Positions 1 to 55,058 of a stretch of DNA of 55,058 nucleotides are shown in pieces. Within the stretch, counting starts at the first letter, position 1; each line of letters begins with the position of its first letter. Position numbers and translations under genes: made by a program. The stretch is taken from positions 1 through 55,058 of the forward strand of contig JAFZDT010000139.1 of assembly GCA_017561055.1 (NCBI GenBank). The letters are read 5' to 3'. The stretch is from Erysipelotrichaceae bacterium (GTDB taxonomy: Bacteria > Bacillota_I > Bacilli_A > Erysipelotrichales > Erysipelotrichaceae). The notes beneath the pieces are model-generated. The model saw nothing but the letters and a program-made list of their open reading frames with translations, did not search any database and had not been told where the DNA came from.

Positions 1-1
1 G

Positions 2-1306
<1,305 letters not shown>

Positions 1307-1314
1307 GTTTAAGT

Positions 1315-1340
1315 AACCCGGTTGTAGAATCGGGTTTTCT
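1315..1340 (+). terminator. Intrinsic terminator after lysS
   Basis: AACCCG (1315-1320) pairs with CGGGTT (1331-1336) and is followed by a U-run. Confidence 0.7.
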
Positions 1341-1485
1341 TGTATTTGAAATGGGGTATAATGTGTAGAAGAATCATATGTTTGATAAGTAGTAATATTA
1401 GAAATTAATTTGTATGTTGAAAATCTTGTCAAATGTAATTGAAAAGAGTATTATTAAAAATATTTGTAGTATAGAGGTGTATTTT

Positions 1486-2601
1486 ATGATTATTGGATGT
1501 ACAAAAGAATTAAAGAACCACGAATATCGTGTTGGTTTAATCCCGGATAATGTATATACATTTGTTAAAGAAGGACATAGTGTATATGTTGAAACAAATG
1601 CTGGTGTTGGTGCTGGTTTTACAGATGAAATGTATAAAGAAGCGGGAGCTATTATTTTAGATACTGCTAAAGAAGTATATGATATTGCGGATATGATTAT
1701 TAAGGTTAAAGAACCAATTGAATGTGAATATGATTTATTAAGAGAAAATCAAATTTTATATACATATTTACATTTAGCACCAAACGCTCCATTGACGAAA
1801 GTATTAATGGAAAAAGGTGTGAAAGCAGTAGCATATGAAACAATTACTGATAAAGAAGGAAATCTTCCATGCCTTCGTCCAATGAGCCAAATTGCTGGGC
1901 GTTTAAGTGTGCAACAAGGTGCTAAATATTTGGAAAAGAGTTTTGGTGGAAGAGGAATTCTTTTAGGTGGAGTTCCAGGTGTTGAAAGAGGTAAGATTGT
2001 AATTATTGGTGGAGGAGTTGCAGGTACCTATGCAGCAAAAGCGGCTGTTGGTATTGATGCTCAAGTAACATTATTAGATATTGATTTAAATCGTTTATCA
2101 TATTTAGAAGATGTTTTTGGAGCAAGTGTAACTACTTTATATTCAACGGAAGCGAACATTCGTAAATGTCTTGCGGAAGCGGATTTAGTAATTGGATCTG
2201 TATTGATTCCTGGAGGGAAAGCTCCAAAATTGATTCGTAGAGAACATTTGTCTATTATGAAAAAAGGTGCAGTTATTGTAGATATTGCGATTGACCAAGG
2301 TGGTTGTTGTGAAACAAGTGAAGTAACAACACATCAAGAACCAGTATATATTGTGGATGATGTTGTTCATTATTGTGTAGGGAATATGCCTGGTGCAGTA
2401 CCTTATACTTCTACATTAGCATTAAATAATGCGACATTTAAGTATGCACGTATGATGGCTAATTATGGATTTGAAAAAGCAATTAAAAAGGATGCTGGTT
2501 TGGCAGATGGTGTAAATATTTATGCACACAAATGTGTAAATCAAAATGTAGCAGAATCATTGAATTTGGAATATACAGAACTTGATACAGTATTAGCTTA
2601 G
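1486..2601 (+). CDS. ald: Alanine dehydrogenase
   Basis: The N-terminus MIIGCTKELKNHEYRVGLIP is typical of AlaDH. The Rossmann motif VIIGGGVAGTYAAKAA is present. SD AGAGGTG at 1473-1479 precedes ATG 1486, so the track start 1414 is probably too early. Confidence 0.93.
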   Translation: MIIGCTKELKNHEYRVGLIPDNVYTFVKEGHSVYVETNAGVGAGFTDEMYKEAGAIILDTAKEVYDIADMIIKVKEPIECEYDLLRENQILYTYLHLAPNAPLTKVLMEKGVKAVAYETITDKEGNLPCLRPMSQIAGRLSVQQGAKYLEKSFGGRGILLGGVPGVERGKIVIIGGGVAGTYAAKAAVGIDAQVTLLDIDLNRLSYLEDVFGASVTTLYSTEANIRKCLAEADLVIGSVLIPGGKAPKLIRREHLSIMKKGAVIVDIAIDQGGCCETSEVTTHQEPVYIVDDVVHYCVGNMPGAVPYTSTLALNNATFKYARMMANYGFEKAIKKDAGLADGVNIYAHKCVNQNVAESLNLEYTELDTVLA

Positions 2602-2624
2602 AGCATGAAATTCATGCTCTTTTA
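2601..2624 (+). terminator. Intrinsic terminator after ald
   Basis: GAGCATGAA (2601-2609) pairs with TTCATGCTC (2611-2619), followed by TTTT. Confidence 0.75.
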
Positions 2625-2644
2625 TATTGGTGGATAAGTAATAG

Positions 2645-2706
2645 AAAAAAATTAAAAAAATTTTAAAAAAGTTGTTGACAATATATTTTTATGGTGATAA
2701 TATAAT
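2645..2706 (+). promoter_or_regulatory. Strong sigma-A-type promoter driving the purine-rich RNA locus
   Basis: An A/T-only UP-like tract spans 2645-2670. The -35 is TTGACA at 2675-2680. A 17-nt spacer leads to the extended -10 TGaTAATAT at 2695-2703. An overlapping perfect TATAAT at 2701-2706 would have a 20-nt spacer. The predicted TSS lies in the GGG at 2708-2710. Confidence 0.75.
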
Positions 2707-2771
2707 AGGGCTGCTTCGGGAAGAATGTTCCTAGGTGGCTAAGAGTTATCGAATAGTCGGTATTTCCTAAA

Positions 2772-4298
2772 GCTGAGTAACTAGATCCTAAGGCGCAAGC
2801 TAAGGAGATGAGGTTGTAATTCGTAAGAATGAAGGCTTCGATGCTATGGTAGCTACTGTGAAGCGAGATGGCGTACGGTGAAAGGAATTGCAGTAGGCTG
2901 AGTACCAGAATCGGATGAAAAGCATGGCAACAGGCTGGACGGAAGATGAAGATATGCACCGTGTTAACCGCTACTTGGGGAAACGGGAAGAAGGGAAAAG
3001 AAAGGTAGAAAGCTGAGTAGTCAGAAGCGTACTGAAATGGACGAAAGAAAGTCGAAGGTAAGCTGAAAGGCCGAAAGCGTAAGCATGAGGCAAGCACCTG
3101 TGGAACAGCTGTGGGAGTGAAACAGGGAAGGATGAAAGGAAACAAACAGAATGCCAAGTACTAGAAGCCGGAAGGTTCGCATGGGAAACTAGGTGAATGA
3201 TACGGTGGAAATCGATGAGTCTGAAAGGATGAATCGTAGCACTGGAAATGCCACTGTGAGGCAAGACTAGGAAGAAGGGAACGGAAGAAACAGAATGCTG
3301 AGTAGTTAGAACCTAAAACTGAAGCGGACGAAAGAATGTGGAAGAGGAAGGGGAAAGGCCGAAAGCGCAAGCATAAGGCAAGCACCTGTGGAACGGCTGT
3401 GGGAGTGAAACGGGGAAGGCTGAATGGAAACAAACAGGAAGCTGAGTTCAAGAACCTGGAAGTAAGGCATAAGAGATTAGGCTTGAGAGAAGGGGGAAAT
3501 CGTGAAGGCGAGAGCTAAAACGAGCACTGGTTCAACCACTATGAGGTGAAGCTGGGTAGAGTGGAAAGGAAGAAATAGAGACTGAGTAGTGAGATGCTAA
3601 AGCGGATGTGGACGAAAGGAAGCGGAAGTCATGTGTCTGCCCTAACAAGAAATTGGAATGGGATCGCCTGTGGAACGGCTGCGGGAGCGAAGCAGGGAAG
3701 AACGAAAGGAAACCATCAGTAGTGCCAAGTACAAGAACTAGGATGGAATACATGAGAAATCAGGTAGGAAAGAATGGGGAAGCGTAAGAAGTGAAAACGG
3801 AGGACGTGCACTGAAGTAGCCGCTGTGAGGCGACATCAGGAAGAACTGGAAAGGAAGAAGCAGAAAGCTGAGTAGCTGGAAGTTGAACAGAAGCGGACGA
3901 AAGAATGTGGATGGGAAATGGAAAATATGGAAAGTGAAAACTGGAAGTAAGCACTTGAGGAACGGCTGTGGGAGTGAATCAAGGTAGGGTGAAAGGAAAC
4001 ATACAGTGATGCTGAGTACCGGAAACCAAGAAGGTATGCATGAGAAATCAGGCAGAAGGGAATGGGGAAAACGCAAGAAGCGAAAGCGGAAGGCGAGCAC
4101 TGAAGAAGCCACTGTGAGGCGATATCAGGAAGAAAAGGGAAAAGAAGAAACAGAGGCTGAGTAGTCAGAATCCAAAACTGAAGTGGACGAAAGAAAACTA
4201 AAACAGCGGAGGTCAGAAAGTTGAAAGGAAACGATGTATGTCGTGGAATGGAAGGCCTAGAGAAGTTGGATACGAAAGTTGATAACAAGGGTGAGTCG
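2772..4298 (+). repeat. Tandem array of 11-12 diverged modules (period about 140-145 nt; 285-nt super-repeat of two alternating subtypes)
   Basis: The anchor GCUGAGUA(G/C) or GCCAAGUAC occurs at 2772, 2897, 3012, 3153, 3297, 3441, 3581, 3724, 3867, 4011 and 4156, with a degenerate GGUGAGUCG at 4290. Spacings are 125, 115, 141, 144, 144, 140, 143, 143, 144 and 145 nt. Confidence 0.85.
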
Positions 4299-4365
4299 GA
4301 AGAAGCAGCTGCAGAGATTGAATCCGATGGAAGATGAAAGGAAATTGCAGACGAAGAACAATATG

Positions 4366-4396
4366 AGTCTCAACTGAAAAGTTGAGGCTTTTTTTG
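4366..4396 (+). terminator. Intrinsic terminator of the purine-rich RNA
   Basis: AGUCUCAAC (4366-4374) pairs with GUUGAGGCU (4381-4389). That gives 9 bp including one G-U, a 6-nt loop, then U7. Confidence 0.85.
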
Positions 4397-4493
4397 TGTT
4401 ATAAAGAAGTGTATAGATAAAGACAATATAGTTAGAAAAGTGCTAAAATAAAATTGTAATAACAAATCATGTATTTTAGAAAGGGAATGACAT

Positions 4494-5846
4494 ATGGGTA
4501 GTAATAAAAGTATTAGTATCTTAAGAGATGCGCCTGTTGGAAAGGCTTTGTGGTATTTATCGTTGCCAGCTGTGCTTACAACACTGGTTGGTACAATACA
4601 CAATTTAATTGATGGTATATATGTTAGTTCTCTTAATGATAATGCAATGATTGCGGCAACAACAGTAGCTTTACCGGTAATTGTTGTTTCTGAGGCGATT
4701 GGTGAAGGAATTGGTGTTGGTACTGCTAGTTATTTAGGTAGACTTTTGGGGGCTAAAGATGAAAGTAAGGTTGAACGATTAATTGCGACTTCTATAACTT
4801 TAATGTTTTTAGTTTCAATCATTTTGTTAGTGGCGACAATTGTGTTTTTAAGACCGGTTATATCTTTCTTTACTACCGATCCAATGGTTATTAAGCATTC
4901 ATATGATTATCTTTTAATCTTAATGTGCTCTTCTATTTTTACAATTTCAAAACAAGTAGTTTCTAATATGCTTCGTGCTGCTGGTGATGTGAATTATCCA
5001 ATGAAGATTATTATTGCTAGTATTGTAGTTAATATTGTTTTAAATCCAATATTTATGTTTGATTTTGGTTTTGGATTAAAGATTAGAGGTGCGGCTATTG
5101 CGACAGTTTTAGCTGAAGTATTTGCGTCTTTTGCGATGTTTTATCGTCTTATTTTTAGAGATGATGTAATTAAATGGAGATTAGGTCATTTTGTACTTTG
5201 TATAAATTCCATAAAAGAAATTATTAATGTAGGTATACCAGTATTCATTAGAAATGGATTATCATCAATATCTTATGGTCTATTTGCGAAATCATCTGGT
5301 ATGTTTGGTACAGATTTCTTAGCTGCGAGTGGATTGTCTAGAAAAGGTGAATATTTTTCTCGTTTTGTAATTATGGGAGTTGCGCAAGGATATCAATCAT
5401 TTGCGGCTTATAACTATGGTGCTAAAAATAAACAACGTCTTATGGATGGCTTGAAGATGGCATTGAAGTTTACAATTGGGTATGGCTTCTTGATGGGAGG
5501 GTTCTTCCTATTCTTCCCACATGTTTTCATGCGTATATTAACAAGTGATGCGAATTTGATTGCGCTTGGTAAAAATATGTTAATTGGATATGCGATTTCT
5601 GTTCCGTTTGTTGCGATTTATCAAATTTTAGCTTACAATTTCCAAGCATTAGGAAAAGGTAAATTATCGTTTATTACTTCAGTATTAAGACAAGGAATTG
5701 TATACTGTCCTTTAGTAACTATATTACCTCGTTTATTTGGTATGACAGGAATGATTATTGTACAACCAATTTGTGATTTATGTAGTGCTTTGGTTGTCTT
5801 GTTCTTATCTAGATCTATCATTAAAGAAATACAAGCAATGGAATAA
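4494..5846 (+). CDS. MATE family efflux transporter
   Basis: 450 aa with a 12-TM-like hydrophobic profile. The N-terminus (PVGKALWYLSLPAVLTTLVGTIHNLIDGIYV) is typical of the MatE family. Confidence 0.85.
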   Translation: MGSNKSISILRDAPVGKALWYLSLPAVLTTLVGTIHNLIDGIYVSSLNDNAMIAATTVALPVIVVSEAIGEGIGVGTASYLGRLLGAKDESKVERLIATSITLMFLVSIILLVATIVFLRPVISFFTTDPMVIKHSYDYLLILMCSSIFTISKQVVSNMLRAAGDVNYPMKIIIASIVVNIVLNPIFMFDFGFGLKIRGAAIATVLAEVFASFAMFYRLIFRDDVIKWRLGHFVLCINSIKEIINVGIPVFIRNGLSSISYGLFAKSSGMFGTDFLAASGLSRKGEYFSRFVIMGVAQGYQSFAAYNYGAKNKQRLMDGLKMALKFTIGYGFLMGGFFLFFPHVFMRILTSDANLIALGKNMLIGYAISVPFVAIYQILAYNFQALGKGKLSFITSVLRQGIVYCPLVTILPRLFGMTGMIIVQPICDLCSALVVLFLSRSIIKEIQAME

Positions 5847-5884
5847 GCATTTCAATAGCATCTTATCTAAGTTATTCATATAAT

Positions 5885-6724
5885 ATGAATATGGAAAAGA
5901 TAGATGTAAGAAGAAATGAAAGTTTAAAAAAATATACAACATTGCATATAGGTGGTAATTGTAAGAATATTTATTTCCCTGGAAATGAAGAGGAAGTAAA
6001 GAAAATTTTAAAGGTAAATCCTATTATATTAGGTTGTGGAAGTAATGTTCTAATTGATGATACTAGAGAATTTGAATGTGCTATGGTATTAACAAAGTTT
6101 AATCAAATTAGATTAGAAGGAAATACCATCATTGCGGATGCAGGAGCTAAATTAATGGATGTATGTCTATTTGCGCTCGAACATGGTTTGACAGGGTTGT
6201 AATTTGCGTATGGAATACCAGGAAGTGTTGGTGGAGCTATTGTAATGAATGCTGGTGCATATGGTGGCGAAATTAAGGATGTAATTGTTGGTGTGAAAAC
6301 GGATAAACAGTATTATGAAAATGAGGAATGTGATTTTGGATATCGAAATTCAAAATTCTCAAATTCAAAGGAATGTATATTAAAGGGATATTTTCAATTA
6401 CAAAAGGGTGATAAATCAATCATACAAATGAAAATGGATGATTTATTACAAAAAAGAATGGATAAGCAACCATTAGATAAATACAGTGCAGGATCGACTT
6501 TTAAAAGAGGAACTGATTTTTATGCTAGTCAATTGATTAGTGATTGCGAGTTAAAAGGATATCGAGTAAATGATGCGAGTGTATCGACTAAGCATGCAGG
6601 ATTTTTGATTAATGATGGTAATGCATCCTATACGGAATTTATGCAATTAATAGAAGATGTGCAACGTATTGTATATGATAAAACAAATAAAAAATTAGAA
6701 TGTGAAGTGAAGATAATAAAATGA
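5885..6724 (+). pseudogene. murB: UDP-N-acetylmuramate dehydrogenase interrupted by a single in-frame TAA (6200-6202)
   Basis: ORFs 5885..6202 and 6245..6724 are in the same frame. Reading through gives [30 protein letters not shown]. The MurB consensus here is GL(S/T)GLEF..[16 protein letters not shown], so the stop replaces the conserved Glu (GAA to TAA). Confidence 0.8.
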
Positions 6725-6742
6725 GATTGACTCTAGTCAATC

Positions 6743-7714
6743 TCATTTGTTGTTATAGAAATTCCAAGCAGTTTGAATTATTTCATGAATATTTGTATAT
6801 TTTGGATTCCAGCCTAAGATTTCTTGGGCTTTTTTGTTACAAGCAACTAATTTAGCAGGATCTCCTGCACGGCGATCACAATAGATAGTTTTAATTGGTT
6901 GTTGTGTAACTTCTTCAGCAGCTTTAATAATTTCTAGTACGGAATAGCCTTCTCCATTACCAAGATTGATTATATTTGATGCATGTCCATCCATTAGATG
7001 GTGAATGGCTTTGATATGAGCATCAGCTAAGTCACATACATGAATATAATCTCGAATGCATGTTCCATCTTTGGTTGGATAGTCTGTACCAAATACACTA
7101 ATAGCATCACGTTGTTTTAAAGGAACTTGTAAAACTAAGGGAATAAGGTGTGTTTCTGGATTGTGTAATTCTCCAATTAATCCATTTGGATGTGCGCCAC
7201 AAGCATTAAAGTAACGAAGCGCTATATAATGCATGTCATAAGCTTCTTCACACCATTTCATCATTTTTTCCATAGCAAGTTTAGTTTCGCCATAAGGGTT
7301 TGTAGGTATGGTATCAAAATCTTCTAGTATTGGTACTTCTTTTGGTTCTCCATAAGTAGCTGCAGTAGATGAAAATACAATATACTTAACATTATGATTT
7401 TTCATAGTTTCTAATAAAACCATCATTCCATATACATTGTTATGATAATAGTCTAACGGCTCTTTCATACTTACACCAACTAAAGAATTAGCCGCAAAAT
7501 GAATAACTCCTTCAATATTTTCTTTTTCAAAAACACCATTTAAGAAAACAGAATCACGTAAATCACCTTTATAGAATTTTGCTTTTGGATGAATTAATGA
7601 TTCAAATCCCGTTTGTAGATTATCGACAATAACTACATCATGATTTTGGTCGATTAATTCATATACAGTATGACTTCCAATATATCCAGCACCACCTAAT
7701 ACTAAAATGCTCAT
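6743..7714 (-). CDS. galE: UDP-glucose 4-epimerase
   Basis: The N-terminus MSILVLGGAGYIGSHT is typical. An SDR-extended YGETK catalytic motif is present. Length is 323 aa. Confidence 0.93.
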   Translation of the reverse strand: MSILVLGGAGYIGSHTVYELIDQNHDVVIVDNLQTGFESLIHPKAKFYKGDLRDSVFLNGVFEKENIEGVIHFAANSLVGVSMKEPLDYYHNNVYGMMVLLETMKNHNVKYIVFSSTAATYGEPKEVPILEDFDTIPTNPYGETKLAMEKMMKWCEEAYDMHYIALRYFNACGAHPNGLIGELHNPETHLIPLVLQVPLKQRDAISVFGTDYPTKDGTCIRDYIHVCDLADAHIKAIHHLMDGHASNIINLGNGEGYSVLEIIKAAEEVTQQPIKTIYCDRRAGDPAKLVACNKKAQEILGWNPKYTNIHEIIQTAWNFYNNK

Positions 7715-7877
7715 AGAGATTCCTCCTGTTTCTTATCATAATTTGAGTATATAGAAGAATCATTATAATTGCAAATATTGAGATACGATTGCTTTGTTTT
7801 AACTAGGCATATATAATGAAATTACAATAAATTAGAAATCTATAATAAGTAAACTGACTCTAAAAGGAGGACGGTGT

Positions 7878-8888
7878 ATGATTGAAGTAATTGAAAAAAG
7901 GAATAATGGAATAGAAATCATTCGTCTTAGTAATAATTGTTTGGTTGTTGATGTGATGAATCTTGGTTGTACCATTTTGAAGTTTAAAACAAAGGACAAA
8001 GATGGAATTATGCAAGATGTTGTTTTGGGATATGAGCATCCTGAAGAGTATTTACAATATGATGGATATCTTGGTGCAATTGTAGGTAGGGTTGCGAATC
8101 GTATAAAATGTGGGAAATTTGTATTAAATGATGTTGAATATAATTTGCCAATTAATAATGGTCCTAATTCTTTGCATGGTGGTAATCAGGGTTTTGATAA
8201 GCGATATTTTAATTATGAAATACATAATGAGCAATTGATCTTTCATTATCTAAGTAAAGATATGGAAGAAGGATATCCTGGAAATGTATCACTTACAGTA
8301 ATTTATGAATTGGAAGATGATAAATTAATTATTTCTTATAGTGCGACTACAGATAAGGATACTATCATTAATGTTTCTAATCATTCATATTTTAATTTAG
8401 ATGGATTACCAACTAATATTGGTGAACATGAACTTAGAATTGATGCGGATAGTATTGCAAAAATTGATGCGGATGTATTAGTGACTGGGGAAATATTGAA
8501 TGTGGAAAATACACCATTTGATTTTAGAGAATCAATACAAATAAAAGAACATTTATATAAAGAATATGAACAGTTATCATATGCATTGGGTATTGATCAT
8601 CCATTTATTTTTACATCTACAGAAAATCAAGTAACATTATATTCCAGTAAAACAGGAATTGAATTAATTATTTCCACAGATTTGCCGCAAGCGCAAGTGT
8701 ATAGTGCGAATTATTTAGATGGTAGACTGGGTAAAAATGGATTACCAATGGCTGAAAAGAGTGGTTTGTGTATTGAAACCCAAATGATGCCGAATGATAT
8801 TAATTTTAATCCAAATTCGAAAACGATTCTTAGAAAGGGAGAACGATATGAGTCTAAAACTTCATATCAATTGAGGGTAAGAACATGA
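7878..8888 (+). CDS. galM: Aldose 1-epimerase (galactose mutarotase)
   Basis: The motifs GAIVGRVANRI and NSLHGG are characteristic of mutarotases. It is coupled to the next gene by an ATGA overlap. Confidence 0.88.
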   Translation: MIEVIEKRNNGIEIIRLSNNCLVVDVMNLGCTILKFKTKDKDGIMQDVVLGYEHPEEYLQYDGYLGAIVGRVANRIKCGKFVLNDVEYNLPINNGPNSLHGGNQGFDKRYFNYEIHNEQLIFHYLSKDMEEGYPGNVSLTVIYELEDDKLIISYSATTDKDTIINVSNHSYFNLDGLPTNIGEHELRIDADSIAKIDADVLVTGEILNVENTPFDFRESIQIKEHLYKEYEQLSYALGIDHPFIFTSTENQVTLYSSKTGIELIISTDLPQAQVYSANYLDGRLGKNGLPMAEKSGLCIETQMMPNDINFNPNSKTILRKGERYESKTSYQLRVRT

Positions 8889-10156
8889 AAGCAACAACAT
8901 TATTAAAACAATTTAAAGAAAATGCATTCCAAGATAGAATTATTGATTTGTATGAGGATGAGACATTGCTTAATTATCAACAATCTCGTTATTGTACTGC
9001 TATTGGAAAATTTATAGATTTATATGGTGATTTAGATGTTGAAGTTTATAGTGTCCCTGGTCGTTCTGAAGTAGGTGGAAATCATACAGATCATCAACAT
9101 GGTCGTGTTTTGGCAGCGAGTGTTAATCTTGATGCGATTGCGATTGTTGCGAAAGATGAAAATGTAGTTAAAGTTGTATCGGATAATTTTGATATTAAAG
9201 AAATTGATATTTGTGATCTAGATAAGAAAGATGATGAAAAAGCAACTTCAGAAGCCTTGATTCGTGGTGTTTTAGCAGGTCTTAAGAAAGAGGGAGCTAA
9301 TATTGGTGGTTTTAAAGCCTATATTACTAGTGATGTATTAATTGGTGCAGGATTATCTTCTTCGGCTGCTTTTGAAGTGATGATTGGTACAATTGTGAAT
9401 GGTCTATATAATGATATGAGTGTTGATAAAGTTACAATTGCAAAAATTGGACAATTTGCTGAGAATGTATATTTTGAAAAACCTTGTGGATTAATGGATC
9501 AATGTGCTTGTTCAGTTGGTAGTTTAATTAGTATTGATTTTAATGATCCTGCTAGTCCAATTGTGTCTAAGATGGATGTTGATTTTTCTCAATTCAATCA
9601 TAGTTTATGTATTGTAGATACTAAAGGTTCTCATGCGGATTTGACTGATGAATATGCGGCGGTTCCAGCTGAAATGAAGGAAGTCGCTGCTTTATTTGGG
9701 AAACAATTCTTACGTGATGTAGATGTGAATGAATTCTTTGGAAAGATTAGTGATGTTAGAGAAAAAACGAATGATCGAGCAGTGTTGCGTGCGATTCATT
9801 TCTTTGAGGAAAATGAAAGAGTGGTTCGTTTAGTCGCTGCATTAAATAATAAAGATTTTGATAATTTTAAACGTGAGATTACGAATTCTGGTAATTCAAG
9901 TTATAAGTATTTACAAAATGTATTCTCTACTAAAGATGTGAAGAATCAAAGTGTATCAATAGCATTGGCTATGTCTGAACATATTTTACAAAATCATGGA
10001 GTATGTAGAGTACATGGTGGTGGTTTTGCTGGTACGATTCAAGCGTTTGTTGAAAATGGATATGTAGATACTTATAAAGCGGAAATTGAAAAAGTGTTTG
10101 GTAAAGATAGTTGTCATGTATTGAAGATAAGAAAATATGGTGGAGTAAAATTTTAA
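8885..10156 (+). CDS. galK: Galactokinase-family GHMP sugar kinase
   Basis: A GalK-like N-terminal signature is present (PGRSEVGGNHTDHQHG), as is the GHMP motif GAGLSSSAAFEV. It sits next to galM and galE. Confidence 0.82.
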   Translation: MKATTLLKQFKENAFQDRIIDLYEDETLLNYQQSRYCTAIGKFIDLYGDLDVEVYSVPGRSEVGGNHTDHQHGRVLAASVNLDAIAIVAKDENVVKVVSDNFDIKEIDICDLDKKDDEKATSEALIRGVLAGLKKEGANIGGFKAYITSDVLIGAGLSSSAAFEVMIGTIVNGLYNDMSVDKVTIAKIGQFAENVYFEKPCGLMDQCACSVGSLISIDFNDPASPIVSKMDVDFSQFNHSLCIVDTKGSHADLTDEYAAVPAEMKEVAALFGKQFLRDVDVNEFFGKISDVREKTNDRAVLRAIHFFEENERVVRLVAALNNKDFDNFKREITNSGNSSYKYLQNVFSTKDVKNQSVSIALAMSEHILQNHGVCRVHGGGFAGTIQAFVENGYVDTYKAEIEKVFGKDSCHVLKIRKYGGVKF

Positions 10157-10181
10157 TAAGTAATTTGAATTTAATTTTTGA

Positions 10182-10210
10182 GGTATATGTATAATGCATA
10201 TACCTTTTCA
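10182..10210 (+). terminator. Intrinsic terminator after galK
   Basis: GGTATATG (10182-10189) pairs with CATATACC (10197-10204), followed by TTTT. Confidence 0.75.
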
Positions 10211-10253
10211 TTTTGGTTATGCTACAATAAAAACAATGAAAGAAGTGTAGAAG

Positions 10254-11621
10254 ATGGAAAGAAAGAGAAATGATTTTTCTAAAGGTCCTATATGGAAATG
10301 TATTGTTGCGCAAGCAATTCCTTTAACTGTGGCTCAATTAGTACAGCTTCTATACAATGTTGTTGATAGAATTTATTTAGGTCACTTATCTGATGCGAAT
10401 AGTTTAGCATTAACAGGTGTTGGTTTATCTTTACCAGTAATTACCTTAATCATGGCATTTACAGCTTTGTTTGGTGTTGGTGGTGTTCCTTTGTTCTCTA
10501 TTGAAAGAGGTAAAGGGAATGAAGATAAAGCAAGTCGAATTATGGGGAATTCTTTTGCATTATTATTAGTAAGTGCAATCGTACTAATGATTTTTGGATA
10601 TACTTTTTGTGAACCTATTTTGTATGCGTTTGGTGCTAGTGATGAGTCCTATGTTTTTGCTAGTCAATATTTACAAATCTATTTAATGGGTACCATGTTT
10701 TCTATGATGAGTACAGGTATGAATGGATATATTAATGCCCAAGGTTTTCCTAAAATAGGTATGTTTTCCATTATTATTGGTGCTGTCATTAATATTATAT
10801 TAGACCCTATCTTTATTTTTGTTTTTGATATGGGTGTTGCTGGTGCAGCTATGGCTACTATCATAAGTCAGTGTTGTTCTGCTATTTGGGTATTGTCTTT
10901 CTTATTTGGTAAGAAGATTAGTATTCCATTACAATTAGAAAAGATTCGTATTAAAAAGGATATTACCTTGAGTATTCTTAAATTAGGTACTGCAAATTTT
11001 ATTATGCAAGGAACGAATTTCTTTGTACAAGTTTCTTGTAATACAATGTTACAAAGTTATGGTGGAGATTTGTTTGTTGGTATTATGACAGTAACGAATA
11101 GTATTCGTGAGATTGTGATGTTACCGATTTCGGGAATGATTCATGGTTCGCAACCTGTATTGGGATTTAATTATGGTGCTAAGAAGTATGATCGAGTAAG
11201 AGCGGGTATTCGTTTTAATACTTTGGTTGGAAGTATCTATATGATGATTGCTTGGTTATTGGTGTTTGTATTCCCTGAGTTTTTCTTTGGTATTTTCTCG
11301 GATGATGTTGCGATGTTACAACATGGTGTAGAAGCGATTCATATTTACTTCTTTGGTTTTGTGTTTATGGCATTTCAATTGACTGGTCAATCAACATTCC
11401 AATCAGTTGGTGATGCGAAACATGCGATTATGTTCTCATTGCTACGTAAAGCTATCATTGTTGTGCCTTTAACTTTATTATTACCAAGATTAGGTTTTGG
11501 AGTTATGGGTGTCTTTATGGCAGAACCAATTAGTAATGTTATAGGTGGTATTGCTTGTTATACAACCATGCGTATGACGGTTTATAAACAATTAAGTGTG
11601 AATGCAGAGGTAGTATCATGA
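10254..11621 (+). CDS. MATE family efflux transporter
   Basis: 455 aa. The MatE-type N-terminus (GPIWKCIVAQAIPLTVAQLVQLLYNVVDRIYLG) is present and the profile is polytopic. Confidence 0.87.
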   Translation: MERKRNDFSKGPIWKCIVAQAIPLTVAQLVQLLYNVVDRIYLGHLSDANSLALTGVGLSLPVITLIMAFTALFGVGGVPLFSIERGKGNEDKASRIMGNSFALLLVSAIVLMIFGYTFCEPILYAFGASDESYVFASQYLQIYLMGTMFSMMSTGMNGYINAQGFPKIGMFSIIIGAVINIILDPIFIFVFDMGVAGAAMATIISQCCSAIWVLSFLFGKKISIPLQLEKIRIKKDITLSILKLGTANFIMQGTNFFVQVSCNTMLQSYGGDLFVGIMTVTNSIREIVMLPISGMIHGSQPVLGFNYGAKKYDRVRAGIRFNTLVGSIYMMIAWLLVFVFPEFFFGIFSDDVAMLQHGVEAIHIYFFGFVFMAFQLTGQSTFQSVGDAKHAIMFSLLRKAIIVVPLTLLLPRLGFGVMGVFMAEPISNVIGGIACYTTMRMTVYKQLSVNAEVVS

Positions 11622-11842
11622 AGTGTCCTTGTTGTAATGAAGAAATGGAAAAAGGTATGATTGAAAGTGGTCGTGAAGTCTTTTATTCTACTAAACTAAG
11701 AAAAGGAAAGTTTTTCTTTCATGGTGCGGGTGGAGATGTACGATTAACAGAAAAGAATTGGACATATCCACAAAGAGAAGCTTATCGTTGTGTAAAGTGT
11801 AAATATGTTGTCGTTCCATACGAGGATAAAGATAGACGCTAA
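11618..11842 (+). CDS. Small zinc-ribbon protein (two CxxC pairs)
   Basis: 74 aa with MKCPCC ... CVKC. The start overlaps the MATE stop as ATGA. Confidence 0.6.
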   Translation: MKCPCCNEEMEKGMIESGREVFYSTKLRKGKFFFHGAGGDVRLTEKNWTYPQREAYRCVKCKYVVVPYEDKDRR

Positions 11843-11860
11843 TTATAGGAGGATGAATTT

Positions 11861-13006
11861 ATGAGTTTACGAATTGAAAGATGTTTAGAAGAAATTAGAA
11901 ATGCACATTTAGATGGTGTAGTCTATGCACAAGGAGCTAATTTTCAATATTTAAGTGAATGTACTAGTTACTTTTGGCAACGTCATAGTATGAATAATAT
12001 TATGGGTAGATTTTCTGCAAAGGTATTACCTGAAGTATTGATTTATATGAATAAAGAAGGGAAACGTACAATTGTTAGTATTCCTCAATATCGTAATTGT
12101 TTTGAAGGTCATGATGTTGTTATTAGTTATATGGACCAATGGGAAGATACATTATCTAAAATTATTGATGGTAAGAAAATTGGTATTGGACATGATTGTC
12201 ATGAATTTTTAGAAGCAACTTTAAAAGAAGTGGATAAAGAAATTGAAGTAGTTGATGCGGAACCATTATTTTTTGAATTAAGAGCATGTAAAGATGAAGT
12301 TGAAATTGCACAAATGCGCAAGTTAGCGAAGTTTACTGATGATGCTGTAATGTATGTAGTCAATAATTTAAAAGAAGGTATGACACAATATGATGCAGAG
12401 AAATTATTAATGGATTATGGTATGTTCCATGGTATTCAAGATTTCTCTTTTAGTCCTACTTGTGGTTTTAAGACTAGAGGAACTTTTACACCTGAACAAA
12501 ATTTTGAATTTCCTAGAGATAGTAAATTAGTTAAGGGTACGGGTATTGCTTTTGATGTTGGATATATGGATAAAGGCTATTGTAGTGACTGGGGTAGAAC
12601 TGTGTATTTTGGTAAGGCTCCTGAACGTGTTAAAAAAGCATATGAAGCATTACAGGCTGGACAACAATATATGGTCAGTAAGATTGTACCTAATCAAACA
12701 AATGTGAATGAATTGTTTGATTTAGTATATGAAGAAGTAGAGCGTAGAGGTTTTGGTGATGTTTTACGTCATAAAGAGTTGGGTATGTTAGGACATCAAA
12801 TTGGTATTGATTGTCATGAATTCCCAATGTTGAATCGTGCTACTGATGCTGTATTACGTCCAGGTATGATTTTCTGTTCAGAACCTAAGATTATGATTGA
12901 AGGCGAATGTTTTATGCGTGTTGAAGATATGGTTTTAGTTACTGAAACTGGAGCAGAATTTTTAACAAACTTTGATCGCACATTATTTGAGGTTGGAAAT
13001 GATTAA
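11861..13006 (+). CDS. M24-family peptidase (Xaa-Pro aminopeptidase/dipeptidase-like)
   Basis: A C-terminal pita-bread fold pattern is present (GIAFDVGYMDKGYCSDWGRT, GHQIGIDCHEFP, MRVEDMVLVTETG). Confidence 0.85.
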   Translation: MSLRIERCLEEIRNAHLDGVVYAQGANFQYLSECTSYFWQRHSMNNIMGRFSAKVLPEVLIYMNKEGKRTIVSIPQYRNCFEGHDVVISYMDQWEDTLSKIIDGKKIGIGHDCHEFLEATLKEVDKEIEVVDAEPLFFELRACKDEVEIAQMRKLAKFTDDAVMYVVNNLKEGMTQYDAEKLLMDYGMFHGIQDFSFSPTCGFKTRGTFTPEQNFEFPRDSKLVKGTGIAFDVGYMDKGYCSDWGRTVYFGKAPERVKKAYEALQAGQQYMVSKIVPNQTNVNELFDLVYEEVERRGFGDVLRHKELGMLGHQIGIDCHEFPMLNRATDAVLRPGMIFCSEPKIMIEGECFMRVEDMVLVTETGAEFLTNFDRTLFEVGND

Positions 13007-13328
13007 TTTTTATACGTGTAGAAATTTACAAGAAACTGAAGAGTTCTGGTTGAAGATGGGATTGGAAGTATATATGAGACAACCCAATACTATTATCTTT
13101 GATTCTAAAGAAGGTATGGTAGGATTTATTGAGTCTAAAGAACATATGATTCCGAAGTATTCTTGTATCTCTTTGGTTGTTAATACAAAAGAAGAAGTGG
13201 ATAGAAAATATTGTGAATTGAAAGAATATGCATTGGATAAACCGAAGGTTCATCCAACTGCACCAGTCTATTCATTTTTCTTGATGGATCCTAATGGTTA
13301 TAAAGTAGAATTTCAACAATTTATTTAA
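12999..13328 (+). CDS. VOC/glyoxalase-family small protein
   Basis: The C-terminus FFLMDPNGYKVEF is typical of VOC domains. ATG 12999 overlaps the upstream stop (ATGATTAA), so the track start 12972 is less likely. Confidence 0.6.
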   Translation: MINFYTCRNLQETEEFWLKMGLEVYMRQPNTIIFDSKEGMVGFIESKEHMIPKYSCISLVVNTKEEVDRKYCELKEYALDKPKVHPTAPVYSFFLMDPNGYKVEFQQFI

Positions 13329-13351
13329 GCACTAATAATAGTGCTTTTTTT
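13327..13351 (+). terminator. Intrinsic terminator
   Basis: AAGCACT pairs with AGTGCTT across a 6-nt loop, followed by T7. Confidence 0.8.
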
Positions 13352-13458
13352 GTGTGCAATAGATGAACTTTTGATGAATATGAATTATTACCTATATATT
13401 AATCTTGGTAATTATGTATAATAAAACTAACAAGAGATTGTCTGAAGGAGGTCAAATT

Positions 13459-14337
13459 ATGAAAAAATTATTGGTAATCATGATGGTTTTGGGGTGTTTG
13501 TTTGGTTGTAACAAAAACAACAATATTGAAGGAAATGAAGTATTTGTAACTTTTGATGGTTATGGCCTTCATAATGGTATGTTGAAAGTAAATACAACTA
13601 CAACAAATGAAGAAACAGTTTCTATTGATTTGGTATCTATGGGAGGAAATGAAACGGTTTCGGATATTTTAAAAAAGAATGAAGTCACAAGTATTGAAGC
13701 GGTAAATGAAAATGATATATTTGAAGGATGGTTAATTTTTAAAACGACATATACTGCTCAAGAGGATGGTACTGATTTAGTTTCTCATACATTATTATCT
13801 AACACACTATATACAACAGAAGAATTATTGAATTATAAAGTAACAGATTTCAATATTACGGTTGTGGCTAAATGGGCTACTTTGGATTCTAATTTATATT
13901 TTGTTGAAGATGATATGATGATTGATAGCGATACAACTGGCGCATTTGTTTTTCATGCTGGGGATGGTACGATTAAATTAGATGTGACAAATGATAAGGG
14001 ATTATCTGAGACGAAACAATATACGTATTGGTTGGAAGATGGTCAAAGTATTGCGGACTTATTAACAAGTGATATGTGGCAAAGTTTCACCAATGTAGAA
14101 TGTGAAGGAAAAACTTTCAGTGGATGGCAATTGTATGAGGCTACTGCAGTTCGTTGGAATGAGAAAAAATCAACAAGTTCAATTGAACAATCTTTTGAGT
14201 ATGATGTGGATAACGTGGATTTTAAATACATTATCTTAGAAAATTGTACAAGTGTTGATGGATTGAAAACCACTGAAGATGTAGTGAATATGAAAAACTA
14301 TAGTAAAGTGTATTATGCTGTAGCTATGTGGAAATAA
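13459..14337 (+). CDS. Lipoprotein of unknown function
   Basis: The signal peptide MKKLLVIMMVLGCLFGC has a lipobox (LFGC). SD GGAGG lies upstream of ATG 13459. Two F-x-GW modules are present. Confidence 0.7.
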   Translation: MKKLLVIMMVLGCLFGCNKNNNIEGNEVFVTFDGYGLHNGMLKVNTTTTNEETVSIDLVSMGGNETVSDILKKNEVTSIEAVNENDIFEGWLIFKTTYTAQEDGTDLVSHTLLSNTLYTTEELLNYKVTDFNITVVAKWATLDSNLYFVEDDMMIDSDTTGAFVFHAGDGTIKLDVTNDKGLSETKQYTYWLEDGQSIADLLTSDMWQSFTNVECEGKTFSGWQLYEATAVRWNEKKSTSSIEQSFEYDVDNVDFKYIILENCTSVDGLKTTEDVVNMKNYSKVYYAVAMWK

Positions 14338-14404
14338 ACTAAAAGATAGAAGTTATTACAAGTTGTAGTAACTTCTTTTGTGTATATGATACAATTATGC
14401 ACAG

Positions 14405-15589
14405 GTGATACAAATGTACTATAGACAAGATAAATATGGAAATGAAATATCTTTATTAGGATTTGGTTGTATGCGTTTTGCTAGAAATGCAGTTGGTAAA
14501 ACAGATATTGAAAAAACAGAACAACAAATTCTAGAAGCAATTAATAATGGTGTAAATTATTTTGATACGGCGTATATCTATCCTGAGAGTGAAAGTGTAT
14601 TAGGAACGATTTTAAAGAAGAATCATGTTAGAGAAAAGGTAAATATTGCGACTAAGTTGCCTCATTATCTAATCAAGAATAAAGAAGGTTTGGATAAGAT
14701 TTTTAATGAAGAATTAAAAAGATTACAAACGACATATGTTGATTATTATTTAATGCATATGTTAGCTGATGTAGATACATGGAAACGATTAGTGGATATC
14801 GGCATTGTTGAATGGATTGAAGAGAAAAAGAGTAAAGGTATTATCAAACAAATAGGATTTTCATATCATGGTAATTCTGATATGTTTTGTAAGCTAGTTG
14901 ATGTATATGATTGGGATTTCTGTCAAATTCAATATAACTATATGGATGAACATACTCAAGCTGGTAGAAGAGGGTTGCAGTATGCACATAGTAAAAATCT
15001 TGCGGTTATTATTATGGAACCATTACGTGGTGGAAAATTAGTCAGTCGTTTGCCACAAGAAGCATTAGATATATTTAGTAAATATCCTAAGAAACATACG
15101 GCTGCTCAATGGGCTTTTAAATGGTTATTCAATCAAAAAGAAATTACTTGTGTATTGAGTGGTATGAATTCGATGGAAATGGTTAAAGATAATATTCATA
15201 CGGCTTCTACAACAAGTATTAATGAACTAACAGTGGAAGATGAAGCTATGTTACAAGAAGTAGTAAATGTGTTAAATCGTAAGATGAAGATTGGATGTAC
15301 TGGATGTGCGTATTGTATGCCTTGTCCAAAGGGAGTGGATATTCCAGGTAGTTTTGCGGCATATAATAGGATGTATACGGAAAGCAAATTCTGGGGATGG
15401 GCTGAGTATATGATGTGTACAGCTTTGCGTAAAAACACAACATCAGCTTCTAATTGTATTGAATGTGGTAAATGTGAGAAACATTGTCCACAAGGTATTA
15501 AGATTCGAGAAGAATTAAAGAATGTAAAGAAGATGGAGAATCTACCATATAAATTCGTATTAGCGATTAAGAAGGTTATTAAGTTTTAA
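14405..15589 (+). CDS. Aldo/keto reductase with C-terminal 4Fe-4S cluster domain
   Basis: An AKR N-terminal pattern is present (LGFGCMRF, NYFDTAYIY). The C-terminal Cys clusters are CTGCAYCMPCP and CIECGKCEKHCP. The true start may be ATG 14414. Confidence 0.85.
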   Translation: MIQMYYRQDKYGNEISLLGFGCMRFARNAVGKTDIEKTEQQILEAINNGVNYFDTAYIYPESESVLGTILKKNHVREKVNIATKLPHYLIKNKEGLDKIFNEELKRLQTTYVDYYLMHMLADVDTWKRLVDIGIVEWIEEKKSKGIIKQIGFSYHGNSDMFCKLVDVYDWDFCQIQYNYMDEHTQAGRRGLQYAHSKNLAVIIMEPLRGGKLVSRLPQEALDIFSKYPKKHTAAQWAFKWLFNQKEITCVLSGMNSMEMVKDNIHTASTTSINELTVEDEAMLQEVVNVLNRKMKIGCTGCAYCMPCPKGVDIPGSFAAYNRMYTESKFWGWAEYMMCTALRKNTTSASNCIECGKCEKHCPQGIKIREELKNVKKMENLPYKFVLAIKKVIKF

Positions 15590-15649
15590 CCTTCTTTTTT
15601 AATCGAAAAGAAAAGAACACTTTTGAAATGTGTCCTTTATAACTACTAT

Positions 15650-17005
15650 TTATATTTTAACTATCCAATAACCTGTTTTATTCGAACCGACTCTCTCAAT
15701 TATATTTTTCTTTTTTAGAGAATCAATAATTCTTTGAATCGTTCGAACATTTCGATAAGCTATTTTAGACAAAGAAGCACGTGTAATACATGGATTGGCT
15801 TTAATCTCATCTAATACTAGTTTTTCTAATTCAGAAAGTATTGGCGAATTGTCATTGGTTATGTAATTAGCAGTTGTACTTTTGATGACTAAAGGAAAAT
15901 TTCTTAAGAAATAAAACCAAAAACCATCATATTCTTTTTCATAATATAGTTTAATTGCATTTTTATTACACAAAGTATAGGTTTTTCTAAAACCAGTACC
16001 CCATGTTTCTACAGCATTACACTTAAATAAAACCTCACAAATTAATTCATTTCTAACCTTAGAAGATAAATTTTTATTTACAAAATCTTCAGGAGTATAT
16101 CCATCAGGAAAAGAACCCGGATTATATATAGCGATTTTGCTAGGATGTATATCAATTTCATGTTTACTTAAACTAAGATAATTAGCGTGGGCAAAACTAT
16201 TAATCAATATTTCGCGAAGTGCATCTAAGGGTATCTCAGGAGTTTCTATTCTTTCAAAATTTACAATTTTAGCTTCCCAATTCATATGCTTTTTTATGTA
16301 CTTTTCACATTCTTCAATAAGTATAAATATATTACCTTTTATAGGATTGATATCAATAAAAGTTTGTTTTTCATTAGTAGCAAAAACTGCTAATTTAATA
16401 GTAATTGGATTTTTATTAGAAAATAAAAGTTTTCCAGCATTGTTTAAATGTATACCATCATCCGCAATCAAATGAAGTCTAGATAATAATTCCACTTTAT
16501 CATATTGCATATATGGTAATCTTCCAGAACTTATTGATTTAGCATGAAATAACTGTAATTGGTTTTCGTCGATATCATCTATGGTATTATCAGATGCTTG
16601 ATTTTCCCAATTCGTATAGTTTGTAGATAGAATCATTTCTGTAAGTTCTGATGGAGCAACTTTTCTACTTTCGTCCGCAACCCTTTTGTAATATCTTCCA
16701 TCAGCTGAATATGGTTTTTGATTACCATTAAAACATACTTTAATTACATTTTTATCTTCAATTCGCATTATTTCAATTGTTGGATATATTTGTGGTTTGA
16801 TTTGTTCATAGATTTTTCGAGAAACATCTCGAGTGGTTGATTCACTAATATCCATTCCGCAAATATCACCATTATTTCTAACTCCAAAATATAGTGTGCC
16901 TTTTCCGTGCTTATTCAACATTGCAGTTATATCAATGATAGCTTCATTGAGTTCGGAAGTAGATTTTTTAAATTCTAATAATTCGTTTTCAATGCCTAGA
17001 TTCAT
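15650..17005 (-). CDS. AlbA_2/Schlafen-like (divergent AAA) DNA-binding protein with C-terminal winged HTH
   Basis: The N-terminus E..LEFKKS...A.LN..GG.LYFGV is the AlbA_2 signature. The C-terminus ITRASLSKIAYRNVRTIQRIIDSLKKKNIIERVG looks like a wHTH. This family is often mis-annotated as RecG-like. Confidence 0.75.
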   Translation of the reverse strand: MNLGIENELLEFKKSTSELNEAIIDITAMLNKHGKGTLYFGVRNNGDICGMDISESTTRDVSRKIYEQIKPQIYPTIEIMRIEDKNVIKVCFNGNQKPYSADGRYYKRVADESRKVAPSELTEMILSTNYTNWENQASDNTIDDIDENQLQLFHAKSISSGRLPYMQYDKVELLSRLHLIADDGIHLNNAGKLLFSNKNPITIKLAVFATNEKQTFIDINPIKGNIFILIEECEKYIKKHMNWEAKIVNFERIETPEIPLDALREILINSFAHANYLSLSKHEIDIHPSKIAIYNPGSFPDGYTPEDFVNKNLSSKVRNELICEVLFKCNAVETWGTGFRKTYTLCNKNAIKLYYEKEYDGFWFYFLRNFPLVIKSTTANYITNDNSPILSELEKLVLDEIKANPCITRASLSKIAYRNVRTIQRIIDSLKKKNIIERVGSNKTGYWIVKI

Positions 17006-17039
17006 AGTTTTCCTCCTTATTGAATATATAATATTGTTA

Positions 17040-17075
17040 AAATGTCATTATAAATGTCACTATAAATGTCACTAT
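17040..17075. repeat. Three tandem 12-nt direct repeats (AAATGTCAYTAT) in the upstream region of the AlbA_2 gene
   Basis: 17040-17051 is AAATGTCATTAT. 17052-17063 and 17064-17075 are both AAATGTCACTAT. The array starts 35 nt upstream of start codon 17005 on the minus strand. Confidence 0.9.
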
Positions 17076-17245
17076 AAAAACTATTTTTCTTTAGGATTAT
17101 TATACTATAGACAAAAATGAGGAAAGCATAAACGAGAAGTGGCTTCTAGATGCTAAAAATTATTTAACAATCGTATTTCAAGAGTTATAAATAAAATAAT
17201 CATAGTATATAATGATTCTACGAATATAACATGGAGGTATAGTCT

Positions 17246-18469
17246 ATGAAATTTATACATATAGCAGATCTTCATCTAGGGAAATATGTACATGGTTATT
17301 CTATGATAGATAATCAAGATCAAGTATATTGGATAGATGAATTTCTTAAGTTAGTGGAAGAGGAAAAAGTAGATGCAGTATTGATGGCTGGAGATATCTA
17401 TGATCGTAGTATTGCGCCTAAAGAAGCGATTAAGTTGTTTGATTATTTTGTGACATCTTTAGTTAAGTTAGGTGTGGAAGTGTGTATTATTGCTGGAAAT
17501 CATGATAGTGGTGCTAGACTTGCGAGTATGAGTTCAATTTTAAAAGAGCATAAAGTACATATTGTAGGTGATGTAACCAAAGAAGTTGAAAAAGTGGTAT
17601 TTGAAGATGCATATGGAAAAGTAAATGTGTATTTAGTTCCATATCTTTTCCCTGTGGCTGTTGAACAGGTCATAGGTGGTAAATATAAAGACTATAATGA
17701 AGCGATGAAGGCTTTATTGGATGTGCAAGAGATAGATTATTCTATGCGTAATGTTATGGTATCTCATCAATTAGTAACTGTGATGGGTAATGAGCCTGAA
17801 AAAGGTGGTTCTGAAGAAATGGTTGGTGGAGTTGGTGGAATTGATGTATCTGTCTATGAACCTTTTGATTATGTTGCTTTGGGACATATTCATGCCTCAC
17901 AAAAAGTGAAATATGATCATATTCGTTATGCGGGTTCGAATTTATGTTATCACTTTGATGAATTGAAGAAACCTAAAAAAGGTCCATTGGTTGTTGAAAT
18001 TAAAGAAAAAGGAAATATTAATATTCAACAACGTGAAATTCAACCATTGCATAGTTTGCGCCAAGTAGAAGGAACTTTGGATGAGATTATTGAAAATGAA
18101 AAGAATATCACAGAAGGTAATCAATACATTCATGTTGTACTAAAAGATGAGTATGTACCAGTAGGAGCATCAAATAAGCTTGAAGCATTATTTAGTAGTA
18201 AGAATAGTATTCTAATGGATACAGTACATGCGCCTAGTCGTATAGTGAATCATGGAGTAACAAGTCATGAACATATTGAAGAGTTGAGTGTACATGATGC
18301 ATTTATGGAATTTTATAAAGAAAAGAATGCTGGTGAGTATCCTGATGATGTAGATAGTAAAATTATTGAGTTTATTTGTACACAAATTGAAAGTAGTGAA
18401 GATGGTAAAATCGATGAAATGTCTACAGATCAATTAGTGAAGTTTGTTATGGAAATGGGGGAAGAGTAA
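17246..18469 (+). CDS. sbcD: Exonuclease SbcCD, nuclease subunit D
   Basis: Mre11-type phosphoesterase motifs are present (HIADLHLG, GDIYD, AGNHD, GHIH). Confidence 0.93.
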   Translation: MKFIHIADLHLGKYVHGYSMIDNQDQVYWIDEFLKLVEEEKVDAVLMAGDIYDRSIAPKEAIKLFDYFVTSLVKLGVEVCIIAGNHDSGARLASMSSILKEHKVHIVGDVTKEVEKVVFEDAYGKVNVYLVPYLFPVAVEQVIGGKYKDYNEAMKALLDVQEIDYSMRNVMVSHQLVTVMGNEPEKGGSEEMVGGVGGIDVSVYEPFDYVALGHIHASQKVKYDHIRYAGSNLCYHFDELKKPKKGPLVVEIKEKGNINIQQREIQPLHSLRQVEGTLDEIIENEKNITEGNQYIHVVLKDEYVPVGASNKLEALFSSKNSILMDTVHAPSRIVNHGVTSHEHIEELSVHDAFMEFYKEKNAGEYPDDVDSKIIEFICTQIESSEDGKIDEMSTDQLVKFVMEMGEE

Positions 18470-18470
18470 G

Positions 18471-21400
18471 ATGAAACCATTGAAATTGACAATGAAAGCT
18501 TTTGGAGCTTATGCGGATGAAACAGTAGTAGATTTTGATCAATTGAAGAATGGATTATTCTTAATTACTGGAGATACTGGTGCTGGTAAAACCACTATCT
18601 TTGATGCGATGGTTTTTGCATTGTTTGGTAAAGCGAGTGGTACCAATCGTGAGTATCGTATGTTCCATAGTGATTATGTAGATAAGGGTGTAGATACAGA
18701 AGTTACTTTTACTTTTAGTCATAATGGACAAGTATATGAGGTGTATCGTAATATCCACTTTGCTAGAAGTGCAAAAACGAAAACCTATAGTGATAAACCA
18801 GAAATTACGAAACAATATTTAAAAGAAGGAAATAGCGAAGCTATTGAGAAAAATATTACAGAAAGAATTGAAGAGTTAATTGGATTGAATGTAGACCAAT
18901 TTCGTAAGATTGTAATGTTAGCACAAGGAGAATTCCAAGCCTTCTTAAAAGCAGATAACAATAGCAAGAAAACCATTTTAGGTAATTTATTTGATAGTTC
19001 AGGTTATGTTAGTTTTCAAGATAGATTAGAAGAAGCTGAAAAGAAATTACGTAGACAAAATGAGTTATTAAATAATCAATTATCTACAGTGATTAATAAA
19101 GATACATTTCCTTTACCAGATACTATGGATGAGATGGAAAAACAACAATTCCATCCAAATCATCCGCATGTGATTGAAAATATTGAAGAATTAATAACTA
19201 AAGAAGAAGTTGAAATTAAAGAATTGGATACGTTTATTAAAGAGACAAATGAACAAATTCAAATTTTAAATACAAGATTACATGATGTACAAAGAAAAAA
19301 TGATGAATTGATTCTATTGGAAAATTTACTAAACGAGAAAGTCGTGTTAGATTCTAAAAAAGAGGAAATGTCTACTAAGAAACAAAATCTAGAACAAGCA
19401 GAACTAGCGTATCGTAAAGTGTATCCACTAGAAAAAGAATATCAAAGAGTGCATGGAGAATATGATAAAGCGAAAATATTATTAGAAAGTAATTCTTCTT
19501 CATTAAAGAATAAAGAACAAGAATTACAAGAAAAAGTAATGATTGTCGAAAAGAATATGCCTTTGTATAAGGATGTTCAAGTGTATGTGACAAAGATGCA
19601 TGATATTGAAAGTAAGCTTGGTGAATATGAACGTTTAGAACAATTGCGCACGCAAACTAATGCTTTATTAACTACAGCGGAAACTTTAGATAAAGAAATT
19701 GTTGAATTAGATGCAAGAATTGTTAATGGGAATGCTTTAGTAGAGTCTAACAAAGAAAAGATGGTTACATTTGAACAAGTAGTGAGTACAGCTGATACTT
19801 GTTATAAAGTGTATAGTGATGCATCTAATCATGTAGATGTTGTGAATGAATATCGTAAGAATGTGGATAGTTTAATTACTGAAAACACTAAGTATGAACA
19901 ACATTGCAAAAGATTGAATGAATTAATGGATAAAGCAAAGATTCAAAGTGCAACATATTTACAACTATATCAACGCTTTATTGCAGGGCAAGCAGGCATT
20001 ATTGCGAAAGATTTAGTAACTGAAATTGAATTGCATGGAGAAGGAGTATGTCCAGTTTGTCATACACATTTGGTATCGAAGGATGTTACACATTTAGCTA
20101 GTTCTGTCATTGATGTTTGTACACAAGAAGATGTGGATGTAGCGAAGAATGCTTTTGATACAACGGATCAATTGCGTAGAAATGAACAAGTGAATGTAGA
20201 TACAGTAAAAGCAAAAATAGAACAAATCAAGGAAGCATGTTTCTTGTTAGTTCAAAAATTAGGATTATCTAATGATGATAAGATGTATACGAAAGATTGT
20301 GTTATAGCTGTTCAATCTGAAGTTATAAAAGCATATGAAGAAGCGAAAAAGAGATATGAAGAAACTATTCGTGCTAAAGAACAATTGGAACAATTAAAAG
20401 TAGATCAAGAAAAGTATAGTAAAGCAATACAATCCTTAGTTGATTCTAAAGAAAAAAAAGTACAAGAAAAACAAAAAGTGGAAGTAGATTATGCACAAAG
20501 TAAGACAGCATTAGAGTCTTTAATGAATACTTTGCCAGAAGTTTCTAAAGAAATTGCTGAACAAAAATTAGCAGTATTGCGAAAAGAGAAAGAATCTTTA
20601 GAAAAGAAATTATTACAAGATGAACAAAATCGTGATGTTGTTAATAATGTAGTACAAGAGTTACGAGGAGTTGTTCAAGGTAATCAAGTACAAATTGATA
20701 CTTTATTGACACAAATGAATAGTGCAAAAGATATATATGGGCAAGTTATTAATGAATATTTCTCTACAGAAGATACGTATCATACATGTTTAGGGTATAT
20801 TGATACTATACAAGGTGCAGATGCTTGGATCAAACAAATGAATGATATGCTAGTGAATTATCAACATAGTGTTATGGATAATCAGAAACGCATTGAAGAA
20901 CAACAAGAAAAAACAAAAGATTTTGTGAAAGAAGATACGACTGTACTTGAAAGTGAAATTCAAAAATTACATGATGCATTGGAACCTAAAGTCGTGTATC
21001 GTACAGCATTAATTGGTAATAAGAGTTTACATACAGGTGTTTGTAAAACGATGAAGGGTTATAAAAAGCAAATAGATCAAATTAAACCTGCATATCATAG
21101 ACTACAAAGATTAAATGATATTGCGAATGCGAAGAGTAGTTCTGAGGGTGGAAAGTATAACTTTGAAAGTTATTCACTTGCGAATGCATTTAAAGAAATT
21201 CTTCAAGCTGCGAATGTTCGATTAAATCACATGAGTGGTGGTAAATATGAATTGGTTCATGAAACGAAGACAAATCGTAGTAATGCACTAGCTGGTTTTG
21301 ATATCAAAGTATTGGATGCTTTTACTAATGAAATGCGTGATGCGGCATCATTGTCTGGTGGTGAAACATTTGAGGTGTCAATGTCTTTAGCTTTAGGATT

Positions 21401-21641
21401 AAGTGATGTAGTACAAGCGCATGCGAATGGTAAAAAGATTGATGCTATATTTATTGATGAAGGTTTTGGTTCATTAGATGAAGCATTATTGATTAAGGCT
21501 AAAAATGTATTAGAAGATATTGCTGGTGATAGTAAGCAAATTGGTATTATTTCACATGTAAGTAAATTGGATGAAATCATTCCACAAAAGATTGTTGTTA
21601 AGGGAAGTAATAAGGGTAGTACATTGAGCATTAAAATCTAA
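18471..21641 (+). CDS. sbcC: Exonuclease SbcCD, ATPase subunit C
   Basis: Walker A is GDTGAGKTT. There is a long coiled coil with a CPVC zinc hook. The signature LSGGETF and Walker B IFIDEGFGSLD are present. ATG 18471 follows the sbcD stop. Confidence 0.93.
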   Translation: MKPLKLTMKAFGAYADETVVDFDQLKNGLFLITGDTGAGKTTIFDAMVFALFGKASGTNREYRMFHSDYVDKGVDTEVTFTFSHNGQVYEVYRNIHFARSAKTKTYSDKPEITKQYLKEGNSEAIEKNITERIEELIGLNVDQFRKIVMLAQGEFQAFLKADNNSKKTILGNLFDSSGYVSFQDRLEEAEKKLRRQNELLNNQLSTVINKDTFPLPDTMDEMEKQQFHPNHPHVIENIEELITKEEVEIKELDTFIKETNEQIQILNTRLHDVQRKNDELILLENLLNEKVVLDSKKEEMSTKKQNLEQAELAYRKVYPLEKEYQRVHGEYDKAKILLESNSSSLKNKEQELQEKVMIVEKNMPLYKDVQVYVTKMHDIESKLGEYERLEQLRTQTNALLTTAETLDKEIVELDARIVNGNALVESNKEKMVTFEQVVSTADTCYKVYSDASNHVDVVNEYRKNVDSLITENTKYEQHCKRLNELMDKAKIQSATYLQLYQRFIAGQAGIIAKDLVTEIELHGEGVCPVCHTHLVSKDVTHLASSVIDVCTQEDVDVAKNAFDTTDQLRRNEQVNVDTVKAKIEQIKEACFLLVQKLGLSNDDKMYTKDCVIAVQSEVIKAYEEAKKRYEETIRAKEQLEQLKVDQEKYSKAIQSLVDSKEKKVQEKQKVEVDYAQSKTALESLMNTLPEVSKEIAEQKLAVLRKEKESLEKKLLQDEQNRDVVNNVVQELRGVVQGNQVQIDTLLTQMNSAKDIYGQVINEYFSTEDTYHTCLGYIDTIQGADAWIKQMNDMLVNYQHSVMDNQKRIEEQQEKTKDFVKEDTTVLESEIQKLHDALEPKVVYRTALIGNKSLHTGVCKTMKGYKKQIDQIKPAYHRLQRLNDIANAKSSSEGGKYNFESYSLANAFKEILQAANVRLNHMSGGKYELVHETKTNRSNALAGFDIKVLDAFTNEMRDAASLSGGETFEVSMSLALGLSDVVQAHANGKKIDAIFIDEGFGSLDEALLIKAKNVLEDIAGDSKQIGIISHVSKLDEIIPQKIVVKGSNKGSTLSIKI

Positions 21642-21648
21642 ATAAAAA

Positions 21649-21682
21649 GAAGTTTTCTTTTGAAATGAAAACTTCTTTTTTT
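21649..21682 (+). terminator. Intrinsic terminator after sbcC
   Basis: GAAGTTTTC (21649-21657) pairs with GAAAACTTC (21667-21675), followed by T7. Confidence 0.85.
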
Positions 21683-21758
21683 GTTTTTATAAACAAACAA
21701 ACTTTTACAAATAATTTACGTTTGAATCTTTTAATTTCATGGTAAAATTTAAAAGAGG

Positions 21759-22844
21759 ATGATGCTTATGACAACAAAACAAAAGAAGGATTTTTTAATT
21801 GAGGTAGTTTTTGTTTTATTTATTCTTGCTGTTGTATTTTTGCTTTATAAATACATATTACCAATTACTTTACCTTTTATTCTAGGATTATTGGTGGCGT
21901 GGATCGTTGTTAAAATTACAGATCGTTTTCATACTAAGAATAAATGGTTACGTGCAGGAATTGTTATTTTGATTTATGTAATCTTTGCGGCTGTTGCTAT
22001 GGTGGTATTAGTTGCATTTATGACTTGGATTGGTGAAAAAATTGTAAATGTACCAACCTTTGTACAAGATGTGTTAATTCCAACGGTTAAGTCATTTCAT
22101 AAAGATATTTTGCATCCGATTATTGAGAGTTTAGATCCAAGTATTCATACCATTCTAAGTAGTGTGTGGAATAGTATGGTATCTTCTTTATATAATACAG
22201 TGACTACAGTAACGGAAGTTGTTGTGGCGAATGCTTCTAGTGCTATTGCAAGTATTCCAACTATATTTATTAGTATATTGATGATGTTAGTGTCTACATT
22301 CTTCTTTGTTGTAGATTATGAAAAAATTGGTATTTTTTATGAAAAGTATATGCCTGAAAAGGTAAAGAATACAGTAAGTACAATTAGAGAGTATTTGATG
22401 AATACCTTGTTAATTGTTATTCGTTCATATGTTATTATCTGTACATTAACTTTTACAGAATTATCAATTTTATTCACTATTTTTGGTATTCCACATGCCA
22501 TACCTCTTGCTTTCTTGATTGCTATTTTTGATATTTTGCCAGTACTTGGTACAGGTGGTATTTTAATTCCTTGGGGGATTATAGCTGCTGTGTTGGGACA
22601 TCGTATTTTAGGTGCTAAAATCTTGTTTATCTATGTAATAGTTACTGCAATTCGTAATTATGTAGAACCAAAGATTGTTGGTGCACAAATGGGGTTACAT
22701 CCAATTATTACATTGGTAAGTATGTTTATTGGTTTACAGTTATTTGGTTTTATTGGAATGTTTGGTTTCCCAATTATGATTTCTTTCTATTGGAAGAATC
22801 GTAAAGTAGAAGAAAATATGAATACAGATATTAAGGAATCGTAA
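21759..22844 (+). CDS. AI-2E/PerM family membrane protein (YtvI-like)
   Basis: 361 aa and polytopic, with conserved DILPVLGTG and EPKIVG motifs. Three alternative ATG starts lie within 21759-21768. Confidence 0.8.
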   Translation: MMLMTTKQKKDFLIEVVFVLFILAVVFLLYKYILPITLPFILGLLVAWIVVKITDRFHTKNKWLRAGIVILIYVIFAAVAMVVLVAFMTWIGEKIVNVPTFVQDVLIPTVKSFHKDILHPIIESLDPSIHTILSSVWNSMVSSLYNTVTTVTEVVVANASSAIASIPTIFISILMMLVSTFFFVVDYEKIGIFYEKYMPEKVKNTVSTIREYLMNTLLIVIRSYVIICTLTFTELSILFTIFGIPHAIPLAFLIAIFDILPVLGTGGILIPWGIIAAVLGHRILGAKILFIYVIVTAIRNYVEPKIVGAQMGLHPIITLVSMFIGLQLFGFIGMFGFPIMISFYWKNRKVEENMNTDIKES

Positions 22845-22896
22845 TGATTCCTTTTCTTTTACCGTGCTATAATAAATCAAAGAGATGGTGATAATC

Positions 22897-23877
22897 ATGA
22901 AACATATAGTAATCGTTGCGACAGGTGGAACAATTGCAGGTATTGGTGAAAAAGGAAAAACAGTAGCGTATCATGCAGGAGAAATTTCAATTGATGATAT
23001 TTTGGTGTCAATTCCTAATGTGAAAAATGTGGCTGAATTAGAGATTGTACAATTTATGAATGTGGATTCAAATGAGATGAATATGAATACATGGATTACA
23101 TTGAGCAATACCATTAATGACATTATTGTAAGAGAAGATGTAGATGGAATTGTGGTTACGCATGGAACGGATACCATTGAAGAAACAGCATATTTTCTGA
23201 ATTTGACGATTGGTTCTAATAAACCGATTGTGTTAACAGGAGCAATGCGTCCGGCAACGGCTACTAGTGCTGATGGTCCTTATAATTTGTATCAAGCAAT
23301 TGCGTTGGCTGCTAATGAAGAAGCAATAGGTCAAGGTGTGATGGTATTGTTTTCTAATACGATTTATTCTGGTAGAGATATTCAAAAAGTTAATAATTAT
23401 AAGATAGATGCTTTTGATCAAAAGTCGTTTGGTTGTTTGGGATATATGCAAGATGAAAAAGCGTATTTCTTTTCTAAGACATTTAAAACGCATACATGTG
23501 CATCCATGTTTGCGGGTAAACTAGATGTGTTAGCGAATGTGGCTATTGCTTATTATTATGCAGGTGCGGATAGTGATATTTTGAAATATCTATCACAAAA
23601 TCATCAAGGAATAATTATTGTTGGTAGTGGTAATGGTAACTATTCAAAAGAGTGGTTGCGAATGATTAATTACTGTTATGAAGAGTATGGAACGATTTTT
23701 GTTCGTGCATCAAGAGTTCCATTAGGAATTGTATTTAATGACCATGTATTTGATCCAAATGAGTATTGTATTGCTTCAAATACGTTGAGTGGACAGAAAG
23801 CGCGAATTCTTCTTTCTTTAGCATTATCTAAGACTACAGATATTCAAGAAATCAAAGAAGTATTTAATCAATATTAG
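22897..23877 (+). CDS. L-asparaginase
   Basis: The catalytic motifs VATGGTIAG and HGTDTIEETAYFL are present. ATG 22897 (MKHIV) is preferred over the track start. Confidence 0.9.
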   Translation: MKHIVIVATGGTIAGIGEKGKTVAYHAGEISIDDILVSIPNVKNVAELEIVQFMNVDSNEMNMNTWITLSNTINDIIVREDVDGIVVTHGTDTIEETAYFLNLTIGSNKPIVLTGAMRPATATSADGPYNLYQAIALAANEEAIGQGVMVLFSNTIYSGRDIQKVNNYKIDAFDQKSFGCLGYMQDEKAYFFSKTFKTHTCASMFAGKLDVLANVAIAYYYAGADSDILKYLSQNHQGIIIVGSGNGNYSKEWLRMINYCYEEYGTIFVRASRVPLGIVFNDHVFDPNEYCIASNTLSGQKARILLSLALSKTTDIQEIKEVFNQY

Positions 23878-23908
23878 TGTATAATAAAATTAATTAGAGG
23901 TGAAAACT

Positions 23909-25378
23909 ATGGATGCAAATTTAATGAATATTAATCAAGAACGTAACTTAACAATGTTGATGGATTATTATGAGCTAACTATGGCTAATGGGTATTATAA
24001 ATTAGGACTTAAAGACCAATGGGTGTGTTTTGATTTATTCTTTAGAAAGATACCTGAAAGTGGTGGGTTTGTAATTGCGGCTGGTTTAGAAAGTGCTATT
24101 TCTTATATTAAAAATATGCATTTTACAGATGGTGATATTGCCTTTTTAAGAGATAAAGGAATCTTTGATGAAGGGTTCTTAGAATATTTGCGTAATTTTA
24201 AATTTAGTGGTGATATTGATGCAATTAGAGAAGGAACTCCAGTGTATCCACATGTTCCGCTTGTTACTGTTTGTGCTCCATTATGTGAAGCGCAATTAGT
24301 GGAAACAATGTTATTGTTATCTATAAATCATCAAAGTTTAATTGCAACAAAAACGAATCGTATTGTAAGAGCTGCGGGTGATCGTGTAGTTATGGAATTT
24401 GGTGCTCGTCGTGCACATGGTTATGATGCATCTATTTTAGGAGCAAGAGCTGCTGCTATTGGTGGTGCTAAAATGACAGCTACGACCATTGCGGATGAAA
24501 TGTTTGGTTTCCCTGCAACAGGTACAATGGCTCATTCATGGATTCAATTCTTTAATGATGATTATGAAGCATTTAAAAAGTATGCAGAAGTATATCCAAG
24601 TAGTTCTGTATTCTTATTAGATACCTTTGATGTATTAACTAGTGGTTTGCCAGCAGCGATTAAGGTTGCGAAAGAGATTATTGAACCACAAGGATATCGT
24701 TTAAAAGGGGTTCGTTTAGATAGTGGTGACTTAGCATATTTATCTAAAAAAGTTCGTAAAGAATTGGATAAACATGGTATGCAGGATTGTACAATTGTTG
24801 TATCAAATAGTATTGATGAATATTTGATTCAATCATTAAATATGCAAGATGCGAAAATTGACTCTTTTGGAGTGGGTGAACGTTTAATTACTTCAAAAGC
24901 AGAACCTGTGTTTGGTGGTGTTTACAAATTGGTGGCTGTTGAAAATACAGAAACACATGAGTTTGAACCTCGTATTAAAATTAGTGAAAATGTAGAGAAA
25001 ATTATTAATCCTGGACGTAAAAGAGCATATCGCGTTTATGATGAAAATCATTTATCAAAGATTGATGTGATTGCGTTATATCATGAAGATTTGAGTATTG
25101 GAAATCTTAAAGTGGTAGATCCTAAAAAGTCTTGGAAGGTATATGAAGTAAATGAAGGAACAATGGAAGAATTGCTAGTACCAATCTTTAGAAAAGGTGA
25201 ATTAGTTTATAAAGTTCCTACATTAGAAGAAATAATTGCTTATAGTAAGCAACAACAAGAATATGTAATGGAAGAAGAAAAACGTTTTAATTATCCACAT
25301 AAGCATTATGTTGATTTGAGTTATGAATTGAATGAATTGAAGATTCAAATGTTGAAGGATAATGGAGAATGGCAATGA
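23909..25378 (+). CDS. pncB: Nicotinate phosphoribosyltransferase
   Basis: DYYELTM, GTMAHSWI and VRLDSGDL are NAPRTase motifs. SD AGAGGTG precedes ATG 23909. Confidence 0.92.
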   Translation: MDANLMNINQERNLTMLMDYYELTMANGYYKLGLKDQWVCFDLFFRKIPESGGFVIAAGLESAISYIKNMHFTDGDIAFLRDKGIFDEGFLEYLRNFKFSGDIDAIREGTPVYPHVPLVTVCAPLCEAQLVETMLLLSINHQSLIATKTNRIVRAAGDRVVMEFGARRAHGYDASILGARAAAIGGAKMTATTIADEMFGFPATGTMAHSWIQFFNDDYEAFKKYAEVYPSSSVFLLDTFDVLTSGLPAAIKVAKEIIEPQGYRLKGVRLDSGDLAYLSKKVRKELDKHGMQDCTIVVSNSIDEYLIQSLNMQDAKIDSFGVGERLITSKAEPVFGGVYKLVAVENTETHEFEPRIKISENVEKIINPGRKRAYRVYDENHLSKIDVIALYHEDLSIGNLKVVDPKKSWKVYEVNEGTMEELLVPIFRKGELVYKVPTLEEIIAYSKQQQEYVMEEEKRFNYPHKHYVDLSYELNELKIQMLKDNGEWQ

Positions 25379-25986
25379 TAGGGGTATTTATTGGTTCTTT
25401 TAATCCAATTACCCAGGGTCATGTATATATTGCAGAAAGTATATTACAGCATACAGAGTGTACACATGTGATGTTTGTGCCTGTATCGGATTTGTATGGT
25501 AAAGCTAGTTTGAAAGTAGAAGATGATCATCGTGTACAAATGATTCGTTTAGCTATTTCTGGATATGAGAATATGTCAGTGAATACGATTGAGATTGAAA
25601 TAGCAGAGCAGCTTGGTAGACAAAATAAAACGATTGAAACTATGTGTGAATTGCGAAAACAATATGATGAACCATTAGTATTTATTATTGGAGCGGATAA
25701 TGTTGCGAAGTTACATACTTGGTATAAAGCTGAGGAATTAGTATCTGAATTTGGAGTGTTTGTTATTTCTAGAGATGGTATTGATGTGGAAAAACTCATA
25801 CAAGAAGATGAATGGTTGAACAAGAATATCTCGTATTATGATGTAGTAGATGAGGCTGTAAATTCTGCTAGTTCTAGTGAGATTCGTGAGAATGTAAAAC
25901 AAGGATTATCGATTGATGGTTTGGTTTGTGAAAAGGTGAAACAATATATATATGAACATCAATTATATGTGGAGGAATGCGTATGA
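25369..25986 (+). CDS. nadD: Nicotinate-nucleotide adenylyltransferase
   Basis: GSFNPITQGH is an (H/T)xGH nucleotidyltransferase motif and SSSEIR is present. The gene overlaps pncB by 10 nt. Confidence 0.9.
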   Translation: MAMIGVFIGSFNPITQGHVYIAESILQHTECTHVMFVPVSDLYGKASLKVEDDHRVQMIRLAISGYENMSVNTIEIEIAEQLGRQNKTIETMCELRKQYDEPLVFIIGADNVAKLHTWYKAEELVSEFGVFVISRDGIDVEKLIQEDEWLNKNISYYDVVDEAVNSASSSEIRENVKQGLSIDGLVCEKVKQYIYEHQLYVEECV

Positions 25987-27707
25987 CTTTAAAAATAGCA
26001 TTAGGACAATTATTAGTTGAAAGTGGACATCCAAGTGTGAATGTTCAAAAGATGAAGAATATGATTGCACAAGCTAAAGAAGATGGTGTGGATATCATTG
26101 TTTTTCCACAAATGTGTGTCGGTGGTTATTTTTTAGCGGATAAATGGTATAGCAGTGAGTGGAGAAAAGAATTACTTTTTTACAATGAAGAAATTGCTGG
26201 TTGTAGTGATGGTATTGGTGTTGTATGGGGTAATATCTATGAAGAAAATGGTATTGTATTTGATGCTGGATATTATGCACATAATCAGGAAATTACATAC
26301 ATTCAACCTAAACAAAATCTACAACAAACAGGTGTGTATAATGATGGACGATATTTAACAAGTCAAGCATCGAATTGTGCCTTTGTATTTGAAAAAGATG
26401 GACAACAACATATTTTGGGAATTGTTGTTGGTGATGATTTGTATAATGATAAGGTCATGGAACGATTAGTTGCATGTGATTGTATTTTACATATTGAAAG
26501 TAAACCATGGACATTAGATGATGAAAATAAAAAAGATGAACGTGTCGCAACCTTGTTACCTAAGGTATATAGTGTAAATGCAGTGGGTATGCAAAACACA
26601 GGAAAAAACATTGTGATGTTTGATGGTAAGAGTTGTGTTTATGAAAAAGGTATTCGTGTATGTACCTTAAGAGATGATTTTACGGAAGAGTATGCGGTAT
26701 GTGATTATTATGATCATAGTAAGAAATATAAATTATTGAATTGTTTGGTTCGTGCAATTCAAGAATTTGATCGTCAAATCATGGGCTATAATCCTAAATG
26801 GATTATTGGATTAAGTGGTGGATTGGATAGTAGTGTAACTGCAGCGTTATTAACCATGGCTTTAGGTAGTGAAAGAGTTTGTGGATATAATTTAGCTACG
26901 AAATATAATTCACAAAAAACAAAAGATAATGCACAAAATGAAGCGGATGCCTTAGGAATTAAGATTCGTAATGGATATATTAGTGATATTCATAAGGCTA
27001 CTACTGAAACGATGCATATTTATGGATATAATGATGAACAAATGCCAACATTGGTTCATGAAAATATTCAAGCAAGAATTCGTGGTAATGTATTAAGTAC
27101 TTTCTCTCAAATTGAGAATGGAGTTATCATGAATAATGGTAATAAGATTGAGGTAGCATTAGGATATGCGACATTATATGGTGATAGTATTGGAGCAATG
27201 AGTCCTTTAGGTGATTTAACGAAAGTACAATTATTTGAATTATCTCGTCAAATCAATGCGAAATTTGAAAAAGAAATTATCCCAGAACGTTTATTACCAG
27301 TGGTTACTGAGAATGAGTTACTATGGGAAATGGCACCTAGTGCTGAATTAAAAGATAACCAATATGATCCTATGAAGTGGTTCTATCATGATTGGTTGAT
27401 TTCTAAATTAACAGATAGTAAATGCAATGTGGAAGATATTATGGAAGGTTATCTTGATGGTTCTTTATTGCAATCTGAAGTTGGTAGATGGATAAAACAT
27501 TATCATTTAGATGAACCAAAAGCATTTATAGATGATTTAGAATGGGTATTACGTCAAATGCGTATAGCAATCTTCAAACGTATTCAAATGCCACCTATTG
27601 TTATGGTAACCAATAGTGCATATGGTTCAAATCATTTAGAAATTCAAGGAACTTGGGATGTCACAAGACGTTATCAAGAATTAAAAGAAAAAATCTTAGC
27701 TATGTAG
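25977..27707 (+). CDS. nadE: Glutamine-dependent NAD+ synthetase
   Basis: An N-terminal CN-hydrolase-like domain is joined to a C-terminal PP-loop (GLSGGLDSS). Confidence 0.9.
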   Translation: MRMTLKIALGQLLVESGHPSVNVQKMKNMIAQAKEDGVDIIVFPQMCVGGYFLADKWYSSEWRKELLFYNEEIAGCSDGIGVVWGNIYEENGIVFDAGYYAHNQEITYIQPKQNLQQTGVYNDGRYLTSQASNCAFVFEKDGQQHILGIVVGDDLYNDKVMERLVACDCILHIESKPWTLDDENKKDERVATLLPKVYSVNAVGMQNTGKNIVMFDGKSCVYEKGIRVCTLRDDFTEEYAVCDYYDHSKKYKLLNCLVRAIQEFDRQIMGYNPKWIIGLSGGLDSSVTAALLTMALGSERVCGYNLATKYNSQKTKDNAQNEADALGIKIRNGYISDIHKATTETMHIYGYNDEQMPTLVHENIQARIRGNVLSTFSQIENGVIMNNGNKIEVALGYATLYGDSIGAMSPLGDLTKVQLFELSRQINAKFEKEIIPERLLPVVTENELLWEMAPSAELKDNQYDPMKWFYHDWLISKLTDSKCNVEDIMEGYLDGSLLQSEVGRWIKHYHLDEPKAFIDDLEWVLRQMRIAIFKRIQMPPIVMVTNSAYGSNHLEIQGTWDVTRRYQELKEKILAM

Positions 27708-27725
27708 AAAATAAGGAGTATAAGT

Positions 27726-28454
27726 ATGGCAAATAATAAGAGTTTAGATTTAAAAGACATTATCAATGTAGCGACTGCTTTATCACAACAAGAACAATCA
27801 AATAATAAGAATCAATCAATTAAGATGGTTTCTGCGTTAAGTTCACTTGTGAAAGCGCCTGAAAAAGAAGAAGAGGAAGAAGAAAAATCTGTTTCATCTT
27901 TATTACAAGCTGCGAAAACAGATGCAAAGGATACAAATATTATTTCTAATTTATTAGAAAATCTTGGTTTGAGTAAGAGTCAAGAAAAGCAAGAAGAAGA
28001 GGAATTGATTGCTTTATTAGAAAGCAAGGGATACAGTGTTGATAAAGAATCAGCAATTGATACTGGTGCTGTTTCTGCAGCATTAGTTGCTTTAGCTGCT
28101 TATGCAAAAGAAAATGACTTGTTGGATAAGATTGCGGATTTATTTGAAGAAGAAACTAAGAAAAAGAAAAAAACAACTAAGAAAAAATCAACGACAAAGA
28201 AATCAACAGCTAAAAAAACTACAACCAAGAAGTCAACAACTGCTAAAAAATCTACGGCTAAGAAATCAACAACAGCTAAAAAGACAACAGCTAAGAAGAG
28301 TACTTCTACTGCTAAAAAATCTACAGCCAAGAAGAGTACAACTGCTAAAAAAACAAGTACAGCCAAAAAGTCTACAACTACAAAGAAATCAACTACAGCT
28401 AAAAAGACAACAGCTGCAAAGAAAACTACAACTAAAAAATCTACGAAGAAATAA
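27726..28454 (+). CDS. Bipartite protein with an acidic N-terminal half and a Lys/Thr/Ser/Ala-repeat basic tail (histone-H1-like composition)
   Basis: 242 aa with E-runs (EKEEEEEEK, QEKQEEEEL). About 100 C-terminal residues consist of (S/T)T(A)KK units. SD AAGGAG lies upstream. Confidence 0.7.
   Translation: MANNKSLDLKDIINVATALSQQEQSNNKNQSIKMVSALSSLVKAPEKEEEEEEKSVSSLLQAAKTDAKDTNIISNLLENLGLSKSQEKQEEEELIALLESKGYSVDKESAIDTGAVSAALVALAAYAKENDLLDKIADLFEEETKKKKKTTKKKSTTKKSTAKKTTTKKSTTAKKSTAKKSTTAKKTTAKKSTSTAKKSTAKKSTTAKKTSTAKKSTTTKKSTTAKKTTAAKKTTTKKSTKK
28160..28451 (+). repeat. Imperfect in-frame tandem repeats encoding the (S/T)TAKK tail
   Basis: Recurrent units such as GCTAAAAAATCTAC(A/G)GC(C/T)AAGAA(G/A) are visible by eye. 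They generate artefactual ORFs in the other frame and on the other strand. Confidence 0.85.
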
Positions 28455-28456
28455 CA

Positions 28457-28478
28457 AAAGCCCAGATATCTGGGCTTT
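28457..28478. terminator. Hairpin between convergent genes (possible bidirectional terminator)
   Basis: AAAGCCCAG pairs with CTGGGCTTT around ATAT. The U-tracts are weak. Confidence 0.55.
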
Positions 28479-29037
28479 AATAATTTTTCATCTTATCTAT
28501 TAATTTCGAATAAATGCGTTTAACAAACCATGGTTCACTACATTTAGTCGCAATATCATTTACATGAATCCAACCAACAGCACTATTTTCATCTGGTTTA
28601 ATGCGAATAGGATCATTAGGATTAGCTTCAAATAAATAAGTAACATTTAAGTGCAAATGACTGGATACATATTTACCTTTTTTCTCATGTCCGTCTACAC
28701 ATAGCGTTTCTAATGACACAATATTTGGAGTAAGTAGTACTAAATTTGTAATACCACTTTCTTCTTCAACTTCTTTTCTAGCAACTTTCAATAATTCTTT
28801 TTCACCATCTACATGACCACCCATCCATGCCCAAGAATTATATAAGTTATGATAAATCATTAATACCTGTTGTCGATCTGGTGATACTACCCAAGCAGAG
28901 ACAGTTAAATGTGCTGTTTCGTTGTCTCGAGTATAGATGTCATATGGACTTTGTAGCCATTGTAAAAGTATTTTTTTATCATTTTCTTCTTGTGGGTTAA
29001 TAGGAATGTAGTTTTGAATTTGTTCTAGTAATTGCAT
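28477..29037 (-). CDS. NUDIX hydrolase
   Basis: The Nudix box is GGHVDGEKELLKVARKEVEEESGI. SD AAAGGAGA precedes ATG 29037, which is preferred over GTG 29067. Confidence 0.85.
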   Translation of the reverse strand: MQLLEQIQNYIPINPQEENDKKILLQWLQSPYDIYTRDNETAHLTVSAWVVSPDRQQVLMIYHNLYNSWAWMGGHVDGEKELLKVARKEVEEESGITNLVLLTPNIVSLETLCVDGHEKKGKYVSSHLHLNVTYLFEANPNDPIRIKPDENSAVGWIHVNDIATKCSEPWFVKRIYSKLIDKMKNY

Positions 29038-29081
29038 AAAGAAGTCTCCTTTTTTATATTCTACCACAAAAAAAGAATCGA

Positions 29082-29228
29082 TTAACGATTCTTCTCTTGT
29101 TTGCGTTTGTCATTAATAATTTTGACATGTTCTTCAGTAATTAAAGTTACATTGTTTTCTTTTGCCCAATCAATACAACCATTTAATACAGTTTTTAAGA
29201 ATGGACGAGGCACTTTCACAAAACACAT
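29082..29228 (-). other. Short ORF or fragment resembling a PCP_red-type domain (protochlorophyllide-reductase 57-kD-subunit-like small domain)
   Basis: My own translation of the minus strand gives ...KFTDEALMCFVKVPRPFLKTVLNGCIDWAKENNVTLITEEHVKIINDKRKQEKNR*. The only in-frame ATG gives 48 aa. The similar region extends upstream of that ATG, which suggests truncation. Confidence 0.3.
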
Positions 29229-29256
29229 AAGTGCTTCATCAGTGAATTTGATTGTA

Positions 29257-29403
29257 CCAATGAAACGTCTAGCAAAACCAACAGAAGTTGGTGAATTATT
29301 CGCATTCTTAGGTAGCGATGAATCAAGTTATATTACCGGTGGTCAATTTGTTATTGATGGTGGTAGTACATTACCTGAAACAATGAGTATGGGTACAAAT
29401 TAA
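29257..29403 (+). pseudogene. 3' fragment of a short-chain dehydrogenase/reductase gene
   Basis: PMKRLAKPTEVGELFAFLGSDESSYITGGQFVIDGGSTL matches the SDR C-terminal consensus. No Rossmann TGxxxGxG or YxxxK motif lies upstream, and the rest of track ORF 29101..29403 is unrelated sequence. Confidence 0.65.
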
Positions 29404-29479
29404 AAGGTTCTTAATGAAGTGAACCAAAAAAGTTAGACCAACTAACTTAAGGAGGTTCACTTCATAACGAACCTTTTTT

Positions 29480-29965
29480 CTATATAAATGATGTAATAAA
29501 TACTAAGAAAATCGCAAGTATAAATCCACCAAGTACATCTGTAGGATAGTGATGTCCTAAATACATTCTAGAATATGCTACTAAACATGCGGTTACTAAT
29601 AGTGCATAACCTAGAATTGGTATTTGTGGAATAAATAAGAATGCTGTGGTAAATGTAATGCAGGTATGTCCTGATGGGAAGGAACGATCTTTAGGTCGTT
29701 TAACTAAAGGAATAATTTCAGGACATGCTTCAAATGGTCTTTGTCTTTTTAATCCTTTCTTTAATACTACATGCACAAGAATAGCTTGCAATCCTAATGC
29801 ACACCATAAACGGACACGAAATTCCATTGGTAAAGGAAGTAGGGTTAATAGTGCACAAAATGGTAACCACATTTTAGAATAACCAATTTTCGTTATATAC
29901 CACATGATTTTATTCATGGGTTCTGTTCTATGCTTTTGAAACCATAATAATATGTTATGTTCCAT
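29480..29965 (-). CDS. PAP2-family membrane phosphatase
   Basis: The three PAP2 motifs are present (KRQRPF, PSGH, SRMYLGHHYPTDV). Confidence 0.88.
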   Translation of the reverse strand: MEHNILLWFQKHRTEPMNKIMWYITKIGYSKMWLPFCALLTLLPLPMEFRVRLWCALGLQAILVHVVLKKGLKRQRPFEACPEIIPLVKRPKDRSFPSGHTCITFTTAFLFIPQIPILGYALLVTACLVAYSRMYLGHHYPTDVLGGFILAIFLVFITSFI

Positions 29966-29975
29966 ATAATTCTCC

Positions 29976-30422
29976 TTATTTTACTTCTAATAATTGATCT
30001 TCTTTATCATAAACTAATTTCATGGTAAAGAAATCATTTGTTTCTAATAATTTAGGTAAGAAGTGTTTATCTCCTTCCCAAAGGTTTAAGTCTAATACTT
30101 TATCTTTATCTATCCACTGTAATTGTCCTTCATTACATTCTTTTAAGGTGCCTTCAAAGTGATTTGAAGTGTATAAGAATGTAAGTTCATTTTCCCATTT
30201 TGGTAATATGAATGTTAAGATTCCACGTAATTGTGGTTGAATATGTAATCCTGTTTCTTCATATACTTCTCGAATAATGCATTCATCTGGTGATTCATCT
30301 TGTTCTAATTTGCCACCTACTCCTATCCATTTTCCTCCATTAGGATCAATGGATTTTTTAGTTCGATGTAGCATTAATACTTGGTTATCTTTTTCAATGT
30401 AGCATAATGTAGATAAAATCAT
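29976..30422 (-). CDS. NUDIX hydrolase (MutT/8-oxo-dGTPase-like)
   Basis: The Nudix box is GGKLEQDESPDECIIREVYEETGL. ATG 30422 overlaps the upstream TGA as ATGA and has AGGAG just upstream. The track start is 30443. Confidence 0.85.
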   Translation of the reverse strand: MILSTLCYIEKDNQVLMLHRTKKSIDPNGGKWIGVGGKLEQDESPDECIIREVYEETGLHIQPQLRGILTFILPKWENELTFLYTSNHFEGTLKECNEGQLQWIDKDKVLDLNLWEGDKHFLPKLLETNDFFTMKLVYDKEDQLLEVK

Positions 30423-31411
30423 AAACTCCTCCCACAAATCCAATAATTAAATGAATAGTCTAAGAATTCTTGTAATTGTTTTTGATAATTACTATCTATA
30501 GTCGTAATACGTCCCTTGTTTTGTATATAGGGATTTATAAAACGCTTTTTTGCTAAAATCATACGATAATCATCGTTTTGTTGATAATTTTGTTTGTCGA
30601 TCATTTCTAGTTGTTGAAAATGATTCCACTTTTTTTGGAAGGTTGGATGTTTTAGTAATTTTTGAATTACAGTTGGTTCATCTTGATATAAATCCAATGT
30701 TGTAAGTATGTTGTTGTCGATTGCATTTTTTAATAGTTCAGCAAGATGTTGCATGGAATATCGATCTTCATCAGATACATAAATTTTGGAACAAAATAAA
30801 GAACCGAATGCAAATTGTTTGGCCAATTCTTGATTTTGAAATTGTAGTTCTACTTCATGAAATTCGTTAGTAGTAACAAGTAAATCATTGTAAATTGCTT
30901 GAATTGTTTCCATATTTGCATAATTAAAATTAATCATATTGTTCAATGTATATTCTAATCTGTCTGCAGATAGCTTTGGAGTATCATTATCAGCAATGGG
31001 ATATATATGATAATCACAAACATCCTCTGTTGTTAGTTGATATAGTTGCAATAATTCTTGAATTTGTGTATCTTGTTCAATGATTTCTTTAGTGCCATCT
31101 TCTGTAGATTCTTGTGTAAGATGGTCATTGTTTAGAAAATCGATGACATGTGAAAAAGAAGGTGTCGCAATATCATGAAATAATCCAGCTAACGATTGTT
31201 TGATATCTTTGGTGAAATGATAAATAATCAAGGCAACTCCGATACTATGATCATAACGTGAATAACGTTCTAAATGTTTAAATATCGGAAAACTTGTATA
31301 TTCACATCCACAATGCATGCCTACTTGTTTAAGGCGTAACATTGCTGGGGTATTTGCGAATTGTACTAGAAATTCGGGAATTTCATGATGATATAAGCTT
31401 GTTAGATTCAT
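30419..31411 (-). CDS. HD-domain phosphohydrolase
   Basis: YDHSIGVA ... LFHDIATPSFSH fits the H..HD pattern. Length is 330 aa. Confidence 0.8.
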   Translation of the reverse strand: MNLTSLYHHEIPEFLVQFANTPAMLRLKQVGMHCGCEYTSFPIFKHLERYSRYDHSIGVALIIYHFTKDIKQSLAGLFHDIATPSFSHVIDFLNNDHLTQESTEDGTKEIIEQDTQIQELLQLYQLTTEDVCDYHIYPIADNDTPKLSADRLEYTLNNMINFNYANMETIQAIYNDLLVTTNEFHEVELQFQNQELAKQFAFGSLFCSKIYVSDEDRYSMQHLAELLKNAIDNNILTTLDLYQDEPTVIQKLLKHPTFQKKWNHFQQLEMIDKQNYQQNDDYRMILAKKRFINPYIQNKGRITTIDSNYQKQLQEFLDYSFNYWICGRSL

Positions 31412-31470
31412 AGTTACCTTCTTTCTGTTGTTATTTTAGCACAGTTTTCTGTATAATGAATGTGGTGATT

Positions 31471-31968
31471 ATGATGAATATTGAATTAGCAACAATTAGT
31501 GATTGTTATTTACTAGCAATCTTTAAAAAGAAAATGTGGGAAAGTACGTATCGTGGAATTTATCCAGATGAATATATTGATCAATTTAATGTAAGAGATC
31601 ATGCGCGTAAATTCCAAAAAATGATTTTTGAAGGGAAACAAAAGTTATTTATTGTATGGATTGATAATACAGTAAAGGGATATATGAGTTATGGATTCAT
31701 TCGTCGTCCTTTTGAAGATTATAAATATGATATTGGATATATGTATGTAGATGATGCTTATCAAAGACAAGGAATTGGTACAGAGTTATTTAATATGGCT
31801 AAGGAACAATTCTTGGCTAGTGATATTCATACCTTTATTGTGTCATGTAATAAGTATAATCTTGGTGCTCAAGAGTTTTATAAGAAAATGGGTGGAGAGA
31901 TTGTGCATATTGATGAAGATCATCGTAATAAATCTAGACCACAGGTAAAATTTTTATTTAACATTTAA
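31471..31968 (+). CDS. GNAT-family N-acetyltransferase
   Basis: The acetyl-CoA motif YQRQGIGTELF is present. Track start 31456 lies inside a TATAAT box, so ATG 31471 or 31474 is preferred. Confidence 0.82.
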   Translation: MMNIELATISDCYLLAIFKKKMWESTYRGIYPDEYIDQFNVRDHARKFQKMIFEGKQKLFIVWIDNTVKGYMSYGFIRRPFEDYKYDIGYMYVDDAYQRQGIGTELFNMAKEQFLASDIHTFIVSCNKYNLGAQEFYKKMGGEIVHIDEDHRNKSRPQVKFLFNI

Positions 31969-31993
31969 GTCAGCTATGCTGGCTTTTTCTTTT
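31968..31993 (+). terminator. Intrinsic terminator after the GNAT gene
   Basis: AGTCAGC pairs with GCTGGCT (7 bp including one G-U), followed by T5. Confidence 0.7.
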
Positions 31994-32072
31994 GCATAAA
32001 TAGGATTTTGTGTTTAGTGTTTCTATTTCCTGGGAAATGAAGTAAAATATAAAGTGAGAAAGTAGGGATTGT

Positions 32073-33404
32073 ATGTTAAATGATACTATTGCGGCTATAA
32101 GTACTGGAAAAGATTTATCAGCTGTTTCTATTATTCGTATGAGTGGTGATGAGGTGTTTACAATCATCAATCAATTGTTTACTAAAAAGTTAGATACTGT
32201 ACCAAGTCATACGATTCATTATGGATATATTAAAAATCCACTTAATGGAGAATTGGTGGATGAAGTTTTAGTGAGTGTTTTTAGAGCGCCTAGAACATAT
32301 ACAAAAGAAGATGTTATTGAGATTAATTGTCATGGTGGAGCTTTTATTACTAAAAAGATTTTATCTTTAGTATTAGGATGTGGAGCAAGACTTGCGGAAC
32401 CTGGCGAATTCACAAAACGTGCTTTCTTAAATGGACGTATTGATTTATCACAAGCAGAAGCTGTACAAGACTTATTAGATGCGAAACATGATGATCAAGT
32501 TAAGATTGCTTTATCTGCATTAAAGGGTAGTGTACATAAATTAATGGAACCATTATTAGATCGTTTGGTACAAATTATTTCCAATATTGAGGTAAATATT
32601 GATTATCCGGAATATGATGATGTGGAAGTATTAACGCAAGAAACAATTTTACCTGATGTTGAATTGTGGTTAAAAGAAATTGATACTATTTTAGAGAAAT
32701 CACAAAGTGGTTCTATTATTAAAGAAGGATTACAAACAGCGATTGTTGGTAAACCAAATGTAGGAAAAAGTAGCTTGTTGAATGCTTTATTAGAAGAAGA
32801 TAAAGCGATTGTTACTAATATTGCAGGAACAACACGTGATATTGTTGAAGGTGATGTTCGTTTAAAGAATATTACATTGCATTTAATGGATACTGCAGGT
32901 ATTCGTGATACAAGTGATGTTGTTGAACAAATTGGTGTTGAAAAGAGTAAAGCAGTTATTGAGAAAGCACAATTGGTTATTTTAGTATTTGATGGTAGTC
33001 AACCATTGGATGATGAAGATAAAGAGTTATTAGAAATGACAAAGAATCGTAATCGAATTGTTGTATATAACAAGAGTGATTTAGGAAATATTCATGATGG
33101 TTTAACAATTTGTGCACAAGAAGGTGATATTCAAGCATTAATTGATGAAATTAATAGTAGATATGAAGATGCACATGCATTAATTGATGAACCAATCTTA
33201 ATTAATGAACGTCAAATTGGTTTGATGATGCAAGCAAAAATGGCGATGGCTAGAGCATATGAAGCATTACAATTTAATGTGGAAGTGGATTTAGTGACAA
33301 TTGATTTACAAGATTGTTATCGTTGCTTGAAAGAAATAGAAGGGTCTTATAGCAAGGAAGGCTTGTTGGATGAAATCTTTACAAGATTCTGCTTAGGTAA
33401 GTAA
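32073..33404 (+). CDS. mnmE: tRNA modification GTPase MnmE
   Basis: The N-terminus DTIAAISTG is typical. G motifs GKPNVGKSSL, DTAG and NKSD are present, and the protein ends in the C-terminal CLGK. Confidence 0.95.
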   Translation: MLNDTIAAISTGKDLSAVSIIRMSGDEVFTIINQLFTKKLDTVPSHTIHYGYIKNPLNGELVDEVLVSVFRAPRTYTKEDVIEINCHGGAFITKKILSLVLGCGARLAEPGEFTKRAFLNGRIDLSQAEAVQDLLDAKHDDQVKIALSALKGSVHKLMEPLLDRLVQIISNIEVNIDYPEYDDVEVLTQETILPDVELWLKEIDTILEKSQSGSIIKEGLQTAIVGKPNVGKSSLLNALLEEDKAIVTNIAGTTRDIVEGDVRLKNITLHLMDTAGIRDTSDVVEQIGVEKSKAVIEKAQLVILVFDGSQPLDDEDKELLEMTKNRNRIVVYNKSDLGNIHDGLTICAQEGDIQALIDEINSRYEDAHALIDEPILINERQIGLMMQAKMAMARAYEALQFNVEVDLVTIDLQDCYRCLKEIEGSYSKEGLLDEIFTRFCLGK

Positions 33405-33405
33405 T

Positions 33406-34182
33406 ATGAGTTATTGGATTGATAGTCATGCCCATATGACGGATGAATGTTATCAAGAAGAATTTGATGCTTATATGCAACGAGCATTAGATGCGAATGT
33501 TAAGAAAACTTTGGTTATTTGTTTAAATTTTGATGAATTAGATAGAGCATTTGCATTGAAATCACAATATCCATTTTTGGATATTGCGGTAGGATTCTAT
33601 CCTGGTGATGTACCAAAATTTACAGAAGAAGATTGGAAACGCTTGGAAGAAGTTGCTAAAGATGAACGAGTAATAGCGATTGGTGAAATTGGTTTAGATT
33701 ATTATTGGGATAAGAGTTTTGTAGAATTACAAAAAGAATGCTTTATTCGTCAAATTGAATTAGCGAATAAAGTTCAAAAACCGATTTTAATTCATAGTAG
33801 AGATGCGGCACAAGATACATATGATATTTTAGCTGCTCATAAAGCAGAATATGGAGCTTTGTTACATTGTTATAGTGGATCTGTGGAAATGGCAAAACGT
33901 TTTGAAAAGTTGGGATTATATTTCTCATTTGCTGGACCATTAACATTTAAGAATTCAAAAGAATCTAAAGAAGTGGTAAAAGTATTACCATTAAATCGTT
34001 TGTTTGTAGAAACAGATTGTCCATATTTAACACCAGTGCCACATAGAGGAAAACAAAATGAAACAGCTTATGTGCATTATACTGGTGAATATTTAGCTGA
34101 ATTAAAAGAATTGGATGTTGAAACAGTTCAACGACAAATGATTGAGAACTATAAAAATTTATTTAAAGTGAAGGATATGTAA
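33406..34182 (+). CDS. tatD: TatD-family metal-dependent hydrolase/DNase
   Basis: DSHAH, GEIGLDY, IHSRDA and ETDCPYL motifs are present. Confidence 0.92.
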   Translation: MSYWIDSHAHMTDECYQEEFDAYMQRALDANVKKTLVICLNFDELDRAFALKSQYPFLDIAVGFYPGDVPKFTEEDWKRLEEVAKDERVIAIGEIGLDYYWDKSFVELQKECFIRQIELANKVQKPILIHSRDAAQDTYDILAAHKAEYGALLHCYSGSVEMAKRFEKLGLYFSFAGPLTFKNSKESKEVVKVLPLNRLFVETDCPYLTPVPHRGKQNETAYVHYTGEYLAELKELDVETVQRQMIENYKNLFKVKDM

Positions 34183-35117
34183 TGAAGAATTGGATTGTAA
34201 AGAAAGTAAAAGAAAAAGTAGAAAGAATGAAAAAACTCACATTGAAAGAAGTGGGTTCTTTTTGCTGGAATTATGTTACTTCTTTACATTATAAACAAGC
34301 AACACGATTAGTACTTTGTTTATTTATACTATTTACCGGTTTGTTTAGGGAATATAATCCAGAGATTGTTGCTACCAATGGTAGTTATCAATTTTATACT
34401 AATGATATTGTGAATCAAACGTATCAAGTAGAAGAAGGAAATTTCTTGGAATATCCTGAAGTGGAACATAATGAAAAGAATCAAGGTAAAGGTCCAACAT
34501 TTATGTATTCACAAGCGACAGATGGGGAAATGGGTTTTACTTACCAAAGCTATGAACTTCAATATGATATGTTTGGGCGTTTATTAATGAAACTTCCTGT
34601 TTCTGATAAACAAACGCAATTGGCTCAAAATATTGAATTCTCAAAAGGGGCTGAAGTAGCTATTGGTTCGTATTTTTATCCATTCTATTCAAGATATGGT
34701 GTAGACTGTGTTGGTTGTAGCGGAGAATTTGATGGAATTGGTGTATTTGCCAATGGTGTAAGATATCACAAAGATAAAGGTGTTCGTCAATGGGATGGTA
34801 CTTATAAACAAGGAATTACTTATGAAGGATACTATATTGTGGCTACAGATCGTAAAATTCCATTCTGTACAGTATTGGAAGTTACTAACCATCGTTGGGA
34901 AGGTGCTGGTATTAAGAATAACGAACCTTTCCAAGTGATTGTATTAGATCGTGGTGGAGTTATCCAAGGAAATCGTTTTGATTTATTTATTGGCTTAGAG
35001 TCAAATATGCAAATTGGATATGGAAAATGGAAAACTAAAGAAAAAACGAAAGCTACAATTGTTAAGTTTGGTAAACAAACTGTAAATCATTTAGGACAAA
35101 GGGGATGTAAACTATAA
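34182..35117 (+). CDS. Membrane-anchored 3D-domain protein (YabE-like position)
   Basis: An N-terminal TM segment is present. The C-terminal 3D/RlpA-like pattern is IVATDRKIPFCTVLEV ... VLDRGGVIQGNRFDLF. Synteny runs tatD, this gene, rnmV. Confidence 0.7.
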   Translation: MKNWIVKKVKEKVERMKKLTLKEVGSFCWNYVTSLHYKQATRLVLCLFILFTGLFREYNPEIVATNGSYQFYTNDIVNQTYQVEEGNFLEYPEVEHNEKNQGKGPTFMYSQATDGEMGFTYQSYELQYDMFGRLLMKLPVSDKQTQLAQNIEFSKGAEVAIGSYFYPFYSRYGVDCVGCSGEFDGIGVFANGVRYHKDKGVRQWDGTYKQGITYEGYYIVATDRKIPFCTVLEVTNHRWEGAGIKNNEPFQVIVLDRGGVIQGNRFDLFIGLESNMQIGYGKWKTKEKTKATIVKFGKQTVNHLGQRGCKL

Positions 35118-35671
35118 TGAAGAAGATTGATGCAGTAATTATAGTAGAGGGTAAAAATGATATTCATCGTTTAAAACAAGTAATTGATGCGGATATGCTT
35201 TGTACCAATGGTTTACAAATGAGTAAAGAGATTTTAGATACAATTGTTGAACTTGCGAAAACAAGAGAGATTATTATTTTTACAGATCCTGATTCACCAG
35301 GAAATCGAATTCGTCATCGAATTCAACAATTGGTTCCTAGTGCACATCATTTGTATTTGCAAGCAAAACAAGCCAGAACAAAACGTAAAGTGGGAATTGA
35401 ACATGCTTCTTTAGAAGATATTCTAGAAGCATTCAATTATATAAGTGAAGGAAAACCACAAGAAAATAGTTTAAGTTGGCAAGAGTTCTTAGACTTAGGT
35501 TTAAGTGGTAGAAGTGATAGTAAAGAAAGAAGAGAAATATTAGCTGAGAAATTGCATATTGGACAAGCTAATGCAAAAACTTTCTTTAATCGATTAAATA
35601 TGATACATGCAAAGTATGAAGAATTAGAGAGGATGATGAAAGATGGCCAAAGCAATTGCGACAATTTCTAG
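35117..35671 (+). CDS. rnmV: Ribonuclease M5
   Basis: The Toprim pattern is VIIVEGKNDIHRLK ... IFTDPDSPGNRIR. Confidence 0.9.
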   Translation: MKKIDAVIIVEGKNDIHRLKQVIDADMLCTNGLQMSKEILDTIVELAKTREIIIFTDPDSPGNRIRHRIQQLVPSAHHLYLQAKQARTKRKVGIEHASLEDILEAFNYISEGKPQENSLSWQEFLDLGLSGRSDSKERREILAEKLHIGQANAKTFFNRLNMIHAKYEELERMMKDGQSNCDNF

Positions 35672-36497
35672 AACAAAAGAAATTATGGAAACTCATGGAT
35701 TACATACGAAAAAGAAATTTGGGCAAAACTTTTTAACGGAACCATCAATTGTTACAAGAATTGCACAATCAGTTCCGATGGCAGACAAGCGTTTGTTAAT
35801 TGAAATTGGTCCTGGTATTGGTGCTTTAACTGAACAATTAGCATTAGTTGCAGATAAAGTTATTGCATATGAAATTGATGATGATTTAATTCCAGTGCTT
35901 GCGGATACTTTAGCTGAATATCCTCATGTAGAAATTCGTCATCAAGACTTTTTGACAGTAAATTTAAAAGAAGAATTAGCTCCATATATGAATGATGGCT
36001 ATGAAATTTCGATTGCAGCGAATTTGCCATATTACATTACAACACCATTATTATTCCACATCTTGGAAAGTGATGTACCAATTACAAGTATTACAGTAAT
36101 GATGCAAAAGGAAGTGGCAGATCGTTTTGCGGCACAAGTAGGTACTAAAGATTACAATGCTTTAAGTGTAATTACACAATATCGTGCGGATGTAAAAATG
36201 GTAATGAAAGTGCCAAAAGAAGTATTTGTACCGAAACCTAATGTAGATAGTGCTGTTATTCAATTTAGATTACGACCATATAGTAAACAAGTTGTAAAAC
36301 AAGAAGAATTCTTTGAATTAGTTAAAGGATGTTTTGTACAAAGAAGAAAAACAATTCTAAATAATTTATCTGTTTATTTAAAAGATAAAGATAAAGCAAG
36401 AGAATATTTAGAAAAAGCAAACATTGATCCAGCTCGTAGAGCGGAAACATGTACATTGGATACATTTATTGAATTATATGAGGTGATGTCATGTTAG
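35643..36497 (+). CDS. rsmA: 16S rRNA (adenine1518/1519-N6)-dimethyltransferase
   Basis: KKKFGQNFL, EIGPGIGALT and NLPYYITTP motifs are present. Confidence 0.95.
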   Translation: MAKAIATISRTKEIMETHGLHTKKKFGQNFLTEPSIVTRIAQSVPMADKRLLIEIGPGIGALTEQLALVADKVIAYEIDDDLIPVLADTLAEYPHVEIRHQDFLTVNLKEELAPYMNDGYEISIAANLPYYITTPLLFHILESDVPITSITVMMQKEVADRFAAQVGTKDYNALSVITQYRADVKMVMKVPKEVFVPKPNVDSAVIQFRLRPYSKQVVKQEEFFELVKGCFVQRRKTILNNLSVYLKDKDKAREYLEKANIDPARRAETCTLDTFIELYEVMSC

Positions 36498-37327
36498 AAA
36501 GAGCGAATGCCAAATTAAATTTGTGTTTGAATGTTAAAAGTCGTAGAGAAGATGGTTATCATGAATTAGAAATGATTATGGTACCATTAGATTTACATGA
36601 TACTTTAGAAGTTGAAGTTGCGGATGAGACGACATTAACTAGTAATGTAGATATGCCATTAGATTCTTCGAATACAATTATTAAAGCTATCGAAGTAATG
36701 AGAAAGCATTATGGATTTACAGAGAATTTCAAAATTAATGTGGATAAAAAAATACCTATGCAAGCTGGTTTAGCTGGTGGTAGTAGTGATGGTGCTGCTA
36801 TGCTACGATGCATAAATGCATTATTAGATTTAGATTTAGATATTGAGACTTTGGCTCGTATTGGTAAAGAAATTGGTGCAGATGTACCATTCTGTGTATA
36901 CAATACACCTGCAATTGTAAAAGGTATTGGAGAAAAGATTGAAACATTCACAATGCCAAAGAATTACTATGTATTATTAGTAAAACCTAAAGAAGGTGTT
37001 AGTACAAAATTGTGTTTTGAATCTCTTAATTTAGAAACAGCTATTCATCCAGATTGCCATGCATTGAAAGATGCATTAGTGAATGAAGATGCTAACGAAA
37101 TTCATAAGCATATGCAAAACACATTAGAGTCTAGTGCTTTTGTAATTTTGCCTAAGATTGAAGATATTAAAAATGAATTAATTCAATATGGATTCCCATA
37201 TGTATTAATGTCAGGTAGTGGATCTACAGTTTTTGCATTAAGTAAAGATAAAGAATTTGTAGAAAAAGCATATGTTAAATATTGTAATAGCTATGATTTT
37301 GTAGTAAAAACACAAATAAAACTATAA
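36491..37327 (+). CDS. ispE: 4-diphosphocytidyl-2-C-methyl-D-erythritol kinase
   Basis: The N-terminus AKLNLCLNV is typical and the GHMP motif PMQAGLAGGSSDGAA is present. Confidence 0.92.
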   Translation: MLERANAKLNLCLNVKSRREDGYHELEMIMVPLDLHDTLEVEVADETTLTSNVDMPLDSSNTIIKAIEVMRKHYGFTENFKINVDKKIPMQAGLAGGSSDGAAMLRCINALLDLDLDIETLARIGKEIGADVPFCVYNTPAIVKGIGEKIETFTMPKNYYVLLVKPKEGVSTKLCFESLNLETAIHPDCHALKDALVNEDANEIHKHMQNTLESSAFVILPKIEDIKNELIQYGFPYVLMSGSGSTVFALSKDKEFVEKAYVKYCNSYDFVVKTQIKL

Positions 37328-37381
37328 ATTGACTTTATTTATAGGTAACTTTTATATACAATATTGGTGGGAGTTGAAAAT

Positions 37382-38737
37382 ATGAAATCAGCTATAGTTA
37401 TGGCGGCCGGTAAAGGTACGCGAATGAAATCAGAAAAAACAAAAACAATGCATCAAGTGTTTGATAAACCAATGATTGAACATGTATATGATAACCTTAA
37501 AAAAGCGGGTGTTGATCATATTGTAGTTGTTGTTGGACATGGTGCAGAACAAATTCAAAATTATTTGAAAGATAAAGTAGAATATGCAATGCAAATGCCT
37601 CAATTAGGAACAGGGCATGCAGTTATGCAAGCGGAATGTTTAAAAGGTGAAACAGGAAAAACAATTATCTTTAGTGGTGACTGCCCTCTTGTTCAACCTG
37701 AAACTATTGAGAAATTATTTGAAAAAGCGCAAGATGCACAATTTACTTTATTAACAACAGTTTTAGATGATGCATTAAAATATGGACGTATCATTCGTGA
37801 TGAACATGATAATGTAGAAAAGATTGTTGAATTTAAAGATTGTAACGAAGAAGAGTTACAAGTTAAAGAAATTAATGTTGGTATTTATTGTGTGGATAAT
37901 GAGTTATTGTGGAAATATTTGCCAGAATTAACAAATGATAATGCACAAAAAGAATACTATATTACAGATTTAGTAGAAATTTTTAAGAAACATGGTCATA
38001 CTGTTAATGCTATGGTCGCATCTGATCCAGATGAAATGATTGGTGTTAATGATCGTGTAATGTTAGAAGAGGCAACTCGTTGGTTAAAAAGACATGTAAA
38101 TCGTCAAATTATGAATCAAGGAGTTACTTTAATTGATAGTGAACACACGTATTTATCTACGGATACAGTTATTGGTGAAGATAGTGTGATTTATCCAAAT
38201 GTTTATATAGAAGGTCATGTTACGATTGGTAAAAATTGTACAATTTTACCAGGAACCTATTTGAAAAATGTTGTTATTGGAGATGGATGCACGATTGATA
38301 GTTCTCGATTAACGGATACGAAAGTGGGAAATGATGTGACAATTGGTCCTAATTCTCATTTAAGAAATGGTTGCGAAATTGCTGATAAAGTAAGAATTGG
38401 TAATTTTGTTGAATTAAAAAATTCTAAATTGGGATATAATACCAAATGTGCACATTTAACTTATATTGGTGATTCTACAGTTGGAGAAAAAGTTAACTTC
38501 GGTTGTGGAGTGGTTACTGTAAATTACGACGGAAAAAATAAATTCCGTACAGAAATTGGAGATGGAGCATTCATCGGCAGTAACGTTAATATTATAGCTC
38601 CAGTAAAAATTGGGAAAAATGCCTTGTTGGCCGCAGGTTCTACAATCAATCATGATGTAGAAGATGGTGACATGGCAATCGCTAGACCTAGACAAGAAGT
38701 GAAAAAAGGTTTTGGCGATAAATATAAAAATAAATAG
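37382..38737 (+). CDS. glmU: Bifunctional GlcNAc-1-P uridyltransferase / GlcN-1-P acetyltransferase
   Basis: The MAAGKGTRMKS motif and C-terminal left-handed beta-helix hexapeptide repeats are present. ATG 37382 follows SD GGGAG. Confidence 0.94.
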   Translation: MKSAIVMAAGKGTRMKSEKTKTMHQVFDKPMIEHVYDNLKKAGVDHIVVVVGHGAEQIQNYLKDKVEYAMQMPQLGTGHAVMQAECLKGETGKTIIFSGDCPLVQPETIEKLFEKAQDAQFTLLTTVLDDALKYGRIIRDEHDNVEKIVEFKDCNEEELQVKEINVGIYCVDNELLWKYLPELTNDNAQKEYYITDLVEIFKKHGHTVNAMVASDPDEMIGVNDRVMLEEATRWLKRHVNRQIMNQGVTLIDSEHTYLSTDTVIGEDSVIYPNVYIEGHVTIGKNCTILPGTYLKNVVIGDGCTIDSSRLTDTKVGNDVTIGPNSHLRNGCEIADKVRIGNFVELKNSKLGYNTKCAHLTYIGDSTVGEKVNFGCGVVTVNYDGKNKFRTEIGDGAFIGSNVNIIAPVKIGKNALLAAGSTINHDVEDGDMAIARPRQEVKKGFGDKYKNK

Positions 38738-38747
38738 GGAGGATTAT

Positions 38748-39713
38748 ATGGTTAAAGATATTATTGTATTTGCATTATCATCAAGTAAAGATTTAGCAAA
38801 AGAAATCGTCGATTATTTAGGGATTCCAATGGGGGATATTTCTGTTCGTCATTTCGCTGATGGAGAAATTTTAATTGAACCAGGTGAAACAGTTCGTGGT
38901 AAACATGTATTTATTGTTCAATCTACATGTGGTCCAGTTTCTGAAAACTTAATGGAAATCTTAGTTTGTTTAGATGCTTGTAAACGTGCAAGTGCTGGTG
39001 AAATTACAGTTGTTACTCCATATTATGGATATGCTCGTCAAGATAGAAAAGCTAGAGCTAGACAACCAATTACAGCTAAATTAGTTGCGGATTTATTACA
39101 AACAGCAGGTGCTGATCGCGTAGTAACAATTGATTTACATGCGACTCAAATTCAAGGGTTCTTCAATGTTCCAATTGATGACTTATCAGCAGTATCTTTA
39201 ATTGGTCAATATTTCAGACATAAAAATTTAAAAGATATCGTAGTTGTATCACCAGACCATGGCGGAGCAGTACGTGCTCGTAAATTAGCTGACTGTTTAG
39301 GTGGTGCACCAGTTGCGATCGTTGATAAACGTAGAACTGCACCAAATGTTGCTGAAGCTATGAACTTAATTGGGGATGTTGAAGGAAAAACAGCAATCGT
39401 TATTGATGATATCGTAGATACAGGCGGATCTTTAATGGGTGGCGTTAGAATGTTAGCAGAAAAAGGTGCTAAAGAAGTATACTGTGCATGTACACATGGT
39501 GTATTATCTAACAATGCTATTGGACGTATTAATGATTCTCCAGTTAAAGAATTCGTTATTACTAACTCAATTCCTCTAGGAGATAAAGCAAATGACAATA
39601 CAGCAAATAAAGTTGTTGTATTATCTGTAGGATTCATGTTAGCAAAAGTTATTGAAGCAATTACTAATAATGAACCAGTAAGTATCGTATACGATTTATT
39701 TAACCAAGAATAA
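38748..39713 (+). CDS. prs: Ribose-phosphate pyrophosphokinase
   Basis: FADGE, GYARQDRK, DLHA and VIDDIVDTGGS motifs are present. SD GGGAGGA precedes ATG 38748. Confidence 0.95.
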   Translation: MVKDIIVFALSSSKDLAKEIVDYLGIPMGDISVRHFADGEILIEPGETVRGKHVFIVQSTCGPVSENLMEILVCLDACKRASAGEITVVTPYYGYARQDRKARARQPITAKLVADLLQTAGADRVVTIDLHATQIQGFFNVPIDDLSAVSLIGQYFRHKNLKDIVVVSPDHGGAVRARKLADCLGGAPVAIVDKRRTAPNVAEAMNLIGDVEGKTAIVIDDIVDTGGSLMGGVRMLAEKGAKEVYCACTHGVLSNNAIGRINDSPVKEFVITNSIPLGDKANDNTANKVVVLSVGFMLAKVIEAITNNEPVSIVYDLFNQE

Positions 39714-39720
39714 AAAATGA

Positions 39721-39753
39721 AGAACCATCTACAATAGATGGTTCTTTCTTTTT
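39721..39753. terminator. Bidirectional intrinsic terminator (prs / addA)
   Basis: AGAACCATCT pairs with AGATGGTTCT (10 bp, 5-nt loop). It is flanked by an A-run and a T-run. Confidence 0.85.
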
Positions 39754-42700
39754 TAAAGTTCAATCCAATCATTTAATTCAAAACTATAGATATAACAAGT
39801 AATACTATGTGTAGGATAAGCAACCATCATTACTTGTTTATAAATAGAAATTTGTTGCATATAACGATTGATTAATTCTTCTTTTGTTATATTACGATCT
39901 GATTTAAAATCAATGATAATGATTTCATCATCTGAAATACAGACACAGTCCATTATACCTTTAATGATTTGTTGACCTTTATAGTAGAATGGATATTCTT
40001 TGTGAATTTCCATTTCTTTGATTTCTTTGTACATTGAATGTTCAAAGAATTTTTTAATTTTATTTTGATCATATGTTGATAACGTAAATGGTAAGTTAGT
40101 TATATCCACATGATTAAAATCTAGTAATTCCATTGCTTTATGTAGTAAAGTACCACGAGTTGTTGCGGAAATACTGGTTAAAGATAAACCTTTTCTTTCA
40201 CGTTCTTCTAACATAGAAGGACGAATTGTTTCAATGGATTGTACTTCTTGTGTAAATGTTGGTAAAACTACTTTTGCTTGTTGTTCTTTATAACGAATAG
40301 CTTGTGTTTTCCACATATGAGAAATATGTTCCACTTTTACATAGTCTCTAGGATTCTTTTTTAAAGCCGTTAATACCAGAGTTGAAATTTGTGGATGGTT
40401 TACCAATACTTGATATGATAATTTAGATGGAATCATTTTAGGTTCATTCACAACATCTACCATAATTAATTTTTTCTTTGGACGTGTTAATGCGACATAT
40501 AGAATACGTAATTCTTCTTCTAGTGAAGATAATAAATGTTTTCGTTCAATGATTTTGCGTAATAGTGTTTTCTTTCTAAAACGTTGTGGTAATTGAATAT
40601 CATCAAAAGCAAAACCAATTTCATCATCTGTAAAAATCGTTTGTACTCTTCTACGTTTAATATCACTTGACCAATAGAAAACCACAGGGAATTCTAATCC
40701 TTTTGAACCATGTACAGTGATAACTTTTACAACATTTGCACTGTCTGAAATAGCTACTGCATCTCCCATATCCTTTTGTTCACTAATTGTAATTAAGTGA
40801 ATAAAATCATTTAAGGATTCTTGTTTTTCTAAACAATTAACAGCTAGTTCAAATAAAGAGTCTAAGTTATTCTTTTGAGTTTCAGATGTTAATTGACTAT
40901 AGAAATTGTTTAAACAGAAAAGTGTATTAACAACATCAACAACAGAGCATGTGGATAAATTGTTTTTTAATACTTCATAATCTTTAACGAATGGATGATT
41001 CATTTGTTGTAAATATTGATAATAGGTTAATGATTTTTTGTGTAGTTTGATTTCTGCTAAAGTAGCATCATTCATTTGATAATATACACTAGTTAATATT
41101 GATAATAATGAAATTTCATCATTAGGATTTTGTAAGTATTTTAACCATGCTAAAACAGCAAGAACGGCTTCATCATCAAAATATCCTGATGTTGTTGTTA
41201 TATGGTAAGGTATGTGGTACTTATCAAAAGCTTTCTTTAAGAAGGTTTTTGGAGCATGTGTTCTAGTTAATACCACATAGTCTTTCCAATCGGTAAATTC
41301 AGAATGTTTTTGCATTTCAATGATTCTATGTGCAATATATTCAGCTTTTAACTCATTTTCTCCATAAGAATCATCATCTTCATGAATGCTTTTTTTACAT
41401 AAAATATCTAATTCAATAGAATGATCATGTTCCTTTTGAGCATCCGTTCCAATACTAACTGCATCCATTTCAGAATACGTGTCTTGGAAAGTTGGAATGT
41501 TCATTAAACCATCAAAGATAGCATTATTAAAATCTACGATATGAAATTTAGAGCGATAATTATTTGATAAATAAATGACTTTATCATGAATTCCTTTATT
41601 CTGAATAATACCACGCATTAAAGATGGCTTTGCATTACGGAAACTATAAATGGATTGCTTCACATCACCAACTCTAAACACGTTGTTTTCTCTACAAATG
41701 GCTTGAATAATATTTTCTTGTAAATCATTTGAGTCTTGATATTCATCCACCATAATGTCTACATATTGATTTCTTAAGATATTGGCAATTTCTCCATTAT
41801 TCTTATGAAGGATTTCCATTGCATATCTTTCCATATCTTCAAAATCAATACCATTCGCATCCATCTTTAATTGATTAAATGCTAATAAATAATCTTTTGT
41901 TAAAGTGATAAGTATGGTTGCCATTTCTTTTTGATTAGAAATAGATGAAACAATGGATTTTTCACTTTCTAATTCTTCCATACATAAAGTATCTAAGAAT
42001 TTATGAATTTGATCACGATATTCTTTGTATTCAGGTAAATCTTTCATTGGTTTACCAGTTACTTTACGACAATCTGGACATTTAAGAACGGTATTAGCAT
42101 TCTCAACTGTTTCTCTAAATCTAAAATATTCTTTAGCATGTAATGCCTCAAGCATTTGTTGTAAATATAGATGTAAAGATTGAATGTATTGTTCAAATAA
42201 ATCTACATCTTCTTTAATGTGTTTTACAAATGATAAAAAGTCATTTGCTAAGTTTTCTAGATATGAAATATCTTCAATATAGAAAGAGTAAAAATAATTT
42301 TGAATATTTTTTGGTAATTCTGCAATTTGATCAAACGATTGATAATACTTTGTTAAAGAATCTAACCAAATCAATGGTTGTTCTTGTTTGCTTGCTTCTT
42401 TAGCTAATTGTTCAACAAAAGCTTTTAGTGAAGCGTGTTGATCATTGACACTTGATAGTGTTTCTAGTAATTGAATAAAAGCAGGATCTTGTAATTGATA
42501 TTGTTTAGTGAAAGCTAAATCTAGTGCTTGTTTTCTAAAATGAAATAAAGCATTTTCATCAAATATATTTTGAAAACGTGCTGGGTCTTGTTCCAATACA
42601 TAAGAATAGTTCTTAAGAATCTTCAAACAAAAAGCATCAATGGTACAAATATCTGCTGTTGGTAAGATGTCTAATTGTTCTTGTAAAGTCTTTTTTGCAT

Positions 42701-42947
42701 CGATATCATTACTTGCGTCCATACGTTTTTGTAATTCATTCATTAAACGCTTTTTCATTTCCATTGCGGCAGCGGAAGTAAACGTCATGGCTAATATTTG
42801 ATTTACTTGTAAATGATCTTGTTGAATTCGTTTTAAAATGCGATTGACTAAAACAGTTGTTTTACCTGCACCAGCAGAAGCAGATACAGTAATATTCTTA
42901 TCAACAGTTTCAATAGCATCTAATTGTTGTTTACTCCACTGTGGCAT
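39753..42947 (-). CDS. addA: ATP-dependent helicase/nuclease subunit A
   Basis: UvrD-type Walker A is ASAGAGKTTVL, with MVDEYQDSN also present. A C-terminal PD-(D/E)xK nuclease motif (IIIIDFKSD) is present. Length is 1064 aa. Confidence 0.92.
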   Translation of the reverse strand: MPQWSKQQLDAIETVDKNITVSASAGAGKTTVLVNRILKRIQQDHLQVNQILAMTFTSAAAMEMKKRLMNELQKRMDASNDIDAKKTLQEQLDILPTADICTIDAFCLKILKNYSYVLEQDPARFQNIFDENALFHFRKQALDLAFTKQYQLQDPAFIQLLETLSSVNDQHASLKAFVEQLAKEASKQEQPLIWLDSLTKYYQSFDQIAELPKNIQNYFYSFYIEDISYLENLANDFLSFVKHIKEDVDLFEQYIQSLHLYLQQMLEALHAKEYFRFRETVENANTVLKCPDCRKVTGKPMKDLPEYKEYRDQIHKFLDTLCMEELESEKSIVSSISNQKEMATILITLTKDYLLAFNQLKMDANGIDFEDMERYAMEILHKNNGEIANILRNQYVDIMVDEYQDSNDLQENIIQAICRENNVFRVGDVKQSIYSFRNAKPSLMRGIIQNKGIHDKVIYLSNNYRSKFHIVDFNNAIFDGLMNIPTFQDTYSEMDAVSIGTDAQKEHDHSIELDILCKKSIHEDDDSYGENELKAEYIAHRIIEMQKHSEFTDWKDYVVLTRTHAPKTFLKKAFDKYHIPYHITTTSGYFDDEAVLAVLAWLKYLQNPNDEISLLSILTSVYYQMNDATLAEIKLHKKSLTYYQYLQQMNHPFVKDYEVLKNNLSTCSVVDVVNTLFCLNNFYSQLTSETQKNNLDSLFELAVNCLEKQESLNDFIHLITISEQKDMGDAVAISDSANVVKVITVHGSKGLEFPVVFYWSSDIKRRRVQTIFTDDEIGFAFDDIQLPQRFRKKTLLRKIIERKHLLSSLEEELRILYVALTRPKKKLIMVDVVNEPKMIPSKLSYQVLVNHPQISTLVLTALKKNPRDYVKVEHISHMWKTQAIRYKEQQAKVVLPTFTQEVQSIETIRPSMLEERERKGLSLTSISATTRGTLLHKAMELLDFNHVDITNLPFTLSTYDQNKIKKFFEHSMYKEIKEMEIHKEYPFYYKGQQIIKGIMDCVCISDDEIIIIDFKSDRNITKEELINRYMQQISIYKQVMMVAYPTHSITCYIYSFELNDWIEL

Positions 42948-45480
42948 CTGCTTTCACCTTTCCTCTCTTAGATATTTTACGTGTTTCCCCATGATAACGA
43001 CAAATTCCATAATATGGACAATATCCACAAGTGTTTTCTGTAGGATTAGGCGCAATTCTTCCACTTGTAATATTGGTTACAATTTCTTGATACTTTTCTA
43101 ATAATATCTTTTTCAATTCATTGAAATCTTTGTCTTTATATTTAAAATACATAGATTGATTAAATGCATCATCATCAATAGTTTCCATTCTCCAACCTTT
43201 GGCAGCATTATTCTTAATATATTCTTGTTGTAATATTTCTGGTGTTAAAGGTAAACATTCTTTAGTTTTCTTATCTTTAGGACCATAAATAGTTACATCT
43301 GTGTTTTCGATTTTTACAGATTGATAATATGCGCCATATGGACGTTTCTCTAATAATTCAGAAGCAATCATTAAATAGGTTAATAATTGCAATTGTACAC
43401 CTTCTTCAAATTGACCATCTGATAATTCTTTTTTAGAACTCTTATAATCTACAATGCGTAAATAATCTTTACTGGTATCAATTCTATCAACAACACCATT
43501 CAATAAAACTGAATAAGGCTTTACATCAATTGTAGATTGTATTGGATATTCAAAGTGAGTTGGTTGCATAACACCACCTTGAATGGAATCGTAAATATCT
43601 TGAAGACGTTGTGTAAAACGTTCTAATGTTTGCTTTTTTAAAGTAAGTAAATAATCCTCTTTTTGAGGGAATAATGGTAATAAACCTTCAAAAATTGGAT
43701 GTAAGAAAGCATCTAGTTCTTCTTTAGATACTAAACGATTTTGAGCAACAAAGTGTTCAACAATTTCGTGTTGTAAGGTACCCATAATACGATGGTCCAT
43801 ATCCAAAGCTTCTAATTCTTTGACTTTTAATCCTCTTTCAATAAAATATGCATAGTTACAGTTTTGATATCTTTCTAAAGAAGATACAGAACCCACTAAT
43901 TGTTTATTGTGATTTAAGAATAAATCTTTAGCTAAGGCTTCAGAAAGTGTATGTGTTGTGATATGTTGGTAGTCTACTTGTAATAATGGCCATTCTTGAG
44001 CATCTTTACCAAAACGTTTTTCAATTTCAACTGATAATTCATATGATTTACCTTGTAAATCACTACAACTAAATGAGAAAAAGATATCATTTGATACATG
44101 ATATAATTTCTCAGCTAATTGATAATAATGAGAAGCTCTAGATGCTTTTGATGGAAATTTTGATAGTTTCGCTAAATAATGTTCATCAATAATACCTGTA
44201 TATTCTTTAATAGTAGGGAAATGGTTTTGTGAACCACCTAATACAAAAGTAATTGGATAATTAGGTAATAATGTATCCAGTGTAGCAACATGAATTGCTT
44301 CAACATTATTTTCAGGATAATGCTTCACTAATTTCTGTAATTCATATGTAATAAGTTCGAGTGGAGCTTCTTCCTTTAACAAGTCTTCTAATAAAGCCTT
44401 AGCTTGATAATATACCTTTTCTTCTTGTTCATCATTTAAAATATCATCAACTAAAAGATAGTCAAAAATAGCTACAATTTTATCTTTGTAGGATTGATCG
44501 CTTAATAATATTTCAAGTATTGGTAAAATTTGTAAACGAACTTGTTCAGCTTCGTGTTCTAGCTCTTGTAATTTTTGAATTCTAAAATATGGATTCTCCA
44601 TAGCTTGTATTTTAGTGAAACTAGATAAACAGTCTTGTGGATGACAAGGTTGTTGTTTTATATAATTCACAAATGCAGTAGTATCTATATTAAAAAATGT
44701 ATGATTACACATTGCTAAAAGTTGTTCTATGTTTGGATTTTGAATAAATGCAATCGCAGATACTAATTTTTGAATGTATAAAGAAGGCATAGTAAAATGC
44801 TTACCAGATACTGGAATATTATATCGTTTTGCAATTTGATGAATATGATAATAATACTTAGGATTTAATACGACTAATTGAAGATCATGAATAGGTAATT
44901 GTTTTTCTAAAATGTATTGAAAAACGCCTTCAACTTCTTGGCGAGTATTTTGTGCTTTATATAAACTAACATTTGGTTTATCAACCCATTGTAATGGAAT
45001 TTTAGAAATATTCCATTTTTGAAAATATGATTTTTCAAATACATTAGCATAATCGATAACTGCTTGATAATTTGTAAATGTAGAATGTTTTAATGTATGC
45101 ATTTTTTGATGAATAGATAGATTTAAAGTATCCATTGCTTGATAAATGATTTTGATTTCTTTTTCAATAATCGTATCTTCTGGCAATGTATTCATATCAA
45201 TTTCATATTTAACAAATTCAACATACATCTTGAATAAATTTTCTACAAAAGCTGGATAGGTAATCATTGTTTGTAGATGAGATAATTGTAAAGTTTGTAA
45301 ATATTTGTATACGCGACAGAATTCAATTGTCGTGTTATCATCAATATCTTGACTCATTAATTGATCAAATGCATGCATATTTGTGCCTAATAAAATAGGT
45401 GATTCTTGGGTCTCTAATAATGATTCATATAAAAAATTATGTAGATGTATTGGAGCTATGATATGGTTTTGTTTATGCAT
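42931..45480 (-). CDS. addB: Helicase/nuclease subunit B (AddB/RexB-like, short form)
   Basis: It lies upstream of addA and overlaps it by 17 nt. The C-terminal nuclease motif is RIVDYKSS and the Cys cluster is CGYCPYYGIC. No Walker A was found by eye. Length is 849 aa. Confidence 0.8.
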   Translation of the reverse strand: MHKQNHIIAPIHLHNFLYESLLETQESPILLGTNMHAFDQLMSQDIDDNTTIEFCRVYKYLQTLQLSHLQTMITYPAFVENLFKMYVEFVKYEIDMNTLPEDTIIEKEIKIIYQAMDTLNLSIHQKMHTLKHSTFTNYQAVIDYANVFEKSYFQKWNISKIPLQWVDKPNVSLYKAQNTRQEVEGVFQYILEKQLPIHDLQLVVLNPKYYYHIHQIAKRYNIPVSGKHFTMPSLYIQKLVSAIAFIQNPNIEQLLAMCNHTFFNIDTTAFVNYIKQQPCHPQDCLSSFTKIQAMENPYFRIQKLQELEHEAEQVRLQILPILEILLSDQSYKDKIVAIFDYLLVDDILNDEQEEKVYYQAKALLEDLLKEEAPLELITYELQKLVKHYPENNVEAIHVATLDTLLPNYPITFVLGGSQNHFPTIKEYTGIIDEHYLAKLSKFPSKASRASHYYQLAEKLYHVSNDIFFSFSCSDLQGKSYELSVEIEKRFGKDAQEWPLLQVDYQHITTHTLSEALAKDLFLNHNKQLVGSVSSLERYQNCNYAYFIERGLKVKELEALDMDHRIMGTLQHEIVEHFVAQNRLVSKEELDAFLHPIFEGLLPLFPQKEDYLLTLKKQTLERFTQRLQDIYDSIQGGVMQPTHFEYPIQSTIDVKPYSVLLNGVVDRIDTSKDYLRIVDYKSSKKELSDGQFEEGVQLQLLTYLMIASELLEKRPYGAYYQSVKIENTDVTIYGPKDKKTKECLPLTPEILQQEYIKNNAAKGWRMETIDDDAFNQSMYFKYKDKDFNELKKILLEKYQEIVTNITSGRIAPNPTENTCGYCPYYGICRYHGETRKISKRGKVKADATVE

Positions 45481-45723
45481 ATGAATCCCTCAATTCTATA
45501 CTCGTATTATATAATGCTTAAGTAGGAAATCAAGTGTCAGTTTTGTTGGTAAAAGTTGTCATTAATTTGCAAAACTATCGATTATAAAAGGGTTTTTGTT
45601 GTTTTTGTTGTTCAAAATAAAAAGAAATAATATTGAAAGATTGTTAATTTTGATAATTTCGGTATAATTATGATATAGATAGAAAGGCATACAATTATTT
45701 TTATATGTAGAGGAGGAATAGCT

Positions 45724-46602
45724 ATGGCTATCAATCAATTGTTCTCTGCATTTTTAGTAACTAAAAATCAGGAGCATTCCCTACTATATGATTTCGATGG
45801 TACATTAGAAGACTATCTATCTTCTTCTAAAGACTCGGTCATAACCAAACTACTACAACAGCTAACTTCAACGACTACAAGCATGCGAATTTGTACCAAT
45901 CTAAAATTCCCTATCACGCAGAACATAACTAATCAACTCATTCGATATAAGGATTCGTTTAAAATTCCACAACCTGCATTAATGTGCCCCTATGTTTTAT
46001 ATGACATACAAGATGATAAAAAAGTCGCATTCATTCTAGTTCCTAATGTAGAACTTGGATATGTATATGCGAAAGGTTTATATTATTGTTTGACAGAACC
46101 AGATGGCTTCTTTGATACTTGTAGAAACAATATGGTCGCATTATATGTTGATGAAACAAATATTCTAGAAGTTCAAAATAGTATTGAAGCTATTTTCAAA
46201 GGTGAAAAAAGCACGGGAGCGATTCAAAGAATGTTTGATCGTAAATATTTAAAAGATATTGATACAATGAAGATGATGTGTGTGAATGAAAGCCAAAGAA
46301 TGTTTGCGAATGTTAGAAACAAATTAGGTGAATTAGAAGATCGTGGTAGTGTGATTTATGATTCAGTTGCTAGATGTTTTTTACTTAAAAAATGTTTATA
46401 TGTGCAATTTATGATGAATAAAACATTATTAGAAATTCGTTTTGATGGAGATATTAAAGCGCAAAGAAAGGCCGCAAAACAATATGCGGATGCAATTCCT
46501 TTTGTTTCCTATAGTGAATTGTGGCGAACGGGACAAAATGACCCAATATTAGAACAAGATATAAAAAATGTTGTTGAAGACATAATGAATAAAGAAGCGT
46601 AA
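45724..46602 (+). CDS. Hypothetical protein (292 aa, no motif recognised)
   Basis: A strong SD (GAGGAGGA) lies upstream of ATG 45724. The ORF is intact and I recognise no family. Confidence 0.6.
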   Translation: MAINQLFSAFLVTKNQEHSLLYDFDGTLEDYLSSSKDSVITKLLQQLTSTTTSMRICTNLKFPITQNITNQLIRYKDSFKIPQPALMCPYVLYDIQDDKKVAFILVPNVELGYVYAKGLYYCLTEPDGFFDTCRNNMVALYVDETNILEVQNSIEAIFKGEKSTGAIQRMFDRKYLKDIDTMKMMCVNESQRMFANVRNKLGELEDRGSVIYDSVARCFLLKKCLYVQFMMNKTLLEIRFDGDIKAQRKAAKQYADAIPFVSYSELWRTGQNDPILEQDIKNVVEDIMNKEA

Positions 46603-46618
46603 TTATTTACGCTTCTTT
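46591..46618. repeat. Perfect 12-bp inverted repeat with a 4-nt spacer, spanning the last 4 codons of both convergent genes
   Basis: AAAGAAGCGTAA (46591-46602), TTAT, TTACGCTTCTTT (46607-46618). Both proteins therefore end in K-E-A-stop. Confidence 0.95.
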
Positions 46619-47212
46619 TAATGTTACTTCGACTTCTAGTGTTTCAATATATTCTGGTGTAAATTGACCATTGGTTAATTCTTGAATGCGTGTATCAATA
46701 GGTTCTTTACATAAGTATGTGAATGTTACTTTTTCATCATATTCCTTATCAATAATATCAACATCATCTTTTAGATGAAATTCCATTTTTCCAATTAAAT
46801 CATAACCAAATGAAATTTTATATTTATGACGAGTTTCAATATTAGTGAATGTTGCGACTTTAGTAGCTTCACTAACTGCTTTAGAATATGCACGAATTAA
46901 ACCACCAGCACCTAATTTGATGCCTCCAAAATAACGAACAACAACAGCAATACAATCTTCTACACCTATTTTCTTAAGTGTTTCTAAGATAGGAATACCA
47001 GCAGTGCCAGCAGGTTCTCCATTGTCATTGGATCGTTGAATACTATCTCCAATGATGTATGCATAACAATGATGTGTAGCATTAGGGTGTAGTTTTTTAA
47101 TAATTTGAAGATAGTCTTTCGCTTCTTGTTCACTAAAAACTCTTTCCATATAACAAATAAAACGAGATCGTTCTATTTCAATTGTATTTTCAACTTCCAT
47201 TTTTATACGCAT
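46607..47212 (-). CDS. yigZ: YigZ/IMPACT-family protein
   Basis: The UPF0029 pattern is SRFICY ... ATHHCYAY ... DDGEPAGTAG-like (NDNGEPAGTAGIPIL). Confidence 0.85.
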   Translation of the reverse strand: MRIKMEVENTIEIERSRFICYMERVFSEQEAKDYLQIIKKLHPNATHHCYAYIIGDSIQRSNDNGEPAGTAGIPILETLKKIGVEDCIAVVVRYFGGIKLGAGGLIRAYSKAVSEATKVATFTNIETRHKYKISFGYDLIGKMEFHLKDDVDIIDKEYDEKVTFTYLCKEPIDTRIQELTNGQFTPEYIETLEVEVTLKEA

Positions 47213-47310
47213 ATAATCACCTATAGGTATTATACCTTTTTCTGTTAGTGAAAGAGAAGAAAAATTAGGATATAATAAAAATATAATTTCATGTGTAAGG
47301 AGGGTTTAAT

Positions 47311-48855
47311 ATGTATACTGAAGAAAAAATGACAGTATCTAAATTTTTGGCTAATTATGTATCAAAATTTAGTGTAATTCTATTTCTTGGAATAGGTTTT
47401 TATTTCTATTTTATTTTCCGTACATTTGATATGTTTCCATTGATTTGGAATGTATATGTGTTATGTGGTGTTTTAGCGATAACTTTACTATTGGCATTAT
47501 TGTGCTTTTTACCAAAAGTACCTAAAACAGTAAAAATAGTTACAATGGTATTTGCGATACTATTTAGTGGTGGTTTAGGATATGCGAGTTGGTATTTGCC
47601 ACACATTCGTTCAAAAATAGAAAAGGCATTTGCGGAAGTTCCGTTGATTGGTGAGGCGGAAATCAATTTCTATGTTCTTAAGAACGAATATAAATCAGAG
47701 CCTACCGGTGTAACAACACCCGTTCATTTAGAAGATTATAAGGATAAGAAATTTATTCTTCAAAAAAGTACAGATTTGGAAAATCAAGAATATGCAATGT
47801 TAGTTGCGAACCGTGAATTGTATAGTAATGGTGTTCAAACAGTAACATCTGAAAGTATTTTTGATGCTGTAGATGCATTATATGCCCAAACTGGTGATGT
47901 TATGATTATGAATGCTTCCTATATACCAATGATTGAAGAAATTACTGGATATGAAGATTTTTTAGATCGAGTAGAAGTGGTTTATACAGTATATAAGAAA
48001 TTGCAGTTGAGTAATGAGGCGGATAAGGTGGATGTTACAACAAAACCGTTTAATGTCATGATTGTTGGCAGCGATAAATGGGGTGATACTGTTTTAACAA
48101 CTGGTAGAACGGATGTTAATATGATAGCAAGTGTCAACCCTATTACTAAGCAAATTTCTTTCATTTCCATTCCTAGAGATGCGTATGTACCAAATGCGTG
48201 TTTGTATAATAATTATGATAAATTAACGCATGCAGGTGTGTATGGGATTAAATGTACAGAGGAAACTATTGAAAATTATTTGGGTATTGACATTAACTAT
48301 TATGTTGTAGTTAATTTTAGTTCTCTTGTGAAAATTGTGGATGCCTTAGGTGGTGTTAATATTGATAATCCATATGCATTCACAACGGATAGTACAACCA
48401 CTTTTAAAGGAACATTTGAAAAAGGCAACATTTATTTAGATGGTAACAAAGCTTTAGCTTATGTGCGTGAGCGCAAGAGTTTAGAAAATGGTGATTATGC
48501 TAGAGGTGAACATCAAACAATTGTTATTAAGGCTTTGCTTGAAAAGTTAACGGAAGCTTCTGTGATTACACGAATTGATAAATTGTTGGAATCATTGAAT
48601 GGAACTTTCGCTACTAATATTTCTATGGAAGAAATTTATGCATTAGCACAAATGCAATTAGATGATATGGCGTTATGGAATATCAATATGTATGCTTTAA
48701 CTGGAACTGATGGATTGGAAGTTGTAGCTTCATTAGATGCTGCGAATACGTATAGCGTAGTATATTTAAAAGATACACAAGTTGCATATGTGAAAGAAAT
48801 TATCAAGCAAATTATGAATGGAGAAATTTTAAATCAAGGAAACTTGCCTGAATAG
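47311..48855 (+). CDS. LCP (LytR-CpsA-Psr) family protein, copy 1
   Basis: N-terminal TM helices are followed by an LCP core (TDVNMIASVNP ... ISIPRD ... LAYVRERKSL..GDY.RGEHQ). Confidence 0.88.
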   Translation: MYTEEKMTVSKFLANYVSKFSVILFLGIGFYFYFIFRTFDMFPLIWNVYVLCGVLAITLLLALLCFLPKVPKTVKIVTMVFAILFSGGLGYASWYLPHIRSKIEKAFAEVPLIGEAEINFYVLKNEYKSEPTGVTTPVHLEDYKDKKFILQKSTDLENQEYAMLVANRELYSNGVQTVTSESIFDAVDALYAQTGDVMIMNASYIPMIEEITGYEDFLDRVEVVYTVYKKLQLSNEADKVDVTTKPFNVMIVGSDKWGDTVLTTGRTDVNMIASVNPITKQISFISIPRDAYVPNACLYNNYDKLTHAGVYGIKCTEETIENYLGIDINYYVVVNFSSLVKIVDALGGVNIDNPYAFTTDSTTTFKGTFEKGNIYLDGNKALAYVRERKSLENGDYARGEHQTIVIKALLEKLTEASVITRIDKLLESLNGTFATNISMEEIYALAQMQLDDMALWNINMYALTGTDGLEVVASLDAANTYSVVYLKDTQVAYVKEIIKQIMNGEILNQGNLPE

Positions 48856-48882
48856 AAAGACTTCTTAATTGAGGTCTTTTTT
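48856..48882 (+). terminator. Intrinsic terminator between the LCP paralogues
   Basis: AAAGACTTC pairs with GAGGTCTTT (9 bp including one G-U), and the 3' arm runs into a T-run. Confidence 0.7.
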
Positions 48883-48931
48883 AATGCAATAATTTGTGGT
48901 AGTATTCTAATGATTGAAATGGAGTGAGAAA

Positions 48932-50494
48932 ATGAAAAAGGAAAATAAAGTCGCAAATTTCTTTGCGAAATATATATCAAGAATTGTATTTCTTGTATTA
49001 GTAGGTTTAGCAGTTTATTTCTATCAAGTATTTAAAACATTTGATATGTTTCCAGCAGAATGGGGACAATGGTTATTATATGGTTTGATTGGTGTAACTG
49101 CGGTAATGGGGCTAATTTGTTTCTTCCCTAAATTGCCAAATCTTACTCGAATCTTATCTATGATTTTAAATATTTTATTATGTATTTGTTTAGGATTGGC
49201 AAGTTGGTATTTGCCACATGTTCGTGCACAAATTGAAAAAGCGTTTACTGATATTCCGACTGAAGGTGAAGCAGAAATTAATTTCTATGTATTAAAAGAT
49301 GAATATAAACCTTTGAATGAAGACGGAACAGTTAAGATTGGAATTTCTGGAGAAACTTTAGAAGATTATAAAGATGGCTCTTTCTTAGTACAAGAAACAA
49401 TTGATATTGAAAATCAAGAATATGCAATGTTAGTTGCGAATAGAGAGTTAGAAAACTATGGTTTAACTGAAATGCCTACTGCGGATATTTTCGTTGCTGT
49501 TGATGAATTATATGCTGGAAATGGTGATGTATTAGTTATGAACTCATCTTATGTTCCAATGATTGAAGATATCACAGGTTATGATGATTTTTTAGAAAAA
49601 GTAGATGTCGTTTATACTGTTTATAAAAAATTGCAAATTATACCTTCTGAGGCTACTAAAGTCGATGTAACAACTAAACCTTTTAATATCTTAATTTTAG
49701 GTACAGATAAATGGGGTGGAGATGTAAATGTTTGGGGTAGAAAAGATGTAAACATTATTGCTACAATCAACCCAACAACAAAACAAGTTTCTTTCACTAG
49801 TATTCCTCGTGACTCTTATTTACCAAATGCTTGTTATTATGATCAGAAAGATAAGTTAACTCATACAGGTATTTATGGAAATGGTGTTAACTGTACACAA
49901 GCGACTATTGAAAATTATTTTGGTATTGATATTAACTATTATGTTGTATTGAACTTTAGTTCAATAGTTAAAATTATCGATGCGATTGGTGGTTTAGATG
50001 TGTATAATCCATATACATTTACAGCAAAGAGTATTTCTAGTTATAAAGGTACTTTTGAACAAGGTGATCTTCATTTATCTGGTGTTCAAGCTTTAGCCTA
50101 TGTTCGTGAACGTAAATCTCTTAAAAATGGAGATGTTGGTCGTGGGGAACATCAAGCAATTGTCTTAGATGCTTTAATTGAACAATTAACACAGCCAGCA
50201 ATGATTACAAAGATTGATGATATTTTAAATGCAATTAGTGGTACATTTAAAACAAATATTAGTATGGATGAAATTTACGCATTGGCACAAATGCAGTTAG
50301 ATGATATGGCGATGTGGAATGTTATAATGTATTCTTTGGGTGGTACTGGTGGTATGGATTATTGTCCTGCTATGGGTATGACTAATAAGTACTATGTTTC
50401 TTATCCAAAGAAAAATCAAATTACGTTTGTTAAAGAAGTAATGAAACAAGTTGAAAATGGGGAAATCATTGAACAAGGAGCTTTACCAAATTAG
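48932..50494 (+). CDS. LCP (LytR-CpsA-Psr) family protein, copy 2
   Basis: It is a paralogue of the preceding gene and collinear along its full length. ATG 48932 follows SD GGAGTGAG. The track start is TTG 48914. Confidence 0.88.
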   Translation: MKKENKVANFFAKYISRIVFLVLVGLAVYFYQVFKTFDMFPAEWGQWLLYGLIGVTAVMGLICFFPKLPNLTRILSMILNILLCICLGLASWYLPHVRAQIEKAFTDIPTEGEAEINFYVLKDEYKPLNEDGTVKIGISGETLEDYKDGSFLVQETIDIENQEYAMLVANRELENYGLTEMPTADIFVAVDELYAGNGDVLVMNSSYVPMIEDITGYDDFLEKVDVVYTVYKKLQIIPSEATKVDVTTKPFNILILGTDKWGGDVNVWGRKDVNIIATINPTTKQVSFTSIPRDSYLPNACYYDQKDKLTHTGIYGNGVNCTQATIENYFGIDINYYVVLNFSSIVKIIDAIGGLDVYNPYTFTAKSISSYKGTFEQGDLHLSGVQALAYVRERKSLKNGDVGRGEHQAIVLDALIEQLTQPAMITKIDDILNAISGTFKTNISMDEIYALAQMQLDDMAMWNVIMYSLGGTGGMDYCPAMGMTNKYYVSYPKKNQITFVKEVMKQVENGEIIEQGALPN

Positions 50495-50523
50495 GATCTT
50501 AGTTATCTAAGATCCTTTTTTTA
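50493..50523 (+). terminator. Intrinsic terminator after LCP copy 2
   Basis: AGGATCTTAG pairs with CTAAGATCCT (10 bp, 4-nt loop), followed by T8. Confidence 0.88.
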
Positions 50524-50549
50524 TGAAAAAACGTTCCAGAAGGAACGTT
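50523..50549 (-). terminator. Intrinsic terminator of the deoxyribosyltransferase gene
   Basis: AACGTTCC (50530-50537) pairs with GGAACGTT (50542-50549). On the minus strand it is followed by T6. Confidence 0.75.
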
Positions 50550-51033
50550 ATTGTAAATTAAAATCTTTTGTAAAAGTATCAAATGCTTCTTCAAAACTAC
50601 GATAAATTGTAATGTTATTGGCGGTTAAGCATCCAACTAAATAAGAGTTAAAACCGATTGGACATTCTACACCGCTAGCACCATTACGTTGTAGACGAAG
50701 GTCTGTAAAGATTGGATATATTTTTAAATCTTTACCGTTCATATATTTTTCAATGGCATTTCCAAGTTCTACATATGTACCTGCATCGCCGCTAGCTAAT
50801 TCAAAGAAAAAGACATTTGCTTTATTTACGTGTTCATAATCGCCTAGAAAGATTTCTTTTGATGTTAAGATTTTTGTGTTATCAAATGGTAAATCAATTG
50901 GATTGGCTAGAAAATATTCTTTATTATTTCTTTCTAGTATTTCTACAAATTTGGCTCCTTCATATTTTCTTTGTTTAATATCTGCTTCTGTAAATAATGG
51001 TCCAGCATTGTAAATATAAATCATGTAAATCAC
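50548..51033 (-). CDS. Nucleoside 2-deoxyribosyltransferase family protein
   Basis: The N-terminus IYNAGPLFTEAD and an internal DAGTYVELG-type motif are typical of this family. Confidence 0.78.
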   Translation of the reverse strand: MIYMIYIYNAGPLFTEADIKQRKYEGAKFVEILERNNKEYFLANPIDLPFDNTKILTSKEIFLGDYEHVNKANVFFFELASGDAGTYVELGNAIEKYMNGKDLKIYPIFTDLRLQRNGASGVECPIGFNSYLVGCLTANNITIYRSFEEAFDTFTKDFNLQ

Positions 51034-51067
51034 CTCTTATCAAAAGTATAAAAAATATTTTCTAAAA

Positions 51068-52279
51068 TTGGTAGGAATTTTTATAAAATTTGGCGTATTT
51101 ATAAGTGTGAGGTATAAATGTCCAAGATGTAATAATGAAGATGTTCATATGTTTTATCATGGTAGTAAGGGGTGGTATTGTAGAAAATGTGTCTCGTTTC
51201 GTAGAGTGCTTGTTGAAGAAATCTTGAATACACAATTGGTTGAGTTACCATATGTGGATAGTGAGTACAAATTAGGCTTTTCCTTAACTAAAGAACAGTT
51301 AGATGTAAGTAAACAGATAGTAAGTTTGTTATTAGAAAGGAAAAGTGTATTAGTATCGGCTATTTGTGGGGCTGGAAAAACGGAATTGGTGTATGCGGCT
51401 ATGTCTATGTATTTAAAGCAAAGAAAACGGGTTGCCTTTGCGATTAGTCGTAGACAAGTAGTTTTACAAGTAGCGAAACGATTACAAAGAGATTTTTCAA
51501 ATTTAAAAGTAATTCCTGTATGTGAAGGATATACACAAATAGTGGATGGAGATTTAATTGTATGTACAACACATCAATTGTATCGATATACGCAAAGTTT
51601 TGATTTATTAATTATTGATGAGCCTGATGCTTATCCTTATGTTGGAAATGATATCTTACAAGCAATTGCTTTAAATAGTTGTAGAGGTGAAGTGGTATAT
51701 TTGAGTGCTACACCAGATGAGAATTTACTACAACAAGTCAAACTACAAAAATTGTATGAAGTTAAGTTATGTATTCGTCCAAGTAAACGACCATTAGCTA
51801 TGCCTATATGTATATATTTACCAAGTGTTATTGGTTATATCTATCTAGTAAATTGGATTTATCGATGTGTACAGAAAAAGCGTCAGTGTTTTGTGTTTTT
51901 GCCTACGATACGTAAAGTAATGTTGTGGAAATGGTTATTAAAGAAATGGTTTGAGGTAGATGCTATAACATCAAAAACGAATAATAAAGAAGAAATATTA
52001 CAAAGATTTGAGGATAAACAAATACAAGTGTTGTTATGTACAACGATTTTAGAAAGAGGAATTACTTTTGAAGGAATTGATGTAGTGGTAATGGAGTGTG
52101 AACATCGAGTATTTACTGAATCTTCGTTGATTCAAATTATGGGTAGAGTAGCTCGTGGAGTGAAAGATCCATCAGGAGAAGGAGTGTTTATTACAAAGAA
52201 GAAATGTCAAAAAATAGAAAATTGTATGGATTACATTCGTTTAAACAACGATATTGCCTTTGGTGTGGAAAAGATTTGA
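51068..52279 (+). CDS. comFA: Competence helicase ComFA (DEAD/DEAH-box)
   Basis: An N-terminal 4-Cys zinc ribbon (CPRC ... CRKC) is present. Walker A is CGAGKTE, with DEPD and TTILERGITF also present. The start is uncertain (TTG 51068 or GTG 51107). Confidence 0.85.
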   Translation: MVGIFIKFGVFISVRYKCPRCNNEDVHMFYHGSKGWYCRKCVSFRRVLVEEILNTQLVELPYVDSEYKLGFSLTKEQLDVSKQIVSLLLERKSVLVSAICGAGKTELVYAAMSMYLKQRKRVAFAISRRQVVLQVAKRLQRDFSNLKVIPVCEGYTQIVDGDLIVCTTHQLYRYTQSFDLLIIDEPDAYPYVGNDILQAIALNSCRGEVVYLSATPDENLLQQVKLQKLYEVKLCIRPSKRPLAMPICIYLPSVIGYIYLVNWIYRCVQKKRQCFVFLPTIRKVMLWKWLLKKWFEVDAITSKTNNKEEILQRFEDKQIQVLLCTTILERGITFEGIDVVVMECEHRVFTESSLIQIMGRVARGVKDPSGEGVFITKKKCQKIENCMDYIRLNNDIAFGVEKI

Positions 52280-52908
52280 AATTTGATCAAGGTCTTTTAC
52301 AGATGTTTATTACTAAAGATGTCATTTGTGATGTGTGTAGAGAAAAGATGGGTATTGTTGGTTGTACGTTTATTTTGGAAACTTTATCATGTGAAAGTAT
52401 ATATGTTTACGATGGTATCATGAAAGATATGCTTGTGCAATATAAAGAATTGATGGATGAGGCATTATTTCCATTGTTTTTATATCCCTTTATAACGTAT
52501 ATTCGTAAAAAATATCGTGGGTATACATTGGTGATAGCTCCAAGTAGTAATAGCGCATTGTCTAAACGAGGGTTTTCGCATGTGGAAAAGATGTTTAGTG
52601 TTTTAGGGATGAATATTATCACTCCTTTTGTGAAAGATGAAGTAGAGCAAAAACATAAATCACAGATAGAAAGAAAAGAAATCGAAAACCATATTCATTT
52701 AGTAGGAACATTACCAAACACTCCTTTGTTGTTGGTGGATGATATATGTACAACTGGAAGTACATTGTTAGCTATGTATCATCTAGTGCAAAATCATCCT
52801 TATCCTGTTAAGGCTTTTGTGTGTTGTTGCCATGCGAAATATGTCGAAATAAGGCGATGGAAAAAGTTTGTAGTTTGGCTTTGGTGGATTTATACTCAAG
52901 TTGTATAA
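52204..52908 (+). CDS. comFC: ComFC-type phosphoribosyltransferase-fold competence protein
   Basis: N-terminal CLWC ... CDVC and the PRT motif [14 protein letters not shown] are present. It overlaps the comFA 3' end. Confidence 0.85.
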
Positions 52909-52924
52909 GGAAGGAGGTAATAAC

Positions 52925-53122
52925 GTGCAAGGTAAAGTTAAGTGGTTTAATGCAGAAAAGGGGTTTGGTTTCATCAATAAAGAAGATGGTAAGGATGTGT
53001 TTGTACATTACTCACAAATCCATGAGAATGGGTTTAAAACGCTTGAAGAAGGTCAACTTGTTCGCTTTGATGAGGTGAAGGTTGATAAGGGTTTTCAGGC
53101 GCACAATGTTGAGAAAATATAA
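52925..53122 (+). CDS. Cold-shock protein (CspA family)
   Basis: [16 protein letters not shown] and DVFVHYS are RNP1 and RNP2. GTG 52925 lies 7 nt after AGGAGG, so the track start 52901 is too early. Confidence 0.9.
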
Positions 53123-53204
53123 ATTGCAATAATAATTAATTGGATTTATAATGAAAAGGTACGATAAGATCGTCAAAAAGAAAGGTATAAGGGTTTTATT
53201 CGGT

Positions 53205-53402
53205 ATGCAAGGAAAAGTAAAAAAGTTTAACAAGGAAAAAGGATTCGGATTTATCACATTAGCTGATGGTAAAGATGTATTCTTCCACTATTCTCAATTA
53301 GTTATGGAAGGTTTCAAAACTATTGATGAAGGTGCAGAAGTTGAGTTCGAAATCGTAGAAACAGATCGTGGGCCTCAAGCTCATAATGTAGTTAAACTAT
53401 AA
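53205..53402 (+). CDS. Cold-shock protein (CspA family), second copy
   Basis: [17 protein letters not shown] and DVFFHYS are present. ATG 53205 is in frame with the track ORF. Confidence 0.9.
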
Positions 53403-53418
53403 TTGGGACGTAACGAAA

Positions 53419-53447
53419 AGGGTTGAGGAATCAACCCTTTTTTTAAG
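53419..53447 (+). terminator. Intrinsic terminator after the csp pair
   Basis: AGGGTTGA pairs with TCAACCCT (8 bp) around a GGAA loop, followed by a T-run. Confidence 0.88.
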
Positions 53448-53541
53448 AATATGTAAAATTTTATGTGAAATGATAATCTTCACACGTTGTTCATAAATGT
53501 GTGTTATAATATACCGCGTGTTGCAAGGAAAGGATGATATT

Positions 53542-55058
53542 GTGGCAAGTTTTATCGATAAATTATTTAATGTTGATAAAAAAAGATTGGATGAAGTTAT
53601 TAAAAAGGCTCGTCCTGTAGAAAAGTATGCTGAACAAATGACCAATTTGTCAGATGAAGAATTAAAAGGGAAAACAACAGAATTTAAAGATCGTCTTGCG
53701 AAAGGTGAAACTTTAGATGATTTATTACCAGAAGCGTTTGCGACAGTTCGTGAAGCTGCGAAACGTGTAATTGGTGAATATCCATATTTTGTACAATTAC
53801 TTGGTGGTGTTGCTTTACACCAAGGTGATATTGCAGAAATGAAAACAGGGGAAGGGAAAACATTAACTTCTATTTTACCTGTATACTTAAATGCCTTAAC
53901 TGGTGAAGGTGTACACGTTGTAACTGTCAATGAATATTTGGCAGAACGTGATGCCAATTGGATGGGACAAATTCACCGTTTCTTAGGGTTAACTGTAGGT
54001 TTAAACTTACGTAAATTAACTCCTAGAGAAAAACGTGCTGCTTATGCATGTGACATTATGTATACAACAAACTCTGAATTAGGTTTCGATTATCTTCGTG
54101 ATAATATGGTAACTAATGTGAATGATCGTGTACAACGTAGTTTAAATTATGCATTAGTCGATGAAGTCGATTCTATTTTAATTGATGAATCTAGAACTCC
54201 ATTAATTATTTCTGGTGGTGAAAAGCAAACTGCAAACTTATATAAAGCGGCAGACCGTTTTGCGAAAAGTTGTAAAGAATTTAAACCAGCAGACGAAAAA
54301 GAAGAAGATTATTATGCTATGCATCCTGAAGAAAAGGATGGCGATTATGAAATTGATATTAAGAGCAAGACTGTTGTTTTAACAGAACGTGGTGTTGCGA
54401 AAGCGGAAAAAGCATTTAATATCACAAACCTATTTGATGTAGAGCATACACAATTGGTGCATCATATTAACCAAGCGTTGAAAGCTAATTACACAATGGC
54501 TAAGGATGTTGAATATATGGTTAAGAATGATACTGTTGTCATTATTGACCAAAATACAGGTCGTTTAATGGAGGGTCGTGTATTCTCTGATGGATTGCAT
54601 CAAGCTTTAGAAGCTAAAGAAAATGTGCGTATCAAACAAGAAACTACTACTTTAGCGACTATTACATATCAAAATTTCTTCCGTTTATATAAGAAATTAA
54701 GTGGTATGACAGGTACTGCTAAGACTGAGGAAGAAGAATTTACTTCAATCTATAACATGCGTGTTATTGAAATTCCTACAAACCGTCCTGTAGCTCGTCA
54801 AGATATGCCGGATGCAGTTTATGGTACAAAGAAAGCAAAATTCAATGCATTAATTGCGGAAGTTGAAGAATGTCAAAGAACAGGTCGCCCTGTATTAGTA
54901 GGTACAATTTCTGTAGAAACATCTGAATTCTTATCTAAAGTATTTACACAACGTCGCATCAAGCATGAAGTGTTAAATGCGAAAAACCATGAACGTGAAG
55001 CACATATTATTGAAAAAGCAGGTCGCAAGGGTGCGGTAACAATCGCAACTAACATGGC
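53542..55058 (+). CDS. secA: Preprotein translocase ATPase SecA (3' end beyond window; absent from the ORF track because it has no stop)
   Basis: My own translation from GTG 53542, after SD AAGGAAAGGA, gives [10 protein letters not shown] ... [35 protein letters not shown] ... [10 protein letters not shown] ... [11 protein letters not shown]. The frame stays open to 55058. Confidence 0.93.

Follow-up and report, generated by a model that had tools for sequence, protein, structure and literature searches.

A putative new class of large modular structured RNA, built of tandem ~283-nt units, in herbivore-gut Bacillota

To our knowledge, very few large structured RNAs have been described in bacteria beyond rRNA: RNase P, tmRNA, group I and group II introns, OLE, GOLLD, ROOL, HEARO and raiA. 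Each of them has opened new biology or structural work. GOLLD is sometimes encoded beside tRNA genes, is rich in GNRA and A-minor elements and is better conserved in its 3' region; ROOL is large, tRNA-adjacent in some loci and without a known protein partner (PMC12286853). The RNA gene predicted here resembles GOLLD (RF01998) as a very large, ornate bacterial ncRNA with GNRA and A-minor-type elements, occasional adjacency to tRNAs and a better conserved 3' region, but its members are about twice as long (1.3–2.05 kb versus roughly 800 nt), a size that few non-ribosomal RNAs of bacteria would reach, they consist of tandem ~283-nt units with 70–76% purine, and they carry a chromosomal rRNA-type promoter and have no phage or prophage matches. 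With ROOL (RF03087) the family shares an occurrence in ruminant gut Firmicutes, large size, pseudoknots, the lack of a known protein partner and some loci near tRNAs. However, the octameric cage of ROOL assembles in trans from copies of one protomer without internal repeats, whereas the present RNA would concatenate a variable number of protomers in cis, and the phage or prophage setting of ROOL and GOLLD, often close to tRNA islands, was not found for it. OLE (RF01071) is likewise large, structured, highly conserved in anaerobic Bacillota and probably abundant, and like the present RNA it may be connected with ribosomal components (PMC12286853), but it is about 600 nt long and non-repetitive, and its gene shares an operon with those of its protein partners (oapA, oapB and oapC), while the present RNA has unrelated neighbors in every locus.

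The window, i.e. the whole stretch of 55,058 nt that was analyzed, contains one such element, a 1,686-nt stretch between a promoter and a terminator on the + strand (2710–4395), in the gap between ald, whose terminator lies at 2600–2620, and the MATE gene. On the + strand, an A/T-only region with phased A-tracts (2643–2669) that resembles an UP element lies 5' of the -35 box, and comparable A-tracts precede the promoter in homologous loci. It runs into a conserved promoter 14-mer, AAAAGTTGTTGACA (2667–2680), which includes the -35 hexamer TTGACA (2675–2680); the extended -10 element TGATAATAT (2695–2703) follows after 17 nt and is overlapped by TATAAT (2701–2706), and the position of this promoter predicts a transcription start near 2710. 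The other end is marked by an intrinsic terminator (4365–4395, + strand) with an 11-bp stem and a GAAA loop (4365–4390) followed by T7 (4389–4395). The A/T-only tract, the -35 hexamer, the 17-nt spacer, the TGaTAATAT-type -10 and the overlapping TATAAT, as well as the hairpin with its T7, had been pointed out in an earlier sequence-only reading and were found where it had placed them. A promoter and terminator scan of this region alone is not above chance (3 promoter-like sites versus 3.6 expected), and the significance of both signals comes from their conservation in homologous loci. The promoter pattern AAAARKTGTTGACA occurs exactly once per locus in 15 loci, without exception at the element's 5' end, TGnTAATAT, TGGTATCAT or TGATATTAT follows at an identical spacing from the -35 box in 14 loci, the 14-mer and the extended -10 keep a fixed distance from the array, and a hairpin with a T-run is found in the same place in most homologous loci.

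The base composition of the element is extreme. Its purine content is 71% overall (0.71 over 2707–4365) and peaks at 0.76 in a 300-nt window, compared with a mean of 0.54 for the whole window and a top value of 0.68 outside the element. The earlier reading had noticed a sustained + strand purine skew without a counterpart in the neighboring genes, and its hand counts of three 60-nt lines (45, 47 and 45 purines in those starting at 3001, 3841 and 4081) were reproduced exactly. The G+C content is 47% (0.46–0.50) versus ~31% elsewhere in the genome and the window, and the element is the sole G+C island of this kind in 55 kb. Throughout the family the purine content stays at 0.70–0.76 regardless of the G+C content of the host (0.32–0.57).

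Coding signal is absent from both strands, which supports the non-coding character proposed before. The longest ORF on the + strand has 60 aa (3336–3518), and the earlier statement that this strand has no credible ORF is borne out. ORFs of 96–164 aa exist on the - strand, where the longest stop-free run is 175 codons versus 166 ± 44 in shuffled sequences, i.e. at chance level, since a pyrimidine-rich strand yields such runs. The variability of alignment columns shows no periodicity of three (period 3 comes 111th of 134 in power), Pfam gave no match at E<=1 to any of the six longest ORFs, and the repeat unit lengths of 282–289 nt mean that a reading frame is not preserved from one unit to the next. 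A protein-coding gene on either strand was rejected on these grounds.

Searches with two motifs derived from the present window, one a conserved 20-mer and the other composite, identified homologous arrays in ~36 loci (about 27 loci from GTDB and 9 metagenome contigs), a taxonomic range that is a lower bound and biased because of the origin of the motifs. The host MAGs belong to the Erysipelotrichaceae, Oscillospiraceae and Lachnospiraceae and come mostly from ruminant hindgut; several source bins are clearly mis-binned, among them a 'Methanocorpusculum' contig with a bacterial 23S and a contig labeled 'Verrucomicrobiales'. Twelve single-hit loci in high-G+C genomes (L007, L009–L011, L014, L018, L020, L024, L030, L033, L042 and L044) were discarded as chance matches. 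All loci have a common layout: phased A-tracts, the promoter AAAAGTTGTTGACA-17-TGnTAATAT, a ~280-nt 5' domain, 2–5 units of ~283 nt depending on the genome, and a 3' domain, followed by a terminator or, in two loci, by tRNA genes. The length of the element varies accordingly from 1.3 to 2.05 kb. Flanking genes are unrelated between loci, and none of the compared loci has a conserved neighboring protein gene that would point to a partner.

Most copies stand alone, each with a promoter and a terminator of its own, and only 3 of the ~36 loci have tRNAs next to the element. In L034 the gene order is 23S, element, tRNA-Lys, tRNA-Glu, 5S, so that this copy lies inside an rRNA operon; in L023 the end of the element leads straight into tRNA-Lys and tRNA-Glu; L040 has two tRNAs ~300 nt upstream. 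In these placements, between 23S and tRNA-tRNA-5S or directly upstream of the same two tRNAs, and in its stable-RNA-type promoter, the family resembles the stable RNAs of rRNA operons (5S and spacer tRNAs), but rRNA and tRNA models do not match the element, most copies are solitary, and L034 is the only locus inside an rrn operon. The comparison as a whole supports the earlier proposal that an independent RNA gene of about 1.69 kb lies on the + strand, with promoter, array, 3' domain and terminator shared by ~36 loci. One of its points has to be given up: the element is no orphan, as it belongs to a conserved and sometimes multi-copy family.

The long internal tandem modules suggested previously proved to be four full, contiguous units of 282–289 nt on the + strand, preceded by a diverged unit and followed by a truncated one. 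The 5' domain (2710–2989) is the diverged copy, in which nhmmer matches unit positions 20–218 to 2769–2945. Unit 1 (2990–3274) has its best match in the first unit of the L013 array (80% identity), unit 2 (3275–3559) in unit 2 of the same array (82%) and unit 4 (3844–4132) in its last unit (87%), while unit 3 (3560–3843) was delimited by repeat search, nhmmer and unit comparison. The first ~65 nt of a fifth unit lead into the conserved 3' domain (4133–4355; nhmmer and a 23-locus alignment), which is closed by ATTGCAGACGAA (4344–4355). With copies that share only about 70% of their sequence, the ~285-nt period escaped Tandem Repeats Finder, but it was recovered by the repeat search and nhmmer. 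Within one array the units are just 67–86% alike, and 35 of the 38 units have their best match in the array of another genome, usually at the same ordinal position; judged by sequence similarity, units are orthologous by position between genomes. A CRISPR array or a simple satellite was ruled out, because the units are 282–289 nt long, contiguous and closer to same-position units elsewhere, with neither short identical repeats separated by unique spacers nor homogenized copies.

Each unit contains an invariant 20-nt loop, GGAACRGCUGYGGGAGYGAA, located at 3102–3121 in unit 1 and at 3390–3409, 3672–3691 and 3959–3978 in the others (all on the + strand; 4 matches in the motif search versus 0.01 expected), which is closed by a covarying 5-bp helix (columns 130–134 with 155–159 of alignment A2) and includes a self-complementary CRGCUG. 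Two GAGUA motifs and GGACGAAAG are also invariant in every unit. Among the 33 base pairs predicted for a unit, 27 show compensatory changes, and 94.2% of the cells over these pairs are paired, compared with 22–38% when the partners are slid; none of 500 shuffles matched the observed covariation values. The 5' domain has 37 predicted pairs in a 15-locus alignment, 13 of them with compensatory changes, and the 23-locus alignment of the 3' domain reveals further covarying helices (e.g. pairs 35:76, 167:199 and 134:156). G-U pairs are frequent in the covarying helices and work only on the + strand, which fixes the strand of the RNA.

The covariation extends across the junctions, where pairing of a hairpin loop with a strand further downstream forms a pseudoknot of 3–4 bp, identified from sequence covariation, that ties each unit to the next. 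Between units 1 and 2 (3254–3293, + strand) the loop CUGU 3254–3257 would pair with ACAG 3290–3293, and the corresponding + strand partners at the other junctions are CUAC 2971–2974 with GUAG 3005–3008, CUAU 3539–3542 with AUAG 3575–3578, CUGU 3823–3826 with GCAG 3860–3863 and CUGU 4112–4115 with ACAG 4150–4153. Over 81 junctions the pairings are of the types CUG:CAG, CCG:CGG and CUA:UAG, with covariation counts of 60 U-A and 12 C-G, and of 70 G-C and 2 A-U. By analogy, CUGU in the 20-nt loop may pair with a mid-unit ACAG, where three core pairs are invariant and the fourth shows no consistent covariation. With covariation in the units, the 5' domain, the 3' domain and the junctions, the earlier suggestion of a structured RNA is well supported.

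The fold of a unit consists of several short Watson-Crick helices with runs of purine-purine juxtapositions between them and GNRA caps, and this alternation gives the extreme purine richness of the family a structural basis. GNRA mini-hairpins number 25 versus 9.3 ± 2.9 in shuffles, and only about half of the pyrimidines of a unit are assigned to pairs in the present model. The minimum-free-energy z-score of one unit is about 0 on both strands (+0.39 on the + strand, -0.16 on the - strand); thermodynamics alone therefore gives no signal of structure and is uninformative for so purine-rich an RNA. Three candidate elements were not retained: a long-range unit-closing helix proposed by RNAalifold (columns 26–31 with 290–296 of A2) was dropped because its support came from invariant columns only, a GGCU-GAGU-AGCC hairpin around the GCUGAGUAG motif had too many exceptions, and a sarcin-ricin-like reading of AGUA...GAAC was rejected, as its halves are only 3–4 nt apart.

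The element has the general features of a structured ncRNA gene, i.e. its own promoter and terminator, conservation independent of its neighbors, and compensatory changes, and we are highly confident that 2710–4395 (+ strand) is a genuine gene for a structured ncRNA and that this ncRNA represents a new family. It is best read as a member of a new class of structured RNAs in herbivore-gut Firmicutes/Bacillota that are large, stable and modular, and the explanation that we favor overall, with a probability of roughly 0.7, is a stable modular RNA of ~1.69 kb that may serve as a multivalent scaffold or sponge. We know of no other bacterial ncRNA built on this principle, in which ancient, position-specific tandem protomers are chained by pseudoknots. 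A gene with its own strong sigma-A promoter, A-tracts and terminator would yield a ~1.69-kb RNA in which ~283-nt units chained by pseudoknots are flanked by a 5' and a 3' domain. The transcript would be made at stable-RNA (rRNA/tRNA-like) levels, a high expression that we infer only from the rRNA-type promoter and one copy in an rRNA operon, and would display 4–7 near-identical sites for one conserved cellular partner. Judging from the promoter and from the occasional copies in rRNA or tRNA operons, the RNA may be very abundant in its hosts, which are uncultured gut bacteria, and connected with growth or translation. In view of the linkage to rRNA and tRNA genes, the foremost candidate for the partner is a factor related to translation.

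The scaffold or sponge mechanism as such is put forward tentatively. It draws on the multi-site sponge RNAs, CsrB/RsmZ of bacteria and the NORAD type of eukaryotes, which we favor as functional analogs: they likewise repeat short motifs many times, with a number of sites that varies by species. However, CsrB-type RNAs are 100–400 nt long and consist of simple GGA hairpin repeats, whereas the present repeats are elaborate 283-nt folds with position-specific identity; no sequence relationship between them was detected with Rfam, and the abundance of GGA in the present RNA is due to its base composition. The variation from 2 to 5 units is compatible with a sponge but does not prove one.

A possible but rather unlikely alternative is an architecture made of RNA only, in which the linked units act as protomers that pack via GNRA/A-minor contacts and loop-loop pairing into a large body with pseudo-symmetry or into a filament, as the in-cis equivalent of the homo-oligomeric cages of ROOL and GOLLD. 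The very dense GNRA loops and purine-rich internal loops, the physical coupling of neighboring units by covarying pseudoknots, the self-complementary CRGCUG in the invariant loop and the tRNA adjacency of some copies, as in ROOL and GOLLD (PMC12286853), would all fit such an assembly. Nevertheless, a single closed symmetric body is hard to reconcile with 2–5 units in different genomes, the CUG of the palindrome may instead join an intramolecular pseudoknot, as in the homologous half-unit, and covariation supports no contact between units beyond the pseudoknot of neighbors. No link to phages was found either: blastn against 50,697 phage records gave nothing, a motif scan of IMG/VR gave only 3 chance matches without unit homology, and plasmid collections gave no match, so that a phage or plasmid origin was rejected.

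We regard as somewhat less likely that a stable RNA made together with rRNA and tRNA, a covalent chain of 4–7 protomers, forms a large architecture that acts directly with the translation apparatus. If so, in hindgut Firmicutes the chain may sequester or organize tRNAs, ribosomal proteins or whole ribosomes, and the RNA would be an additional product of the rRNA regulon, exceeding 16S rRNA in some species. It is improbable that the transcript is merely a polycistronic precursor, a tandem cluster of a ~283-nt (or ~142-nt) RNA that is cut to monomers, with copy number setting the dose. A tandem array of variable copy number could be read in this way, and at the two loci whose layout predicts co-transcription with tRNAs the latter would be released by processing; but units keep individual, position-specific identities across genomes, specialized 5' and 3' domains are conserved, base pairing spans every unit junction, and ARAGORN and Rfam detected no known processing signals, tRNA-like or other, within the array.

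There is only a slight chance that the element is a diverged member of a described family (ROOL, GOLLD, OLE, HEARO, raiA or another) or that the family has already been published. Rfam lags behind publications, and the searchable literature omits most subscription journals; within it, no description was found in full text, literal motif strings included. On the other hand, cmscan with Rfam 15 (4,227 families) gave no match in the element at gathering thresholds and nothing at E<=10 when 2550–4500 was scanned with lax filters, no known family matched the element in 14 homologous loci, and the individual covariance models of ROOL, GOLLD, OLE, HEARO (RF02033) and raiA (RF03072) had no match in the element or in these loci, in agreement with the absence from known families assumed at the outset. 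As the sequence, boundaries, alignments and partial secondary structure are now defined, the family is directly testable.

That the element has no RNA function, being either a DNA satellite, selfish or neutral, or a - strand gene in decay that encoded a repetitive protein, is scarcely credible: its repetitive nature, its occasional multiple copies and the - strand ORFs of 96–164 aa would agree with it, but those stop-free runs equal shuffled composition, period-3 variability and Pfam domains are lacking, the 282–289-nt units break the reading frame, the loci examined have no transposase or terminal inverted repeats, and conservation across host families is accompanied by compensatory changes and + strand-specific G-U pairs. 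Some MAGs have two or more copies of the element, and in one of them two copies are 97.9% identical, with the identity confined to the element.

Comparative analysis shows an autonomous, conserved and highly structured modular RNA gene of the + strand, with signals of the stable-RNA type, in the purine-rich element between ald and the MATE gene (2710-4395). Its + strand is 71% purine (2707-4365), with a peak of 76% per 300 nt, against a window mean of 54% and a maximum of 68% elsewhere; a recount of the three 60-nt lines counted by hand in the sequence-only reading gave exactly the same purine numbers (45, 47 and 45). The G+C content is 0.46-0.50 compared with ~0.31 for the remainder of the 55 kb, where the element is the sole such island. 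The earlier statement that there is no credible + strand ORF holds, the longest being 60 aa. A protein-coding element was rejected: no period-3 signal was found in column variability, the longest stop-free run on the - strand (175 codons vs 166 +/- 44 in shuffles) matches composition, the unit lengths (282-289 nt) do not keep the reading frame, and a Pfam scan of the six longest ORFs gave no match.

Tandem copies that repeat every 282-289 nt make up the element. Four full units (2990-3274, 3275-3559, 3560-3843 and 3844-4132, all +) are preceded by a 5' domain in the form of a diverged unit (2710-2989, +) and followed by a partial unit (the first ~65 nt) that leads into a distinct 3' domain, whose last position is 4355. 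Each unit comprises two related halves, both with the motifs GCYRAGUA and GAAAGGAA(G)AAACAG. There are 7 copies of the sequence GCTGAGTA in the element (chance expectation over the entire window, 0.8), and the 20-mer GGAACRGCTGYGGGAGYGAA, common to all four units, has 4 window matches (0.01 expected). The inter-unit linkers (e.g. 3264-3289, 3549-3574, 3834-3859 and 4122-4149) are 25-30 nt long and nearly all A/G (GGAAGAAGGGAACGGAAGAAAC and similar). Gram-positive Hfq and certain KH-domain proteins bind (AG)n/ARN-like tracts of this sort, which makes them candidate partners for the linkers.

A GTDB scan with GGAACRGCTGYGGGAGYGAA (one genome per species) returned 39 loci, 12 of them single chance hits in high-G+C genomes and 27 purine-rich arrays (0.70-0.76) with the same ~285-nt spacing; a composite motif scan added 9 homologous loci from metagenome contigs. 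The search for homologues proposed by the sequence-only reading was thus productive, and its label "orphan" has to be dropped. Where a source is named, it is a MAG of Erysipelotrichaceae/Erysipelotrichales, Oscillospiraceae, Oscillibacter or Lachnospiraceae, from the caecum, colon or rectum of goat, sheep, water buffalo, roe deer or water deer. The G+C content of the hosts spans 0.32-0.57, yet that of the element only 0.45-0.57. Complete elements span 1.3-2.05 kb with 2-5 full units. Since the flanking genes are unrelated between loci (enolase, dUTPase, transporters and others), the element is an autonomous gene, not the leader or spacer of a particular operon.

The transcription signals at its edges are conserved. 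With a 17-nt spacer in between, the -35 hexamer TTGACA (2675-2680, +; direct sequence reading) precedes the -10 element TGATAATAT (2695-2703, +), which overlaps a TATAAT (2701-2706, +); an A/T-only tract lies upstream (2643-2669, +), a terminator hairpin (4365-4390, +) and the seven T after it close the element, and the ald terminator (2600-2620) precedes it. All coordinates previously assigned to these signals in the ald-to-MATE gap were reproduced. The promoter 14-mer AAAARKTGTTGACA, unique within the window, occurs once per locus in 15 of 15 loci examined, in each case at the element's 5' edge; an extended -10 (TGnTAATAT, TGGTATCAT or TGATATTAT) stands 17 nt past it in 14 loci, and phased A-tracts lie upstream of it in homologous loci. 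We take this layout of A-tracts, 14-mer and extended -10 to be the strong stable-RNA promoter architecture of Firmicutes. In 9 of the 10 complete loci, the promoter is 310-333 nt upstream of the point where the full units start, and a hairpin with a T-run forms the 3' end in most homologous loci.

In complete arrays, the nearest relative of 35 of 38 units is a unit of another genome, mostly one with the same place in the order (first to first, last to last), with a mean identity of 0.84 vs 0.73 for the best match inside the unit's own array. The array is thus an ordered multi-domain molecule, in which units are gained or lost only occasionally; a homogenised satellite was rejected on the same grounds.

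More than one locus was found in five MAGs. In one (JAFULN01), two copies (L031 1-1813 and L032 3915-5742) are 97.9% identical over 1.83 kb with different flanks, and the identity ends at the element edges, which suggests recent duplication or gene conversion, as in rRNA operons; the copies in the other four are only 80-91% alike and could represent genuine paralogues or errors of binning. Two further metagenome assemblies contain the window's own locus, with 3-4 SNPs. Two short contigs with the Firmicute element are mis-binned, L034 (labelled Methanocorpusculum sp., also carrying bacterial 23S/5S) and L019 (labelled Verrucomicrobiales). In three Logan contigs (L003, L004 and L005), all from short-read assemblies of the same strain, the break falls exactly at the element's 3' edge, and the contigs begin 129-142 nt before the MATE gene (~window 4352-4365); many homologous MAG contigs end within the array. 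The repeats are a probable cause of broken assemblies, and MAGs therefore likely under-represent the family.

Single-sequence folding was uninformative (z ~0 on both strands). For the alignment of 58 units, RNAalifold predicted 26 pairs, 17 with compensatory changes. The curated unit structure (33 pairs in 12 short helices) has 94.2% of cells paired, vs 22-38% with the partners slid by 1-3 columns, both-side changes in 27 of 33 pairs, and 306 compensatory cells vs 19-35 in the slid controls; 0 of 500 shuffles reached the observed covariation. Three or four base combinations occur at individual pairs (205:240: UA 22, GC 15, CG 14, AU 5; 84:124: CG 28, AU 20, GC 7). The 5' domain (15 loci; 37 pairs predicted, 13 compensatory) and the 3' domain (23-locus alignment) also covary. 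G-U pairs are common in the covarying unit helices and would read as C-A mismatches on the opposite strand, which identifies the + strand as the functional one; the structured + strand RNA of the sequence-only reading is thereby upheld. The hairpins alternate 2-5 Watson-Crick pairs with symmetric runs of G-A, A-G and A-A and are capped by GAAA or GAGA, a build that explains the purine skew; the window's element contains 25 GNRA mini-hairpins, vs 9.3 +/- 2.9 in shuffles.

The final hairpin of each unit has a loop A-CUGU-GA, matched by A-CAG ~40 nt downstream in the following unit. The two strands covary across 81 junctions (CUG:CAG ~61, CCG:CGG 12, CUA:UAG 2), with a variable fourth pair (U-A, C-G, A-U or G-U), and the resulting pseudoknot chains each unit to the next. 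Both CUA:UAG junctions belong to the window (2971-2974 CUAC with 3005-3008 GUAG and 3539-3542 CUAU with 3575-3578 AUAG, both +).

Three loci are informative departures from the usual layout. Judging from their gene order, the RNA is sometimes putatively transcribed together with rRNA and tRNA genes. L034 has, in succession, the 3' end of 23S, ~80 nt, the element (~940 nt), tRNA-Lys(CUU), tRNA-Glu(CUC), 5S and a terminator; in L023 the promoter-driven element continues directly into the same two tRNAs; in L040 tRNA-His and tRNA-Phe lie ~300 nt upstream. The tRNA-Lys(CUU)/tRNA-Glu(CUC) pair joined to the 3' end (L023 7540-7693; L034 922-1075) decodes AAG and GAG, triplets very abundant in the purine-rich RNA, which may be coincidence.

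The RNA would form a chain of 4-7 similar folded bodies (terminal domains counted), every body exposing identical elements: a 20-nt loop with a covarying closing helix, two GAGUA motifs, GGACGAAAG and pure-purine linkers of ~25-30 nt. Because these do not vary between Erysipelotrichaceae and Oscillospiraceae, the target is expected to be a cellular component that is itself conserved, and the variable unit number is more suggestive of valency than of one closed, fixed shape. Together these features favour a multivalent role as scaffold or sponge, with a probability of roughly 0.35-0.4; the partner would be a general RNA-binding factor or one related to translation. An RNA-only architecture that mirrors in cis the cages known for ROOL and GOLLD (PMC12286853) is unlikely, and a precursor processed into unit RNAs is more doubtful still.

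That a known RNA family was missed is very improbable. The Rfam 15 check suggested at the outset gave no match in the whole window at gathering thresholds and, at E<=10 in 2550-4500, nothing but noise that lay mostly outside the element; in 14 homologous loci the element was unmatched, while neighbouring 5S, 23S and tRNAs were correctly called. ARAGORN found no tRNA or tmRNA in the element, IMG/VR gave 3 chance hits only, and neither 50,697 phage records nor 72,556 plasmids matched it. GOLLD, ROOL and OLE are the nearest parallels to the element in size class, habitat, ornateness and the tRNA genes sometimes found alongside, but it matches none of their models and differs by its tandem modules, composition and non-phage, rRNA-like genomic setting; it is also about twice as long as GOLLD. 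Full-text searches of the literature, including literal motif strings and with thin coverage of subscription journals, found no description, although an earlier one may exist. We have filed the element as a new class of RNA. The interpretation as a stand-alone, undescribed RNA gene is thus supported, while its expression and function are matters that we only infer. An element devoid of function has a negligible probability.

Two neighbouring genes deserve comment. murB (5885-6724) has an in-frame TAA at 6200-6202, presumably the site of Glu in MurB homologues, and gene calling splits it into two pieces (105 aa and 159 aa) in 5 of 5 independent assemblies carrying the locus (L001-L005). Candidate explanations are a genuine nonsense mutation or pseudogene, read-through, and a strain variant common to the assemblies. 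For ald (1414-2601), the mechanical ORF start lies 24 codons upstream of the metagenome gene-call start (371 aa, MIIGCTKE...), and the shorter one at 1486 is likely the true start.

Follow-up and report, generated by a model that had tools for sequence, protein, structure and literature searches.

Few large structured non-coding RNAs of bacteria are known, and each of them (RNase P, tmRNA, OLE, GOLLD, ROOL) has opened a new field. ROOL and GOLLD are often located in prophages. Together with OLE (RF03087, RF01998, RF01071) they are large, free-standing RNAs of Firmicutes, approximately 0.6–0.8 kb in length, with covarying helices, invariant loops and an accessory, patchy distribution. GNRA loops, A-rich strands and loop-E-type motifs are abundant; in ROOL and GOLLD they mediate higher-order assembly (PMC12286853, PMC12990946), and the multimers use GNRA/A-minor-type contacts (PMC12286853). 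The predicted RNA described here resembles the three families in being free-standing, in its covarying helices and invariant loops, in its richness in GNRA loops, A-rich strands and loop-E-type motifs, and in its patchy distribution, and it shares the rumen/gut habitat of ROOL. It differs in that it has no sequence or structure match to them and is two to three times longer (1.36–1.94 kb within the family). ROOL, GOLLD and OLE have no tandem homologous modules, whereas two types alternate in this RNA. The family was also not found in phage, viral and plasmid collections, whereas prophages are a frequent location of ROOL and GOLLD.

Other described RNAs are built from repeats. CsrB and RsmX/Y/Z (for CsrA) and CrcZ (for Hfq/Crc) are trans-acting, strongly expressed sponges with many repeats of one determinant, properties that are predicted for the present RNA as well. 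Purine-rich, GGA-containing strands (GAAAGGAA) are found in every one of its modules. The protein sponges are 100–400 nt and consist of simple hairpins of ~10–20 nt with GGA in the loop; in contrast, the unit here is a 143-nt four-way junction with GNRA or CUGYG-type loops and has GGA in junction strands. We know of no such sponge RNA in Firmicutes. ToxI antitoxin and CRISPR arrays are tandem RNA repeats that are processed to monomers. Like CptI, they have tandem direct repeats, one promoter and a single precursor in common with this locus. However, ToxI repeats are ~36 nt with the toxin gene directly after, and CRISPR repeats are 24–48 nt with unrelated spacers and adjacent cas genes, whereas this array has a 285-nt period, no spacers and no conserved associated gene. 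NORAD and other eukaryotic lncRNAs are also long and contain several diverged units of a few hundred nucleotides that multiply partner sites, but their units are set by short linear protein-binding motifs and not by a covarying multi-helix fold, and there is no homology.

The window is the whole stretch of DNA analysed, 55,058 nt from an Erysipelotrichaceae bacterium (contig JAFZDT010000139.1). Comparative analysis shows that the RNA predicted in it belongs to a large, previously uncatalogued family of non-coding structured RNAs in herbivore-gut Firmicutes. It has the size, non-coding character, covarying helices, invariant unpaired nucleotides, promoter and terminator of the descriptive class of "ornate" large structured bacterial ncRNAs.

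The transcription unit and its module array

The gene is at approximately 2710–4400 on the + strand and is ~1.65 kb in length. It is free-standing in an Erysipelotrichia genome, between ald and a MATE transporter gene. The GC content is 47% compared with 31% in the flanks. The window RNA is 71% A+G (the range in family RNAs is 71–77% purine) and has long A-rich single strands.

The array consists of about eleven copies of a ~143-nt unit. GCYRAGUA anchors are found at positions 2772, 2897, 3012, 3153, 3297, 3441, 3581, 3724, 3867, 4011 and 4156, and a degenerate twelfth anchor, GGTGAGTCG, is at 4290. All twelve positions had been given in the original prediction and were recovered. Anchor-to-anchor distances are 125, 115, 141, 144, 144, 140, 143, 143, 144, 145 and 134 nt. 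The predicted spacing of 140–145 nt from 3012 onward is thus what is measured up to 4156, and the super-periods of 285, 284, 286 and 289 nt are reproduced. GCYRAGTA occurs 11 times in the window (both strands) against 3.3 ± 1.9 expected; none of 100 shuffles reaches 11, and nine of the 11 copies lie inside this 1.4-kb stretch on the + strand.

Two homologous module types, I and II, alternate. The alternation had been proposed from the window and is borne out by the module alignment, by repeat families spaced 282–289 nt, by nhmmer profiles and by a type I covariance model (R1), which scores 134–157 bits on the four type I modules and 25–29 bits on type II cores. The 3' sequences that had been quoted for the two types are correct. 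Tandem Repeats Finder reported nothing over the array region because the module copies are only 66–80% identical. The proposed count of 11–12 modules holds for the anchors, but only eight modules (3012–4155) are canonical; m1, m2 and m11 are degenerate, and 4290–4352 is a separate 3' domain. The block GGCCGAAAGCG(Y)AAGC, which had been listed as conserved, is present but in only two window modules. The parts of the locus, all on the + strand, are as follows.

2640–2672, +: A/T-rich A-tract region upstream of the promoter, putatively UP-element-like; AAAAAAGTTGTTGACA is conserved in a 13-locus alignment (12 with promoter)
2675–2680, +: -35 hexamer TTGACA from a promoter scan; all 12 homologous loci that include the start of the gene have the identical hexamer
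2695–2703, +: extended -10 (TGA TAATAT), 17-nt spacer from the -35; TGnTAwwAT is conserved
~2708–2712, +: predicted transcription start
2710–2771, +: 5' leader ahead of the first anchor, partly conserved among loci
2772–2896, +: m1, degenerate type I-like, 5' domain; R1 36.5 bits, E=5e-7; kept in all loci with a 5' end
2897–3011, +: m2, degenerate type II-like, 5' domain; nhmmer type II 33.7 bits, E=2e-8; conserved
3012–3152, +: type I module 1; R1 156.9 bits; covariation
3016–3019 and 3134–3136, +: AGUA and facing GAA of type I module 1, with P1 3020–3022/3131–3133
3042–3047, +: arm A tip C-GAAA-G of type I module 1; arm B is 3070–3091 and arm C 3097–3126
3153–3296, +: type II module 1; nhmmer 97.9 bits; covariation
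3157–3160 and 3279–3281, +: AGUA and facing GAA of type II module 1, with P1 3161–3162/3277–3278
3297–3440, +: type I module 2; R1 142.9 bits
3441–3580, +: type II module 2, anchor variant AGUU; nhmmer 103 bits
3581–3723, +: type I module 3, subtype GUGAGAUGCUAAAGCG; R1 134.2 bits
3724–3866, +: type II module 3; nhmmer 114.2 bits
3867–4010, +: type I module 4; R1 146.9 bits
4011–4155, +: type II module 4; nhmmer 110.2 bits; 87% identical to counterparts in L005, L128 and L140
4156–4289, +: m11, truncated or remodelled type I, opens the 3' domain; R1 49.6 bits, E=5e-10; highly conserved in 17 loci
4290–4352, +: 3' terminal domain, GGUGAGUCGG...GAAAUUGCAGACGAA, from the homologue alignment
4365–4400, +: intrinsic terminator, 11-bp stem then U-tract; homologues have an equivalent hairpin and T-run with compensatory changes

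Similarity among homologous loci begins at the 2640–2672 region, and similarity to L005 stops at ~4352. A helix in the 3' terminal domain, UCGG/CCGA, covaries to CCGG/CCGG and CCAG/CUGG in homologues. We infer the strand, the ends and the abundance of the RNA from these sequence features. The + strand is taken as the RNA strand because G-U pairs are frequent, which would be C-A mismatches on the other strand.

Secondary structure of the modules

Comparison of the modules shows that each is, at the level of predicted secondary structure, an autonomous four-way-junction domain of ~125 nt, with purine-rich linkers of ~15–20 nt between domains. The closing helix P1 has 2–3 bp and adjoins the invariant AGUA and GAA strands. 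There are three arms, two of them GNRA-capped, i.e., four GNRA-capped hairpins per di-module. Arm A ends in an invariant GGAC-GAAA-G and arm B in GC-GNRA-GC. The invariant loop of arm C is GCUGYGGGAG in type I and CC-RCUGUGA-GG in type II. Tandem C-G pairs are conserved in the modules and are candidate GNRA receptors.

Part of the input to the curated structures was mutual information from the very alignments on which they were then scored, and the following values are to be read with this in mind: type I has 95.0% of cells paired (27–37% in slid controls) with double changes in 15 of 19 pairs, and type II has 95.8% (14–41%) with double changes in all 18 pairs. For type I, none of 500 shuffles matches the paired percentage or the covariation score and one of 500 matches the double-change pair count; for type II the figure is 0 of 500. 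Pooling both types gives double changes in 33 of 37 pairs, and RNAalifold on 39 di-modules gives 24 of 35. Alignment rows from metagenomes only are 95–96% paired, as in the full set. The four-way-junction layout was reached independently for types I and II, and all eight canonical window modules fit it. The helices covary, while the loops and junction strands are invariant. Conserved blocks separated by diverged linkers, as originally described, are therefore real as far as the blocks are concerned (they are the loops and junction strands), but the supposed linkers are largely helices with compensatory changes. The helices are very short, and folding z-scores are marginal (-2.1 and -0.9).

Across 71 type I and 74 type II modules, AGUA and GAA either do not vary or have a conservation of at least 90%. 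P1 covaries next to them: type I position 10 and its partner (A4 columns 10 and 169) are UA in 35 and CG in 33 sequences. AGUA opposite GAA, with a flanking Watson-Crick helix, is the sequence signature of the sarcin-ricin/loop-E motif, and the pair may form a motif of this type. As in the G-bulged motif of rRNA, the two strands face each other beside P1 in both module types, and non-canonical covariation is seen in the flanking pair R4/N (G with A; A with C or A). The motif is a building block and not a family, and its 10–12 recurrences in one RNA are recognised by signature only. The anchor is one strand of the module-closing motif, AGUA facing GAA beside P1, and not a module boundary as such, which corrects the initial description.

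Other pairings of the anchor were considered. RNAalifold pairs an anchor with the next anchor (columns 1–7 with 343–349), an artefact of the quasi-palindrome GCU.AGU; this pairing was rejected because there is no covariation and GCCA variants would give C-A mismatches. Pairing of anchor CUG with a downstream CAG does not hold, as type II anchors vary (GCCA, GCCG, GCUA) and CAG is invariant. A k-turn in arm C, inspected by eye, does not fit.

Homologous loci and known RNA families

Homologues are found at 22 loci from at least 18 GTDB species genomes (herbivore-gut Firmicute MAGs) and in 13 metagenome contigs, with 70–88% identity to the window RNA. The alternating array is thus present in ~35 independent loci, with host GC of 29–57%. 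MAGs and metagenomes are the source of all family sequences, and many of the contigs break off within the RNA. One further hit of the metagenome scan, L141, was a chance match within a coding region. An independent metagenome contig is 99.7% identical to the window over 4.3 kb.

The architecture common to all is a 5' domain, n × (type I + type II) and a 3' domain. There are 3, 4 or 5 di-modules, giving RNAs of ~1365, 1642 and 1930–1945 nt. Modules are gained and lost in I+II pairs, and the array is flanked by unique 5' and 3' domains, which are conserved. Copy number does vary, but the blocks are strictly conserved throughout, in contrast to the neutral satellite that had been raised as an alternative. 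The best identity of a window module is 0.78–0.87 to a module of another species and 0.66–0.80 to its own paralogues. The duplications are old, since a module resembles its counterpart in another species more closely than the modules beside it, which agrees with the original claim that this is not a recent slippage expansion. Modules have diverged into position-specific orthologues, e.g., type I module 3 of the GUGAGAUGCUAAAGCG subtype has orthologues in L009, L099, L128, L132, L134 and L136.

The gene neighbourhood is a different one at each locus, with some of the genes on the opposite strand. The downstream genes are unrelated (MATE, FemAB, DUF3854, esterase, sugar transferase, dUTPase and others), and in 8-kb slices around the loci the RNA is not accompanied by any recurring protein gene. 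Conserved nuclease genes adjoining the RNA were also not found among the loci examined. The RNA is absent from the same ald-syntenic locus of the closest relatives (L002, L142, L143), and the lysS DNA of L142/L143 is 97.6% identical to that of the window. Synteny with ald as an orthologue search gave unrelated contexts in L003 and L004 and a 3' fragment in L005 only. The insertion junctions in the window have no direct or terminal repeats. Searches of IMG/VR viral contigs, INPHARED phages and PLSDB plasmids gave no matches; a first viral-contig scan returned three chance singletons, and a more specific second scan returned none. ARAGORN and an Rfam tRNA model test detected no tRNA or tmRNA in the window. 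tRNA genes lie near the RNA in L068 only, and there alone the tRNA model matches, to true tRNAs.

Rfam 15 (4227 models, among them ROOL, GOLLD, OLE, raiA, HEARO, riboswitches, self-cleaving ribozymes, 5S rRNA, tRNA, 6S and CsrB/Rsm) has no match in the whole window at the gathering score. At E<=10, positions 2500–4600 give chance matches only (12–22 bits, far under thresholds), and the RNAs of 12 homologous loci give none. Such an RNA is not described in the literature searched. The original interpretation, selection on a repeated structural unit, is supported by the same array in ~35 loci, module orthology across species, covarying helices and the lack of a match to any known small RNA or riboswitch family in Rfam.

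Several specific identities were rejected. A tRNA or tRNA-like cloverleaf does not apply to a window without tRNA or tmRNA. In a CRISPR array short exact repeats would be present, but here they are absent and the full 285-nt period is homologous between copies. A ToxI-like type III TA antitoxin does not agree with the period of 143 or 285 nt or with downstream genes that are unrelated between loci. Hairpin loops are GNRA, GYGGG or RCUGUGA and GGA sits in internal loops or junction strands, which is not the arrangement of a CsrB/Rsm-type CsrA sponge. A ROOL/GOLLD assignment by location is not supported, given the absence from viral, phage and plasmid sets and of tRNA from the window. For tandem self-cleaving ribozyme repeats, no ribozyme model matches even at E<=10. 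Reading CUGAGUA...CGAAAG as a hammerhead places U where G8 is needed, and the CCAAGUA and CCGAGUA variants break the CUGA box. The modules might conceivably contain a new class of ribozyme.

Candidate functions of the RNA

For the very large structured non-coding RNA encoded at 2710–4400, the explanation we favour, with some hesitation, is action in trans as a multivalent scaffold or sponge. Action in trans is suggested because the neighbouring genes differ at every locus, some being on the opposite strand. The contrast between invariant loops or junction strands and covarying helices, the presence of 3, 4 or 5 di-modules per RNA and the lack of Watson-Crick covariation between modules also speak for this reading. 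The near-consensus promoter would give high-level transcription. The same invariant surfaces, repeated 8–12 times per molecule, would provide a multivalent platform holding many copies of a partner, which may be a protein or perhaps the small subunit of the ribosome. Candidate partner-facing surfaces include the GAAAGGAA strand and the GNRA loops as well as the loop-E motif and the loop of arm C. Gain or loss of one di-module at a time would tune how many binding units the RNA has.

The main rival, itself rather unlikely, is an RNA-only architecture in cis, in which modules pack by GNRA loop-helix and A-minor contacts into a defined body or filament. The di-modules would then correspond, in covalent linkage, to the protomers from which ROOL, GOLLD and OLE are built in trans, with the 5' and 3' domains as caps. 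An intramolecular counterpart of such multimers had been put forward as speculation in the original description. Each di-module offers four GNRA-capped hairpins and conserved tandem C-G pairs as possible receivers, and the high purine content (71–77%) and long A-rich single strands are of the same tendency. The very short helices and marginal z-scores suggest that the fold needs tertiary support, and docking of I on II is suggested by the strictness of their alternation and by the invariants that each type has for itself. Contacts of this kind are used in ROOL/GOLLD multimers (PMC12286853). However, di-module number varies by species (3, 4 or 5), which argues against a closed cage of fixed symmetry, and no inter-module Watson-Crick covariation was found. 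It is equally doubtful that this is the first bacterial RNA to form a particle from covalently concatenated protomers (I/II docking as a cis counterpart of ROOL/GOLLD cages), or a multivalent particle that captures, e.g., 30S subunits through SD-like GGGAG/GAGG loops, with horizontal spread among herbivore-gut Firmicutes. If the transcript were cut upstream of each anchor, in a purine-rich linker close to the conserved ACAG, it would be a precursor of ~143- or 285-nt RNAs that act singly. Every module is closed and self-contained, the linker is conserved and single-stranded, and processed ToxI and CRISPR repeats are a precedent, but this too is improbable: no conserved nuclease gene adjoins, no known self-cleaving ribozyme in Rfam matches even at E<=10, the modules are position-specific orthologues and not interchangeable, and the unique conserved end domains with a single promoter and terminator suggest that the whole molecule matters.

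The patchiness and spread across distant hosts would be explained if the RNA belonged to a mobile or selfish element, for instance as its replication, guide or addiction RNA, and the absence from the same locus in L002 and L142/L143, several copies in some MAGs and a DUF3854 gene adjoining the L009 copy are in line with it. The window copy is also closer to that of a 57%-GC Oscillibacter MAG (83% identity) than to copies in Erysipelotrichaceae MAGs (75%). This explanation has a very low probability, as a recombinase, reverse transcriptase or replication gene is never consistently adjacent, the window junctions are without terminal repeats and IMG/VR, INPHARED and PLSDB are without a match. The comparative data already contradict a cis-regulatory leader, a most improbable role even though the MATE gene (4494–5846) follows directly downstream on the same strand. 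A strong terminator (4365–4400) and a separate promoter-like site (4420–4449) intervene, other loci have unrelated downstream genes, some on the opposite strand, and 1.65 kb far exceeds any known leader. Also contradicted, and just as improbable, is a neutral minisatellite, an assembly artefact or a minus-strand gene for a repetitive protein. Copy number does vary, many contigs end within the element, and ORFs as long as 164 aa are present on the minus strand, which is pyrimidine-rich. Nevertheless, covariation and invariant blocks extend across ~35 loci, modules have positional orthologues in other species, and the independent contig matches the window at 99.7% identity over 4.3 kb. On the minus strand, ORFs in all three frames overlap one another, are unconserved and have no Pfam match; periods of 284, 286 and 289 nt are not multiples of 3, and the G-U pairs would be C-A mismatches on that strand. 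The comparative evidence argues strongly against an inert repeat.

The RNA exceeds in length all of the large non-ribosomal structured RNAs known from bacteria. With 1.4–1.9 kb it would equal 16S rRNA in size and would rank, behind ribosomal RNA, with the largest structured RNAs of bacteria; most of the interest would be lost if the favoured reading is wrong. No described structured RNA of bacteria has this design, in which two unlike folded domains form a heteromeric pair that recurs in tandem and whose copies are old and specific to their positions. It offers a natural test of what internal repetition does in an RNA, multivalency or self-assembly, and is a well-defined target for cryo-EM. 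The distribution may point to a function shared horizontally among rumen and hindgut Firmicutes.

A simple sponge with one partner would not require two types in strict alternation, each with invariant loops of its own; this arrangement is a hint of I-II docking or of two partners. RNA-RNA tertiary packing would be an equally good fit for the many GNRA loops and the A-rich strands.

Predicted transcription unit and module array

The 1.9-kb gap between ald, an alanine dehydrogenase gene (about 371 aa from the true start; end at 2601), and a MATE gene (4494–5846) has no credible ORF. The bases are A 37, G 33, C 13 and T 16%, i.e., 71% purine, and the GC content is 47% versus 31% in the rest of the window. 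A promoter-like site is present downstream of the ald terminator (2600–2620), and a second terminator closes the gap region:

2675–2680, + strand: promoter -35 element, TTGACA, with a 17-nt spacer to the -10
2695–2703, + strand: extended -10 element, TGA-TAATAT, 3' of the spacer
2772–2896 and 2897–3011, + strand: degenerate modules m1 and m2
3012–4155, + strand: eight canonical modules, types I and II alternating
4156–4289, + strand: module m11, a truncated type I
4290–4352, + strand: 3' domain
4365–4400, + strand: terminator, 11-bp hairpin and U-tract

An alignment of the 12 homologous loci that have a 5' end shows AAAAAAGTTGTTGACA-N17-TGnTAwwAT kept almost to the base, and the terminator hairpin is conserved in homologues with compensatory changes. 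We infer an independent, probably strongly expressed transcript from about 2710 to about 4400. The RNA strand is the + strand, as G-U is frequent at covarying pairs (GC 25/GU 14 at one pair, UA 22/UG 20 at another).

The original prediction described 11–12 tandem modules of two alternating, homologous types, with a recurring anchor (GCYRAGUA). All 12 anchors it named are present at the positions given, and its spacing of about 140–145 nt from 3012 is found as 141, 144, 144, 140, 143, 143, 144 and 145, then 134 nt, with super-periods of 285, 284, 286 and 289 nt. Chance predicts 3.3 +/- 1.9 copies of GCYRAGTA in the 55-kb window; there are 11, nine of them within the array and all nine on the + strand. 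The two types are recovered in an alignment of the twelve pieces, in profile searches and in repeat families, which a gapless repeat finder places at 282–289 nt spacing. Tandem Repeats Finder does not detect the array because the copies are only 66–80% identical. The module count is also right by homology, with eight canonical and three degenerate modules. With a type I covariance model, the four canonical type I modules score 134–157 bits, m11 49.6, m1 36.5 and type II cores 25–29, with nothing elsewhere in the 55 kb at E<0.1; m2 is detected by the type II profile. From these matches the I-like/II-like alternation spans m1 to m11.

Every homologue has a common plan: a 5' domain, n type I + type II pairs, a truncated type I module, a 3' domain and a terminator. 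The conserved 5' domain contains two degenerate modules, of 125 and about 115 nt, and the unique conserved 3' domain ends ...GAAAUUGCAGACGAA. Length differences between n classes are approximately one 285-nt di-module.

Pairs (n) and RNA length from predicted start to end of the conserved tail (L-numbers are other genome or metagenome loci)
n = 3: L034 and L022, 1367 and 1362 nt; L053, contig without promoter and tail motif
n = 4: window, 1642 nt
n = 5: L009 and L102, 1928 and 1944 nt; L099, cut at the 5' end

Solitary modules are absent from the 980 kb of fetched DNA, which includes about 95 unrelated control loci. In many homologues (L034, L022, L118, L121, L128, L132, L140 and others), a further conserved stretch of about 90 nt, with the pattern ..UUCGUUAAGC..GUGUGUGGAGGCCGAAAGGCUGAAACCACC..UUAAUGA, separates the 3' domain from the terminator; the window, L009, L102, L099 and L042 lack it.

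Module fold

Alignments of 39 di-modules, 71 type I modules and 74 type II modules were made with MAFFT without structural input. RNAalifold predicts 35 pairs in the di-modules, 24 with compensatory double changes, and mutual-information analysis adds further long-range pairs. Types I and II independently give one shared layout, a four-way junction (positions are numbered by the first window module of each type):

P1: nt 9–11, directly 3' of the anchor, pair with the three nt that immediately precede an invariant GAA; in type I, position 10 and its partner are UA 35, CG 33
Arm A, type I: P2 16–17/51–52 (GC 28, CG 22, GU 12), then P3, then the invariant tip GGA-C[GAAA]G-AAA
Arm A, type II: one P2 pair (GC 25, UA 24, CG 15, AU 7); tip hairpin with a GAAA or GAGA loop (AU 51/GC 22)
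Arm B: helix (CG 33, AU 25, GC 9), internal loop, then GC-GNRA-GC
Arm C, type I: CCUGU/ACAGG, innermost pair AU 26, UA 22, UG 20, enclosing GGAAC and the invariant GCUGYGGGAG
Arm C, type II: CUGR/YCAG (CG 37, UA 28), enclosing CC[RCUGUGA]GG

Support for the curated structures (share of alignment cells that pair; the same in slid controls; number of pairs showing double changes; shuffles at or above the observed values)
Type I: 95.0%; 27–37%; 15 of 19; 0 of 500 (1 of 500 for the count of double-change pairs)
Type II: 95.8%; 14–41%; 18 of 18; 0 of 500
Metagenome rows only, not part of the di-module alignment where most helices first appeared: 95–96%; 14–41%; 12 of 19 and 16 of 18

The curated pairing fits all eight canonical window modules. 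The anchor is half of the module's closing element, in that AGUA (positions 5–8) faces the invariant GAA beside P1. In sequence, AGUA/GAA carries the signature of the G-bulged sarcin-ricin/loop-E motif, which this element would then form. Non-canonical covariation links the flanking purine at position 4 to the base that follows GAA, as G-A, A-C or A-A. The conserved blocks noted originally are indeed conserved and represent loops and junction strands, but the "diverged linkers" between them are mostly helices. Single-sequence folding energies beat those of shuffles only marginally (z = -2.1 and -0.9), which is what helices of 2–5 bp would give. Mutual-information analysis of the alignments shows no inter-module Watson-Crick covariation.

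Locus L068 has an extra m2-like degenerate module in mid-array (6263–6390), and arm B of one of its type II modules is longer by a 25-nt insertion. By eye, the m1 hairpin at 2786–2808 (CCUAAG-GCGCAAGC-UAAGG) resembles the 11-nt GAAA-tetraloop receptor (CCUAAG/UAUGG); its counterpart in L009 is CCUAAAG...CCAUGG.

Distribution and mobility

All data are genomic, from MAGs or metagenomes. Synteny is a poor guide to homologues, and the family was found with patterns from module-invariant positions. The motif GGAACRGCTGYGGGAGYGA matched at least 119 genome contigs; BLAST among the matches listed gives at least 22 true loci (a lower bound for the distribution in genomes) in at least 18 MAGs, 70–83% identical over 400–1900 nt. 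A gapped pattern of 21 invariant positions, which matched 54 of the 54 type I modules then known, matched 14 metagenome contigs and no viral contig. Thirteen matches are true, and the other is a chance match inside a coding region. All true hosts are gut MAGs from goat, sheep, water buffalo, roe deer, water deer and reindeer, labeled Erysipelotrichaceae, Oscillospiraceae, Oscillibacter or Lachnospiraceae. Flank GC varies from 29% to 57%, with RNA GC at 45–58%. Judged by LysS (86% identity to an Erysipelotrichia MAG, 85% to Breznakia), the host of the window is an Erysipelotrichia bacterium.

Metagenome contig L001 is 99.7% identical to the window across 4.3 kb, and an assembly artefact is rejected. 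The next relatives, L002, L142 and L143, have no module anywhere in the fetched DNA; L002 ald is 91% and L142/L143 lysS 97.6% identical to the window at the DNA level. Since murB directly follows ald in these relatives, window positions 2624–5872 (RNA and MATE genes) represent a 3.25-kb indel; no direct repeats are seen at its junctions. Identity to L142 falls from 97.6% (lysS) to 90% (ald) and 78% (murB), a mosaic suggestive of recombination. Between lysS and ald, L142 (8500–12270) and L143 (8500–12310) have about 3.7 kb that the window lacks, with unknown ORFs, a fragment of a phage integrase and an HPr gene. The window murB homologue (5885–6724) has an in-frame stop (GLTGL*FAYG, about 6200–6202) where relatives have Glu; MurB is intact in L002 and L142 (277–278 aa). 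The stop could mark a pseudogene or a sequencing error, or have another origin.

The RNA gene is apparently accessory and moves between genomes. It is missing from the window's locus in close relatives, is two genes upstream of ald in L005, and is present in two or three copies in some MAGs. Neighbours differ at every locus (MATE, enolase, FemAB, DUF3854, DUF624, LuxR, esterase, sugar transferase, dUTPase, M18 peptidase, Fe-ADH, VTC, MarR, CitMHS). The window copy is 83% identical to that of an Oscillibacter MAG (57% GC) and 75% to Erysipelotrichaceae MAG copies, suggesting horizontal transfer or old paralogy. No copy is found in phage, plasmid and viral-contig collections, and no recombinase is consistently adjacent across loci. 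The sole mobile-element-like neighbour seen is a DUF3854 (Toprim-like) gene just downstream of the RNA in L009 (2090–3223, - strand); conjugative or mobile elements often carry this domain. Two tRNA genes (7540–7690) are about 220 nt downstream of the L068 copy, and a T-box leader (101 bits) in the Oscillibacter locus L118 (5591–5837, - strand) is unrelated to the RNA. L032 (1–540) and L090 (2630–3166) are the two ends of contig JAZREI010000009.1 and carry the same 5' RNA part, facing outward; the contig is palindromic with mirrored flanking ORFs, either an assembly artefact or an inverted duplication.

Window modules have identities of 0.78–0.87 to modules in another species versus 0.66–0.80 to the best window paralogue, and module subtypes reappear at equivalent positions across species. 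The duplications are therefore old and the copies were kept individually without homogenisation. Such a pattern is the reverse of that of a slippage-driven satellite and agrees with the selected unit first proposed.

Identity and possible mode of action

The array is the body of an RNA gene that is conserved, structured and modular and carries its own expression signals; the original reading of a repeated structural unit under selection is supported. The following identities were rejected: a tRNA, a CRISPR array, a ToxI-like antitoxin, an array of known self-cleaving ribozymes, a leader of the MATE gene and a minus-strand gene. No Rfam 15 family matched, and a full-text literature search of incomplete coverage, including papers on large bacterial RNAs, found no description. 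By sequence comparison this is a putative new family of very large bacterial non-coding RNA, and no precedent was found for its tandem heteromeric-module design.

Because genomic context varies, the RNA would act in trans, and with a promoter near consensus it may be abundant in the cell. Function would then reside in the invariant unpaired surfaces, repeated 8–12 times per molecule. A multivalent scaffold or sponge is the most likely mode, tentatively put a little below an even chance with the demonstrated parts counted in. It is favoured because the unit number varies by entire di-modules, each module is closed and stands on its own in secondary structure, and inter-module Watson-Crick covariation is absent. 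The main rival, an RNA-only architecture in which types I and II dock via GNRA and A-minor contacts, would better account for the strict alternation and the purine richness but fits the variable n less well, and we give it about one chance in four. Docking of this type occurs between molecules in ROOL and GOLLD, whereas here it would be within one RNA. A processed precursor is improbable, and a mobile-element RNA even more so.

By eye, arm C loops, e.g., 3108–3118 (type I) and 3250–3262 (type II), contain Shine-Dalgarno-like GGGAG and GAGG. These motifs may be due to chance in a purine-rich RNA; they would also offer a lead for binding to the 30S anti-Shine-Dalgarno sequence.

Follow-up and report, generated by a model that had tools for sequence, protein, structure and literature searches.

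One unit stands apart from the rest of the window, as we call the whole 55,058-nt stretch of DNA analysed. Between positions 2710 and 4397 of the forward strand (about 1.69 kb) the GC content is 0.46–0.50 and the purine content 0.70–0.75, against a mean GC of 0.32 for the window, and this is the sole composition outlier of such kind in the 55 kb. A promoter-like site, TTGACA-17-TAATAT with TG upstream, precedes it on the same strand (2675–2703), and an intrinsic terminator hairpin followed by a U-tract closes it (4365–4390). Two homologous loci (L087 and L116) carry equivalent strong promoter sites upstream and equivalent terminators. No long ORF in a consistent frame was found across the region. 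We conclude from these signals that 2710–4397 is a stand-alone non-coding RNA gene with its own predicted promoter and terminator.

To what family might this RNA belong? At the Rfam 15 gathering threshold the window gave no match to OLE, GOLLD, ROOL, raiA, HEARO, 5S rRNA, T-box, riboswitch or other models; at permissive E-values the interval 2600–4450 returned chance-level matches alone (E ≥ 0.44), and no Rfam match fell inside the RNA at 34 homologous loci. The RNA is not described in the literature searched, by full text and by raw sequence strings. A scan of viral contigs gave no match to it either, so that a phage origin is not supported. In all, 49 homologous loci were retrieved, the sources being gut metagenomes and MAGs of Oscillospiraceae, Erysipelotrichaceae and Lachnospiraceae. 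The genes flanking the RNA vary from locus to locus, and those downstream are unrelated (MATE, FemAB, DUF3854, tRNAs, 5S). Because the RNA has its own terminator and these unrelated downstream neighbours, it does not have the character of a tandem riboswitch or cis-regulatory leader, which would lie 5′ of a conserved regulated gene and carry an expression platform. It is an RNA widespread in gut and rumen Firmicutes, without an Rfam entry and built of many tandem homologous domains. Few large structured bacterial RNAs with unassigned roles are known, and every one of them has brought unexpected biology or architecture to light.

The RNA of the window comprises 12 tandem domains of about 115–145 nt each, the copy number differing among species. 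Their anchor motifs start at 2772, 2897, 3012, 3153, 3297, 3441, 3581, 3724, 3867, 4011, 4156 and 4290. Every well-sampled domain has a closing helix, P1, in which the anchor GCUGAGUA pairs with a downstream GAAAGG around a loop-E-like AGUA/GAA element; the 5′ strand reads G-C-Y-R-A-G-U-A-N-N and the 3′ strand N-N-G-A-A-A-G-G. In domain 4, for example (anchor CCAAGUACU), the forward-strand segment 3154–3162 faces 3277–3284 across this internal loop, and in the remaining type II domains the corresponding strands are 3442–3450/3562–3569, 3725–3733/3847–3854 and 4012–4020/4137–4144. Four P1 column pairs covary in type II domains (2:141, 3:140, 9:135 and 10:134). Pair 2:141 is paired in 80 of 80 modules, pair 3:140 is CG in 54, UA in 12 and UG in 11, and the non-Watson–Crick pair 4:139 changes from G·A to A·C. 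Type I domains have the same closure, with pairs 10:123 and 11:122. Within the anchor A5, G6 and U7 are invariant and A8 is nearly so (at least 90%), while the tail reads GGAAAGG or GGAACGG. AGUA thus stands opposite GAA between covarying Watson–Crick flanks, the strand arrangement of a loop E, and on sequence and covariation we describe the P1 internal loop as loop-E/sarcin–ricin-like. It shares with helix IV of 5S rRNA and the sarcin–ricin loop of 23S rRNA the AGUA/GAA signature, the covarying Watson–Crick flanks and the covarying G·A or A·C pair, but in contrast to those rRNAs every domain here carries the motif in its closing helix. The modules are not homologues of 5S rRNA, since RF00001 gives no match in the RNA.

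The P1 helix of an internal type II domain encloses three arms. Two end in GNRA tetraloops; the third, H3, is built from a 4-bp outer stem, an internal loop of about 4 × 4 nt and an inner stem of 3 bp, and ends in the 7-nt loop R-C-U-G-N-R-A. Compensatory changes occur in 25 of the 28 modelled pairs, and the model contains 75 G–U cells on the forward strand. The single-sequence minimum-free-energy fold of domain 10 has the same arms (z = −3.29). As to a possible receptor for the tetraloops, domain 1 contains a CCUAAG/UAUGG match to the 11-nt tetraloop receptor in the window; it is not conserved in the homologues and was set aside.

Might the repeat instead be a feature of the DNA, or a degenerate protein-coding repeat read, for example, from minus-strand ORFs, with no structured RNA at all? 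With a period of about 285 bp each unit would span close to 95 codons, the minus strand does contain ORFs of 73–164 aa, and public metagenome protein sets include at least 45 such 'proteins'. However, the unit spacings are 285, 284, 286 and 289 nt, the ORFs overlap in different frames, and all 45 proteins are unnamed and lack Pfam domains; no conserved reading frame such as a protein-coding repeat would have was found. The compensatory changes in 25 of 28 pairs tell against it as well, the 75 G–U cells would be C·A mismatches on the opposite strand, and the promoter and terminator bracket a forward-strand unit. We find this explanation scarcely credible.

Where do the H3 arms lie? The sequence-only reading had listed five copies of a 3-bp hairpin, at 2852–2864 (GCUACUGUGAAGC), 3250–3262 (GCCACUGUGAGGC), 3535–3547 (ACCACUAUGAGGU), 3819–3831 (GCCGCUGUGAGGC) and 4108–4120 (GCCACUGUGAGGC), and each is present at its place. 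The degenerate pattern RYYRCTRTGARRY has five matches in the 55 kb, both strands included, and all are these hairpins; dinucleotide shuffles contain 0.40 on average, and 0 of 100 reach five. The list is nevertheless incomplete, domain 2 and the last domain having homologous arms with other loops. The hairpin, though a real recurrent unit, is merely the tip of a two-stem arm whose 4-bp outer stem had been overlooked. Nor do all five copies sit in internal type II modules: that at 2852 is part of domain 1, although its architectural position is the same.

All the arms are on the forward strand. In type II domain 4 the outer stem CUGG/CUAG (3242–3245/3267–3270) and inner stem GCC/GGC (3250–3252/3260–3262) carry the loop 3253–3259. 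Domain 6 has CUGG/CUGG (3527–3530/3552–3555) and ACC/GGU (3535–3537/3545–3547) below the loop ACUAUGA (3538–3544). In the other two type II domains, 8 and 10, the stems are CUGA/UCAG and GCC/GGC, at 3811–3814/3836–3839 and 3819–3821/3829–3831 with loop GCUGUGA (3822–3828) in domain 8, and at 4100–4103/4125–4128 and 4108–4110/4118–4120 with loop 4111–4117 in domain 10. The arm of domain 2 consists of CCGU/ACGG (2959–2962/2983–2986), CC/GG (2968–2969/2977–2978) and the loop GCUACUU (2970–2976). That of domain 1 is placed by an alignment of 16 loci (A4), with outer stem 2843–2846/2869–2872, inner stem 2852–2854/2862–2864 and loop ACUGUGA (2855–2861). Among those loci its inner stem is GCU/AGC, GCC/GGC or GUC/GAC and its outer stem GCUG/CAGC, with GCUA/UGGC in the window. 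A six-sequence MAFFT alignment had set the 2852 copy against the type I loop and made it appear non-homologous; this was rejected once the 16-locus alignment of domain 1 showed the H3 arm.

Do these stems form? Across 80 unique type II modules, double compensatory changes occur at all seven H3 pairs, the three inner pairs included, which bears out the claim of a conserved hairpin. There are 67 double-change cells, and 90.3% of H3 cells are paired against 79.2% in shuffles, of which 0 of 500 reach the observed value; when the register is slid, pairing drops to 18–44%. The inner pairs of the 80 modules are G–C, A–U or G–U at the first position, C–G or U–A at the second and C–G at the third, where about one quarter have A·G. 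An unbiased G-test/APC scan places H3 pairs 6th, 8th, 9th, 13th and 26th among 13,530 column pairs, the 9th and 26th being inner-stem pairs, and RNAalifold independently predicts the arm with its inner stem. Taken in isolation, the hairpins do not significantly exceed shuffled sequences in stability (z −0.4 to −2.0). The earlier reading had staked itself beforehand on covariation persisting when orthologues were added; with these included, both H3 and the loop–tail pairing are supported. We take the covariation to show that both stems of H3 form.

The loop–tail pairing joins the H3 loop to the short A-rich linker between domains, just 3′ of the P1 that closes the same domain and 2–4 nt 5′ of the P1 of the next domain. 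The downstream blocks proposed earlier lie where they had been placed: ACAG at 3290–3293 and 4150–4153, GCAG at 3860–3863 and AUAG at 3575–3578 (all these elements being on the forward strand). In domains 4 and 10 the ACAG blocks face loops CUGU at 3254–3257 and 4112–4115. In domain 8 the partner is CUGU at 3823–3826, with U·G at pair 4. The same holds for domain 1, where GCAG at 2890–2893 faces CUGU at 2856–2859; that block is uninformative on its own because it is invariant across loci. In domain 6 AUAG faces CUAU (3539–3542), an A–U replacing G–C, and the match of loop G→A with tail C→U is borne out in alignment A2, where the sole A of column 110 and the sole U of column 148 occur in one sequence. 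Domain 2 has GUAG at 3005–3008, the full complement of its loop CUAC (2971–2974), a pairing that covaries over 17 loci, and the last-domain loop CUGC (4309–4312) has its complement GCAG at 4347–4350. An alternative pairing of CUA with UAG had also been raised for domain 6; such a UAG exists, but at 3557–3559, since 3555–3558 reads GGUA.

How strong is the comparative case? Loop and tail states were taken from alignments, parsing by regular expression being register-sensitive; spurious associations came out of a three-module MAFFT alignment, in which the linker, variable in length, was misplaced, and A2 and nearest-neighbour checks were used in its stead. In the 80 type II modules 95.6% of loop–tail cells are paired, with double changes at two pairs (four cells); 3 of 500 and 0 of 500 shuffles reach these values. 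Since the loop of internal type II modules hardly varies, this support is modest. Among 109 such modules pair 1 is CG in 105 of 108, pair 2 is UA in 106 and UG in 3, pair 3 is GC in 104, AU in 1 and GU in 1, and pair 4 is UA in 84, UG in 10 and CG in 3. All three type II modules with loop C have tail G (hypergeometric P = 0.0014). These three CUGC/GCAG modules arose separately from CUGU/ACAG modules, their nearest neighbours, with which they are 90–96% identical, and a sister module of one of them has the U·G intermediate.

Domain 2 is the clearest case, the states CUGC/GCAG, CUGA/UCAG, CUAC/GUAG and, in L137, CCGU/ACGG all being present. Over the 17 loci pair 2 is CG in nine and UA in eight with no exception, pair 4 is CG in six, AU in two and UG in one, and pair 3 has changed from G–C to A–U in the window. 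Paired cells amount to 88.2% of the 17 sequences, and the covariation score is 0.386 against 0.183 in shuffles (0 of 500 reach it). Slid-register controls gave no double changes in domain 2 or in type II modules. The upstream linker is excluded as partner of the domain 2 loop, because its GCAG is invariant while the loop varies. In the last domain pair 1 changes too, AUGC/GCAU in L059 against CUGC/GCAG in the others. Each of the four pairs is therefore compensated at least once somewhere, and the earlier inference of a loop-to-tail pseudoknot is supported. At the level of covariation, the loop C-U-G(-N) is shown to pair with (N-)C-A-G of the linker, as a 3-bp core with a facultative fourth pair (U–A, U–G, C–G, A–U or an A·A mismatch).

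Several features bound this pairing. It is 3–4 bp long, and most domains are uninformative because their core is invariant. Pair 4 is A·A in 9 of the 109 type II modules, with at least four origins without compensation, and A·A or C·A in 8 of the 17 domain 2 sequences. In two modules loop position 1 is A while the G opposite is unchanged. The type I loop (GCUGYGGGAG) shows no covariation with the linker at position 4, loop C occurring with tail A (10), U (7) and G (3). The U–A to C–G switch of domain 2 may go back to just one clade-splitting event, and the shuffle statistics overstate significance because the sequences are related as paralogues and orthologues.

Could the hairpin be real and the complementarity incidental? 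The loop would then be kept for a T-loop-like or other fold or for binding a protein or ligand, NCAG would be a linker or processing element, and the joint changes would reflect shared ancestry. The loop U and last A are indeed almost invariant, a structured loop is suggested by the flanking R·A pair (AA 50, GA 27), mismatches are frequent at pair 4, and most pseudoknot cells never vary. Against this are joint changes that preserve Watson–Crick pairing at all four positions, in three domain types and independent lineages, together with the U·G intermediate and the absence of double changes in slid-register controls; we judge it improbable. A different partner for NCAG would be the CUG of the next anchor, in a CAG-N2-4-CUG mini-hairpin. 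The two are complementary in all domains, and the tail variants UAG and CGG still pair through G–U. But the anchor C-Y is already used by the strongly covarying P1 of the next domain, the mini-hairpin loop would be 2–4 nt, and the arrangement leaves unexplained both the tracking of loop position 4 by tail position 1 and the two-sided change from U–A to C–G. We regard it as very unlikely. The five hairpins are very probably the apical parts of H3 in successive domains of a non-coding RNA of about 1.7 kb, each pseudoknotted to its linker.

What might the pseudoknot do? It would bend the H3 arm back to the base of its own domain and so lock the domain. As the linker abuts the next P1, it may also set how consecutive domains are turned relative to each other. 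In this way a beads-on-a-string transcript could become a rigid repeated superstructure, possibly a multivalent scaffold or sponge. The hairpin and its covariation-supported loop–linker pseudoknot are the first concrete tertiary contact proposed for this RNA, delimiting its domains and suggesting how successive ones are oriented.

Pseudoknots of a related kind are familiar from the SAM-I riboswitch, in which the P2 loop pairs with J3/4 in a loop-to-junction pseudoknot. Like those of SAM-I type, the contact described here is a covariation-supported Watson–Crick helix of 3–4 bp between a loop and a single strand, beside a junction-closing helix. Here, however, the loop reaches a partner strand beyond its own domain, in the linker that connects it to the following homologous one; the pairing repeats about 10–12 times per transcript, and no ligand or expression platform is evident. 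In being kilobase-scale, structured and stand-alone, in its occurrence in Bacillota and gut or rumen metagenomes, and in its many GNRA loops and non-canonical motifs, the RNA resembles OLE, GOLLD, ROOL, raiA and HEARO. Those RNAs are described as single, non-repetitive folds that multimerise in trans (PMC12286853). The present RNA, by contrast, is an intramolecular tandem array of homologous domains in variable copy number, with no covariance-model match. With the CsrB/RsmZ sponges and tandem aptamer arrays it shares many repeated units on one transcript, which suggests multivalent binding, but its units are multi-arm domains of about 140 nt and not short GGA hairpins. A CsrA/CsrB-type sponge was considered and rejected: the hairpin loops are GAAA/GAGA or RCUGNRA, without GGA, which is found chiefly in the junction and P1 strands.

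In some lineages the RNA lies within or beside rRNA, tRNA or tmRNA genes; at locus L095 it is situated between 23S and 5S rRNA. On a bolder reading, to which we lend tentative credence at best, this placement would point to a function linked with the translation apparatus. The RNA would then be a new architectural class, a covalently concatenated 'intramolecular multimer' of 8–12 homologous, multi-arm (four-way-junction-like) domains, each closed by a loop-E helix and latched to its successor by a loop–linker pseudoknot, the whole forming a large quasi-symmetric particle or filament. As an example, a ribosomal or loop-E-binding protein could have in it a multivalent store or scaffold. The antisense strand of the RNA has meanwhile been mis-called in metagenome data as at least 45 clusters of spurious 'hypothetical proteins', which can now be flagged.

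How is the hairpin that recurs along the RNA (the ncRNA of 12 tandem domains at ~2710–4397, + strand) built, and with what does its loop pair? All five 13-mers picked out by the sequence-only reading, and the four tetramers downstream of them, read exactly as claimed. The degenerate motif RYYRCTRTGARRY has five matches on the two strands of the 55 kb window, all at these hairpin sites; dinucleotide shuffles yield 0.40 ± 0.60, and five or more in 0 of 100. The observation is confirmed.

In A2, an alignment of 80 unique type II half-modules in which 13,530 column pairs were ranked (G-test with APC correction), the reported 3-bp stem proves to be the inner stem (102, 105, 106:115–117) of H3, the last arm of the domain; an outer stem (94–97:122–125) had been overlooked. 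Double changes occur at all seven H3 pairs (67 cells, matched by 0 of 500 shuffles), which bears out the claim of a conserved hairpin with compensatory pairs. The inner pairs are GC 65, AU 8, GU 1 (102:117), CG 70, UA 9 (105:116) and CG 57, A·G 21 (106:115); three outer positions are 99–100% paired, and 95:124 is CG 42, UA 29, UG 8. The hairpin had been assigned to type II modules, but the one at 2852 belongs to domain 1 as its H3 arm, where across 16 loci the inner stem reads GCU/AGC, GCC/GGC or GUC/GAC and the outer GCUG/CAGC. Isolated H3 arms fold as two-stem hairpins with the 7-nt loop open (−6.2 to −9.4 kcal/mol), not significantly more stable than shuffles; the evidence for H3 is therefore comparative, not thermodynamic. 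Domain 1 also contains CCUAAG (2787–2792) and UAUGG (2845–2849), matching the classical 11-nt GAAA-tetraloop receptor in both of its strands. This match is probably fortuitous, since most homologues differ at both strands (mostly CCUAAA, and CUGAGG or CUGAAG).

The loop had been proposed to pair with the linker, or tail, preceding the next anchor. In A2, 95.6% of the loop–tail cells are paired, and two pairs show double changes (4 cells, reached by 3/500 and 0/500 shuffles). Internal type II modules have little power here because their loop is nearly invariant. Among 109 unique type II modules pooled, pair 1 is CG in 105 of 108, pair 2 UA 106, UG 3, pair 3 GC 104, AU 1, GU 1, and pair 4 UA 84, UG 10, CG 3, AA 9. 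Where the type II loop carries C at pair 4, the tail carries G (3/3, hypergeometric P = 0.0014). Each of these three modules is 90–96% identical to CUGU/ACAG modules, and one has a CUGU/GCAG sister, the expected U·G intermediate; by this comparison they represent three independent double changes.

The decisive test is domain 2 (2897–3011), whose loop varies among lineages. Loop and tail read CUAC/GUAG in the window, CUGC/GCAG in five homologous loci (L087, L081, L029, L047, L131), CUGA/UCAG in L003 and L054, CCGU/GCGG in L059, CCGU/ACGG in L137, CCGC/ACGG in L121 and CCGA/ACGG in seven loci. In the alignment of 17 domain 2 sequences (A3), every sequence is paired at pair 2 (CG 9/UA 8). Double changes are seen at three of the four pairs, and covariation scores 0.386 versus 0.183 (matched by 0/500 shuffles); every slid register gives 0 double changes. 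As the upstream linker is invariant GCAG, the partner must be the downstream linker. In the last domain, L059 has AUGC/GCAU and the 20 others CUGY/GCAG, hence a compensatory change at pair 1.

Might the complementarity be incidental? This is unlikely, being hard to square with joint changes that preserve Watson–Crick pairing at each of the four positions, seen in three types of domain and in lineages independent of one another. Still less probable is that the linker CAG pairs locally with CUG of the next anchor (CAG-N-CUG): such a hairpin would be in competition with the strongly covarying helix P1 that closes the next domain, and would leave the changes at tail position 1 unexplained. Loop–linker pairing, on the other hand, is not uniform at pair 4. 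A·A there has at least four uncompensated origins in type II and is the norm in one clade of domain 2 sequences; in type I modules loop C faces tail A in 10, U in 7 and G in 3, and the CUGY of the type I segment shows no covariation with the linker at position 4. These mismatches argue against a strict four-pair helix. We conclude that the helix predicted from these alignments comprises a 3-bp core plus a facultative terminal pair. The earlier interpretation is thus supported with corrections: joint changes at all four pairs uphold the pseudoknot, its fourth pair is facultative, and the ‘alternative pairing’ UAG lies at 3557–3559, 3555–3558 being GGUA. Hairpin and pseudoknot together very probably exist in domains of the RNA.

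What surrounds the hairpin? The top-ranked A2 pairs join anchor columns 2–3 and 9–10 to GGAAAGG tail columns 134–135 and 140–141 (P1), with an AGUA/GAA internal loop. Pa (16–18:53–55) leads into Pb (27–33:38–44); Pb and H2 are each capped by GAAA or GAGA. The 28 modelled pairs are paired in 91.8% of cells (shuffles, 78.0%; slid registers, 20–42%), 25 of them with double changes, and the same arms come out of RNAalifold and of the minimum-free-energy fold of domain 10 alone (z = −3.29). Column pair 4:139 (e.g. 3156/3282), within the AGUA/GAA loop, covaries although non-Watson–Crick, switching from G·A to A·C (G·A 58, A·C 13, A·A 8 of 80 modules). Purine–purine columns 14:57, 25:46 and 69:82 switch from AG to GA, which suggests conserved sheared pairs. 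The 78 type I sequences share the type II topology (anchor–GAAAGG tail pair 10:123, UA 38/CG 37); their last arm is CCUGU[...GCUGYGGGAG...]ACAGG. The type I segment GGAACRGCUGYGGGAGYGAA (3099–3126, 3387–3414, 3669–3696, 3956–3983) is the most conserved element of the RNA, and its covarying 5-bp stem CCUGU/ACAGG becomes CUUGA/UCAAG at 3951–3955/3982–3986.

The model contains 75 G–U cells, which means that it is the + strand, as RNA, that is under constraint. No maintained reading frame was found across the RNA; units recur at intervals of 285, 284, 286 and 289 nt, and where minus-strand ORFs overlap they are out of frame with one another. That the region is coding, or a DNA-level repeat, can be practically dismissed, contradicted as it is by frame shifts, G–U pairs and the compensatory pattern. 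The stretch at ~2710–4397 (GC 0.46–0.50, purines 70–75%) is the only such one in the window (mean GC 0.32). It lies between an alanine-dehydrogenase gene (1414–2601) and a MatE gene (4494–5846), behind a promoter-like TTGACA-17-(TG)TAATAT (2675–2703), and ends in an intrinsic terminator (4365–4390). Since flanking protein genes differ from locus to locus and homologues L087 and L116 each come with a promoter and a terminator as well, the RNA is an ncRNA gene in its own right, some 0.9 to 1.9 kb long, with variable internal unit number.

Scanning a genome collection with the RNA's best-conserved 20-mer gave at least 119 loci; by nhmmer, 24 of the 119 listed carry the RNA. A metagenome scan added 13 loci, and a viral scan gave none. 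The pyrimidine-rich opposite strand holds antisense ORFs of 73–164 aa (2663–4288, −), and a protein search with one such spurious ORF finds 45 ‘proteins’ because gene callers translate that strand. These clusters (P0001–P0045, ENA/Logan metagenomes, annotated by public pipelines) have neither name nor Pfam domain, and every contig retrieved contains the RNA; most probably they are artefacts of gene calling. Their contigs, with one bearing the window's own Ald protein, supplied 12 more RNA loci. Carrier MAGs, mostly from ruminant guts, are labelled Oscillospiraceae, Erysipelotrichaceae/-ales, Lachnospiraceae and Clostridiales. Some have two or three copies on separate contigs (L081 and L087; L049 and L059; L025, L077 and L112). 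Length, ~0.9 kb (L095) to ~1.9 kb (L087, L003), tracks how many internal units (type I plus type II) are present; contigs often break inside the RNA, probably owing to the internal repeats.

Stable-RNA genes are neighbours of the RNA in some lineages. In the L095 region 640–2191 (−), a short, complete homologue of ~900 nt lies between the 23S rRNA 3′ end and tRNA-Lys, tRNA-Glu and 5S rRNA; as no U-tract terminator is apparent between it and these genes in the sequence read, it appears to be co-transcribed within an rRNA operon. Elsewhere the RNA precedes tRNA-Lys and tRNA-Glu (L059:7300–7693) or a promoter and 5S rRNA (L065:1–420), or follows tmRNA (L131:1–400) or tRNA-Gln (L054:1614–1689).

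How might the pseudoknot act? The linker CAG lies directly 3′ of its own P1 and 2–4 nt 5′ of the next. Formed there, the pseudoknot would tie the H3 tip to the base of its own domain and probably fix the orientation of neighbouring domains. As a contact it resembles the loop-to-junction pseudoknots of junction riboswitches. Two GNRA loops per domain could dock to give a compact repeated superstructure; by sequence and covariation, the anchors bear a loop-E/sarcin–ricin-like signature. Rfam 15 gave 0 matches to the region at gathering thresholds (chance-level ones at E ≤ 10), and no description was found in the searchable literature. We rate the RNA among the large ornate ncRNAs; in size and ornateness it resembles OLE, GOLLD and ROOL, which form homo-oligomers (PMC12286853). 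Eight to 12 tandem homologous multi-arm domains in one bacterial ncRNA appear to be a new architecture. That it forms an ‘intramolecular multimer’ with a link to the translation apparatus is a tentative idea, and a rather doubtful one.

Two other repeats occur in the window. A 242-aa ORF (27726–28454, +) ends in 100 residues of low-complexity (A/T)KKST repeat, which explains the arrays that Tandem Repeats Finder reports at 28164–28432. At 17040–17078 the 12-nt unit AAATGTCACTAT recurs 3.2 times (96% match) in the gap between divergent ORFs (15650–17005, −; 17246–18469, +), and may be operator-like.

Follow-up and report, generated by a model that had tools for sequence, protein, structure and literature searches.

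It is probable, and in our view the best explanation of the whole, that the conserved purine-rich strings found between 3109 and 3982 on the forward strand of the 55,058-nucleotide stretch analyzed here (the window) are part of the type I apical element of a 285-nt domain, which is repeated in a free-standing non-coding RNA. A preliminary description of this DNA had drawn the strings as a hairpin, CUGU[GGGAGYGAA]ACAG, with pairing lost in the fourth. Our comparison reassigns the helix: the true partner of the ACAG arm is, with little doubt, the sequence CCUGU, located 21–25 nt upstream.

The outer helix of the type I apical element

The positions and letters reported for the four strings were exact, namely CTGTGGGAGTGAAACAG at 3109–3125, CTGTGGGAGTGAAACGG at 3397–3413, CTGCGGGAGCGAAGCAG at 3679–3695, and CTGTGGGAGTGAATCAA at 3966–3982, and the 9-nt GGGAGYGAA is indeed conserved far above chance: 70 distinct copies from 45 loci show little or no variation at G23–G27, G29, A30, and A31. 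The stretch is not purine-only, as had been stated, its sixth position being U or C. The four copies in the window are paralogues and not independent observations, and it is among the relatives that the proposed stem fails. In 65–70 distinct copies from the 45 related loci the 5′ arm CUGY (3109–3112, 3397–3400, 3679–3682, and 3966–3969 in the window, + strand) is constant, while the 3′ arm appears as ACAG, ACCG, UCAG, GCAG, UCAA, or GCGA and co-varies with the upstream CCUGU. Variation in orthologues that the other arm does not compensate is what the preliminary description had itself named as speaking against its hairpin. Of the cells of the 4-bp stem, 85% are paired (shuffles, 83%), and 50 sequences contain 30 unpaired cells; pair 20–34 is unpaired in 17 of 70 copies and pair 22–32 in 22 of 70.

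The outer helix CCUGU/ACAGG, of 5 bp (3097–3101/3122–3126 in copy 1), is paired in 98.8% of cells versus 81.5% in shuffles, a value that none of 500 shuffles reached. Double changes affect four of its five pairs (34 cells), and no slid register exceeds 59% paired. All four pairs of the proposed hairpin form in 30 of 65 distinct copies, whereas the outer helix is complete in 62 of the 65; four of its pairs form in every one of 70 distinct copies, in which pair 9–34 occurs as UA (50), GC (15), UG (2), AU (2), and CG (1). The helix thus keeps its pairs, compensates the changes in them, and outdoes shuffled and slid controls alike, in a comparative set that includes many sequences from MAGs and short contigs and in which paralogous units are not independent samples. 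RNAalifold recovered it independently, each of the four window copies has it in its minimum-free-energy fold, and in a strict scan of the whole repeat no other helix was as long or as well supported. Folding z-scores of the isolated 42-mers were not significant.

The outer helix encloses a near-invariant module of 20 nt, GGAACRGCUGYGGGAGYGAA. On the + strand of the window, the element of copy 1 occupies 3097–3126, with CCUGU (3097–3101) paired to ACAGG (3122–3126) around the module GGAACAGCUGUGGGAGUGAA (3102–3121). Copy 2 (3385–3414) pairs CCUGU (3385–3389) with ACGGG (3410–3414) around a module at 3390–3409; copy 3 (3667–3696) pairs CCUGU (3667–3671) with GCAGG (3692–3696), closing with U-G, around 3672–3691; and copy 4 (3954–3983) pairs CUUGA (3954–3958) with UCAAG (3979–3983) around 3959–3978. 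This last copy had been described as having lost its pairing, a sign of decay toward the 3′ end of the array. What the copy carries is two compensatory changes relative to copy 1, in a different helix from the one then considered, and CUUGA/UCAAG is intact. Moreover, the identity of unit 4 to the last unit of other genomes is 0.79–0.83, compared with 0.67–0.69 to its siblings, so unit 4 is not decayed. The copy that seemed broken is in fact the key to the correct helix. Because three different ACAG-like tetrads surround one CUGU, complementarity within the paralogous repeats of one molecule can mislead on the partner.

A static local hairpin displaying the 9-nt loop is therefore very improbable. 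In its favor, window copies 1–3 allow four pairs, Watson-Crick or G-U, to be drawn, the combination CUGC...GCAG occurs in 11 of 70 distinct copies, and a naive test of the C22–G32 association gives p = 0.02. However, the 5′ arm stays invariant while the 3′ arm varies, two pairs are often broken, the upstream strand shows perfect co-variation with this 3′ arm, and none of the four window copies has the hairpin as its minimum-free-energy fold. As to the U-A to C-G swap noted in copy 3, the letters are real, but eight of the 11 copies with CUGC...GCAG belong to one orthologue group, so the swap represents one inherited event. Further CUGC copies have U opposite the C, and also A if three poorly aligned copies are counted.

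Two other local structures were considered and set aside. A third pairing, CUGU-GGA-ACAG (3098–3108), is paired in 83% of cells versus 83.8% in shuffles and has zero double changes. A kink-turn reads, from 5′ to 3′, C-stem, 3-nt bulge, G-A and A-G pairs, and NC-stem; in the GGAACR/GAA loop the possible G-A pairs precede the 3-nt bulge, which is the wrong order.

A probable free-standing RNA gene with tandem domains

The apical elements lie in a locus that we regard as highly likely to represent a new family of free-standing RNA genes. The predicted transcript (2710–4397, + strand, ~1.69 kb) has its ends placed from promoter and terminator consensus only. Its promoter (2675–2703, + strand) is near-consensus, with a 10/12 match, and consists of the −35 box TTGACA (2675–2680), a 17-nt spacer, and a −10 box extended by TG, TGaTAATAT (2695–2703); an A-tract at 2645–2670 precedes it. 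The promoter block AAAAAAGT-TGTTGACA-N17-TG.TA.(T/C)ATA is kept in all 10 complete loci, and nine of the 10 have an equivalent of the intrinsic terminator, which in the window (4365–4397, + strand) is an 11-bp stem capped by a GAAA loop and trailed by a U-run. Within these limits four copies of a 285-nt structured domain are flanked by a unique 5′ and a unique 3′ domain, all on the + strand. The 5′ domain (2710–2989) is conserved across loci and contains two GCUGAGUA-headed half-modules. Unit 1 (2990–3277), made of a type I lobe and a type II lobe, is followed by unit 2 (3278–3562), unit 3 (3563–3847), and unit 4 (3848–4137), which by position is orthologous to the final unit of the array in other genomes. 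The 3′ domain (4138–4364), also conserved across loci, includes GGUGAGUCGGAAGAAGCAGCUGCAGAGAUUGAAUCCG and GAAAGGAAAUUGCAGACGAA. The transcript is 70% purine and 47% G+C, compared with 32% G+C for the whole window, and no ORF above chance was found in 2710–4397. The + strand is fixed by G-U pairs in co-varying helices. By eye, GCUGCUU could pair with AAGCAGC in a helix closing the 5′ and 3′ ends; at other loci that 5′ strand seems to fold into a local hairpin instead.

Relatives of 1.2–2.0 kb, with 2–5 repeats, were found at 45 loci in genomes of Erysipelotrichales and Oscillospiraceae from ruminant and deer guts. Their neighborhoods are unrelated: the flanking genes, which are housekeeping genes, are different in every locus, and G+C ranges over 32–58% in the flanks and 45–57% in the RNA. 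At one locus (L017), tRNA-Lys and tRNA-Glu begin 11 nt past the RNA. The units behave as positional orthologues. Identity is 0.72–0.98 across genomes versus 0.57–0.72 within a molecule in the window and in another Erysipelotrichaceae locus (L024); one Oscillospiraceae locus has two sibling units at 0.83, yet these are closer to other genomes.

It is hardly credible that the locus is instead a leader acting in cis on the MATE gene downstream, a coding gene on the antisense strand, a DNA-level repeat, or the RNA of a mobile element. A MATE transporter gene does lie downstream on the same strand, but the RNA has its own terminator, the genes beside it differ at every locus, and there is no conserved downstream gene family that a riboswitch or leader might serve. 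The antisense strand contains long stop-free runs (177 codons), a length that composition predicts (mean 161, maximum 365), and we consider the antisense ORFs of 124–164 aa a composition artefact. Co-variation that includes G-U pairs is strand-specific. As for carriage by a phage, plasmid, or transposon, a scan of viral contigs and BLAST against phages and plasmids returned no match, and a Pfam scan found transposase or integrase in none of 20 flanking ORFs, the flanks being housekeeping genes.

Fold of the repeat and a possible partner of CUGY

Taking the repeat as a whole, the paired share of cells is 96.1%, versus 81.7% in shuffles and 25–43% with the partners slid, and 26 of 32 pairs show compensatory changes. 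This co-variation upholds the general inference of the preliminary description, that there is a selected RNA structural element at this spot and that the locus works at the RNA level.

The type II lobe follows a plan like that of type I, with AGCAC, an outer helix, an apical hairpin, and then GGAAG. In unit 1 its apical element (3242–3270, + strand) has an outer helix CUGG/CUAG and an inner hairpin GCC[ACUGUGA]GGC (3250–3262); those of the remaining units, on the same strand, are located at 3527–3555, 3811–3839, and 4100–4128. The loop CUGU pairs with a linker ACAG ~33 nt downstream to form a pseudoknot, which is 95% paired and has double changes in three of four pairs. In the window (+ strand), it joins CUGU (3254–3257) to ACAG (3290–3293) in unit 1, CUAU (3539–3542) to AUAG (3575–3578) in unit 2, CUGU (3823–3826) to GCAG (3860–3863) in unit 3, and CUGU (4112–4115) to ACAG (4150–4153) in unit 4. 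In the unique 5′ domain, a type-II-like apical loop CUAC (2971–2974) pairs with a linker GUAG (3005–3008), a compensatory variant. Across 144 distinct elements the forms are CUGU/ACAG (80), CUGU/GCAG (20), and CUGC/GCAG (13), together with the rarer CUGA/UCAG (2), CUAU/AUAG (1), and CUAC/GUAG (1), and CCGN with NCGG in 11 of 11 cases. Loop-loop pairing of the type I ACRG with the type II CUGU was rejected, as the rare CUAU and CUGA are compensated by the linker instead. A loop that pairs with a downstream linker through compensatory changes is a feature shared with H-type pseudoknots; here the helix has only 4 bp and there would be about 10 per molecule in a repeating lattice, the type I ones being inferred.

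The type I lobe is closed over a long range, in unit 1 (3013–3139, + strand) by CU (3013–3014) with GG (3138–3139) and by GUC (3020–3022) with GAU (3131–3133). These closure helices, which have equivalents in units 2–4, flank an internal loop GAGUA/GAAA, and closure pair 57–193 occurs as CG (27) or UA (25). An AGUA/GAA internal loop between Watson-Crick pairs, with S-turn geometry, is a signature of the sarcin-ricin or loop E (bulged-G) motif. The loop GAGUA/GAAA that closes each half-module, with its co-varying Watson-Crick flanks, resembles this motif at the sequence level only, and the resemblance is located at the base of the lobe and not at the GGGAGYGAA element. For the closure of the type II lobe, RNAalifold proposed a pairing that conflicts with helix H1. 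The 32 modelled pairs cover only ~22% of unit positions and include 44% of the pyrimidines versus 14% of the purines; purines make up 83% of the unmodelled positions.

With the ACAG arm assigned to CCUGU, the type I CUGY needs another partner or none. We tentatively propose, by homology to the type II pseudoknot and at a likelihood just short of even, that it pairs with an invariant linker NCAG 34 nt downstream (3146–3149, 3434–3437, 3716–3719, and 4003–4006 on the + strand). The spacing from the Y of CUGY to NCAG is exactly 34 nt in 91 of 91 copies, the U-A pair forms in 67 of 67, and the flanks of the two lobe types are alike (AGCAC ... GGAAG). Since the type I CUG/CAG core is invariant, co-variation cannot test this pseudoknot, and in CUGC copies the fourth pair is usually uncompensated (partners A in 10, U in 10, and G in 4). 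If formed, it would expose two conserved purine stretches, GGAACR and GGGAGYGAA. A competing model, for which we see roughly one chance in three, dispenses with the pseudoknot: the 20-nt module would fold locally into a 3-bp mini-helix GCU/AGY whose pentaloop is GYGGG, and below it would lie a purine internal loop, asymmetric in form (GGAACR/GAA), possibly with tandem G-A pairs. The prediction of RNAalifold includes GCU/AGY, and so do the minimum-free-energy folds of all four window copies, from a folding program that cannot model pseudoknots. Pair G18–Y28 remains compatible (GC 51, GU 17, GA 2), and the one-nucleotide insertions of divergent copies (GGGAGCAGAA, GGGAGCGGAA) lie outside the mini-helix. 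Against this local fold, only 3 bp are involved, two of them are invariant and so give zero co-variation, and the homologous CUGY letters of type II form a co-varying pseudoknot at equal spacing in a by-eye comparison anchored on CUGY.

Known large RNAs and possible roles

The 1.7-kb non-coding RNA is apparently undescribed. A cmscan of region 2400–4700 against Rfam 15 (E ≤ 1) gave three chance-level matches only, and at the gathering threshold the window and seven loci returned only flanking tRNAs; the RNA did not match any Rfam 15 family, including ROOL, GOLLD, OLE, HEARO, raiA, 6S, and tmRNA. The literature searched, including searches with exact sequence strings, contained no description of it, and neither did the paper on 224 motifs. 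In descriptive terms it is a large ornate structured non-coding RNA, with more than 500 nt, no ORF, many conserved co-varying helices, and conserved unpaired nucleotides. Apart from rRNA, a structured fold is known for few bacterial RNAs over 1 kb; OLE, GOLLD, and ROOL each gave an unexpected architecture. Like these three, the present RNA is a free-standing gene in Bacillota, long, non-coding, and densely conserved, with many short co-varying helices, pseudoknots, and conserved unpaired purines. It was also in rumen data that ROOL first came to light (PMC5737381), and ROOL, GOLLD, and OLE form multi-protomer RNA-only assemblies via A-minor contacts and kissing loops (PMC12286853). They differ in being one unique fold that oligomerizes, whereas here, known from sequence alone, 2–5 tandem 285-nt domains share a transcript with zero matches in Rfam 15, viral contigs, phages, or plasmids. 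The head-to-tail repetition of structured domains in one transcript is shared with tandem riboswitch arrays such as the tandem glycine aptamers, whose architectures have been reviewed (PMC9481103). Unlike those arrays, the RNA carries a terminator of its own, lies between variable flanks with no conserved downstream gene, and is built from much larger and more numerous units.

What the molecule does can be proposed only in outline. A scaffold or docking function is possible, though we would not call it probable. The RNA may be a stable, strongly expressed structural RNA, an idea of low confidence, in which each repeat would fold as a two-lobed knot of short helices, its unpaired bases nearly all purines, and would offer one and the same invariant purine module for docking, 2–5 times per molecule. 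Docking onto other parts of the RNA would yield a compact pseudo-symmetric particle; the partner could also be a molecule acting in trans, and docking of protein or RNA by the conserved purine-rich module is possible. A bolder and rather doubtful extension is that this is a new class, confined to Bacillota of herbivore guts, in which 2–5 tandem pseudoknotted domains would build in cis what ROOL and GOLLD reach by homo-oligomerization; it would be expressed like a stable RNA, given the near-consensus promoter with its A-tract and the tRNAs co-located in some genomes, and the 20-nt type I module would be an inter-domain or partner docking site.

Other roles would read the repeated motif more simply. 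The RNA might act as a sponge or decoy, titrating an RNA-binding protein of the CsrA, Hfq, or KH-domain kind at its many repeated purine-rich sites, among which the conserved type I module would count. In CsrB/RsmZ, hairpins of roughly 10–20 nt are repeated with GGA in the loop, and the likeness lies in multivalency, a repetitive RNA with many copies of one conserved purine-rich motif. The 2–5 identical modules per RNA, the purine-rich single-stranded linkers, the strong promoter, and the variable repeat number all suit a sponge, which is also compatible with docking by the type I element. But GGA is not enriched (80 observed vs 69 ± 6 expected from composition) and is absent from the hairpin loops GYGGG, ACUGUGA, and GAAA; what is repeated is a multi-helix domain of 285 nt; the units, elaborate and each orthologous by position, are not interchangeable sites; and zero candidate protein genes are linked to the RNA. 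By the count and placement of GGA the RNA does not fit the CsrB/RsmZ type, and we consider a sponge in general unlikely. The preliminary description had also likened the loop to a Shine-Dalgarno element, and it is barely conceivable that GGGAG is shown to 30S subunits, either for the start of a small ORF or to sequester ribosomes. GGAG is a 4-nt core complementary to the anti-Shine-Dalgarno, and in copy 1 an AUG lies 14 nt downstream. An initiation element would call for a conserved start codon 5–10 nt downstream and a conserved ORF, and neither exists here. The AUG of copy 1 is not conserved, as its columns are the variable 3′ strand of helix H2, which reads GAU, GCU, AAC, or GGU in the four copies. 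Furthermore, the window RNA has no + strand ORF of more than 70 codons, unit lengths of 282–288 nt are not consistently multiples of three, and part of GGGAG or its neighbors is structured in both candidate folds. The complement of GCUGYGGGAG occurs in the 55-kb window only as the antisense strand of the element itself.

Whatever its role, the design is unusual: pseudoknotted, position-specific domains stand in tandem, and their unpaired bases are almost all purines. With more than 100 domain copies at 45 loci, the comparative set is enough to pin down many helices and tertiary pairings of two kinds, which makes the RNA tractable for cryo-EM, chemical probing, and tests of RNA structure prediction.

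A helix around the conserved module

The four strings that the preliminary description had compared as copies of a hairpin CUGU[GGGAGYGAA]ACAG match the window sequence exactly: CUGUGGGAGUGAAACAG at 3109-3125, CUGUGGGAGUGAAACGG at 3397-3413, CUGCGGGAGCGAAGCAG at 3679-3695 and CUGUGGGAGUGAAUCAA at 3966-3982. They are spaced by 288, 282 and 287 nt and therefore mark an equivalent site in four tandem units, not independent events. The loop, described as purine-only, holds one pyrimidine and is better called purine-rich. We searched for relatives with the pattern GGGAGYGAA-N12-GAAWGGAAAC, which leaves both arms of that stem free to vary, and an nhmmer census yielded 107 type I cores at 45 loci, or 70 distinct 42-nt cores. 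Numbered by core column (window position of copy 1 = 3090 + column), the proposed stem joins columns 19-22 and 32-35. Only at Y does the 5′ arm, C-U-G-Y, differ between copies; the 3′ arm takes the forms ACAG, ACGG, ACCG, GCCG, UCAG, GCAG, UCAA, ACAA, GCGA, GCUG and AUCG. Pairing reaches 85% of cells versus 83% in shuffles; of the 70 copies, 17 have C or U opposite U20 and 22 leave Y22 unpaired, and all four pairs are present in only 30 of the 65 well-aligned distinct copies. Variation at the stem positions is thus uncompensated across relatives, the outcome that the preliminary description itself had named as refuting the stem, and this specific hairpin is not real. The exchange of U-A for C-G seen in copy 3 does recur (11 copies), but not independently, as eight of the 11 form one orthologue group marked by AUCAC. 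Elsewhere, CUGC copies outside the GCAG combination place U opposite C or, in the 70-core set, also A.

The variable 3′ arm co-varies instead with a strand 21-25 nt upstream. This outer helix (columns 7-11 with 32-36) occurs in combinations that include CCUGU/ACAGG, CCGGU/ACCGG, CCUGA/UCAGG, CUUGA/UCAAG, CUUGU/ACAAG, CUCGU/GCGAG, CCAGU/GCUGG and UCUGA/UCAGA. It is paired in 98.8% of cells versus 81.5% in shuffles and at most 59% in every slid register, with a co-variation score of 0.464 versus 0.148 in shuffles and both-side changes at four of five pairs (34 cells). Four of its pairs are present in every one of the 70 distinct cores, and the closing pair in 64. RNAalifold, run on 55 whole units, predicted the outer helix and not the originally proposed one, a strict stack-finder put it ahead of all other helices of the unit in support, and the minimum-free-energy folds of all four window copies contain it. 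Its strands are 3097-3101 with 3122-3126 in copy 1, 3385-3389 with 3410-3414 in copy 2, 3667-3671 with 3692-3696 in copy 3, where an A to G change turns U-A into U-G, and 3954-3958 with 3979-3983 in copy 4. The last copy had been considered decayed; its outer helix is intact, with two compensatory changes (C-G to U-A and U-A to A-U). A third local pairing, CUGU-GGA-ACAG, found no support when tested on the copies.

The repeat unit and the interior of the module

Each unit consists of two half-modules of ~143 nt, both headed GCYRAGUA, which correspond to the type I and type II modules described previously. A long-range helix at the base of the type I lobe closes it by joining CU of GCUGAGUAG with GG of GAAAGG, and G-Y-Y with R-R-Y; one of its pairs is CG in 27 cases and UA in 25. 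The internal loop that it flanks, GAGUA/GAAA, we take to carry the AGUA/GAA signature of sarcin-ricin or loop E motifs, a likeness at the level of sequence. The model of the complete unit has 32 pairs, which form in 96.1% of cells (81.7% in shuffles, 25-43% in slid registers), with compensatory changes at 26 of them. The frequent G-U pairs fix the purine-rich plus strand as the RNA strand. The modelled pairs hold 44% of all pyrimidines versus 14% of purines, and the remaining positions are 83% purines.

Inside the outer helix lies a 20-nt module, GGAACRGCUGYGGGAGYGAA, in which 13 positions do not vary among the 70 distinct copies. At L021:3809-3861, a related locus, this near-invariant module has a natural deletion variant: one type I copy has cleanly lost the 11 nt GGAACRGCUGY and keeps the outer helix and GGGAGCGAA (CACCUGU-GGGAGCGAA-GCAGG).

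Two readings of the interior were weighed. The type II lobe follows the type I plan (AGCAC, outer helix CYGR/YCRG, apical hairpin GCC[ACUGUGA]GGC, GGAAG) and both its helices co-vary. The partner of its loop tetrad CUGU is a linker ACAG that lies ~33 nt downstream and directly precedes the next GCUGAGUAG; a set of 144 distinct elements gave CUGU/ACAG 80 times, CUGU/GCAG 20, CUGC/GCAG 13, CCGN with NCGG in 11 of 11, CUGA/UCAG twice, and CUAU/AUAG and CUAC/GUAG once each, nearly all mismatches falling at the fourth pair. Compensated variants in the window are CUAU at 3539-3542 with AUAG at 3575-3578 (unit 2) and, in a type II-like element of the 5′ domain, CUAC at 2971-2974 with GUAG at 3005-3008. 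When the type II consensus is lined up by eye on CUGY with the type I copies, the type I CUGY stands in place of the type II CUGU. Without exception (91 of 91 copies), an invariant linker NCAG follows it at a distance of exactly 34 nt. Where Y is U the partner is A in 67 of 67 copies; where Y is C, it is A in 10, U in 10 and G in four. This spacing, together with the type II pseudoknot, points to a different ACAG as the partner of the original 5′ arm. By homology to the type II lobe, we give its pairing with the linker at 3146-3149 slightly less than an even chance; the equivalent candidates are 3434-3437, 3716-3719 and 4003-4006. The other reading, a local 3-bp mini-helix GCU/AGY capped by GYGGG, seems to us possible and somewhat doubtful. 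RNAalifold and single-sequence folding both predict it, and the variation at G18-Y28 (GC 51, GU 17) fits, but the mini-helix is otherwise invariant and so lies beyond the reach of a co-variation test.

The predicted transcript and its relatives

The interval that holds the strings is free of ORFs and is bounded by genes for an alanine dehydrogenase (ald, 1486-2601; terminator 2600-2620) and a MATE transporter (4494-5846). This interval is 70% purine and 47% G+C, compared with 32% G+C for the whole window. It starts with a promoter, TTGACA-17 nt-TGaTAATAT (2675-2703), and ends with a terminator of an 11-bp hairpin and U-run (4365-4397). The transcript thus predicted is ~1.69 kb long, its four units of 285-290 nt (2990-4137) framed by a 5′ domain (2710-2989) and a 3′ domain (4138-4364). 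The 5′ terminus GCUGCUUC (2710-2717) is complementary to GAAGCAGC (4305-4312) in the 3′ domain, 1.6 kb apart, and the two could form an end-closing helix; at other loci the 5′-terminal strand seems to lie in a local hairpin.

Scanning one genome per GTDB species with the pattern returned 42 loci, ~30 of them real, that is, purine-rich with copies ~285 nt apart. A metagenome scan added only 14 contigs, all short, and a viral-contig scan no further locus. Carriers are titled Erysipelotrichaceae/Erysipelotrichales, Oscillospiraceae, Oscillibacter, Lachnospiraceae and Clostridia MAGs, and come from the hindgut of goat, sheep, water buffalo, roe deer and water deer; two very short contigs binned as Verrucomicrobiales and Methanocorpusculum are probably mis-binned. 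Ten complete loci share a promoter block (AAAAAAGT-TGTTGACA-N17-TG.TA..ATA) and the 5′ and 3′ domains, and nine have the terminator. In the exception, L017, tRNA-Lys(CTT) and tRNA-Glu(CTC) (L017:7540-7693) begin 11 nt past the RNA 3′ end with no terminator between; at L040:842-993, tRNA-His and a second tRNA (tRNA-Phe(AAA) by ARAGORN) lie upstream. These arrangements suggest that in some genomes the RNA is co-transcribed or co-processed with stable RNAs. Five of the ten (L003, L007, L036, L037 and L040), Oscillospiraceae loci plus the Erysipelotrichales locus L007, have an additional hairpin domain, ~60-80 nt long, between 3′ domain and terminator (consensus ...GAGUGGAGGNCGAAAGNCUGAnACCACCRCUUrAUG...); the window and three Erysipelotrichaceae-type loci are without it.

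The relatives are 1.2-2.0 kb long with 2-5 units. Their flanks, unrelated housekeeping genes, differ at every locus (enolase/FemAB, sugar transferase, Na/Pi cotransporter, esterases, M18 peptidase, GMP synthase and SpoIVB, for example) and range from 32% to 58% G+C, the RNA itself being 45-57%. At least one MAG has two loci (L024 and L026), in different neighbourhoods. Among Logan contigs of the window organism, two short ones (L044, L045) of ten carrying MATE start 128-141 nt upstream of it, approximately at the RNA 3′ end, as would be expected if the repeat interrupts short-read assembly; the array seems to do so, and MAG copy numbers are thus probably underestimated. L006 and L022, the two ends of the 35-kb contig JAZREI010000009.1, hold the same truncated RNA in inverted orientation, each adjoining a 338-aa ORF (in L006 a SpoIVB-like S55 peptidase by Pfam), which is explained by an inverted duplication or by an artefact of assembly.

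Window units are 0.72-0.83 identical to same-position units elsewhere versus 0.61-0.69 to sibling units. The units are thus positional orthologues, and the array is therefore old, each unit having its own identity; the comparison argues against simple redundancy and against decay toward the 3′ end.

Proposed function

Several readings were rejected. The longest stop-free run on the plus strand is 70 codons, and antisense runs of 177 codons equal the composition expectation, against protein coding; a cis-leader does not suit an RNA with its own terminator and variable downstream genes; viral-contig, phage and plasmid searches gave no matches indicating a mobile origin. The loop had also been likened to a Shine-Dalgarno element, for which we found no conserved AUG or ORF. 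An Rfam 15 covariance search of the RNA region had no match even at E ≤ 1, and keywords and exact sequence strings retrieved no published description from the literature searched, which lay outside subscription-only sources. We class it as a large ornate bacterial ncRNA, set apart by its tandem-domain construction, and the corrected element and surrounding RNA should be of real interest to RNA structural biologists.

A strong promoter, occasional tRNA-gene linkage, an elaborate, position-specific, pseudoknotted repeat lattice and one near-invariant purine module displayed by each unit would best fit, as a tentative proposal, a stable structural RNA with a repeated docking surface. Docking might be intramolecular, yielding a compact pseudo-symmetric particle, or might engage a partner acting in trans; no complementary target of the module was found in the 55-kb window. 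ROOL, GOLLD and OLE form RNA-only multimers (PMC12286853), to which such a particle, built in cis, would be analogous. The main functional rival, a protein sponge, we regard as unlikely, and its CsrA-type form was rejected, GGA not being enriched (80 observed, 69 ± 6 expected).

Elsewhere in the window, one of two other purine-rich stretches is explained by a 242-aa ORF (27726-28454, plus strand) whose last ~95 residues are (S/T)(T)AKK repeats, which show up in the DNA at 28182-28432 as tandem repeats of 33 and 69 nt; this lysine-rich tail has a histone-H1-like or nucleoid-protein-like look. At 17040-17078 lies a near-perfect 12-nt tandem repeat, AAATGTCACTAT × 3.2 (96% matches).
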